DNA from: Anaerospora hongkongensis
GTDB lineage: Bacteria > Bacillota > Negativicutes > Sporomusales > DSM-15969
DNA length: 24,000 bases
NCBI RefSeq assembly: GCF_004339805.1
Contig: NZ_SLUI01000007.1
Coordinates: 57,061 to 81,060 of the forward strand
Reading direction: 5' to 3'
Shown: piece after piece, positions 1 through 24,000 of the stretch
Layout of the letters: every line of letters starts with the position of its first letter
Numbering within the stretch: the first letter of the stretch is position 1
Notes under the pieces: generated by a model
What the model saw: the letters and a program-made list of their open reading frames with translations, nothing else
What the model was told of the DNA's origin: nothing
Databases searched by the model: none
Made by a program: the position numbers and the translations under genes

Positions 1-2
1 CG

Positions 3-1814
<1,812 letters not shown>

Positions 1815-1910
1815 AATAAAAGCGGCAGGCTTGGCTCCCGTGCTGAAAAATAGGTTATCCATTGGGGTAAGTCATCATATAGTTATAGAAACGGTTTATG
1901 GTGGGTTGCC

Positions 1911-2216
1911 ATGGAAGAATCAATTTTCTATTCTCTGGACTCTGAACAGCAGGTACTGCTCGCAGCTTTACTCGCGATCATCGTATCGGAAAACCTTAAC
2001 GAAAACCAGCTCAATATTTTGGGCAACTTTGTGGAAGCAGTGGGGCAGAACATTTTGCTGATCCAAGCGATTGTATCATCGAATCCGTCCACGACAGAAC
2101 CGGATAGTTCTTCAACGACAGAAGTGCAAAATCTGCAAGAAAACATGAACCGGTTACAGCAGGAATTAGAAACTATGAAGTGCAAGTTAGCCGCCTTAGA
2201 AGGAAAACAGGAATAA
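1911..2216 (+). CDS. small hypothetical protein (101 aa) with a hydrophobic N-terminal half and a coiled-coil-like C-terminus
   Basis: A GGTGGG RBS-like element lies ~6 nt upstream of the ATG. The ORF is followed directly by a strong terminator at 2224-2260. I recognise no family. Confidence 0.55.
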   Translation: MEESIFYSLDSEQQVLLAALLAIIVSENLNENQLNILGNFVEAVGQNILLIQAIVSSNPSTTEPDSSSTTEVQNLQENMNRLQQELETMKCKLAALEGKQE

Positions 2217-2223
2217 GGTAGGT

Positions 2224-2260
2224 TGCTGCCAATCATGGAATATGGTTGGCAGCATTTTTT
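2224..2260 (+). terminator. rho-independent terminator
   Basis: TGCTGCCAA (2224-2232) pairs with TTGGCAGCA (2246-2254), followed by TTTTTT (2255-2260). Confidence 0.8.
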
Positions 2261-2310
2261 ATACAATTGCAGGCAAATCAGGGGCTTTTTTGACATTACT
2301 GGCAACATTG

Positions 2311-2339
2311 TTGAAAACTGCTGCATAACCCAGTATAAT
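2311..2339 (+). promoter_or_regulatory. sigma-A type promoter for the radical SAM gene
   Basis: TTGAAA (2311-2316), an exact 17-nt spacer, then TATAAT (2334-2339), ~58 nt upstream of the ATG at 2397. Confidence 0.6.
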
Positions 2340-2396
2340 TTAAAATGCTATAGAGATTGGTTAGCTACGTATATTAAATAGATAGGCGGATACATA

Positions 2397-3521
2397 ATGA
2401 AAATTTCTAAGAATGATGCATTAATCTGGTTTGATTATTTTTCCCAAATGCCTGAGGATGAGGAAATTACCGTAAAACATGAAGAAATCATTTTCGCTAC
2501 TTTTGCGCAGATTGAAGCAGCAGTTGAGCATAGAAATGAATTGCTAATAGCAGAAATTAAAGGCTTAAAGACGTTAGAAAACCGAACTTACTATGTGGGC
2601 AATGAAAGCAAATTCGCCCAGGGCTGTCGTTCCTGTCTGCTGGGCACTGGTTTGAGTGCCATCAGAAAAACGAACAAATGCAATTTAGAGTGCAAGTTCT
2701 GTTATAACTACGGCGAACTGGATGCCATTCATCCGGTTGGTGAAGGCATGTGGGAAATTGGCGGCACAAAGTTTTACGAGAAAGATATTGATCTGCTGCT
2801 GTCCATTCATCAAAAGCCTACCGGCATTTCTTACGTCTACTTAGAACCGTTTATGGAAATTGAAAAGTACTATTCGATGATAAAGAAGTTTCATGCTGCT
2901 GGCATTCATCAGCACTTATACACCAATGGCACATTAGCCACCGAAGAAACCTTGAAAGCCTTAGGCGAAGCCGGTTTGGATGAGATCCGTTTCAACCTGG
3001 GTGCTTCCAACTGTGCGGACAAAGTAATAGAGAATATTGGTTTAGCGAAAAAATACATTAAGAGCGTAGGAATTGAAACCCCGATGACGCCTGAGTTTTT
3101 CAAAGCGTTTTTTAAGAAACAGCAAGCCATCTTTGCAACAAAGCTTGATTTTATCAACTGTGCGGAATTGCATTTAAATGAGAATAACATCAACAATTAC
3201 TATGGCGAGAACATGTATATTGCGCGCCAAGGCTATATATCGCCAATTTGGAGTCGGGAATTGACCCTGAAATTCATGAAAATAGCGGCAGAAGAAAACT
3301 GGGATATAGCAGTCCATGACTGCTCAAACTACACGAAGTTTGCCAGAAGCTTAAATCTGAGCAGCAAAACGGGCATGTGGTTTGGCGCCAGCAACTATGC
3401 CTGTGAATTCTCGATGATTCCTTACGAAATATTTTTACCGACCCTGAACGATGATGAGTTCGAATTTTTAGAGGAAGAAGAATTGCCTGAGGGCTATAAG
3501 CCGGAGCTTATGGAGTTTTAG
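2397..3521 (+). CDS. radical SAM domain protein (374 aa), function unknown
   Basis: The canonical CX3CX2C cluster motif is CNLECKFC (Cys95/99/102). An extra CRSC pair lies just upstream. I saw no obvious SPASM/twitch Cys cluster at the C-terminus. The gene has its own promoter and terminator. Confidence 0.85.
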   Translation: MKISKNDALIWFDYFSQMPEDEEITVKHEEIIFATFAQIEAAVEHRNELLIAEIKGLKTLENRTYYVGNESKFAQGCRSCLLGTGLSAIRKTNKCNLECKFCYNYGELDAIHPVGEGMWEIGGTKFYEKDIDLLLSIHQKPTGISYVYLEPFMEIEKYYSMIKKFHAAGIHQHLYTNGTLATEETLKALGEAGLDEIRFNLGASNCADKVIENIGLAKKYIKSVGIETPMTPEFFKAFFKKQQAIFATKLDFINCAELHLNENNINNYYGENMYIARQGYISPIWSRELTLKFMKIAAEENWDIAVHDCSNYTKFARSLNLSSKTGMWFGASNYACEFSMIPYEIFLPTLNDDEFEFLEEEELPEGYKPELMEF

Positions 3522-3527
3522 CAGGGC

Positions 3528-3566
3528 AGCGTCACCCTGTACGCAGATGGGGTGACGCTTTTTTTG
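3528..3566 (+). terminator. rho-independent terminator
   Basis: AGCGTCACCC (3528-3537) pairs with GGGTGACGCT (3550-3559), followed by a T-run. Confidence 0.8.
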
Positions 3567-3652
3567 TTCAGAAGGAGCTTCAGTAGTCAGCAAAGAAATA
3601 GATATTCAGAATTCAGACATCAGTATAAAGAAGAGAAAAGGGGTAGTACATA

Positions 3653-3970
3653 ATGGCAAGCACGACATACCGGGATGTAAAAATAACGGTGCTCAAAAAA
3701 CTGGAAGTCCCAGATATTCATAAAGAGTATGCTGCTGAGGGGGTTCATACTCAATGTGCTAAGTATAAAGAAGGCCATGAGTATATCTGTAAAAACGTTG
3801 TCAAACCCGAAGGCTTTTGCTCCTGGGCCTGGGTGGCTGTGCAGGATAAGGTCGTCTTTTTAGCTTTAGGGCATGATTATCCCTGGGTAAAACAAGCCGG
3901 TACCGAGATCGTCTGCTGTGCTGACGGGCTGCATCCTGTTCTTTATAAGTTAGAGCGCATAGATAACTAA
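3653..3970 (+). CDS. small conserved hypothetical protein (105 aa), TIGR04076-like
   Basis: AAAGGGG RBS. The layout recalled for TIGR04076 is present: VKITVLKK near the N-terminus, PEGFCSWAW in the middle, and CCADGLHPVLYKLERI at the C-terminus. The family name is from memory, not from a search. Confidence 0.75.
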   Translation: MASTTYRDVKITVLKKLEVPDIHKEYAAEGVHTQCAKYKEGHEYICKNVVKPEGFCSWAWVAVQDKVVFLALGHDYPWVKQAGTEIVCCADGLHPVLYKLERIDN

Positions 3971-3990
3971 GTGGCGGTAACGACTTCTAG

Positions 3991-4019
3991 AAAATCCTAG
4001 TAAAGCTAGGATTTTTTTG
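3991..4019 (+). terminator. rho-independent terminator
   Basis: AAAATCCTAG (3991-4000), loop TAAAG, CTAGGATTTT (4006-4015), then a T-run. Confidence 0.8.
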
Positions 4020-4100
4020 TTTATCCCGCTGCGTTCCGGACATACTGGGAGATAGGAGCGTGAACGTACTCCAATTCGATGAGTAAGAAGGAATGCTAAG

Positions 4101-4241
4101 ATGCTGACTGCCAGCAATGATACGGAACTCAGAGTATGTGATTCGTGTGGGAAAGAAAGAGAATGCTATGTGGAACGGAAGCTGGACACCGAACAGGCGC
4201 TGTGCGTATATTGCTTATCGACAATGTATTGCTTCTTCTAA
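4101..4241 (+). CDS. candidate small Cys-rich (zinc-ribbon-like) protein, 46 aa; too short for the supplied ORF track
   Basis: Hand translation gives MLTASNDTELRVCDSCGKERECYVERKLDTEQALCVYCLSTMYCFF. A GAAGGAA RBS lies 7 nt upstream of the ATG. CDSC...CVYC are paired CxxC knuckles. The ORF has its own terminator at 4258-4302. Confidence 0.4.
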   Translation: MLTASNDTELRVCDSCGKERECYVERKLDTEQALCVYCLSTMYCFF

Positions 4242-4257
4242 GCTAGAGGAAAAGTGA

Positions 4258-4302
4258 AGTTCCTGCAAAGGCAAATGCCGCTTTGCAGGAACTCTTTTCT
4301 TG
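4258..4302 (+). terminator. rho-independent terminator
   Basis: AGTTCCTGCAAAG (4258-4270) pairs with CTTTGCAGGAACT (4281-4293), followed by CTTTTCTT. It overlaps the track's ORF start at 4283, which argues that start is wrong. Confidence 0.75.
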
Positions 4303-4345
4303 GATGGTAAATAGTGCATATATGCCAAAGAGGGAGAGTGGTAGG

Positions 4346-5224
4346 ATGAACCTCAATCTGGAGTGCATTGTTTGCAATATCAGGCAAGTGCTAACGGTAA
4401 CCGATCTGCTTGAATTAGATGCCGCTGCCAAAGAAAGCATTATGCGGGAGGTATTGGGCTATCTGCATTCAACCAACTATCAACGGTCGAATCCGGAAGT
4501 GATCCGCGGGACCTGGGAGATCATCACACGCCATATCAATGATCCTAATCCCTACAGGGAGATCAAGTGCTTGTACAATACCAAACTGCAGGACCTGGCT
4601 GCTAAAATCAGAACGCAGATTGACCTGTCACAAGATAAGCTGGATACGGCGCTCAAAATCGCGATCACGGCCAATCTGATTGATTTTGCCGCTAACCATA
4701 CTGTGGATGAAGCGATGCTGCTGCAGAAAATCGCTGACGCCAACGAACAGCAGCTGGCGATTGATGATAGTAAACCATTGCTGGAGAGCTTGAAAACTGC
4801 CCGCACGCTTCTCTATTTGGGGGATAACTGTGGTGAGATCGCAATAGATAAGATCTTTATTGCCTACATAAAAGCAGCCTATCCTCATATCAAAGTGTAT
4901 TTCGGGGTAAGAGGCAAGCCCATTGTCAATGATGTAACAGAAGATGACGCTGCGATGGTACAAATGCACGAAGCAGCTGAGGTGATCAGCAACGGCGACG
5001 GTTCGCTGGGGACGGTTGTAGCCAGGACGTCACCGGCTTTTCGGGAAGTTTTTTATCAGGCAGATGTAATCATTGCCAAAGGGCAGGGGAACTTTGAAAG
5101 CCTGAGCGAAATAGACCGGGGCAATATCTTCTTTCTGTTTATGGCCAAATGTGATGTCGTCGCAGGTTTGCTCCAGATACCAAAGCTATCCATTGTCTGT
5201 GCAAAAAATACCTACGATGCATGA
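4346..5224 (+). CDS. DUF89 / ARMT1-like damage-control phosphatase family protein
   Basis: Family motifs are present: N-terminal CIVCNIRQ, GDNCGEIAID (DNxGE) and KGQGNFESL. I place the start at ATG 4346 (MNLNLE...), 7 nt after the RBS AGGGAGAG. The track start at 4283 sits inside the upstream terminator. Confidence 0.85.
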   Translation: MNLNLECIVCNIRQVLTVTDLLELDAAAKESIMREVLGYLHSTNYQRSNPEVIRGTWEIITRHINDPNPYREIKCLYNTKLQDLAAKIRTQIDLSQDKLDTALKIAITANLIDFAANHTVDEAMLLQKIADANEQQLAIDDSKPLLESLKTARTLLYLGDNCGEIAIDKIFIAYIKAAYPHIKVYFGVRGKPIVNDVTEDDAAMVQMHEAAEVISNGDGSLGTVVARTSPAFREVFYQADVIIAKGQGNFESLSEIDRGNIFFLFMAKCDVVAGLLQIPKLSIVCAKNTYDA

Positions 5225-5249
5225 TTATCAAGATAAATACATAAATAGA

Positions 5250-5287
5250 ACGGGCCAATTCTCCTGGAGAATTGACCCGTTTTTTCT
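5250..5287. terminator. bidirectional terminator between convergent genes
   Basis: ACGGGCCAATTCTCC pairs with GGAGAATTGACCCGT (one mismatch). It is flanked by a T-run on the + strand and an A-rich tract on the other side. Confidence 0.75.
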
Positions 5288-5294
5288 ATAAGCG

Positions 5295-6092
5295 CTATTC
5301 TTGCTGCAAAGCGGCAGCCAGTTCGCGGACACCGGCAAACACATAATCCGGCTGAACATCGGAACCGGTTAAATCAGCTTGCTTTGTTTCGCCGCTCAGG
5401 ACTAGTATGCCGCAGATGTCGGCGTTTGCCGCCAGCTTGATATCCGTATACAGCCGGTCGCCCACCATGGCCGTTTCTTCGCGCGGGCAGTTTAGTTTGG
5501 CCACCAGGACATCGATAATTTCCTGATACGGTTTGCCAATAATCTTCGCCCGTTTGCCTGTGGAAGAGTAGATTAATTCCAGCATGGCCCCCACATCGGG
5601 AATGTAGCCGGACCGTTCATCAGTCGGGCAATTAATATCCGGATGAGTGGCAATGAGCGGCACACCTTCGCGAATCAAATGACAAGCTTCGGTCAGCTTG
5701 GCGTAGTTCAAAGTCTGATCAAAGCCCAGTACGACAAAATCAGGGGTAGAATTCGTCAGAGTAAAGCCGTGGGCGAGAAATTCCTGCTCCAAATCCGGTG
5801 TACCTAATAAAAAGATCCGGGCGTTCGGTTTGATACTGCTGAGGTATAAAGCGGTGGCTTCACCGGAAGTTAAGATTTGATCAATGGTAGCATCCAGGCC
5901 AAGCGCTTGCAGTTTGTTGACATAGCTTTGCTTGTTTTTGGAGGAGTTATTGGTCAGAAACACATACTTTCTACCGCTTTGCGCCAGGTAATCGAGAAAC
6001 TCTTTAGCGCCTGGCAGCAGCTTTTGACCTAAATAAATCGTGCCATCCATATCTAAAGCAAAGTACTTTAACTGTTGTAAACCTGCAGGCAT
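5295..6092 (-). CDS. HAD-IIA family (NagD-like) sugar-phosphate phosphatase
   Basis: The HAD motifs are present: DMDGTIY (I), LTNNS (II), GKP (III) and VGDRLYTDI (IV). The likely start is the ATG at 6092 (MPAGLQQLKYF), preceded by a GGAGAGG RBS. The track start at 6149 would overlap the upstream gene. Confidence 0.9.
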   Translation of the reverse strand: MPAGLQQLKYFALDMDGTIYLGQKLLPGAKEFLDYLAQSGRKYVFLTNNSSKNKQSYVNKLQALGLDATIDQILTSGEATALYLSSIKPNARIFLLGTPDLEQEFLAHGFTLTNSTPDFVVLGFDQTLNYAKLTEACHLIREGVPLIATHPDINCPTDERSGYIPDVGAMLELIYSSTGKRAKIIGKPYQEIIDVLVAKLNCPREETAMVGDRLYTDIKLAANADICGILVLSGETKQADLTGSDVQPDYVFAGVRELAAALQQE

Positions 6093-6124
6093 AGCAACCT
6101 CTCCTAACAGTTGGTAGCCGTAGC

Positions 6125-7477
6125 TTAATCTCCGGCTTTCACATTCCAAACCATAGCAGCTAATAGGAAGGACAGAACAGCTGAACCTACCCAGAAGTCG
6201 CCGGCCAAAGCAAAGTCATATATTTTTTTGCCGTTCACAATCGTCATATGGGCGTTGATTAGATAGCCGCTGACCATTTCCTGCAGAGCGGCGCCGAAAT
6301 AACTGAGTAAGCCGATCATCCCCATGGCCGCGCCGGTAGCCCGTTTCGGACAGATATCAACAGCCATCAAACCGCCGAGGTAGCAGACCAGTGCACCCAT
6401 CGTGAAGCCATACACACACATGCTGAGCATATCAGTAGTGGGATTAGCAGGTGCCCATAAGAAAGCGCCAATCGAAGCGGCATATAACACACCATAAATC
6501 AAGGCAGGCATATTGCGTTTGTGGTTGAAAAACTTGTCAGATACCAAACCACAGGTAAGAGCACCGAAGATCCCGGCAAACTGCATGACACTCAAAACGC
6601 CGCTGGCGCCGATCGTCGTGTAGCCCTTGGCTTCGGTCAGATAAATGATGCCCCAGCTTTCAATAGCATACCGGGCAATATAACAGCAGAGGCTGGATAA
6701 ACCGAGAATCCATACGGCGGGACGTTTCACAACCGACCATTGTAAGGCGGAAATGGATTTTTCTTTTTCCGCTTTTATCAGTGCAAAACCTTCGGGGTTT
6801 TTATGCTCTTCCGCATTTGGCAGGCCATAGGATTCGGGGCGGTCATGCATAAAGAAGTAAATCAGGATAGAACCGATCAGGCAGAAGACACCAGGCATGA
6901 TGAAGCCTAATTGCCAGCTGTAAGCAGTGACAATCGCGGCGGTCGCTAAATAGGTAAAGGCCGCACCAAGATTGTGGCTGGTAAACCAGATTCCATAATA
7001 CGTGCCACGTTCTTTATTGGTAAACCATTGGTTCAAGGAAACGATGCAAGGACCGGCGCCAAAAGACTGGAACCAGCCATTGATGCCCCACAGCACCACT
7101 AAAGGCATAAACTGATTGGTAAAGCCCATGATTACGGTAATAATGGAGGACATAAACAGACCCATCGCAAAGAACCGCTTATTATTCATGCGGTCAGCCA
7201 GGAAGCTGTTCGTAAACTTACCAAGACCATAGGTAATAAAAAATACCGAACCCATAAGACCAAGTTGCTGCGCATTCAAGACACCGGCAGCCATCAGAGG
7301 CTTTTTAATAACAGAAAAATTAAGCCGTAAAACATAAAACAATGCATACCCTAAGGTGATAGAAGTGAAGACCTGCCAGCGTCTTTTGTTAAACTCTTTC
7401 GCAATGACTTCGCTGTTAAGGGACATTAACGCTCTGTCCGGGCCGGTGGCAAATACCTTCCAAAATAACTCTATCAT
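6125..7477 (-). CDS. MFS transporter, organophosphate:Pi antiporter (GlpT/UhpT/UhpC/PgtP) family
   Basis: The sequence aligns by eye to GlpT over its N-terminal half (RRWQVF...GYALFYVLR, GWFQSFG, KERG, MHDRPESYGLP). A GGAGG RBS precedes the ATG at 7477. It appears co-transcribed with the HAD phosphatase. Confidence 0.9.
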   Translation of the reverse strand: MIELFWKVFATGPDRALMSLNSEVIAKEFNKRRWQVFTSITLGYALFYVLRLNFSVIKKPLMAAGVLNAQQLGLMGSVFFITYGLGKFTNSFLADRMNNKRFFAMGLFMSSIITVIMGFTNQFMPLVVLWGINGWFQSFGAGPCIVSLNQWFTNKERGTYYGIWFTSHNLGAAFTYLATAAIVTAYSWQLGFIMPGVFCLIGSILIYFFMHDRPESYGLPNAEEHKNPEGFALIKAEKEKSISALQWSVVKRPAVWILGLSSLCCYIARYAIESWGIIYLTEAKGYTTIGASGVLSVMQFAGIFGALTCGLVSDKFFNHKRNMPALIYGVLYAASIGAFLWAPANPTTDMLSMCVYGFTMGALVCYLGGLMAVDICPKRATGAAMGMIGLLSYFGAALQEMVSGYLINAHMTIVNGKKIYDFALAGDFWVGSAVLSFLLAAMVWNVKAGD

Positions 7478-7640
7478 AGTAAACCTCCTTATTTAATATC
7501 ATCATGAATTATCGCACTATTTCAGCAATTGGACTATCAGAAAAAATCTGATATTGCTGTAGGAATTTTGCGATAGAGTTTAGCCCAGTACGCAATCGGG
7601 AGTATATTTGGGAAAGAGGTAATTCTACTCGATAGCAAGA

Positions 7641-8279
7641 ATGTATTCGTATCTCGATGAAGTGTGGTGCGTTATGCTACAGCTACAGAATAACTCGGAT
7701 ACGGTCATCCTTGTATTGCATGAAATCTACGGGATTAATCGTCATATCAGCGGCATTTGCAATACGCTCGCTGATGGTAAAAATGATGTGCTGTGTCCGA
7801 ATCTGCTACTGCCGAATCAAACGTTCAACCCCGGTGAAGAGGCTGCCGCTTACAGCAGCTTTATGCAAAATATCGGCTTGAGCGCTGCCCAGCAACAGAT
7901 TGAAAAACTGTCGCGGGAAATTCAGAAGGATTACAAATACCGCTTCATCATTGGCTTCAGCATAGGTGCTACCTTAGCCTGGCTATGCAGCCAGCAGGCA
8001 GGCCTGTATAGTGGAGCCGTCGGCTTCTACGGTTCGCGAATCAGGGACTATACGAATGTCGTGCCTAAGTGCCCTGTTTTACTGTTCTTTCCGAGATGGG
8101 AAGAGTCGTTTGACGTAAATCATCTTATTCACGAGCTGTCAGGTAAAGACAATACCGGCATCGTCCAGGTAAATGCATTGCATGGCTTTACGAATCCACT
8201 GTCGGGTACATATTGCCCGGAGGCAAGCGAAGTGGCCATCACGCAAGCGATTGCGTTTTTTAACAGACAAAAACAATAA
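7641..8279 (+). CDS. dienelactone hydrolase-like alpha/beta hydrolase
   Basis: VILVLHEIYGIN, the nucleophile elbow GFSIGA and C-terminal ALHGF are present. The start is uncertain (ATG 7641 or ATG 7674) and neither has a clear RBS. Confidence 0.7.
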   Translation: MYSYLDEVWCVMLQLQNNSDTVILVLHEIYGINRHISGICNTLADGKNDVLCPNLLLPNQTFNPGEEAAAYSSFMQNIGLSAAQQQIEKLSREIQKDYKYRFIIGFSIGATLAWLCSQQAGLYSGAVGFYGSRIRDYTNVVPKCPVLLFFPRWEESFDVNHLIHELSGKDNTGIVQVNALHGFTNPLSGTYCPEASEVAITQAIAFFNRQKQ

Positions 8280-8356
8280 CCGATTTTTCTTCTATCTAAT
8301 CCGTTGCATAAGGCAGCCAGGATAGCAGAGCTAATATCTTTTCAGGAGATTGAAAT

Positions 8357-9507
8357 ATGGCATTGGACATGAGAACCTTACTAATTACCTCTATCATGGG
8401 AGTAATGATTAACGCCTTGGTGCTTGCGTTGGCCTGGTACTCGGAAAAGAAGCTGCGGCCGATAATCAGCTGCTGGTTTATTGGACAGGCTTCCCTGGGA
8501 CTTGGCATGACCTCATTGTCCTCCAGGGAACGGTTGCCCAATTTTGGGGCGTAGTTCTATCTAATGTGTGTGTAGCCTGCGGAATGGTTGCCGAGCAGGA
8601 AGGGCTGTTTCGTTATACTAAAAAAAGACGGGGCTATTTGCGGCCGGTACTCTTTTTGCTTGTAATAGCCAGTGGAGCGGGGATGTGGTTTTTTAACTAC
8701 ATCTATCCCTCCCTGGCTTGCCGGATCATTGTTTTTAGTCTGGTATCCATGATCTTTTCCGTCATTTTTATCAATACACTATTTAAAAGCGATGAAATAA
8801 GCGAAGCGCCGATAAAGCTGCTGGCGACAGCTCATACTCTGCAATTTGGCGTCATGGGTGCGCGCGCTGCCTTGGCCTACTGGCAAGGTGGCTATGTTAA
8901 TTCTTATTTGCATTTAGGTGGCATGCAAGCCGTATTGGTATTAGCTCTTTCCGCCTGCCATATTAGCCGTGCTGTGGGGTATTTTTGGTTAATTGTCCAC
9001 CGGCTGGGCTTAGAGATCCAAAAACAAGCGGTCACGGATGAGCTGACGGGATTATACAACCGGCGTGCCTTCGGCGAATATCTGGAGCAGTTGACGGCCG
9101 AAGGAACAGGGGGATTTGGGATCGCGATGATTGATGTGGACAAGTTCAAATCCATCAATGACCAGCATGGTCATCTGGCTGGCGACCGTTATCTTATACA
9201 AATCAGTAATTTATTCAGAACGCAGCTGGGCGTACACAGCCGGATATTTCGCTATGGCGGTGATGAATTTATTGCCATTATTCCCAATGTTACCAAAGCA
9301 GAGTTGCTGCAAATGCTGGAGCGGGTACGGTGTGCTGCAGCTGACTTGAAAATTCCATGGGAAGAGAAAACCGTTCAATCTACACTTAGCATTGGAATCT
9401 CGCTGGCAGCAGCTGACGGGAATAGCCTGGATCAATTGCTCGCCGCGGCTGATAAAGCATTGTATGTTGTCAAGGAACAAGGCGGCAACCAAATTGCTAT
9501 TTTATAA
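8357..9507 (+). pseudogene. membrane-anchored diguanylate cyclase (GGDEF), apparently interrupted by a 1-nt frameshift (track ORFs 8357..8554 and 8566..9507)
   Basis: The C-terminal domain is a clear GGDEF domain (TGLYNRRAF, DVDKFKSINDQHGH, RYGGDEF). ORF1 has a good RBS (AGGAGA) and encodes a TM segment. The ORF2 frame is open from 8413 and reads ...LIVLQGTVAQFWGVVLSNV directly into MCVACGMV. That continues the membrane domain with no RBS or ATG at 8566. Confidence 0.6.
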
Positions 9508-9627
9508 GAGCAGCGGGGATCGTTTTTCTTGGTGTGTTGGAGCTGTTCCACACTCTCATATGCTGCATACGCACTAGTAATAGGAAGTTTTTCTGCTTAT
9601 AAAACAAAATGGGATGGAGGAATTCAC

Positions 9628-10677
9628 ATGGAACCTAATGTAAATCAAGATGTTGCAAGCAAGCTGACAACTAACAAGAAAAAAATAGTGCTGGCAGCGG
9701 TGGCTGCTGTAATCGTCATTGCTTTGCTGGGGTACTGGTATTGGACGAAGACGCCTCAGTACTCCTTGAAACAAATGCAAGAATCGGTTGCCAAACACGA
9801 TTTGGCAGCATTCAATAAATATGTCGATATTGACAGTGTTACTTCACGGGCTATTGATCAATTGCTGGAGCTGAAATTGAACGATCCTAAGGACGTGCAA
9901 GATGATACTACGAAAAACTTTGCGGCAGGATTGATTAAGATCCTCAAACCACAGCTTGTCGCCGTTGCCAAAGAAGAAATTAAAACGTTTGTTGAGAAAG
10001 GAACGACCGAGCTTCCTGATAGTCAGTCCCCCAATAATCCGAAGATGAAAGAATTGCTGAATACCGGCAGTGGTAAAGCTGAATTTAAAGGCGTTGCCTA
10101 TACTAATAAGGACGGCAAAATAGCAACCGTTGGTATCGACATGTTTTATCCTAAGCTAAACAGTACGACGGTGTTAGAAGTAAAAATGCGGGAAATGGAC
10201 GGCTATTGGCAAATTGCCGAGATCAGCAATCTCGCCAGCTTTGTGAAAAAACTGGAGGAACTGGAGACGGCAAAATTAGCCGAAATCAACAAACAGACGA
10301 TCGCCGAAATCAATAGTGCAATGCGCTTAGAAAGTATCACGATCACCAAGCAAAGCCTCAATCGCTATGCAAAGGTAGTTGCATTCCCAAGCCGCATCAC
10401 TTTCCTAACGCAAAAGGACATACGTGAATTCCAGGGACTGATAACCGTAAAGACCCAGGACGGGAAACTACTGCTCAAAGATACTGTTCAGGCAAACGGA
10501 ACAACAACCCCTGGGAAAGTAGTCGATATGACCTGGAGCAAAGAGGTTAATATGTTCAGCCAAGCCGATAATCTGATGTTCAACACGCCAGCGGATCAAT
10601 TGGTTGTTTCGATGGAGTTTCAGAGACTGAAGTTCTCAGATGGAACTGAGTTGAAGATATTGGATAAGCTGCCTTAG
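9628..10677 (+). CDS. membrane-anchored hypothetical protein (349 aa), possibly DUF2939-like N-terminal region
   Basis: A GGAGG RBS lies 7 nt upstream of ATG 9628 (MEPNVNQ...). An N-terminal TM helix (IVLAAVAAVIVIALLGYWYW) is followed by YSLKQMQESVAKHDLAAFNKYVD. The track start at 9529 has no RBS. Confidence 0.75.
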   Translation: MEPNVNQDVASKLTTNKKKIVLAAVAAVIVIALLGYWYWTKTPQYSLKQMQESVAKHDLAAFNKYVDIDSVTSRAIDQLLELKLNDPKDVQDDTTKNFAAGLIKILKPQLVAVAKEEIKTFVEKGTTELPDSQSPNNPKMKELLNTGSGKAEFKGVAYTNKDGKIATVGIDMFYPKLNSTTVLEVKMREMDGYWQIAEISNLASFVKKLEELETAKLAEINKQTIAEINSAMRLESITITKQSLNRYAKVVAFPSRITFLTQKDIREFQGLITVKTQDGKLLLKDTVQANGTTTPGKVVDMTWSKEVNMFSQADNLMFNTPADQLVVSMEFQRLKFSDGTELKILDKLP

Positions 10678-10707
10678 TAGGGAGAGTGGTAGTGCTGATT
10701 TTATAAT

Positions 10708-10740
10708 AGAAACCCTAGCCATGTGGCTAGGGTTTCTATT
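10708..10740 (+). terminator. stem-loop terminator after the hypothetical gene
   Basis: AGAAACCCTAGCC pairs with GGCTAGGGTTTCT in a near-perfect palindrome. The T-tail (TCTATT) is weak. Confidence 0.55.
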
Positions 10741-10983
10741 AGTACGTGTAATTGATTAAGCCTATATGAGGCTTGTATTAATTGAAAGGATATTGTAATA
10801 TAAATACGTCGAAACATACTATGTTTACAGGAGATGGCTACCCTGTACTGATGATGACAGGCTTATTATCAATCAAAAATCTTATTAAGGTTCTTGGTGA
10901 GGGAGCGTGGTGCTATATCAATATTAATTTCTTTGTTCACTCATTAAACCATTTTTCGCTCTACTTTAGTTTTTTAGCCATCT

Positions 10984-11036
10984 CGCCTTATAGGCCAAGC
11001 CTACTGATGAGTCCGTGTAAGTCGGACGAAAAGGGT
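10984..11036 (+). ncRNA. candidate type III hammerhead self-cleaving ribozyme
   Basis: Read 5' to 3': CCUU (10986-10989, stem III 5' strand), A10990 (H17, predicted cleavage after it), UAGGC-CAA-GCCUA (10991-11003, stem I hairpin), CUGAUGA (11004-11010), GUCCG-UGUAAGU-CGGAC (11011-11027, stem II with the G10.1-C11.1 pair), GAA (11028-11030) and AAGG (11031-11034, stem III 3' strand with the A15.1-U16.1 pair). Every invariant core position matches. Confidence 0.65.
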
Positions 11037-11068
11037 AAAAGACATCCGATGCTGGATGTCTTTTTTAT
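11037..11068 (+). terminator. rho-independent terminator immediately 3' of the hammerhead motif
   Basis: AAAAGACATCC (11037-11047), loop GATGCT, GGATGTCTTTT (11054-11064), with the T-run continuing to 11066. Confidence 0.75.
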
Positions 11069-11229
11069 TATATCAATCATTACCTTTAGCGTATGATTTT
11101 CCTCTATGCTTCTCGACGTAACAACACAGGAAGATGGCACTTTTTAGCGAAACATAAAGATATTGGTATATATCTTTTAGAGATGAATTTGCTTATCTGA
11201 TGTTAATTTGCATTCGGAGGGTGACTTTT

Positions 11230-14200
11230 TTGAAATCTAACTTTTCTTTTTTAGAAGGACGATGGCCGCTTCTTGCTTCTATTGGGATGATGGCTGAACG
11301 ATATATCCATACCGACTCAAATTCCTGCTTTATCAAGCTGGGGTTATTTGCCGAGTCTATGGTACGGTTGATCTTTACATTAGATCAGATCGAAGAACCG
11401 CAGGTCGATAATACGCATGCCAACCGGATTAGAATTCTCAAAAATGAAGGACTTCTTCCGAAAGATATTGATGATATTCTCTATGTGCTCAGACAGACGC
11501 GCAATAAAGCGGCCCATGATGGCTACGAATCAACTGAACAGGCCATGCTCTTAGTTCAGTTTGCCTATAAGCTTGGCGGCTGGTTCATGCAGACCTATGG
11601 AGACTGGAATTATGAGCCAGTAGCTTTTGTAAAACCTCATGCTATTGCGAATGACCTTGCTCTCAGTTCTGACAGCAAGCAGCAAGAAGAGCGCATCAAA
11701 GAACTCACCACGCAGATCAAGCAAGATGTTGCTGCTCTGCAGCCTATACCGCTTGCTGAACGACGAAAACAAAGCATTTCGTCAGCAGAAAAAATCAATC
11801 TTTCCGAAAAAGAAACCCGTTATCTCATCGACGAACAGCTCAGGCAAGTTGGCTGGGAAGCCGATTCCCTTCATATTCGCTACTCTAAGGGCATAAGACC
11901 ACAACGCGGCAAAAATCTGGCTATCGCTGAATGGCCGACCGATTCAATGGTAGGCGGTAGAGGTTTTGTCGACTATGCGCTATTTGTTGGAACTCAATTG
12001 GTTGGTGTTGTTGAGGCCAAGCGTCATTTGACAGACGTCCCAGCCGTGATTGATTATCAATGCAAAGAGTATGCCCAAAAGATAAAAGCCGAGCATGCCG
12101 GGTATCGCATCCATCAATGGGGCGACTATCAGGTCCCGTTTCTCTTTGCCACCAATGGACGCAAGTATTTAAAACAGCTGGAAACAAAATCGGGTATTTG
12201 GTTTTTGGATGCCCGTAAACCCACTAATCTTGCTAAAGCGCTGCAAGGCTGGCCAAGTCCGCAGGGCTTGCTTGAACTCTTGGCACAGGATATAGATAAA
12301 GCCAATCAGGTATTGGCCAATACCAGCTATGATCTGTTGAGCGATAAGGATGGCTTGAACTTACGGGATTATCAAATAAAAGCCATTCAGTCGGCTGAGC
12401 AAGCCGTAGCCGAAGGTAAGCAGACTGTGTTATTGTCAATGGCCACCGGGACAGGGAAAACCCGGACGATTTTAGGTCTGATCTATCGCTTAATCAAAAC
12501 TAGCCGTTTTAAACGAGTGCTATTTCTGGTTGATCGCACCGCGTTAGGGGAACAGGCTCAGGATGTCTTTAAGGAAGTCAAATTGGAAGACTTAATGACC
12601 CTAGATGAAATTTATAATATTAAAGGGTTGGAAGATAAGGAGATTGACAAAGAAACCAAAATCCACGTCGCCACAGTTCAGAGTCTTGTCAAAAGAATCC
12701 TGTATGCTGATGGTGAAAGCATGCCCGCTGTTACTGACTATGATTTGATTGTGATTGATGAAGCTCACCGGGGCTACATCCTGGACAAAGAAATGGGCGA
12801 AGAGGAACTGTTGTATCGGAATCAAGAGGATTATGTCAGTAAATACCGGACAGTCATTGAATATTTTGATGCTGTAAAAATAGCGCTTACCGCAACTCCG
12901 GCCCTCCATACCACAGAAATTTTCGGCACTCCTGTTTTTAACTATACCTATCGTGAAGCCGTCATTGAAGGCTATTTGGTTGATCATGATGCCCCCCATA
13001 CCCTGAAAACCAAGCTGGCCATGGAAGGCATTCGTTATTGCAAAGGTGATATTGTTGCCTTATATGATCCGGTTACTGGAGAAATTACCAACAGTCATGA
13101 ACTGGAAGACGAACTGAATTTTGATATTGAAAGTTTTAACCGGAAAGTTATTACCGAATCATTTAATAAAACGGTGTTAGAGGAAATTGCCAAATATATC
13201 AACCCGGACGGTCAGGGCAAAACTTTAATTTTTGCCGTGGATGATGCTCATGCCGATCTGATTGTCAAACTTCTGAAAGTAATCTATCAGGAATATGGCG
13301 TAGATCGGGATGCCATTATGAAAATCACCGGTTCGGTGGCTGGCGGCAACAAGAAGAAAGTACTGGAAGCCATTAAAAAGTTTAAAAATGAGAAATATCC
13401 CAATCTTGTTGTTACCGTTGACTTGCTGACAACTGGAATTGACGTTCCTGAAATATCCACCCTGGTGTTTATGCGCCGGGTAAAGTCAAGAATTCTGTTT
13501 GAACAGATGTTAGGCCGGGCAACCCGCCTATGTTCCGATATTGATAAGACACACTTTGAAATCTTTGACCCGGTAGGTGTGTACGAATCCTTAGAACCGT
13601 TAAGTACCATGAAGCCGGTAGTGGCCAATAAAGGTGCTACCTTTGCCGATCTGATCAACGGGCTGGAAGTGCTGGAAACCGAAGCCCAAAAGAAAAATCA
13701 GCTTGACCTGATTATCGCTAAGCTGCAGCGAGCCAAACGAAAAGTCAACAGCCAGCTGCTGGAACATTTTATTGACTTATCAGGCGGGCAAAATCCAGCC
13801 CAATTTATTGAAACCCTGCAAACGCTGACCATCGAGAAGGCTCAAGACCATATCCTGGAGCATAAACGCCTGTTCGAACTTCTGAATGAAGGTGGCTATC
13901 ATCCGGGAAGAGCGACAGTTGTATCCTTTAAGGAAGACGAACTGCTCTATCATACCAGAGGCTATGGCAATGCCCAAAAACCGCAAGACTATTTGGAAGA
14001 ATTCAAACGTTTTGTTGAAGACAATAAAGATAAAATTGCTGCGTTGAATATTGTCTGCACCAGACCCAAAGAGCTTACACGCGAGACTTTAAAAAGTCTA
14101 AAACTGGAGCTTGACCGTAATCGATTTACTGAGGTTCAACTCAATTCAGCCTGGAGAGAGATCCGGAATGAAGAGATTACGGCTGATATTATTACCTTTA

Positions 14201-14487
14201 TTCGTCGGCTAACGCTGGGCTCACCCTTGATTAGCCACGAACAGCGAATCAAAAATGCTGTGAATAAGCTTAAGCAGAATCATCGCTTTAGTAAAATGGA
14301 GCTGGACTGGCTGGGACGGATTGAAAAGCATCTTTTGCATGAAAGCATTCTGGCGGTCGACACCTTTGAAACCGGCGCATTCAAATCAAAGGGCGGGTAC
14401 AAAGTTATCAATAAAGTTTTTAGCAATAAATTGGAAGAAATTATCGCAGAACTTAATGATTATCTATATGACGATTGGAGCGCATAA
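11230..14487 (+). CDS. hsdR: type I restriction endonuclease R subunit (HsdR) with an N-terminal DUF4145-like domain and an EcoEI-R-type C-terminal region
   Basis: Walker A MATGTGKT, DEAH box VIDEAHRG, helicase motif VI-like QMLGRATR and an HSDR_N-type region (ETRYLIDEQLRQVGW) are present. The N-terminal ~130 aa (FSFLEGRWP...RNKAAHD) resemble DUF4145. The likely start is TTG 11230 (MKSNFSFLE), 8 nt after the RBS GGAGGG. The track start at 11200 has no RBS. Confidence 0.9.
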   Translation: MKSNFSFLEGRWPLLASIGMMAERYIHTDSNSCFIKLGLFAESMVRLIFTLDQIEEPQVDNTHANRIRILKNEGLLPKDIDDILYVLRQTRNKAAHDGYESTEQAMLLVQFAYKLGGWFMQTYGDWNYEPVAFVKPHAIANDLALSSDSKQQEERIKELTTQIKQDVAALQPIPLAERRKQSISSAEKINLSEKETRYLIDEQLRQVGWEADSLHIRYSKGIRPQRGKNLAIAEWPTDSMVGGRGFVDYALFVGTQLVGVVEAKRHLTDVPAVIDYQCKEYAQKIKAEHAGYRIHQWGDYQVPFLFATNGRKYLKQLETKSGIWFLDARKPTNLAKALQGWPSPQGLLELLAQDIDKANQVLANTSYDLLSDKDGLNLRDYQIKAIQSAEQAVAEGKQTVLLSMATGTGKTRTILGLIYRLIKTSRFKRVLFLVDRTALGEQAQDVFKEVKLEDLMTLDEIYNIKGLEDKEIDKETKIHVATVQSLVKRILYADGESMPAVTDYDLIVIDEAHRGYILDKEMGEEELLYRNQEDYVSKYRTVIEYFDAVKIALTATPALHTTEIFGTPVFNYTYREAVIEGYLVDHDAPHTLKTKLAMEGIRYCKGDIVALYDPVTGEITNSHELEDELNFDIESFNRKVITESFNKTVLEEIAKYINPDGQGKTLIFAVDDAHADLIVKLLKVIYQEYGVDRDAIMKITGSVAGGNKKKVLEAIKKFKNEKYPNLVVTVDLLTTGIDVPEISTLVFMRRVKSRILFEQMLGRATRLCSDIDKTHFEIFDPVGVYESLEPLSTMKPVVANKGATFADLINGLEVLETEAQKKNQLDLIIAKLQRAKRKVNSQLLEHFIDLSGGQNPAQFIETLQTLTIEKAQDHILEHKRLFELLNEGGYHPGRATVVSFKEDELLYHTRGYGNAQKPQDYLEEFKRFVEDNKDKIAALNIVCTRPKELTRETLKSLKLELDRNRFTEVQLNSAWREIRNEEITADIITFIRRLTLGSPLISHEQRIKNAVNKLKQNHRFSKMELDWLGRIEKHLLHESILAVDTFETGAFKSKGGYKVINKVFSNKLEEIIAELNDYLYDDWSA

Positions 14488-14490
14488 CGA

Positions 14491-15909
14491 GTGACAAATC
14501 AAGAAATCGTAGCCAAGCTGTGGAACTTATGCAACGTCCTGCGAGATGATGGCATCACCTATCATCAGTACGTGACGGAGCTTACTTATATTCTTTTTCT
14601 AAAAATGGCTAAAGAGACCGATACCGACAGTCAAATTCCTGCCGAGTACCGCTGGGATAAGTTGGCAGGACAACAAGGAACAGACCTAAAGAAATTCTAT
14701 AACAGGCTGCTGAATGATTTAGGAGAAAATAGTACCGGCAGAGTCCGGGAGATTTATTCAGGAGCCCGCTCGAATATTGAAGAGCCGAAGAATCTGGAAA
14801 AGATCATTAAATCCATTGATGATCTGGACTGGTATTCGGCGAAAGAAGAGGGGCTTGGCAACCTCTATGAGGGACTGTTAGAGAAAAACGCCAACGAAAA
14901 GAAATCCGGGGCAGGTCAGTATTTTACCCCGCGAGTCTTGATTGATATTATGGTAAAACTCATAAATCCCAAGGTGGGCGAAGTTTGCAATGATCCTGCC
15001 TGTGGCACATTTGGCTTTATGATTGCTGCTGACCGGTATATCAAAGATCAGACTGACGGCTTGCTGGATTTGCCGGTAGATGTGCAGCTATTCCAGAAAC
15101 AAAAGGCCTTCACTGGCTGCGAACTAGTACATGACACCCATCGTCTGGCGCTTATGAATGCCATGCTGCATGATATCGAAGGTGAAATCGTATTGGGAGA
15201 TACCTTGTCCAATGCAGGTAAGAGTATGAAAGGCTATGACGTCGTGCTCACCAATCCGCCGTTTGGCACCAAGAAAGGCGGCGAGCGCACGAACCGCGAC
15301 GATTTAGTCTATCCTAGTTCCAATAAGCAGTTAAACTTTCTCCAACATATTTATCGTTCGTTAAAGTCTGATAATCAGGCACGGGCGGCTGTGGTGCTGC
15401 CCGATAACGTACTGTTTGCTGACGGGGACGGAGCCAATATTCGTGAGGATCTGATGGATAAATGTAACCTGCATACTATCCTCAGATTACCTACCGGGAT
15501 TTTCTATGCCCAGGGAGTAAAGACCAATGTATTATTCTTTACCCGGGGTGCTACTGACAAAGGGAATACCAAGCAAGTCTGGGTCTATGACTTACGCACC
15601 AACATGCCCAGTTTTGGCAAGACCACGCCGCTTAAAGTGGAGCATTTTGCTGGATTCATGCAGGCCTATACTGCCCAAGATCGTTCCTCTGTTCAGGACG
15701 AACGCTGGAACCTGTTCACTAGGGAGCAGATCACCGAAAAGGGTAACAGCCTGGATGTTGGCCTAATTCGTGATGACAGTGTACTCGACTATGAAGACCT
15801 GCAGGACCCGATAGAAAGCGGCGAGGAAGTAGTTGCTCAATTGGAAGAAGCCGTTGACCTCATTCTGAGTGTCGTCAAAGAACTGAAAAGTCTGGGCGGT
15901 GGCAAGTAA
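14491..15909 (+). CDS. hsdM: type I R-M N6-adenine DNA methyltransferase subunit (HsdM)
   Basis: The HsdM_N-type N-terminus (KLWNLCNVLRDDG...YILFLKM), the SAM-binding region DPACGTFGF and the catalytic NPPFG are present. A GTG start lies 3 nt after the hsdR stop. Confidence 0.92.
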   Translation: MTNQEIVAKLWNLCNVLRDDGITYHQYVTELTYILFLKMAKETDTDSQIPAEYRWDKLAGQQGTDLKKFYNRLLNDLGENSTGRVREIYSGARSNIEEPKNLEKIIKSIDDLDWYSAKEEGLGNLYEGLLEKNANEKKSGAGQYFTPRVLIDIMVKLINPKVGEVCNDPACGTFGFMIAADRYIKDQTDGLLDLPVDVQLFQKQKAFTGCELVHDTHRLALMNAMLHDIEGEIVLGDTLSNAGKSMKGYDVVLTNPPFGTKKGGERTNRDDLVYPSSNKQLNFLQHIYRSLKSDNQARAAVVLPDNVLFADGDGANIREDLMDKCNLHTILRLPTGIFYAQGVKTNVLFFTRGATDKGNTKQVWVYDLRTNMPSFGKTTPLKVEHFAGFMQAYTAQDRSSVQDERWNLFTREQITEKGNSLDVGLIRDDSVLDYEDLQDPIESGEEVVAQLEEAVDLILSVVKELKSLGGGK

Positions 15910-17414
15910 TGGCGAAGAAAGAAAAGCTGTCGCTGTCGCCGGAGGAACTACTGGAGCAGGCTTTAGTTAAAGAAGAGGAGCAGCCTTATGCTGTGCCGGG
16001 TAATTGGGTGTGGACTAGGTTGGCAAGTTTGGTAAATATACACAGAGGCGTTTCATTCACAAAGAATGATGCAAAACTTAAAAAAGAAAATACTACTTGT
16101 CTAATTTTACGTGGTGGAAATATAAATGATGGAAAGCTAATATTCGATGATAATATTTATGTGAGTAAATCTTTAGTAAAAGAAGTACAGTTATTGAAAA
16201 AAAACGATATTATTATTGTTGCATCTACTGGCAGTACTAAAGTTATCGGAAAAGCGGCAATATCTGAAGAAAATTATGCAGATGTTGCATTTGGAGCTTT
16301 TATTACATTAGTAAGAGTTAAAGAGGATTTAAATCAAAAGTTTGTTGCCTTTTATTTTCTAAGTGAAATGTATAGAAGCTTAATTAGAAAATATGCAAAA
16401 GGTGTCAATATAAATAATATTAAGAACGAGCACATTTTATTTATGCCATTCGTTCTTCCCCCGCTCCCCGAACAGCAACGAATCGTTGCTGTAATCGAAT
16501 CTCTTTTCGAAAAGCTCAACCGCGCCAAAGAACTGGCCCAAACCGCTCTAGACTCCTTTGAAAACAGAAAATCTGCTATATTGCATAAAGCCTTCACCGG
16601 GGAACTGACCAGAAAGTGGCGTGAGGAGAATACTTCAGAGCATAATAAGTTATTGGAAGTTATATTGGAATTTTATACAAATTCTTCAAAACTTAAAGAT
16701 ATAAGTATAATTAAAGAGTTTCAGGGAAAGGCCTCTGTTCTTAAAAACATTAAAAATAGTAAATGGTATAAGTGTCATATAGGGGCAATTGGAATAGTTT
16801 GTAATGGCAGTACCCCATCCCGAAAAGTTTTAAAATACTGGGGAGGCGAGATTTCTTGGGTTAGTTCTGGGGAGGTCCGGAACAATGTTATAAACTATAC
16901 AAATGAAAAAATCACGACTGAGGGATATAATGCATCATCAGTAAGGATGTTGAATAAAGGTTCGATTCTTATTGCTATGATTGGAGAAGGTAAAACACGG
17001 GGGCAAACCGCGATATTAAATATTGATGCAACTATTAATCAAAATATCGCAGCTATAGATTTAAGTCACAAATGTGTGATTTCAAAATTTGTTTGGTATT
17101 GGTTGCAATATCAATATGAAAATAATCGTCAAGTAGGAAACGGCTCTGGCCCAAAAGCACTTAATTGTCATAAAATCCGAAATTTGGATTTTATTCTTCC
17201 CCCTCTTCTAGAACAACAAGAAATCGTCCGTATTCTCGATAACCTCCTGGAAAACGAGCAAAAAGCCAAAGATCTGTGTGATGTGATCGATAAAATTGAC
17301 CATATGAAAAAATCCATCCTAGCCCGTGCTTTCCGAGGCGAGCTGGGTACTAACAATCCTGCTGAAGAAAGCGCTCTAGGGTTGTTGAAAGAAGTGCTGA
17401 AGGCTAAGGCTTAA
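15909..17414 (+). CDS. hsdS: type I R-M specificity subunit (HsdS) with two target recognition domains
   Basis: The ATG overlaps the hsdM stop (TAATG). Two conserved helical repeats separate two variable TRDs: PPLPEQQRIVAVIESLFEKL...ILHKAFTGELT and PPLLEQQEIVRILDNLLENE...ILARAFRGELG. Confidence 0.92.
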   Translation: MAKKEKLSLSPEELLEQALVKEEEQPYAVPGNWVWTRLASLVNIHRGVSFTKNDAKLKKENTTCLILRGGNINDGKLIFDDNIYVSKSLVKEVQLLKKNDIIIVASTGSTKVIGKAAISEENYADVAFGAFITLVRVKEDLNQKFVAFYFLSEMYRSLIRKYAKGVNINNIKNEHILFMPFVLPPLPEQQRIVAVIESLFEKLNRAKELAQTALDSFENRKSAILHKAFTGELTRKWREENTSEHNKLLEVILEFYTNSSKLKDISIIKEFQGKASVLKNIKNSKWYKCHIGAIGIVCNGSTPSRKVLKYWGGEISWVSSGEVRNNVINYTNEKITTEGYNASSVRMLNKGSILIAMIGEGKTRGQTAILNIDATINQNIAAIDLSHKCVISKFVWYWLQYQYENNRQVGNGSGPKALNCHKIRNLDFILPPLLEQQEIVRILDNLLENEQKAKDLCDVIDKIDHMKKSILARAFRGELGTNNPAEESALGLLKEVLKAKA

Positions 17415-17465
17415 CCGTAAAAGGTATGTGGGGGATAATTTTAGGGAATTGGTAGAAGAGGATTG

Positions 17466-18350
17466 ATGCACATGTCAGGCAAATTAATTCGCTTATTCTT
17501 AACTGATGGTCAGCCCAATGGGTTGCGGACAGTTGAAATTTCCAATATGACCATTCATGGAACGATTTTTCCCCGGACGCAATTAGAGGGTTTTATGAAG
17601 CGGGAGGCGGCTAATAAACCGGGGGTGTATATGCTCATTGGTCAGGACGAGCAGGATCTGGAAACTATTGCTTTATACATTGGACAAGGCGACCCGGTGT
17701 TGCCACGGTTACGGGATCATGCCCGGAACAAGGAGTTTTGGACCGAGGCTATCGTTTTTTCTTCGAAAGATGATTATCTAACCAAAACCCAGGTTAAATA
17801 TCTGGAGGCAGACTTGTATGCCCTAGCGAAGGAAGCATATAGGGCCAAACTGGATAATACGCAAGCACCGACCAGGCCGAACATCTCGGAAGTGGATAAA
17901 GCCGAAGTCAATCAGTTCCTAGAGGCCATTAAACTGCTGCTATTGGCACTAGGCCGAGATATTTTAGAACCAAGGATCTTAACCGAAGCAAATACGGGCG
18001 TATCGGAAACCATATTTGAGTTGAAAAATAAGAATGCCTTTGCCCGTATGGCAGTTATCAATAATAAGTATGTGGTGCTCAAAGGCTCTACCGCTGTCCG
18101 CGAAAATCGGCGTTCTATAGCCCCGTTCCTGGTTAAACTTCGTCAAGATCTGGTGGATACTGGTATTATGGTTGAGACTGATGAAGAACTTTATACATTT
18201 ATGCAGGATGCCACCTTTAATAGCCCAAGTTACGCAGCAGCGGCAATCGTGGGCGGTGCTGCCAATGGGCGGAGATTATGGAAGTACAACGGTAAGGCAT
18301 TAAGAGAGTGGGATAATGAAATAGTAGATATCTGTGAAGATGACGATTAA
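17466..18350 (+). CDS. GIY-YIG nuclease-like protein with a C-terminal DUF4357-like domain, co-oriented fourth gene of the R-M operon
   Basis: GIY-YIG elements are present: GVYML, LYIGQG, RLRDH and YLEADL (Glu). The C-terminal FNSPSYAAAAIVGGAANGRRLWK matches my recollection of DUF4357. Start candidates are ATG 17466 or 17472, after the RBS GAAGAGGA. The gene begins ~50 nt after hsdS with no terminator between them. Confidence 0.8.
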   Translation: MHMSGKLIRLFLTDGQPNGLRTVEISNMTIHGTIFPRTQLEGFMKREAANKPGVYMLIGQDEQDLETIALYIGQGDPVLPRLRDHARNKEFWTEAIVFSSKDDYLTKTQVKYLEADLYALAKEAYRAKLDNTQAPTRPNISEVDKAEVNQFLEAIKLLLLALGRDILEPRILTEANTGVSETIFELKNKNAFARMAVINNKYVVLKGSTAVRENRRSIAPFLVKLRQDLVDTGIMVETDEELYTFMQDATFNSPSYAAAAIVGGAANGRRLWKYNGKALREWDNEIVDICEDDD

Positions 18351-18390
18351 CAAAAGCTCTAAAAATTTCTTAACAAAGGATTTATTATAA

Positions 18391-18440
18391 AAGAACGCCT
18401 AAAGTAAGCCAGTTCCGCTTACTTTAGGCGTTCTTTTCTT
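18391..18440. terminator. strong bidirectional terminator closing the R-M operon and the convergent XRE genes
   Basis: A 19-bp perfect stem: AAGAACGCCTAAAGTAAGC (18391-18409), loop CAGTTCC, GCTTACTTTAGGCGTTCTT (18417-18435). T-rich tracts lie on both sides. Confidence 0.85.
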
Positions 18441-18451
18441 TCAGCTATCCT

Positions 18452-18570
18452 TTAATCCATCTCTTCCCGCTTCCAAATCCCATGCTTATACAGCACAACC
18501 TCTCAATCAAGGCAATTTCTTTTTTATTTCCTCGGGCAGATTATACTTCTCATTATCCTCCCGAATGGCC
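18452..18570 (-). pseudogene. degenerate, frameshifted copy of the 3' (C-terminal tail) portion of the XRE gene at 18956..19285
   Basis: It aligns base-for-base with 18956-19075 at an offset of 504 bp, roughly 85-90% identical by eye. It would encode ..IREDNEKYNLPEEIKKEIALIE, then loses frame at a 1-nt deletion (GAGAGGTTGTG versus GAGGAGTTTGTG). It is not in frame with the adjacent 75-aa gene. Confidence 0.7.
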
Positions 18571-18573
18571 TAT

Positions 18574-18801
18574 TTACCTTCTTTTCGGATTATCAGATAA
18601 GCCAGCTAAATAATCTAATGACACATTAAAATACTCTGCTAAAGCCGTAGCCATATCAAGTGGAGGAAGTCGATCACCTTTCTCCCAATGGCTTACGGTT
18701 TGCTTTGTGACACTAAATTTTGCTCCTAATTGTTCAAGTGTTAAATTATTTTGTTGTCTCAGGTCTCTTAATCTTTTACAAAAAATTTCGTGTAAAAACA
18801 T
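18574..18801 (-). CDS. XRE-family helix-turn-helix transcriptional regulator (75 aa)
   Basis: An HTH_3 pattern is present (LTLEQLGAKFSVTKQTVSHWEKGDRLPPLDMATALAEYFNVSLDYL). An AAGGAG RBS lies 7 nt upstream of the ATG at 18801. Confidence 0.85.
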   Translation of the reverse strand: MFLHEIFCKRLRDLRQQNNLTLEQLGAKFSVTKQTVSHWEKGDRLPPLDMATALAEYFNVSLDYLAGLSDNPKRR

Positions 18802-18812
18802 TAGAATACTCC

Positions 18813-18841
18813 TTGACAGTCAACTGAAAGTTGACTAGAAT
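18813..18841 (+). promoter_or_regulatory. near-consensus sigma-A promoter P1 whose spacer is exactly operator O1
   Basis: TTGACA (18813-18818), a 17-nt spacer (18819-18835, GTCAACTGAAAGTTGAC), then TAGAAT (18836-18841). It points rightward, into the antisense of the 109-aa XRE gene. Confidence 0.55.
18819..18835. promoter_or_regulatory. 17-bp palindromic operator O1 (GTCAACT-N3-AGTTGAC)
   Basis: GTCAACTGAAAGTTGAC has perfect 7-bp inverted arms. Confidence 0.6.
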
Positions 18842-18856
18842 AAACATAGGCATTGA

Positions 18857-18873
18857 GTCAACTTTTAGTTGAC
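18857..18873. promoter_or_regulatory. 17-bp palindromic operator O2 (GTCAACT-N3-AGTTGAC)
   Basis: GTCAACTTTTAGTTGAC has the same arms as O1. The two centres are 38 bp apart. Confidence 0.6.
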
Positions 18874-18955
18874 AAACAAAAGGTTTATAAAGTAGGAAGA
18901 GGGTTGAACTAGAATATATAACGATGATTTATAAGAGCAAGTGACCTTATTCCGA

Positions 18956-19075
18956 TTACTCCATCTCTTCCCGTTTCCGAATCCCATGCTTATACAGCAC
19001 AAACTCCTCAATCAAAGCAATTTCCTTTTTGACTTCCTCGGGCAGGTTATATTTCTCATTATCTTCGCGAATGAC
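18956..19075. repeat. right-hand copy of the ~120-bp direct repeat (partner at 18452-18570)
   Basis: See the pseudogene entry. Similarity stops abruptly at ~18570/19075 and at the stop codon TTA (18452-18454 / 18956-18958). Confidence 0.75.
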
Positions 19076-19285
19076 TGGTACAGGTTTGGCTTCCGTGAAA
19101 AATTCAGCCAGAGAGATGTCCAGGGCCTGGCAGACTTTTTCCAGAGTTGTAACGTTAGGATTTTTTTTACCGATTTCAATATCCCGCAATGTAGCCTGGC
19201 CGATTCCGGCAAGCTGAGCGAGCTTGTTGGTTGAGTAATTCTTTTCTGTCCGCAACTGAATAATGCGTTTGGCAGTATTCATCAT
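18956..19285 (-). CDS. XRE-family helix-turn-helix transcriptional regulator (109 aa) with a charged C-terminal tail
   Basis: An HTH_3 pattern is present (YSTNKLAQLAGIGQATLRDIEIGKKNPNVTTLEKVCQALDISLAEFF). A GGAGG RBS lies 7 nt upstream of the ATG at 19285. A possible -10 TATAAT on the minus strand sits at 19319..19314. The + strand ORFs 18941..19234 and 19029..19217 are antisense shadows. Confidence 0.88.
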   Translation of the reverse strand: MMNTAKRIIQLRTEKNYSTNKLAQLAGIGQATLRDIEIGKKNPNVTTLEKVCQALDISLAEFFTEAKPVPVIREDNEKYNLPEEVKKEIALIEEFVLYKHGIRKREEME

Positions 19286-19355
19286 ATTATATCCTCCAAT
19301 TAACGCTAAAGCAATTATAGGTAAAAGGAATTCCAGATTAACTAACGCAAAAACA

Positions 19356-19384
19356 TTGACAACTTAAAGCATTTGCATTAGAAT
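19356..19384 (+). promoter_or_regulatory. near-consensus sigma-A promoter P2 for the AcnX-DcuC-DUF1847-PatB operon
   Basis: TTGACA (19356-19361), a 17-nt spacer, then TAGAAT (19379-19384). The hexamers and spacing are the same as P1. It lies ~250 nt upstream of the ATG at 19641. Confidence 0.6.
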
Positions 19385-19640
19385 GAAATGTATGAAAGGG
19401 GGAGTTGTTTTTTTTACCGAACGGAATCGTTCACAACAACCACATAAAGGAGTTGGTGAAGGCGTTGCAAAGAATCGGCAGCATTACTATGGGCGAATGC
19501 TGTTTATTTGTCATGCCCTGCATGCGTTGGCGCGCGTGCAGGAAGAGTGTGAGTTTCCAGAACAATCCATTTCCATTATAGCGCAACAATAAAAAAACGT
19601 AAACCTTTGTTAGGAAATCCCGGTAAGAGGAGGGATTAAT

Positions 19641-20879
19641 ATGAAGTTAACTATTGAGGAGCAAGCCATAGTAGGCGGCAGTGAAGGTACGGTCAGGCAA
19701 AAGGCGATGGAATTGCTTGTGCATTACGGAGGGGCAGTCGATGCAGAAAAACTCATTGACACGAACAATGTCTGCGGAGACATAAGGCTGGCTACGGTAT
19801 TGCCAATGTTCAACCTGGAGCCTTCAGAGCTTAGTGGCTTCCCAACGGTCAAGGCATATTCTTGTCAAATGGGGACTGGCTTAGACTCTGAACAGTGGCA
19901 GCTCCAAGGCGTAACGCAAGAACAGTATGAAGAGCAGATAGCTGATGAAGCTTTTGCTGCTTCGATTGGCGTCAATCAGTTGTGCACCTGCGTACCTTAT
20001 TTGGTTGGCAATGTACCTGTAAAAGGGGAGCATTGTGCCTGGATAAAGTCATCTGCGGTGGTGTATATCAACTCGGTATTAGGTGCCCGCACCAATGGGG
20101 AAAGCAGCGAGATTACGATAGCCGCTATGCTTACCGGTAAGACTCCCTACTGGGGACTGCATCTTCCCGAAAATCGTCTGGGCACGCATCTTATTAATGT
20201 TGAGTGGGAAGTAAAGAGTGCGCTGGACTGGGAGTTGTTAGGCTATTATACCGGACAACTGGTGAAAACAGGCAAGCCGGTTTTTTACAGCATTCAACAT
20301 GTACCCAATCTGATGCGGCTGAAAGGTCTGAGTGCAGCCTTGCAAGCAGCGAGTGAGTGCGAGCTGTTTCATATCCCTGGCATTACCGCTGAAGCACGCA
20401 ATCTAAATGAGGCCTTTGGCGGTAAACAGCCGCTGGATGTGCTGCGCTTCGGTAAGGCTGAGCGCATGCTGGCCTTTGATATGCTCAATGCCTGTGCCCA
20501 TGACCGTACGGTGGACTGGGTGATTCTCGGTTGTCCCCCTTGTTCGCTGGAAGAATTGGGCGAGATTTGCCGCCTGCTTGCAGGTCGGAAAGTGCACGGT
20601 AATGTGAGGTTATGGATCGTTACGCCCCGTGCCTTAAAGACGGTGGCTGACCGCACTGGCTATACCCGCATTATCAGCGAAGCGGGAGGAGTATTAATAA
20701 GTGACACCTGTCCAGCCGAGGGCAGGGTGAAACCGCAAGATGCCAAGGTAGTGGCGACCAATTCAGCCAAGCAGGCGCACTGCCTGACTGGCCTACCTGG
20801 GTTGCAATGCTGGTTCGGCTCGACAGCAGATTGCATTACTGCTGCTGTGACCGGTAAGTGGCAGGGAGAGCTGAAATGA
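19641..20879 (+). CDS. aconitase X (AcnX) catalytic / DUF521 family hydro-lyase large subunit
   Basis: GAGGAGGG RBS. The N-terminus MKLTIEEQAIVGGSEGTVRQKAMELLVHYGG and the C-terminus VATNSAKQAHCL...FGSTADCITAAVTGKW match the DUF521 layout as I recall it. No DUF126 small-subunit ORF lies adjacent. Confidence 0.75.
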   Translation: MKLTIEEQAIVGGSEGTVRQKAMELLVHYGGAVDAEKLIDTNNVCGDIRLATVLPMFNLEPSELSGFPTVKAYSCQMGTGLDSEQWQLQGVTQEQYEEQIADEAFAASIGVNQLCTCVPYLVGNVPVKGEHCAWIKSSAVVYINSVLGARTNGESSEITIAAMLTGKTPYWGLHLPENRLGTHLINVEWEVKSALDWELLGYYTGQLVKTGKPVFYSIQHVPNLMRLKGLSAALQAASECELFHIPGITAEARNLNEAFGGKQPLDVLRFGKAERMLAFDMLNACAHDRTVDWVILGCPPCSLEELGEICRLLAGRKVHGNVRLWIVTPRALKTVADRTGYTRIISEAGGVLISDTCPAEGRVKPQDAKVVATNSAKQAHCLTGLPGLQCWFGSTADCITAAVTGKWQGELK

Positions 20880-20910
20880 TGTTACAAGCAAAGGGAGGCA
20901 GAGGGAGAAC

Positions 20911-22272
20911 ATGACCATGATGATCATTACAGGAATCGTCATTGCCTGGGTTGTCTATATGATTGTCAAAAAGTATTATCCTCAGGCGGTGCTGTTAACG
21001 GCAGGCATGATCCTGCTGCTGGCAGCGTGCCAGCTTAGCAATACGGTTCTGCTGGAAGGGAAACAATCCTCCGGTTCGGTCTTTTTAGATATTTTTCATA
21101 CCGGCAGTGTTTTGCTCAGTTCCCGCGTTGCCGGGCTGGGGCTGACCATTATGTCTATTGCCGGGTTTGCCAGGTATATGGAGTATATCGGGGCGAGTAA
21201 AGCTTTATTTGCCGTAGTGGCCTCGCCGATTAAACATATTAAATCACCCTATTTGCTGCTGGTACTGAGCTTTTTTATGAGTCAGTTTTTGGTCTTGTTC
21301 ATTCCCAGTCATGCCGGATTAGGACTCTTGCTCATGGTCATGTTGTATCCCGTTCTGATCCGGGCCGGTGTGAGTAAGCTGTCGGCACTCGGTGTTATCG
21401 GCTGCGCGCAGTACATGGATGTAGGCCCCGGTTCGGGCAATGCCATTCTGGCCGCGAATCTCTGTAAGCTTGATCCGGCGGTATACTTTGTCAATCACCA
21501 GCTGCCCATCTTTGTTGTCACCACCTTGCTGCTGGGGATTACTCACTATTTTGTGCAACAATGGTGGGACAAGAAAGAGGGCTTTACCGGTCATGATGCC
21601 TCGCTGGATTACGGGAAGGAGGAGGACAGCCGTCCGCCATTACTGTATGCGATTTTGCCCGTCATTCCCATGCTGCTCATCCTTGGCTTCAGCCCGCTGT
21701 TTAAAAGCAAAATTAAGATGGACGTTGTTACGGCGATGTTTGTCAGTACTTTTATCAGCATGGCCTTCGAGTATGTACGGACGAAAGATTTCCGTGCTGT
21801 CTTGCAGAGCCTAAAATATTTATACGAAGGTATGGGCAACAGCTTTGCGACGGTAGTCAGCTTGATCGTTGCCGGGGAAGTATTTGCTGCCGGTCTGATG
21901 AAGATCGGCGCCGTTGATGCGCTGACGGCAGGGGCACAGGAGCTGGGCCTGGGGGTACATGCGCTCATTATCCTGTTCTGTATTGTCATTGCCTGTTGTG
22001 CTTTTTTGATGGGGTCAGGCAATGCGGCGTTCTTCTCTTTTGCCGCGCTTACTCCGAAGATTGCGGCGGCACTGCATATTGAGGTGATTACGCTGCTGCT
22101 GCCGATGCAGATTATGACCAGCTTTGGCCGTGTGGTATCACCGATTACTGCCGCTATTGTGGCGATTGCCGGGGTGGCAGGCGTATCACCGGTGCAGGTG
22201 GTTAAGCGGACTGCCATTCCGATGGCAGTTGCGGCACTGGTCAATGTGGCCTTTGTTTTTATCAACTCATAA
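20911..22272 (+). CDS. dcuC: DcuC-family anaerobic C4-dicarboxylate transporter
   Basis: The sequence aligns by eye along its length with E. coli DcuC: IKSPYLLLVL.../INSPYLLMIA..., PLLYAILPVIP/PAFYAILPFTP, and SPVQVVKRTAIP/SPFEVVKRTSVP. It is a polytopic membrane protein. The antisense ORFs 21309..21594 and 21609..22265 are shadows. Confidence 0.88.
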   Translation: MTMMIITGIVIAWVVYMIVKKYYPQAVLLTAGMILLLAACQLSNTVLLEGKQSSGSVFLDIFHTGSVLLSSRVAGLGLTIMSIAGFARYMEYIGASKALFAVVASPIKHIKSPYLLLVLSFFMSQFLVLFIPSHAGLGLLLMVMLYPVLIRAGVSKLSALGVIGCAQYMDVGPGSGNAILAANLCKLDPAVYFVNHQLPIFVVTTLLLGITHYFVQQWWDKKEGFTGHDASLDYGKEEDSRPPLLYAILPVIPMLLILGFSPLFKSKIKMDVVTAMFVSTFISMAFEYVRTKDFRAVLQSLKYLYEGMGNSFATVVSLIVAGEVFAAGLMKIGAVDALTAGAQELGLGVHALIILFCIVIACCAFLMGSGNAAFFSFAALTPKIAAALHIEVITLLLPMQIMTSFGRVVSPITAAIVAIAGVAGVSPVQVVKRTAIPMAVAALVNVAFVFINS

Positions 22273-22284
22273 GGAGCTATTGCT

Positions 22285-22878
22285 ATGAAGTGTGCGAAAT
22301 GTACTCACCACAAGTGCTATCTGGCCGGGCAGAATTGTACGGGAATGACTGCTGATGCTGTGCAAGCAGCCTATACGGAGGAACATCTGACGATGATGCG
22401 GGCGGCGGCTTGCACGGAAGCCCGGTTTTATAATCAGCTAACCCGCTTAGAGGAGACAGCCGAGTTTTGCAAGCTTATGAACTATACAAAAATTGGTTTG
22501 GCTTTCTGTATCGGTCTGAGTGAGGAAGCGAAACTGATTGAAGCGTATTTTGCCAAAAGCTTTCAGGTCTATTCGGTGTGCTGCAAGGTATGCGGGATCG
22601 CCAAAGAGCAGCTGGTGCTGGAGCAGATCAAGGCCGGTGCCCGCGAAACGATGTGCAACCCGCTTATGCAGGCCAGACTGCTGCAGGCTAAAGCCGTTGA
22701 GTTTTGTGTTACGGTGGGCTTATGCGTCGGTCATGATGCCCTGTTTACCGGTGCCTGCCAGGTGCCTGTATCCTGTTTAGCGGCAAAGGACAGAGTGCTT
22801 GCTCATAACCCGCTGGGCGCTGTGTACTCACGCTATTGGCGCAGGAAGCTGGGGATTCAGCCGGAAGGACAAGTGTAG
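22285..22878 (+). CDS. DUF1847-like Cys-rich (predicted metal-binding) protein
   Basis: An AAGGAG RBS precedes the start. The N-terminal cluster is CAKCTHHKCYLAGQNC, with further Cys at CCKVCG and LCVGHD. The family name is from memory. Confidence 0.7.
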   Translation: MKCAKCTHHKCYLAGQNCTGMTADAVQAAYTEEHLTMMRAAACTEARFYNQLTRLEETAEFCKLMNYTKIGLAFCIGLSEEAKLIEAYFAKSFQVYSVCCKVCGIAKEQLVLEQIKAGARETMCNPLMQARLLQAKAVEFCVTVGLCVGHDALFTGACQVPVSCLAAKDRVLAHNPLGAVYSRYWRRKLGIQPEGQV

Positions 22879-22919
22879 CTTGGGTAGTGAAATGGGAGAG
22901 GTGATTGTGATGATGAACC

Positions 22920-24000
22920 ATGATTTTGACGAACGGATTGACCGGACAGGGACGGAATGCAAGAAATGGGATACGTATGCAGCGGATGTACTGCCGCTAT
23001 GGATTGCCGACACCGATTTTAAATGCCCTCAGCCAATTATAGATGCTATGGTGAAACGGGCGCAGCATGGAATTTACGGGTATCCGGTCAATGATAAGAA
23101 GTTTGAGCAGTCGATTGTGAACTGGCAGAAGAAGCGCTTCAGCTGGGACGTTGATCCTGACTGGGTGGAATATACTCCGGCAGTTGTCCCGGCGATTATC
23201 TATGCTATGCGGGCCTTCACCAATCCGGGGGACAATGTTGTCATTCAGATGCCGGCGTACCATCCGTTTCATGAAATCATCCCCCATAACGGCAGGCACA
23301 TCCTGGGCAATGAGCTTGTTTTGCAGCCGGACGGCAGCTATGCCATTGATTTTGCTAATCTGGAGCAGCTGCTGAGTCAAAAGCGGACAACCATGTTCCT
23401 ATTGTGCAGCCCTCATAATCCTGTCGGCAAATGCTTTACCAGAGAAGAACTGACCCGCATGTCCGAGCTGTGTCTGAAGCATCATGTCATGGTGGTTTCT
23501 GATGAAATTCATTCGGATATTGTGTATGGTGACAATCGCCATATCCCCTTTGGCAGCCTATCACCGGAAGCTGCGAATAACTGCGTGGTTTGCGTGAATC
23601 CCAGTAAGACCTTCAATATTGCCGGGGTGCGGACTGGGGCGGCTATTATCCCGAACCGTCACAAGCATGACCGATTCTATGCTGCCCTGGCCGACAACAA
23701 AGCCTATGGCAGAACGGTATTTGGCACATTGCCAATTGAAGTGGCCTATAACGAATGCGATTATTATGCTGATCAATTGCTGGCCTATCTGGAAGCCAAT
23801 TTGAACTACCTCAAAGAATTCGTTGCCGAACGGATACCCCAGATTAAGGTTAGCAATGTGCAGGCGACATATCTGATCTGGCTGGATTGCCGGGCACTGC
23901 AGATGCCGCCCAAGGAATTGCAGCAGTTTTTCCTGGAACAGGCCAAGGTGGCCATGAATGAAGGCTCTACTTTCGGTCCGGGAGGAGCGGGCTTTATGCG
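22920..24000 (+). CDS. patB: MalY/PatB-family PLP-dependent C-S (cystathionine) beta-lyase; 3' end outside the window; not in the supplied ORF track
   Basis: Hand translation gives MMNHDFDERIDRTGTECKKWD...LPLWIADTDFKCPQPI...CSPHNPVGK...VVSDEIHSDIVYG...NPSKTFNIAG (PLP lysine)...YLIWLDC...GPGGAGFMR. This aligns closely with B. subtilis PatB from memory. A GGGAGAGG RBS lies 8 nt upstream. The frame stays open to the window end. The antisense ORF 22997..23380 is a shadow. Confidence 0.9.

Follow-up and report, generated by a model that had tools for sequence, protein, structure and literature searches.

The purpose of hammerhead ribozymes in bacteria and phages has been a question since 2010-2011. 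Related designs exist outside the bacterial world, the retrozymes (PMC7229834) being eukaryotic non-coding retroelements with identical repeated hammerheads. In Tornado-type designs, an RNA flanked by ribozymes is left with 5'-OH and 2',3'-cyclic phosphate ends held in a stem, which are joined by RtcB or a tRNA ligase, and circular mRNAs with endless open reading frames (ORFs) give rise to long repeat proteins in E. coli. The Tornado and circular-mRNA systems are engineered ones, reportedly those of Litke and Jaffrey in 2019 and of Perriman and Ares in 1998.

Arrays of several hammerheads have been described in prophages, where they flank genes or else small ORFs that lack conservation (Perreault et al. 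2011, PMC3088659; reviewed in PMC6155905); circular products of these arrays were considered, looked for and undetected (Perreault et al. 2011, PMC3088659). The zeta viruses are viroid-like, RNA-only replicons of 324-789 nt, with no DNA form, in which each of the two polarities has its own ribozyme and endless ORF and the fold is rod-like (bioRxiv 10.64898/2026.09.16.752053). Moreover, in the DRT2 system rolling-circle reverse transcription produces a concatemeric cDNA with a nearly endless repeat ORF, Neo (PMC11100668, PMC12039810).

The window analysed here is a stretch of 24,000 nucleotides from Anaerospora hongkongensis (contig NZ_SLUI01000007.1), in which an initial annotation had described a type III hammerhead followed by a terminator, upstream of a type I restriction-modification (R-M) operon. 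Judged from its sequence, this motif belongs to a cassette with two hammerheads, in which it is the 3' ribozyme and so the downstream half of a predicted self-cutting pair. The unit, of ~260 nt, would run from its own promoter through a type II hammerhead, ~120 nt of intervening RNA and the type III hammerhead to an intrinsic terminator (Table 1). The type III assignment thus stood, while the type II partner, 135 nt upstream, and the promoter of the unit had been overlooked; the non-coding stretch, first put at ~490 bp, measures 552 nt (10678-11229). The cassette is currently annotated as 'hypothetical protein', and both its ribozymes lie under the Rfam cut-offs.

Table 1. Features of the cassette and its surroundings (window coordinates; cleavage sites and promoters are predictions).
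Feature	Position	Strand	Details
Small hairpin (TAAGCCTATATGAGGCTTG)	10757..10775	+	Terminator-like match; left edge of the block travelling with cassette and hsdR
Putative promoter	10773..10802	+	-35 TTGTAT 10773-10778; extended -10 TGTAATATA 10794-10802
Hammerhead 1, type II	10808..10858	+	Predicted cleavage between 10825 and 10826
Hammerhead 1, 5' parts			11.x GUC 10808-10810; GAA 10811-10813; stem III 10814-10824 (ACAU-ACU-AUGU); H17 = U10825
Hammerhead 1, 3' parts			Stem I 10826-10847 (UACAGG/CCUGUA, 10-nt loop); core CUGAUGA 10848-10854; extra U10855; 10.x GAC 10856-10858
Released RNA between the two predicted cuts	10826..10990	+	165 nt = 55 codons
5' arm of end-closing helix (GAGAUGGCUA)	10831..10840	+	Inverted repeat I7; overlaps loop I of hammerhead 1
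Second short helix arms	10847-10851 with 10966-10970	+	
Shine-Dalgarno-like GAGGGAG	10899..10906	+	Within released RNA
3' arm of end-closing helix (UAGCCAUCUC)	10975..10984	+	Inverted repeat I7; stops 6 nt before second cleavage site
Hammerhead 2, type III	10986..11034	+	Predicted cleavage between 10990 and 10991
Hammerhead 2, parts			Stem III CCUU/AAGG; H17 = A10990; stem I UAGGC-CAA-GCCUA; core CUGAUGA 11004-11010; stem II GUCCG-UGUAAGU-CGGAC; GAA 11028-11030
Intrinsic terminator ending the unit	11037..11070	+	12-bp hairpin 11037-11064, 4-nt loop, then U6
hsdR proximal promoter and 5' UTR	11123..11232	+	RBS GGAGGG; probable TTG start 11230; outside cassette

Read again directly from the window, the letters at 10986-11034 are identical to those first reported (CCTT, A10990, TAGGC-CAA-GCCTA, CTGATGA, GTCCG-TGTAAGT-CGGAC, GAA, AAGG). 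By this reading and by a descriptor demanding every core position and no stem shorter than 4 bp, they hold the complete type III core: C3-A9, G12-A14, the A15.1-U16.1 and G10.1-C11.1 pairs and an H17 other than G. The claimed topology of three helices is reproduced in the minimum-free-energy (MFE) fold of 10980-11070, which consists of the three-way junction plus the terminator. The earlier view that chance is unlikely is borne out by the same descriptor, which has its sole match in the window at this site and none in 3000 dinucleotide-preserving shuffles. The check for covariation in relatives, which the initial annotation had proposed, also came out in favour of the motif. In an alignment (A3) of seven distinct homologues, 93.3% of cells are paired, with double (compensatory) changes at 10 of the 15 pairs, figures subject to an ascertainment bias, since the members were partly picked by a descriptor that requires pairing. 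All three helices covary, none of 500 shuffles was equally good, and slid controls reached 26-57%. The covariation signal stems from distant relatives alone: both hammerheads are invariant within Anaerospora, and hammerhead 2 is 100% identical in L215/L216, L220, L222 and L223. A covariance model of hammerhead 2, built from these homologues and run over 0.9 Mb, recovered only the known copies of the cassette.

At the gathering threshold, Rfam gave no match in the window, and a sensitive mode was required. Applied to both strands of the whole 24 kb, it returned three matches with E<1, all within the 260-nt stretch of the cassette. The top one was Hammerhead_3 (RF00008), with 34.1 bits (E 6e-4) against a gathering cut-off of 48.5 bits; relatives reach 37-38 bits. 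The score stays below the cut-off because the aligner omits the non-consensus stem III and the non-GUC (UUA) cleavage triplet. Had the cmsearch cut-off, proposed earlier as a check, been followed, the motif would have been rejected; this criterion asks too much of a variant whose stem III is short and departs from the consensus. The cleavage triplets of both window hammerheads are suboptimal (UUA and GUU), and their open stems are short (4 bp in stem III, 3 bp in stem II).

Since both hammerheads fall under the gathering cut-offs and Phe_leader (RF01859) scores 33.6 bits at 10938-11068, a chance resemblance or a transcription attenuator, in either case without ribozyme function, has to be weighed. 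Such an explanation is extremely improbable: two full-core motifs, independent of each other, share a strand, the shuffles contain none, and covariation is seen in relatives. The attenuator candidate was rejected, as the sub-threshold Phe_leader alignment rests on the terminator and a U-rich tract, with large deletions, and no leader peptide stops before the terminator. On its sequence, the element at 10986-11034 is almost certainly a genuine hammerhead.

The upstream partner has all the core nucleotides and the helix layout of a type II hammerhead (closed stems I and III, open stem II), and it is the sole match of the type II descriptor in the window (0 of 2500 shuffles). Rfam Hammerhead_II (RF02276) gives it 27 bits (local E 5e-4), below the cut-off of 37, and homologous type II copies lie above that value, with 40.4 (L378), 38.8 (L344) and 37.2 bits (L345). 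The sequences of stems I and III differ among the members and pairing is kept in 9/9 of them; the extra nucleotide between A9 and G10.1, a U in the window, is a pyrimidine family-wide (9/9 members). On inspection by eye, a pseudoknot of loop I with the tail just 3' of stem II could have only four pairs in the window, two of them G·U (GGCU with GGCU), and five in L344, L345 and L378 (AGCCU or GGCCU with AGGCU). The distal segment 10975-10984 is another pairing partner of loop I. The active fold of this hammerhead is not the MFE one, its core being sequestered by a rival 9-bp hairpin.

Transcription of the unit would start near G10808. Both hexamer regions of the putative promoter are invariant, and the spacer (10783-10789) and the discriminator (10803-10807) differ among lineages; since a consensus promoter scan of the window made no call at 10773-10802, the promoter is one that we infer. 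At the other end, the terminator follows the hammerhead directly, as had been claimed, and the same order recurs in relatives (L322, L358, L435, L440 and L455); the conserved block stops at ~11077. Cleavage would part the upstream RNA from the terminator hairpin, as first suggested, and the RNA so detached is predicted to be a defined piece of 165 nt, cut at its upstream end by hammerhead 1. Conservation of the unit is high: compared with the homologous locus L218, 10808-11077 shows 2/270 differences (0.7%), both substitutions inside the released piece. The corresponding figures are 8/51 in the promoter spacer region, 9/143 plus indels in the 5' UTR and 254/1085 (~23%) at hsdR third positions, the cassette unit being ~30-fold better conserved than the third codon positions of the adjoining hsdR.

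The position of the cassette, ~195 nt upstream of the hsdR start as initially reported, is compatible with a leader that would regulate the type I R-M operon or, like the synthetic RiboJ insulator, shield hsdR from upstream transcription. Within Anaerospora the cassette travels with hsdR in three upstream contexts, homology with L218, L219 and L220 beginning at the small hairpin of Table 1, and similar copies of a promoter-like element (repeat D1) precede both the cassette and hsdR. A leader function is nevertheless very unlikely, since no cassette, hammerhead or intergenic similarity was found in 80 related hsdR operons of other genera (61-81% identity), and the cassette is also missing from the L221 (90% HsdR identity) and L224 (82%-identical) operons. 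Of the upstream stretch, L221 keeps 11123-11256 alone; hsdR is thus served by a promoter of its own, located past the terminator. Furthermore, homologous cassettes occur with no R-M genes nearby. With the cassette absent from 80 + 2 related operons and its family present in other contexts, the functional tie to the R-M operon implied by the initial annotation could not be upheld. In Klebsiella phages the cassettes occupy an accessory ('moron') slot between the lysis genes and the terminase, and the contexts of the family include a defence-island hotspot and a neighbour gene whose match to a TIR domain is weak and below threshold. The best reading is that prophages and defence islands carry the cassette as an accessory module that is autonomous and not an R-M regulator; here it sits on the leading edge of an island with type I R-M genes.

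Diverged relatives of the cassette came from the prophage of an isolate genome, from metagenomes and from temperate phages of Klebsiella, using search patterns with no length or ORF information in them. They bring the type II→III cassettes to 10 distinct ones from 5 lineages, with predicted released pieces of 162, 165, 225 or 249 nt. The 225-nt cassette is the version of the Klebsiella lysogens, and the Klebsiella phage ST13-OXA48phi12.5 (MK714353.1) has a cassette at ~19190-19560. An exact 28-mer of stem-loop II was not found in JGI metagenomes, blastn of the cassette against phages and plasmids and searches of the Klebsiella-type cassette against E. coli genomes gave no match, and a pattern with 15.2 other than C added no II→III cassette to the set; when viral contigs were searched with a generic stem II pattern, the matches listed were mostly type I phage hammerheads.

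In 10/10 cassettes and 5/5 lineages the length of this piece is divisible by three, a rule that had been seen on the window before the relatives were found. The comparison set comprised 115 distinct adjacent hammerhead pairs, these 10 and 105 others; lengths of the latter split 37/32/36 modulo three, with an open frame in 2/105 (Fisher p 7e-5 by sequence, 0.007 by lineage). All 10 type II→III fragments have a circularly stop-free frame, exactly one of the six circular frames in each member (shuffle probability 0.01-0.09 per lineage), and the junction codon is always a sense codon. The termini pair in all 10 cassettes; duplexes between the first and last 32 nt range from -18 to -40 kcal/mol (P<=0.008 in 9/9 members), an equivalent of the end-closing helix exists with different sequences in every relative, and the junction sits in a loop of ~10 nt in every circular MFE. 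A Shine-Dalgarno site with an in-frame AUG is present in four of the five lineages (L322, L378, L344/L345 and L358/L435/L440). The differences between close relatives show little third-position bias; the peptide sequence is therefore weakly constrained.

In the window, the stop-free frame has its codons counted from 10827 and closes on itself if the ends are joined, through a junction codon UAU (Tyr) with UA from the 3' end and U from the 5' end; the predicted joined sequence reads …CGCCUUA followed directly by UACAGGAG…. The minus-strand frames carry 1-10 stops. The end-closing helix appears in the MFE of both the full transcript and the circle, and the 32 nt at either end form a duplex of -20.1 kcal/mol, versus -10.6±2.8 for shuffles. 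No canonical in-frame start follows the Shine-Dalgarno-like site in the window lineage. The nearest start codons (GUG 10907 and GUG 10910) both lie outside the stop-free frame and open an ORF of 5-6 codons ending at UAA 10925-10927. A 104-aa ORF was rejected as a real protein, as it belongs to no Pfam or PHROG family and has no homologues besides its own alleles and one relative; HMMER against 1.8 billion representatives returned only P0034, that relative (48% identical, 63 aa) and a doubtful repeat protein.

The explanation that best accounts for these features is an excised, ligase-circularised mini-mRNA with an endless ORF. During synthesis of the ~260-nt RNA, hammerhead 1 would cut after U10825 and hammerhead 2 after A10990, with removal of the 5' triphosphate leader, 18 nt long if transcription starts at G10808, and of a tail of ~78 nt made up of ribozyme and terminator. 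The 165-nt product would bear a 5'-OH and a 2',3'-cyclic phosphate, its ends being kept adjacent, with short single-stranded overhangs, by the covarying helix 10831-10840/10975-10984. An RtcB-type RNA ligase would then close these ends into a circle, on which ribosomes would go round the single stop-free frame, 55 codons per turn, to make a repeat polypeptide. Self-ligation by a composite hammerhead was rejected after inspection by eye, as the released piece holds no GAA strand; a protein ligase would therefore be needed, and no ligase gene is linked to the cassette.

Alternatively, the hammerheads may only process a small mRNA or sRNA that stays linear. An ordinary small ORF would then start within the core of hammerhead 1, at its in-frame AUG(s), or else from the internal Shine-Dalgarno/AUG, and the hammerhead 2 cut, by removing the stop, would act as an off-switch through non-stop mRNA and tmRNA tagging. 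This corresponds to the processing role that Perreault et al. proposed for phage hammerhead arrays, in which no circular products were seen (PMC3088659). Gene-flanking multi-hammerhead arrays are common in phage contigs, all members of the family have in-frame AUG codons within the hammerhead 1 core, and no member has the stop of its linear ORF before the second cleavage site. A start at the in-frame AUG AUG of that core would by itself explain most of the stop-freeness, which leaves the multiple-of-three rule (p ~0.007 by lineage) as the main discriminator. Linear processing does not predict this rule, kept in all sequences and lineages while the other 105 pairs are uniform, nor does it predict the always-sense junction codon, the strong in-frame Shine-Dalgarno/AUG mid-way in an already open frame or the paired termini with covarying sequences in every lineage. 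It is considered rather unlikely.

A further possibility concerns only the Anaerospora copy, which might be an exapted or decaying derivative whose hammerheads still cut and whose RNA, having lost its translation, serves as a processed non-coding RNA. The starts outside the stop-free frame, the restriction of 104-aa ORF homologues to its own alleles and one 48%-identical relative, and the conservation of nearly all nucleotides of the unit, including features outside the ORF, would all suit it. The 165-nt length and the stop-free frame have been kept, however, a search of the window for targets to which the released RNA would be antisense gave only chance-level matches, and decay is hard to square with 0.7% divergence against ~23% at neighbouring synonymous sites. 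This alternative is clearly improbable, at a lower level than linear processing.

The circular mini-mRNA draws on the two motifs, the helix covariation, the conservation of the unit, the multiple-of-three length, the stop-free frame, the paired termini and, in relatives, the Shine-Dalgarno site with its AUG. Double excision is probable. Taken as a whole, the explanation by a ligase-closed mini-mRNA has about an even chance of being right, and for the family the same balance, neither for nor against, applies to a circle with endless translation; translation of the Anaerospora copy is doubtful. In a more tentative extension, judged less likely than not, the family would be a natural 'Tornado' of bacteria and temperate phages, in which type II and III hammerheads excise a mini-mRNA of 162-249 nt that RtcB circularises. 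Rolling-circle translation would yield a toxic, abortive-infection or phage-accessory effector, the RNA-level counterpart of DRT2 Neo, and the cassette may be a DNA-encoded relative or source of zeta-virus-like circles. The linear form would be a harmless non-stop message, so that ligation, for instance by stress-induced RtcB, would be the switch.

For one class of bacterial and phage hammerheads, the cassette family answers the question of what they are for in a way that is concrete, compact and open to testing, and its members in Klebsiella pneumoniae temperate phages make experiments straightforward. Should both the circle and its endless translation prove real, bacteria would have their first natural circular mRNA that is encoded in DNA and translated by rolling circle, a case joining self-cleaving ribozymes, RtcB RNA repair, 'endless ORF' effectors such as DRT2 Neo and the viroid-like zeta viruses.

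With the type III (RF00008) and type II (RF02276) hammerheads of Rfam (PMC3088659), the cassette shares the full core, the three-helix junction, the permuted topologies and the location in mobile DNA and, with the type II ones, the very short stem II. A loop I/3'-tail pseudoknot of the type II kind may also form. It departs from them in the sub-cut-off scores of the window copies, the extra pyrimidine between A9 and G10.1 of its type II member, the U·U at 10.1-11.1 of some relatives and the open stem III of 3-5 bp, abutting the terminator, of its type III member. The prophage multi-hammerheads (PMC3088659, PMC6155905) also place two different motifs near a short ORF of unknown function in a mobile context, whereas the cassette has a fixed II→III order, a piece of 162-249 nt that is both a multiple of three and stop-free, and paired termini, a pattern that the 105 other pairs compared do not share. 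Zeta viruses are likewise small, with type II or III hammerheads, base-paired folding, a multiple-of-three length and a stop-free ORF over the whole unit. The cassette departs from them in that ribozyme and endless ORF are confined to one polarity and that a DNA counterpart exists. It is encoded in the DNA of bacteria and phages, with both ribozymes on one strand, flanking the unit, a minus strand filled with stops and a bacterial Shine-Dalgarno.

The likeness to DRT2/Neo lies in the short, non-coding-looking unit, the ends juxtaposed by a stem, the nearly endless repeat ORF and the defence and phage contexts, including Klebsiella. The cassette differs in having no linked reverse transcriptase, no RT domain being found among the scanned ORFs of the window or the scanned neighbour ORFs of relatives, and its repeats would arise by translation of an RNA circle. 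Finally, retrozymes and Tornado constructs have in common with the cassette a DNA-encoded RNA flanked by self-cleaving ribozymes, with its ends held in a stem, but retrozymes are eukaryotic and Tornado is engineered, whereas the cassette is bacterial and natural. In the literature searched, no natural bacterial counterpart of Tornado or of the circular mRNAs was found; so far, the design proposed for the cassette is otherwise known only from free circular RNA replicons and from synthetic constructs.

The motif described in the initial annotation as a type III hammerhead (hammerhead 2) with a terminator behind it reads as claimed in the window, and the hammerhead junction together with the terminator is the minimum free energy (MFE) structure of 10980-11070. 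A chance origin is ruled out, since a full-motif descriptor matches this site alone and none of 3000 shuffles; the motif is, on sequence grounds, a genuine hammerhead. In Rfam's sensitive mode Hammerhead_3 aligned with the motif, but at 34.1 bits, under the cut-off of 48.5; the alignment took in stems I and II and the core, and dropped the non-consensus stem III and UUA triplet. No Rfam family matched anywhere in the window at gathering thresholds. In sensitive mode the whole window gave three matches with E<1, every one inside a single unit of about 260 nt, and two of these are hammerheads. A match to the enterobacterial Phe leader (10938-11068; 33.6 bits, cut-off 55) owes its score to the terminator and a U-rich tract and was judged spurious. 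Taken alone, hammerhead 2 is a further member of a known family.

Upstream of hammerhead 2, the sensitive scan also revealed a type II motif (hammerhead 1), matched by Hammerhead_II with 27 bits (cut-off 37); it is the sole match of a type II descriptor in the window, with none in 2500 shuffles. Both hammerheads are sub-threshold in Rfam, carry the triplets UUA and GUU, and have short open stems. Predicted folding shows a 9-bp hairpin competing with the active fold of hammerhead 1. An extra pyrimidine between A9 and G10.1 is present in all nine type II motifs of the family (window, L322, L344, L345, L358, L378, L435 and L440 among the loci compared), and this core insertion is conserved and no defect.

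Coordinates of the cassette and neighbouring features (window positions)
Feature	Position	Details
Defence-island hotspot	10678-19600	
Direct repeat, first copy	10786-10802	AAGGATATTGTAATATA
Hammerhead 1 (type II)	10808-10858	core CUGAUGA, one extra U (U10855), 10.x GAC; stem I UACAGG/CCUGUA; stem III ACAU-ACU-AUGU, H17 = U10825; 11.x GUC, then GAA
Hammerhead_II match	10807-10866	
Predicted released piece	10826-10990	165 nt; stop-free frame from 10827
Window end-pairing helix	10831-10840 with 10975-10984	plus 10847-10851 with 10966-10970
GUG ORF	GUG 10907, GUG 10910; UAA 10925-10927	5-6 codons (VVLYQY*)
Hammerhead 2 (type III)	10986-11034	+ strand; CCUU-A-UAGGC-CAA-GCCUA-CUGAUGA-GUCCG-UGUAAGU-CGGAC-GAA-AAGG
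Terminator	11037-11070	12-bp hairpin + U6
Stretch retained in L221	11123-11256	
Direct repeat, second copy	11156-11172	AAAGATATTGGTATATA
DUF4357 and two HTH genes	17463-19285	

Identical hammerheads occur in three more alleles of the region (L215/L216 = L218/L219, L220, L222/L223). Between the window and L218, the unit 10808-11077 differs at 2 of 270 positions, against 8 of 51 in the promoter spacer and discriminator, 9 of 143 (and indels besides) in the hsdR 5' UTR and 254 of 1085 hsdR third codon positions; the block conserved from promoter to terminator thus appears as one transcription unit. In the allele comparison the -35 TTGTAT and extended -10 TGTAATATA of the putative promoter are invariant beside a variable spacer, which suggests that the promoter is real, with an inferred start near G10808, the first base of hammerhead 1. 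Of a direct repeat, the first copy overlaps this extended -10 and the second is located some 60 nt before hsdR; the repeat may represent a promoter or operator type common to the cassette and hsdR. Two independent metagenome contigs with 95%-identical hsdR (L222, 1-300; L223, 1-290) start within the cassette, at window equivalents 10961 and 10975, where an assembly break may have occurred.

Within Anaerospora, the cassette stands beside hsdR in three upstream contexts; none of 80 related hsdR loci in other genera has it, nor do operons 90% (L221) and 82% (L224) identical to that of the window, L221 retaining 11123-11256 alone. The putative cassette is not a restriction-modification (R-M) feature. 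Immediately behind its DUF2939 gene, Anaerospora has a defence-island hotspot (window and L212-L219) whose systems differ by strain: type I R-M in the window, KAP NTPase and U49 peptidase in L212/L213, DISARM DrmE and NERD in L214, GAAD/GASH/DO-GTPase in L217, and a 1071-aa protein without assignment plus R-M in L218/L219. Downstream of the R-M operon lie a DUF4357 protein gene and two divergent HTH (Phage_CI_repr-like) genes, a tail also found behind the operon in L221 and L222.

A tandem-core pattern and a three-type descriptor detected a relative, L322, at a prophage edge of an isolate genome, with a type II hammerhead, about 110 nt, a type III hammerhead and a terminator in the same order as in the window. 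Patterns from common hammerhead 1 features later yielded L344 and L345 from metagenomes, and L378, L435, L440 and L358 (= L400) from viral contigs. The L440-type cassette (225 nt) is found in temperate phages of Klebsiella pneumoniae, between lysis genes and terminase (L455, MK714353.1 19190-19560; OK490410.1 and OK490415.1, 18718-19118; L491, MK448231.1), annotated as 'hypothetical protein' only; in the related phage ST101-KPC2phi6.1 this slot is occupied by an ordinary small gene, with the same terminator behind. Another diverged cassette of the Anaerospora type is probably indicated by the protein P0155 (63 aa), which shares 48% identity with the window's linear ORF. P0156 (459 aa), built of 41-aa tandem repeats and matching weakly over five stretches, is probably unrelated. 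Type II arrays with the same AGGC tail surround segments of 250-940 nt in viral loci (L350, L366, L368, L383, L415, L469 and others); segment lengths are uniform modulo 3 and open frames scarce (2/21), so that the ribozyme type serves another use in these arrays, probably the processing of operons.

Covariation in relatives, by which the initial annotation had proposed to judge the motif, was found in the hammerhead 2 helices: in an alignment of seven distinct sequences, 93.3% of cells are paired, with double changes in 10 of 15 pairs, as against 26-57% in slid controls and no equally good result in 500 shuffles, statistics which are somewhat optimistic because some members were recognised by a pairing-requiring descriptor. 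A covariance model of hammerhead 2 recovered the cassette copies alone in 0.9 Mb. In the 225-nt lineage (L344 2205-2240, L345, L435 2806-2840, L440, L455), U·U replaces the near-invariant G-C at 10.1-11.1 of the type III hammerhead; the sister copy L358/L400 keeps G-C there, and position 7 of its core is A (CUGAAGA). Stems I and III of hammerhead 1 differ in sequence and keep pairing in 9/9 members, three of which exceed the Rfam cut-off.

The two predicted cuts would free a piece with a length divisible by three and a frame free of stops; closed into a circle, it would therefore have an endless ORF. Both properties were noted on the window before any relative was known and the search patterns held no length or ORF information, which makes the relatives an out-of-sample test. 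In a survey of 115 distinct adjacent hammerhead pairs from all fetched loci, the ten type II→III pairs (162, 165, 225 and 249 nt) were all 0 mod 3 and all circularly stop-free; among the other 105, 37 were 0 mod 3 (split 37/32/36) and two had an open frame (Fisher p = 7e-5 by sequence, 0.007 for five lineages). Exactly 1/6 circular frames is stop-free in each II→III member, with a shuffle probability of 0.01-0.09 per lineage. Eight of nine members have UAU or UAC as junction codon, and a strong mid-piece Shine-Dalgarno site precedes an in-frame AUG in L322, L378, L344/L345 and L358/L435/L440. The window copy has no canonical in-frame start behind its Shine-Dalgarno-like site, the nearest GUG codons being out of the stop-free frame; the short ORF that they open may be a decoy, a coupling device or a sign of decay. 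Furthermore, the initial 32 nt of the piece pair with its final 32 nt in all members (-18 to -40 kcal/mol, P<=0.008), with unrelated sequences, and all predicted circular folds place the junction in a loop of some 10 nt that caps this helix. The peptides are weakly conserved and match no Pfam or PHROG family. A linear ORF from the in-frame AUG AUG in the hammerhead 1 core would account for most of the stop-freeness if translation begins there, leaving the length rule, junction codon, internal Shine-Dalgarno/AUG and paired termini as discriminators. As far as sequence comparison tells, the two hammerhead motifs flank a conserved piece with paired termini and a closed reading frame.

For the circular product, both hammerheads would cleave co-transcriptionally and leave a 5'-OH and a 2',3'-cyclic phosphate. 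Joining these ends would call for an RtcB-type ligase, since the released piece lacks the GAA strand for ribozyme self-ligation, and ribosomes would then read round the circle without terminating. The contexts, namely accessory slots of prophages, the defence-island hotspot and a neighbouring gene whose TIR-domain match is weak and sub-threshold, suggest that the role may be that of an accessory or defence-type effector. Engineered analogues exist in Tornado and circular mRNAs.

Hammerheads of types II and III have been described in bacteria, as have arrays of several hammerheads around small ORFs (PMC3088659, PMC6155905). Full-text literature searches, of incomplete coverage, so that an earlier description may exist, returned no hammerhead cassette with an endless ORF encoded in bacterial or phage DNA; within that literature, the cassette joins known elements in a design without description for cellular or phage DNA, and the motif is of more interest than first claimed. 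Zeta viruses share hammerheads, multiple-of-three length and endless ORFs with the cassette, but are RNA-only and ambisense (bioRxiv 10.64898/2026.09.16.752053). DRT2/Neo attains an endless ORF through reverse transcription (PMC11100668, PMC12039810).

Follow-up and report, generated by a model that had tools for sequence, protein, structure and literature searches.

The hammerhead ribozyme originally predicted upstream of the type I restriction-modification (R-M) operon of Anaerospora hongkongensis is very probably the 3′-terminal part of a compact gene in its own right, occupying approximately positions 10773–11068 and made up of a promoter, a type II hammerhead, a 165-nt insert, the type III hammerhead first noticed and a terminator. 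Positions here are those of the window, the whole stretch of 24,000 nt that was analysed. With the parts that had been overlooked, what looked like a ribozyme upstream of hsdR becomes a twin-ribozyme mini-gene complete in itself. Our best explanation of the whole, held tentatively, is an autonomous twin-ribozyme gene, independent of the hsd operon, that would release a linear, non-stop, toxin-like mini-mRNA. The features of the cassette are as follows.

10773–10801, + strand: putative sigma-A promoter, read by eye (−35 TTGTAT at 10773–10778, 17-nt spacer, −10 TAATAT at 10796–10801)
10808–10858, + strand: type II hammerhead, overlooked in the original prediction (Rfam Hammerhead_II; covariation in related sequences)
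10826–10990, + strand: predicted released RNA of 165 nt or 55 codons, with predicted 5′-OH and 2′,3′-cyclic phosphate ends
10831–10840, + strand: 5′ arm of the long-range helix, comprising type II loop I together with the uppermost part of type II stem I
10899–10905 and 10917–10919, + strand: internal Shine-Dalgarno-like GAGGGAG and start position, located by comparison of homologues
10975–10984, + strand: 3′ arm of the long-range helix, ending one base 5′ of type III stem III
10986–11034, + strand: type III hammerhead, the original observation (direct reading, fold, Rfam Hammerhead_3, covariation in homologues)
11037–11068, + strand: intrinsic terminator ending the cassette, a 12-pair hairpin (11037–11064) followed by a U run

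The twin-hammerhead pair is found in six further lineages, drawn from Bacillota isolates, MAGs and metagenomes, with copies seen at the loci designated L083, L101, L102, L104, L106, L112 (Paenibacillus monticola) and L116. The order of elements is constant, namely promoter, type II hammerhead, insert of 165–189 nt and type III hammerhead, and in four lineages a terminator follows directly. A consensus promoter scan reported none at 10773–10801, where the pair of hexamers was read by eye; a similar by-eye −35/−10 pair is nevertheless present directly 5′ of the type II hammerhead in every homologous cassette and is near-consensus in some, for example TTGAAA-17-TATAAT in L083 and TTTGCA-17-TATAAT in L104. 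The transcription start predicted from it, around G10808, would coincide with the 5′-most base of the type II hammerhead.

Two hammerheads of different types

The type III hammerhead has a stem III of 4 bp, formed by CCUU 10986–10989 and AAGG 11031–11034, a minimal stem I hairpin (UAGGC/GCCUA, 10991–11003, 5 bp closed by the 3-nt loop CAA) and a stem II of GUCCG/CGGAC (11011–11027). With CUGAUGA at 11004–11010 and GAA at 11028–11030 the conserved core is complete: CUGANGA, GAA, the A15.1–U16.1 and G10.1–C11.1 pairs and an H17 other than G. H17 is A10990, which places the predicted cut between A10990 and U10991. The minimum-energy fold of 10984–11070 (−29.4 kcal/mol, z −4.0, equalled by none of 200 shuffles) contains stems I and II and the terminator hairpin, with stem III one base off the hammerhead register.

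The search with Rfam covariance models, suggested as a check alongside the original prediction, gave a divided answer. The motif is the sole Hammerhead_3 match across the 4.6 Mb genome, with E-values of 1.8e-5 (701 nt) and 2.8e-5 (whole genome), but its 34.1 bits fall under the gathering score of 48.5 bits for this family (RF00008), so that as a single sequence it is borderline; no match in the window reaches any Rfam gathering score. The best-scoring homologue, that of L102, has 43.5 bits. The other suggested check, covariation, had a clearer outcome. Among nine related sequences, 92.5% of cells pair, compared with 25–48% when the partners are slid, and compensatory changes are seen in 11 of the 15 pairs, a covariation result matched in none of 500 shuffles; the core columns are invariant except for the free position 7. 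Because homologues show these covarying stems, the type III hammerhead is accepted despite its borderline single-sequence score. The complete motif and cut site claimed from direct reading are thus confirmed as genuine at the level of sequence comparison.

The physical joining of this hammerhead to a terminator was also correctly recognized, and the arrangement recurs in L102, the L104 group and L112. L104, L112 and L116 have a hairpin resembling that of the window (AAGACA...UGUCUUUUUU) 3′ of their type III hammerhead, and a different terminator occupies this place in L102. The idea that cleavage would sever the terminator hairpin from upstream RNA stands as a prediction, in keeping with the recurrent hammerhead-terminator order. 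A weak Rfam match to Phe_leader over 10938–11068 (33.6 bits) was produced by the terminator and U-rich sequence and was discarded. With RF00008 at large, the window copy has in common the full core, three helices arranged in the same topology (stem III being the open one), the expected cut after H17 and the covarying stems; it differs in its very short stem III, its minimal stem I, its score below the cut-off and its location at the 3′ end of a reading frame, directly before a terminator.

[quoted passage not shown] Stem II comprises only 3 bp (GUC 10808–10810 with GAC 10856–10858), GAA is at 10811–10813, stem III pairs 10814–10817 with 10821–10824, and stem I pairs 10826–10831 with 10842–10847; H17 is U10825, giving a predicted cut between U10825 and U10826. 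The core is conserved, CUGAUGA at 10848–10854 being followed by a single extra U at 10855. This U, between A9 and G10.1, is present in every type II member collected, the search patterns having demanded it. Hammerhead_II scores 27.0 bits here (E 0.0049), the top match in the genome but under the Rfam gathering score of 37 bits (RF02276), a cut-off that the L101 copy exceeds with 40.1 bits. When 11 related sequences are compared, pairing is kept in 94.4% of cells and compensatory changes appear at 10 of the 13 base pairs. Since the fold energy of the region alone is unremarkable (z −0.77), this hammerhead could not have been discovered by energy alone. A stem II of 2 bp is common among natural hammerheads (PMC3088659). 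On the evidence of covariation, which backs all six stems, both ribozymes are real.

As in the consensus of type II hammerheads with a loop-I pseudoknot (RF02276; PMC3088659), the UGGCU of loop I is able to pair with a partner of the AGCCA type. Here, however, there is the extra U after CUGAUGA, and the strong, 10-bp partner of loop I is not directly after stem II but around 130 nt downstream, beside the second ribozyme; the local alternative is a weak 4-bp GGCU/GGCU pairing with two G-U pairs.

The predicted excised RNA: closing helix and open frame

Positions 10831–10840 are the perfect 10-nt complement of 10975–10984; the duplex has an energy of −17.9 kcal/mol, attained by none of 500 shuffles. 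In the minimum-energy fold computed for the excised RNA this is the closing helix, with overhangs of 5 and 6 nt, and it is predicted independently by RNAalifold on eight cassettes, a calculation that finds no other conserved structure in the insert. Of all possible partners within the insert, the 3′ arm is the best one for loop I in each of the six cassettes tested; duplex energies range from −13 to −22.5 kcal/mol across cassettes and the partner always lies within the last ~30 nt of the insert. Overall, 88.8% of helix cells pair, against 35–62% with the partners slid. As modelled, the conserved helix would bring the two predicted cut ends together.

The frame with codons from 10827 is stop-free through the excised RNA, and would remain in frame if the ends were joined; the other two frames of the insert have 4 and 5 stops. 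An excised length that is a multiple of three, with exactly one stop-free frame (1–9 stops in the others), is found in six of the seven lineages. The lengths are 165 nt in the window, 189 in L101, 180 in L102, 177 in L106 and 174 in the L104/L116/L112 group; the exception is L083, with a 1-nt frame break and an early stop. Dinucleotide shuffles leave the frame open in just 2–14% of trials per lineage, and among solitary type II hammerheads of this subfamily, four out of five have the frame interrupted by a stop after 10–25 codons. The seven lineages are homologous, so that these frame properties are not fully independent, and simulations for one close pair leave the frame open by chance in 33%.

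The frame runs across the 3′ cut site in all six intact lineages, and in-frame stops lie just outside the cuts: L106 has UAG and UAA before the 5′ cut, with UAA split by the cut, and L102 has an in-frame UAA 5 nt past the 3′ cut. All seven lineages have a Shine-Dalgarno-like GGAG and a start position in the stop-free frame, the start codon being AUG, GUG or UUG in the homologues and AUC (10917–10919) in the window. The translations are hydrophobic (GRAVY 0.68–1.61). Taken as sequence, the frame looks coding, and the gap, containing as it does a second ribozyme and a conserved open frame, is not empty.

The middle of the insert diverges to 57–69% identity, the helix and the ribozyme-derived bases being conserved best. 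Substitutions in the open frame among L104, L116 and L112 are nearly all non-synonymous (in one pair 3 synonymous versus 18), and purifying selection on amino acids, beyond the exchange of one hydrophobic residue for another, is not apparent. Searching 1.84 billion proteins with a profile of the frame translation contributed nothing but false positives with ankyrin repeats. A 104-aa ORF spanning the cassette (10782–11096), for which a Pfam search returned no match, was considered as an ordinary protein gene and rejected: its limits are not conserved, its ‘conserved residues’ are ribozyme bases, and in L106 and L102 stops directly adjoin the cut sites on their outer side.

Could the frame be a side effect of something else? 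A structured non-coding RNA, acting as decoy, sponge or partner of an island protein, might need ribozymes to set the exact ends of a helix-closed 165-nt molecule, and the concentration of conservation in the helix and ribozyme bases, the lack of an excess of synonymous changes and the non-canonical start of the window copy would all suit it. We regard this as unlikely. A stop-free frame in AT-rich sequence, kept in six of seven lineages, is hard to explain without translation; lengths change only in multiples of three, and the Shine-Dalgarno and start are always in the same frame. Equally, apart from the closing helix the insert has no predicted conserved structure, and no protein partner common to the loci was found among the neighbours compared.

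Possible fate of the released RNA

Under the explanation that we favour, transcription would begin at the type II ribozyme and stop just past the type III. Both ribozymes would cleave themselves, as their conserved cores and covarying stems suggest, and cleavage would discard a leader of ~18 nt and the terminator. The product would be the 165-nt RNA 10826–10990, bearing a 5′-OH and a 2′,3′-cyclic phosphate, its ends held by the helix of ~10 bp. This RNA would be a mini-mRNA for a small hydrophobic peptide, with an internal Shine-Dalgarno and a frame kept open by selection. The 3′ ribozyme would cut within the frame, before any stop codon, and the 5′ ribozyme would strip the triphosphate end, and the message would therefore be linear and stop-less. 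Ribosomes would reach its end and be rescued by trans-translation, so that the peptide would be tagged for degradation. How long the RNA persists would depend on its unusual ends and on the closing helix. The two ribozymes would then amount to a built-in brake, active peptide arising only if processing or ribosome rescue fails. We offer this way of working, with the released RNA as a linear, ribozyme-trimmed, non-stop mini-mRNA for a type-I-toxin-like peptide and the ribozymes as its brake, as a possibility and more guardedly than the explanation as a whole.

Type I toxin mRNAs such as hok are short and structured, their translation is decided by pairing between 5′ and 3′ regions and by end processing, and they are often found in mobile DNA. 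The putative message described here would resemble them in encoding a small hydrophobic peptide in a short structured mRNA. Unlike them, it would be controlled by ribozymes acting in cis and, once trimmed, would have no stop codon.

Certain observations sit awkwardly with the favoured reading. A message made only for degradation would be an odd design, and the end-joining helix and in-frame junction fit a ligated circle better. There is also the AUC at the start position of the window, and both Rfam scores of the window copies lie below the curated cut-offs.

Flanking self-cleaving ribozymes that leave 5′-OH and cyclic-phosphate ends held by a stem are familiar from retrozymes, viroid-like RNAs and the engineered Tornado system. 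The cassette shares with these circular RNAs the flanking ribozymes, the predicted end chemistry and the end-pairing stem. If its helix presented the ends to an RNA ligase, the result would be a 165-nt, 55-codon stop-less circle, translated round from the internal Shine-Dalgarno as an endless ORF. The product, a toxic and repetitive hydrophobic polypeptide of the membrane, would arrest the cell, making the circle an RNA-only counterpart of the DRT2 ‘nearly endless ORF’ (Neo); in hosts that lack RtcB the ligase might be supplied by a phage and the cassette serve as an abortive-infection trap. Several features are in keeping with this. The excised length is a multiple of three and the junction codon an in-frame sense codon in six of seven lineages, L106 and L102 have in-frame stops just outside their cut sites, and the conserved helix pairs the ends. 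Furthermore, the promoter abuts the first ribozyme and the terminator the second, so that the only product of the transcript would be an RNA with ligatable ends, and several copies adjoin restriction or defence genes. Circular products of clustered hammerheads have been proposed as a possibility by Perreault et al. (2011), although none was detected (PMC3088659).

A circle nonetheless seems to us quite improbable. Searches of five cassette-bearing genomes turned up no RtcB, and neither Rnl-type nor 2′-5′ ligase families were found in this genome, which is 99.98% complete. (A search for PNKP-ligase likewise gave no match in this genome but, having matched none of 14 control genomes, is uninformative.) Unlike the ribozyme-flanked circular RNAs, the cassette has two dissimilar ribozymes, and a junction between their products cannot rebuild a hammerhead for self-ligation; a chimeric junction hammerhead was considered and rejected, since the GAAA-bearing strands would also depart with the discarded flanks. 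Given a continuous frame between conserved end bases, the phase match of the two cuts reduces to a single 1-in-3 coincidence, and L083 is out of frame. The likeness to DRT2 extends to a stop-free unit whose length is a multiple of three in six of seven lineages, but no reverse transcriptase domain, as expected next to the RNA in DRT2, was found among the neighbours in the window, L083, L101, L102 or L106. Because RtcB was not found in the five host genomes, we favour a linear product over a circle, and the excised RNA probably stays linear.

Clustered prophage hammerheads (Perreault et al. 2011, PMC3088659) offer a further comparison. There, as here, a coding unit is enclosed by two hammerheads of different type on one strand, from which processing to a single-gene RNA would follow. 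The present unit differs in being only 55–63 codons long with its own promoter and terminator, in having no phage genes in the window, in the 3′ cut falling inside the frame before any stop, and in the conserved helix that joins the ends.

A mobile cassette and its neighbours

The cassette is a separate mobile module of variable or defence islands. Its neighbours elsewhere are McrB and Schlafen, GmrSD, a serine-recombinase island, bacA and dinB; the L116 copy is on an IMG/VR contig and other copies lie in recombinase or Tn7-like islands. The unit diverges by 1.6–1.9% from contigs of four other DNA runs (two labelled as other organisms and two soil metagenomes), compared with 9–15% for flanking coding sequence in most of these contigs. 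A DNA similarity search with the 459-nt gap gave no match in 60 relatives, a phage collection or a plasmid collection. The type II pattern was present in three of 401 Paenibacillaceae genomes sampled, adding no new lineage, and a pattern of type III stem I and core had no match in viral contigs. The Rfam scores of the L083 pair are 32.1 and 35.0 bits. Among candidates set aside, viral-contig hammerheads sharing the same stem II are of type I and unrelated, and L100, which matched the type II search pattern without an upstream GAAA or stem III, was treated as a chance match.

This distribution bears on the link to the type I R-M operon drawn in the original prediction, according to which a single hammerhead and terminator would control or insulate transcription into that operon. 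The cassette does lie upstream of hsdR on the same strand, and L061 and contigs from several related DNA runs carry the unit and the hsdR leader together. Even so, such control is very unlikely. hsdR homologues at 85% identity lack the ribozymes: upstream of hsdR, L063 keeps the terminator and nothing else of the cassette, and L062 has neither hammerhead nor terminator, its homology beginning with the hsdR leader at 11123. Indeed, for each of the three close homologues the homology sets in at the terminator or beyond it, the shared hsdR leader running from 11123. The terminator itself stands between cassette and hsdR, and in five other lineages the cassette occurs without any R-M genes, adjoining unrelated genes instead. 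Since close hsdR homologues lack the cassette, a link to restriction-modification is not supported and, judged by these comparisons, the cassette is not part of hsd operon control. The start of hsdR, previously put ~195 nt downstream of the hammerhead, is most likely TTG 11229, with a Shine-Dalgarno at 11216–11221, rather than ATG 11200.

That the pair is a chance match or a decayed relic, inactive in this genome, might be read from its two scores under gathering cut-offs, the 3-bp type II stem II and the missing canonical start codon, but is extremely improbable given two adjacent same-strand hammerhead matches in a 4.6 Mb genome, the divergence of merely 1.6–1.9% from contigs of four other runs, the strong stem covariation and the reported frequency of 2-bp stems II in natural hammerheads (PMC3088659).

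What remains is a stand-alone gene of ~300 bp, seemingly built solely to release one small RNA with ribozyme-made ends, whose frame stays open exactly between the two cut sites; it offers a compact and testable case. Bacterial hammerheads have been catalogued in their thousands but, to our knowledge, their biological roles are still largely unknown. The paired-ribozyme design could serve RNA engineering. If the circular reading were true, the cassette would provide the first natural example in bacteria of a circular mRNA with an endless ORF. If the linear, non-stop reading that we favour is true, cis-acting ribozymes would play the part of ‘antitoxin’ by removing the stop codon of a toxin-like peptide, a new mode of toxin control. 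Its recurrence in variable and defence islands makes the cassette a candidate accessory defence or addiction module.

Paired hammerhead motifs

The original prediction of a complete type III hammerhead with a terminator immediately 3' of it was borne out on reading the sequence, and a full type II hammerhead could be read by hand upstream, in the 10807-10866 region. The elements are listed here.

Features of the cassette
10773-10801, +: candidate promoter, picked by eye, TTGTAT-17-TAATAT
10808-10858, +: type II hammerhead, hand reading; stem II GUC/GAC; GAA, then stem III as a 4-bp hairpin; H17 U10825; stem I as a 6-bp hairpin with 10-nt loop; core CUGAUGA plus one extra U
10831-10840 with 10975-10984: closing helix
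10986-11034, +: type III hammerhead, sequence reading; stem III CCUU/AAGG; H17 A10990; stem I as a 5-bp hairpin with loop CAA; core CUGAUGA, then stem II as a 5-bp hairpin, then GAA
11037-11068, +: terminator, 12-pair hairpin and U tail

Both Rfam scores lie under the cut-offs. Hammerhead_3 reached 34.1 bits against a curated cut-off of 48.5, so that no match in the window passes a gathering-level scan, though it is the sole such match in the 4.6 Mb genome (E 2.8e-5). In a permissive scan Hammerhead_II matched 10807-10866 on the same strand with 27.0 bits (cut-off 37), the top such match in the genome (E 0.0049). Folded at minimum energy, 10984-11070 forms stems I and II, the terminator hairpin and a stem III shifted by one base from the hammerhead register; the energy has a z-score of -4.0 and was equalled in none of 200 shuffles.

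Covariation in the type III stems is strong: across nine sequences 92.5% of cells are paired, against 25-48% with partners slid, and 11 of 15 pairs show compensatory change. For type II it is likewise strong: 11 sequences gave 94.4% against 27-47%, with compensatory change in 10 of 13 pairs. In three of four other DNA runs an extra U 5' of G10808, read from loose contig ends, would extend the 3-bp stem II to 5 bp. Both predicted ribozymes belong to known hammerhead classes as judged by core, topology and covariation, though the window copies score below Rfam cut-offs.

Hammerheads of other arrangements were also encountered. Three Acidobacteriota MAGs carry type III copies (L094 3892-3975, minus strand; L078 5847-5904; L091 5934-5991) whose stem I, UAGGC/GCCUA, and stem II are identical to the window's; a type II partner was not detected beside them. 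In L094 a terminator precedes the hammerhead, and its U tail doubles as the 5' strand of stem III. Two IMG/VR phage contigs with overlapping stretches (L029 1892-6178 and L047 7999-10304) bear type I hammerheads on one strand, four to five in number, nearly identical and spaced by ~0.5-2 kb. Nitrosotalea and Nitrosopumilaceae MAGs (L064, L067, L076, L080, L081, L084, L086-L088, L093) have a conserved type I hammerhead directly 5' of a Shine-Dalgarno sequence and ATG.

A recurrent cassette and its closing helix

The gap holding the cassette is single-copy in the genome, and DNA searches of phages, plasmids and 60 relatives gave no match to it. Four other DNA runs have contigs that span at least 10808-11065 and differ there by 1.6-1.9%, while most pieces of flanking coding sequence in those runs differ by 9-15%. 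Pattern scans and a translated-frame search recovered the type II then type III order in seven further loci.

Cassettes by locus: source, excised length, stop-free frame, neighbours
Window: 165 nt; yes; hsdR, hsdM, hsdS
L083, Bacillota MAG (Rfam 32.1 and 35.0 bits): 182 nt; no, early stop; TniQ, Schlafen/AlbA_2 protein, McrB
L101, metagenome contig: 189 nt; yes
L102, metagenome contig: 180 nt; yes; serine-recombinase island with DUF4062 (also L109)
L104, metagenome contig: 174 nt; yes; bacA (L104 group)
L106, metagenome contig: 177 nt; yes; GmrSD C-terminal domain
L112, Paenibacillus monticola: 174 nt; yes; dinB/lexA region
L116, IMG/VR contig: 174 nt; yes

Together these form seven lineages of common ancestry, the excised part being 57-86% identical. 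Conservation of GAUGGCU, CUGAUGAUG and stem II of type III is partly built in, since the search patterns fixed these bases. Rfam finds both ribozymes in L083, L101, L102, L104, L112 and L116, and type III only in L106; one type II copy, at 40.1 bits, exceeds the cut-off. The Paenibacillaceae cassettes L104 and L112 carry the heptamer UCUGUAC at two places, the type II cut site and a point shortly 3' of the type III hammerhead (e.g. L112 5995-6010, 6225-6235).

In every lineage a -35/-10 pair, again picked by eye, ends 6-8 nt 5' of type II stem II (TTGAAA-17-TATAAT in L083); a consensus promoter scan of the window called no promoter at the cassette. The terminator directly follows the type III hammerhead in four lineages and is therefore part of the cassette, as the original prediction had sensed; its hairpin is alike in the window, L104, L112 and L116. 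The predicted transcript is thus the two ribozymes and their insert, and nothing else.

Over 10 nt, loop I of type II (10831-10840) can pair without mismatch with 10975-10984, an arm that stops one base short of type III stem III. All cassettes have this long-range helix. In the minimum-energy fold of the released RNA it is the closing stem, beyond which 5 and 6 nt overhang. For six cassettes the entire insert was searched for partners of loop I, and each time the strongest duplex (-13 to -22.5 kcal/mol) was with the last ~30 nt. The eight-cassette alignment has 88.8% of cells paired against 35-62% slid, with compensatory changes in 3 of 10 pairs, and RNAalifold predicts the helix unprompted. 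Its core, UGGCU with AGCCA, is that typical of the type II hammerhead pseudoknot (PMC3088659), whose loop-I partner lies directly after stem II rather than ~130 nt downstream as here.

The open frame and possible roles of the excised RNA

The excised length is a multiple of three in the six intact lineages, each of which has exactly one stop-free frame, open also across the would-be end junction, and 1-9 stops in the other frames. L083 is frame-broken, its conserved C-terminal motif still being read in another frame. With the variable part shuffled, the frame stays open in 2-14% of dinucleotide shuffles per lineage. Of five solitary members of the type II subfamily, located 5' of ordinary phage genes, four meet a stop in the corresponding frame after 10-25 codons. 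An SD-like GGAG precedes a start position in the open frame in all seven lineages; the start is AUG, GUG or UUG outside the window, where AUC 10917 takes its place and there is no canonical start codon. The translations are hydrophobic (GRAVY 0.68-1.61). Between the three Paenibacillaceae variants nearly all changes in the frame are non-synonymous, many hydrophobic-for-hydrophobic, which is evidence against simple protein-level constraint. The frame is probably under selection to stay open, the peptide sequence itself appearing only loosely constrained. One phage contig (L098 786-1085) has a small gene directly preceded by, and in frame with, a solitary type II hammerhead of this subfamily; around its start the gene has a GGAGCGUGG motif also found inside cassettes.

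A 2011 paper described phage genes flanked by clustered hammerheads and suggested circular or spliced products, which were not detected (PMC3088659). Our literature searches found no account of a stand-alone cassette in which type II and type III hammerheads bracket a stop-less mini-ORF and a helix closes the ends.

Sequence and comparison establish two hammerhead motifs in fixed order, a stand-alone putative promoter (by eye) and terminator, a closing helix and an open frame. Were both ribozymes to cut, hammerhead chemistry would give a 165-nt RNA, 10826-10990, with 5'-OH and 2',3'-cyclic phosphate ends. We tentatively favour a trimmed linear RNA that would serve as a non-stop mini-mRNA and encode a small, toxin-like peptide of hydrophobic character: stop codon, terminator and triphosphate end would be stripped off by the ribozymes, translation would end in ribosome rescue, and the peptide would normally be destroyed thereafter. 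Given such a frame, a purely non-coding role of the excised RNA seems unlikely.

A ligated circle, making the frame endless, would suit the closing helix, the in-frame junction and the in-frame stops directly outside the cut sites in L106 and L102, but is quite improbable. A search of five cassette-bearing genomes turned up no RtcB, and one of this 99.98%-complete genome no Rnl-type or 2'-5' RNA-ligase family; a PNKP-ligase search without a match here is uninformative, since control genomes gave none either. The two ribozymes differ, making self-ligation by them impossible, and the phase match is, given a continuous frame, one 1-in-3 coincidence. It is for these reasons that the linear mini-mRNA is preferred.

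Genomic setting

The original prediction placed the hammerhead upstream of the type I restriction operon; a functional link between the two looks highly improbable, as the closest hsdR homologues differ upstream and cassette neighbours differ elsewhere. Beside an hsdR 90% identical (L061, contig beginning at 10961) the type III hammerhead is identical; beside two at 85%, common sequence runs from the terminator onward only (L063) or only from 11123, the hsdR leader (L062). hsdR does lie downstream as predicted, its start probably being TTG 11229 (SD GGAGGG 11216-11221) and not ATG 11200; close HsdR homologues have 1085 aa, and called genes start at the equivalent TTG. HsdR (11229-14487) has an N-terminal DUF4145 domain, and beyond the operon come a DUF4357 gene (17463-18350) and a divergent HTH regulator (18956-19285).

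A genome of the same genus, G001, is syntenic to 10740 and again from ~18446, with a different 10-kb insert, devoid of hammerheads, between, which makes the site a hot spot for variable islands, occupied in the window by the cassette, hsdR, hsdM, hsdS and the DUF4357 gene. Locus L022 (8405-18446) holds the same-genus ~10-kb insert at exactly the window's 10740-~18446 site. The left edge of the island is the terminator of an upstream DUF2939-like gene (10708-10740). In three lineages the cassette has a tRNA gene 200-300 nt away (L101 5676-5758, L102 282-352, L104 354-425), which suggests a position at the edge of tRNA-integrated elements. The cassette is a portable module, often but not always in variable or defence islands.

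Follow-up and report, generated by a model that had tools for sequence, protein, structure and literature searches.

A probable self-contained twin-hammerhead cassette around a small open reading frame, next to a type I restriction-modification operon of Anaerospora hongkongensis

The window analysed here comprises 24,000 nucleotides of the genome of Anaerospora hongkongensis. It harbours, on the plus strand, a type I restriction-modification (R-M) operon consisting of hsdR (11230-14487), hsdM (14491-15909) and hsdS (15909-17414), followed by a gene encoding a DUF4357 protein (17463-18350). These assignments are based on Pfam, which also detects an N-terminal DUF4145 domain in HsdR. The start codon of hsdR is most likely the TTG at 11230, which lies behind a GGAGGG (11217-11222), and the gene calls on identical metagenome contigs agree with this position. 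Together with the hammerhead cassette described below, the four genes form a variable island of 7.7 kb (10741-18445, plus strand). The boundaries of this island were derived from the only other species of the genus (G001, approximately 86% DNA identity), where synteny breaks off exactly at 10740 and is re-established near 18446 and where a different insert of approximately 10.5 kb occupies the same site. Since synteny breaks at these two positions, the cassette is located at the left edge of the island. Upstream of it, there are a GGDEF gene and a DUF2939 gene, the latter with a terminator of its own (10710-10735).

There are two smaller observations concerning the flanks. The GGDEF diguanylate cyclase gene (8566-9507) is absent from G001, where the DLH and DUF2939 genes are adjacent, and it thus represents a second small presence/absence difference beside the island. 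To the right of the island, two Cro/C1-type HTH genes (18570-19285, minus strand) are common to both species and constitute a conserved right flank.

The spacer in front of hsdR contains a type III hammerhead ribozyme, referred to as HH-B, at 10986-11034 of the plus strand, with a predicted cleavage between A10990 and U10991. The first strand of stem III (CCTT, 10986-10989) and A10990 are followed by the stem I hairpin TAGGC-CAA-GCCTA (10991-11003, 5 bp with the loop CAA), by CTGATGA (11004-11010), by a second hairpin, GTCCG-TGTAAGT-CGGAC (11011-11027, 5 bp with a loop of 7 nt), by GAA (11028-11030) and by the second strand of stem III (AAGG, 11031-11034). Aligned to the core of the Rfam family RF00008, C3 to A9 read CUGAUGA (11004-11010) and G12 to A14 read GAA (11028-11030), the pair A15.1-U16.1 is formed by A11031 and U10989, H17 is A10990 and therefore not a G, and G10.1-C11.1 corresponds to G11011 and C11027. 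Both the minimum-energy fold and a descriptor scan give closed stems I and II and an open stem III, and the minimum-energy fold of 10980-11070 consists of a three-way junction plus a terminator. The core, the helices and the topology that a preliminary description of this DNA had proposed are therefore borne out by the letters, the fold and the descriptor alike, and the cleavage site predicted there is consistent with a complete type III core. A type I reading of HH-B, with the terminator serving as stem III, was rejected, as it offers no continuous helix from A15.1.

At the Rfam gathering thresholds, no match is obtained for HH-B. If an E-value threshold is applied instead, RF00008 (Hammerhead_3) aligns to 10989-11037 with 34.1 bits, compared to a cut-off of 48.5 bits. 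This is the best match within 10900-11120 and, with an E-value of 2.8e-5, the sole match in the genome of 4.63 Mb. The low score is due to the short stem III of 4 bp and to the UUA cleavage site. The E-values of RF00008 appear to be calibrated, since a search of 60 relatives resulted in one weak match at E ≤ 0.01, which is near the chance expectation. We also scanned the whole genome with a descriptor of our own, which demands CUGANGA, GAA, the A15.1-U16.1 pair, an H17 other than G and at least four pairs in each of the three stems in type III order. HH-B is its single match, and in 12 random genomes with a matched dinucleotide composition there was one loose match in total (approximately 0.08 per genome) and none with 5/5/4 pairs.

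Further evidence for HH-B comes from its relatives. A scan of viral contigs with a pattern restricted to geometry gave the provirus locus L057 as the first true relative, in which stem I and the UUA site are the same as in the window, while stem II covaries. From the window and the relatives found first, a family pattern was then generalised. Its fixed positions are the core, G10.1/C11.1, a portion of loop 2 and two invariant stem II pairs, including the closing pair, whereas stems I and III and the other positions of stem II were left free. Scans with this pattern identified 6 loci in viral contigs, 30 in genomes and 69 in metagenomes (approximately 100 loci), the hosts being Clostridium, Paraclostridium, Solibacillus, Pseudomonas, Marinobacter, Rhodocyclus, Pantoea and others. 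Almost all of these loci can be parsed as a type III fold with a stem I of 5 bp and a loop of 3-4 nt and a stem II of 5 bp with the loop UGNNANU; the family possesses a UU-H cleavage site and a stem III of 2-8 bp. In an alignment of 32 sequences, 87.5% of the cells are paired and double changes occur at 13 of the 17 pairs, whereas none of 500 shuffles scored as high and slid controls were paired to 31-49%. A test for covariation in stems I to III, as proposed in the preliminary description, thus had a clear outcome, with compensatory changes among the homologues in all three stems. Moreover, a covariance model built from 66 relatives, with the window left out, assigns 67.4 bits to HH-B of the window (E-value of 4e-20 for the window and 8e-18 for the genome), and the runner-up site in the genome reaches only 20.9 bits.

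The relatives also put the Rfam score into perspective. The type III copy of L057 obtains 38.2 bits with RF00008 and family scores lie between 34 and 38 bits wherever they were listed, and none of the 17 related loci scanned reaches the cut-off of 48.5 bits. Since its members stay below this cut-off, the family is missed by standard annotation. The comparison to Rfam, which had also been suggested earlier with a score below the cut-off counting as a refutation, therefore has two sides: HH-B indeed falls short of the curated cut-off, yet the same is true for every related locus that was scanned.

It could be argued that HH-B, in an AT-rich spacer, resembles the hammerhead consensus only by chance, and its score below the curated cut-off, its stem III of only 4 bp and its non-GUC site would fit such an explanation. 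However, the genome-wide E-value and the single descriptor match, set against the rate in random genomes, are difficult to reconcile with it, and because there are about 100 covarying homologues, which share the flanking elements described below (a second hammerhead, an ORF and a helix) as well, this explanation is already refuted and its probability is close to nil. The earlier statement that such a motif is very unlikely to arise by chance is thereby corroborated. On the level of sequence, HH-B is confirmed as a genuine type III hammerhead with a complete core, which belongs to a widespread bacterial family and is predicted to be self-cleaving.

Closer to the host organism, the cassette was found in none of 120 relatives and an orthologous spacer in none of the 60 relatives searched. 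Metagenome contigs of the same species from two independent assemblies are 100% identical at the spacer and for this reason do not provide any covariation information. Not every hammerhead encountered belongs to the family. The first scan of viral contigs, which was keyed on stem II, yielded only type I phage hammerheads, which are not relatives of HH-B. On two large phage contigs (L013:1892-6178 and L018:7999-10304), four to five type I hammerheads of nearly the same sequence follow one another as an array, mostly about 480-500 nt apart and with a GUC site and a closed stem III. Within the same class as A. hongkongensis, the genome G496 has a hammerhead at about 1501-1554 of L337 (G496:C9:42729-42782), but this is an ordinary type III hammerhead with a GUC site amid small phage-like genes and is unrelated to the cassette.

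An alignment of the window with L057 revealed a second hammerhead 135 nt upstream. This type II hammerhead (HH-A) extends from 10808 to 10863 on the plus strand and its predicted cut lies between 10825 and 10826. It is composed of GUC, GAA, stem III (ACAU-ACU-AUGU), U10825 as H17, stem I (10826-10847, 6 bp with a loop of 10 nt), CUGAUGA (10848-10854), an extra U (10855), GAC and the tail AGGCU. Direct reading and the alignment to RF02276 (Hammerhead_II) both give the core, closed stems I and III and an open stem II, which are the characteristics of type II. A longer stem II built from the flanking sequences was considered as well, but none is conserved. Across the family, HH-A is well conserved as a structure: Over 42 copies of the cassette, pairing in stem I amounts to 99% and each of its six pairs shows double changes, stem II covaries between GUC/GAC and GCC/GGC, and a pseudoknot between loop 1 and the 3' tail is 95% paired. 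HH-A is a member of a type II family that is very abundant in phages, with viral loci numbering more than 118.

Compared to most copies, HH-A of the window is weaker, with a GUU site, a stem III of 4 bp that is rich in AU and a weakened pseudoknot of about three pairs (two G-C pairs and one G-U pair, with one mismatch). It is the top type II match in the genome, with 27 bits. Compared to the Rfam families, both hammerheads of the cassette resemble the known ones in their complete catalytic cores and right topologies, and the type II copies from eight proteobacterial relatives exceed the RF02276 cut-off of 37 bits (38.6-47.3 bits); they differ in that the type III copies remain below 48.5 bits and the type II copy of the window below 37 bits. 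At three loci (L230, L231 and L256), the type II ribozyme, approximately 200-270 nt upstream of HH-B, is decayed: CUGAUG continues with U or C, and neither GAAAC nor a stem III is present. These three loci nevertheless retain the ORF, HH-B and the terminator.

The two hammerheads are connected by a small open reading frame of 81 codons plus stop (10851-11096, plus strand), which starts with an AUG at 10851 or 10854 inside the core of HH-A and crosses the cleavage site of HH-B and, in the window copy, also the terminator. In the family, the start AUG consists of A9, the extra U and G10.1 of the HH-A core, and the usual N-terminus is M-M-A/T-G. This frame likewise stays open from the AUG past the HH-B cut in 63 of 66 related loci, and its stop codon is always found 3' of the cut, at a distance of 5 to 188 nt and mostly as the UGA of loop 2. 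The distance between the two cuts varies from 135 to 249 nt and, except for three of the 66 loci, is divisible by 3 without an in-frame stop; these three are L240 (190 nt) and the decayed copies L255 and L311. With 165 nt between the cuts and no in-frame stop, the window agrees with the definition that we used for a cassette, namely an HH-A located 135-250 nt upstream of HH-B at a multiple of 3, the frame being open from its AUG past the HH-B cut.

The encoded peptides comprise about 40-95 residues and can be aligned across lineages. In the group with 225 nt between the cuts, the mostly hydrophobic N-terminal half exhibits the variability expected of a coding sequence (third codon position > first > second) and 46% of the single changes are synonymous, whereas the C-terminal half shows neither codon periodicity nor such a share of synonymous changes. 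Since codon periodicity is lacking in the C-terminal half, conservation may act on the RNA in part of the ORF. A box in mid-frame that resembles a Shine-Dalgarno sequence, together with an AUG, is strongly conserved in the family on the DNA level. The ORF of the window is divergent, as it lacks this internal box and AUG, its loop 2 UGA is replaced and its N-terminus is not hydrophobic. None of the peptides could be assigned to a family in Pfam or PHROG, and no more than a few of them have been called as "hypothetical protein". The preliminary description had placed the ribozyme in a non-coding gap of approximately 490 bp. The location in a spacer is right, but it would be too simple to call the gap non-coding, since it is traversed by an ORF that the family conserves.

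The 5' and the 3' part of the cassette are also connected by base pairing. The sequence GAGAUGGCUA (10831-10840, plus strand), which comprises the last base of the 5' strand of stem I and loop 1 of HH-A, forms ten perfect pairs with UAGCCAUCUC (10975-10984, plus strand), which ends 1 nt before the stem III strand of HH-B, in the minimum-energy fold of 10806-11070. Such a helix of 8-12 bp is found across the family, where its sequences differ between the subfamilies and covary. The best-helix score is 10 for the window and 9.0 on average for the family, compared to 5.6 ± 1.1 for shuffled arms.

A promoter-like site of putative function on the plus strand (10773-10801) consists of TTGTAT (10773-10778), a 17-nt spacer and TAATAT (10796-10801). 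The distance from its end to the first base of HH-A is 6 nt, and it lies below the threshold of a consensus scan. Relatives of the Firmicute type possess a good sigma-70 promoter that ends 6-7 nt before HH-A, for instance TTGACA-17-TATATT-7-GUC in L309 and L325 and TTGACT-17-TACAAT-7-GUC in L258. At the other end, HH-B is followed by an intrinsic terminator (11037-11068, plus strand) with a stem of 12 bp (hairpin 11037-11064), a GAUG loop and a U run, at the position that the preliminary description had given for a terminator. A terminator 9-47 nt after HH-B is also present in L132, L230/L256, L231 and 14 of 57 metagenome loci; about a quarter of the loci have a terminator shortly after HH-B. 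Overall, the earlier picture of HH-B was correct as to the ribozyme itself, but it overlooked HH-A, the spanning ORF, the long-range helix and the promoter.

The neighbourhood of HH-B and hsdR raised the question of a functional link. One could assume that the hammerhead and its terminator are a leader which controls the type I R-M operon, for example with the read-through into hsdR being set by ribosomes that translate the ORF across the terminator or else by cleavage. HH-B lies on the same strand and 196 nt upstream of hsdR, the ORF of the window reads through the terminator hairpin up to 11096, and in relatives without a terminator the downstream gene begins only about 10-15 nt after HH-B. 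On the other hand, a search with the HsdR, HsdM and HsdS proteins of the window against the approximately 100 family loci did not reveal a homologous type I R-M system at any of them, and vice versa, the upstream regions of ten hsdR homologues (46-60% identity) do not contain a hammerhead. In addition, the two units in the window are separated by a strong terminator and by 160 nt with a separate Shine-Dalgarno sequence, and a match to the Phe_leader family is weak (33.6 bits compared to a gathering score of 55 bits) and carried by the terminator and a U-rich stretch. We therefore regard a leader function as very unlikely. Since no sampled member of the family adjoins a homologous type I R-M system, the link amounts to co-location only, and the cassette and the operon appear to be neighbours rather than a functional pair. 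The presence of HH-A, the ORF, the helix and the promoter argues that HH-B is the 3' end of a self-contained cassette and not an hsdR leader. For the window, this removes the suggested connection between hammerhead and restriction.

It is thus probable that the locus represents a self-contained twin-hammerhead cassette, which is composed of a promoter, HH-A, an ORF with its AUG in the ribozyme core, HH-B overlapping the end of the ORF, and a terminator. This architecture is directly supported by the sequence, the membership in a family, the covariation, the conservation of the ORF and of the helix, and the boundary of the island. As to its mode of action, we infer that transcription would begin at about 10808, which would place HH-A at the very 5' end of the transcript. 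The cut of HH-A (10825/10826) would remove a triphosphate leader of 18 nt in vivo, and the cut of HH-B (10990/10991) would remove its own body and the terminator hairpin. Both cuts together would release an RNA of 165 nt (10826-10990) with a 5'-OH and a 2',3'-cyclic phosphate, which would be held together by the 10-bp helix, so that both RNA ends would emerge from one end of this helix. Because the HH-B cut lies inside the ORF, the processed RNA would have no stop codon, and hence only uncleaved transcripts could yield a normally terminated protein, whatever role this protein might have.

Some features speak against full activity of the copy in the window, namely the weak HH-A, the poor promoter boxes, the divergent ORF, and the four pairs of stem III and the UUA site of HH-B. 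It is conceivable that this cassette is a decaying relic, homologous to functional ones, but with one or both ribozymes or the ORF no longer working and carried along with the island. Such a decay would be in line with the promoter boxes, with an HH-A of 27 bits that contrasts with the values of its relatives and has a GUU site and a weakened pseudoknot, and with an ORF that lacks the internal start, the loop 2 stop and the hydrophobic N-terminus; decayed copies do exist elsewhere (HH-A of L230/L231/L256, L255 and L311). However, the core, the stems and the conserved loop positions of HH-B are intact, as reflected by its 67.4 bits, the long-range helix is perfect, the frame has remained open across 81 codons in an AT-rich sequence, and two independent metagenome assemblies contain the identical sequence. 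All in all, we consider decay to be rather unlikely.

If the cassette is functional, it might be a gene whose expression is gated by ribozymes and whose product is a small membrane protein, possibly a toxic one. On this reading, HH-A would strip the triphosphate leader and the end-to-end helix would store the processed RNA, which could not give rise to a stable product since the HH-B cut leaves no stop codon. A slowed folding of the ribozymes, caused by closely coupled translation or by the stress of a phage infection, would then permit synthesis of the full-length protein. Prophages and defence islands would then carry a gated gene of this kind as a module for addiction or abortive infection, and hammerheads in bacteria would thereby acquire a defined role, but this is a speculative proposal to which we assign a low probability. 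A natural point of comparison are the type I toxin mRNAs such as hok, which encode a small hydrophobic protein in mobile DNA, fold back from 5' to 3' and are processed at their 3' end in a way that alters the RNA. The cassette resembles them in its small and mostly hydrophobic ORF in mobile DNA and in the pairing of the 5' and 3' ends of the RNA. It differs in the predicted processing by ribozymes instead of exonucleases, in the lack of sequence similarity and in the missing hydrophobic N-terminus of the window ORF, the hydropathy of which is atypical.

A different fate of the excised RNA would be circularisation, followed by translation round and round as an endless ORF. Engineered twin-ribozyme cassettes work in a comparable way: self-cleaving ribozymes at the 5' and 3' side create defined 5'-OH and cyclic-phosphate ends in a stem, and ligation relies on RtcB. 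The cassette described here shares with them the two flanking ribozymes and the predicted ends of the same chemistry held in a stem, but it is a natural one, carries an ORF and is mostly found in hosts without RtcB. A circular RNA would be compatible with the placement of both ends side by side by a conserved helix, with the excised length being a multiple of 3 without in-frame stop in most loci, and with L281, where this rule still holds despite a stem I of 23 nt. However, the multiple of 3 results mostly from in-frame indels of the coding region, and since L240, the other informative locus, breaks the rule and so disagrees with L281, we rejected it as a proof of a circular ORF. The excised RNA also does not comprise a complete hammerhead that could catalyze self-ligation. 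A search for RtcB (PF01139) in this genome (99.98% complete) was negative, and the protein was found in only one of 27 cassette-bearing genomes (G459-G485), compared to 10 of 14 control genomes, which disfavours a circularisation mediated by RtcB. Finally, an earlier search for circular products of clustered bacterial hammerheads found none (PMC3088659). Circularisation therefore seems very unlikely. The scarcity of RtcB in cassette-bearing genomes may itself be a taxon bias or a real avoidance.

Hammerheads of types I, II and III that are clustered round small, non-conserved prophage genes were described in 2011 and a role in RNA processing was suggested for them (PMC3088659), whereas a review from 2017 still regarded the biological role of bacterial hammerheads as an open question (PMC6155905). 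The cassette has much in common with these clusters (Perreault et al. 2011, PMC3088659; PMC6155905): a type II and a type III hammerhead bracket a short gene on one strand in DNA of prophages or integrated elements, and the type II copies of the family have a pseudoknot between loop 1 and the 3' tail, which is weakened in the window. The function proposed for the clusters is the processing into single-gene RNAs. In contrast to them, the cassette is one conserved family with a promoter 6-7 nt before the type II hammerhead, a start codon made of A9, the extra U and G10.1, an ORF that always passes the type III cut, a covarying helix that joins the ends, and a UU-H instead of a GUC site. A search of the literature on hammerheads in connection with defence islands, anti-phage systems, RtcB and small ORFs, which covered journals outside of subscription, did not turn up a description of such a cassette. 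Thus, it is the conserved architecture of the cassette that appears to be undescribed, while clustered hammerheads flanking small prophage genes are already known. As a compact, conserved and widespread unit with fixed features, each of which can be mutated and tested, the cassette bears on the role of hammerheads in bacteria.

The genomic context of the cassettes is that of accessory DNA. The adjoining genes differ from locus to locus and encode defence-type proteins (HEPN AbiU2, ThsB-like TIR, CAP12/Pycsar TIR, DUF4145, PIN_12, FRG and HerA-like proteins) or belong to mobile elements (KilA-N, VapE-like primase and a c4 antisense target); others are tRNA genes and ordinary core genes. The preliminary description had mentioned that bacterial hammerheads often reside in mobile or phage DNA, and this agrees well with the location of HH-B in a horizontally acquired island and with its patchy distribution. 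Judged by sequence and context, the cassette is patchily distributed accessory DNA of the prophage and defence-island type, which is found at the edges of islands and would not be a regulator of R-M. In another genome, a stand-alone DUF4145 protein is encoded directly downstream of a cassette (L250:1607-2251), a domain that also occurs in HsdR of the window. At three loci (L242:5631-5704, L236:6781-6934 and L260:2972-3046), the cassette begins within approximately 100 nt of a tRNA gene, which is a typical integration site. In a Pseudomonas genome, a c4-a1b1 antisense-target RNA (RF03163, 49.4 bits), as known from P1/P7-type phages, is situated about 0.5 kb from the cassette (L248:5740-5791).
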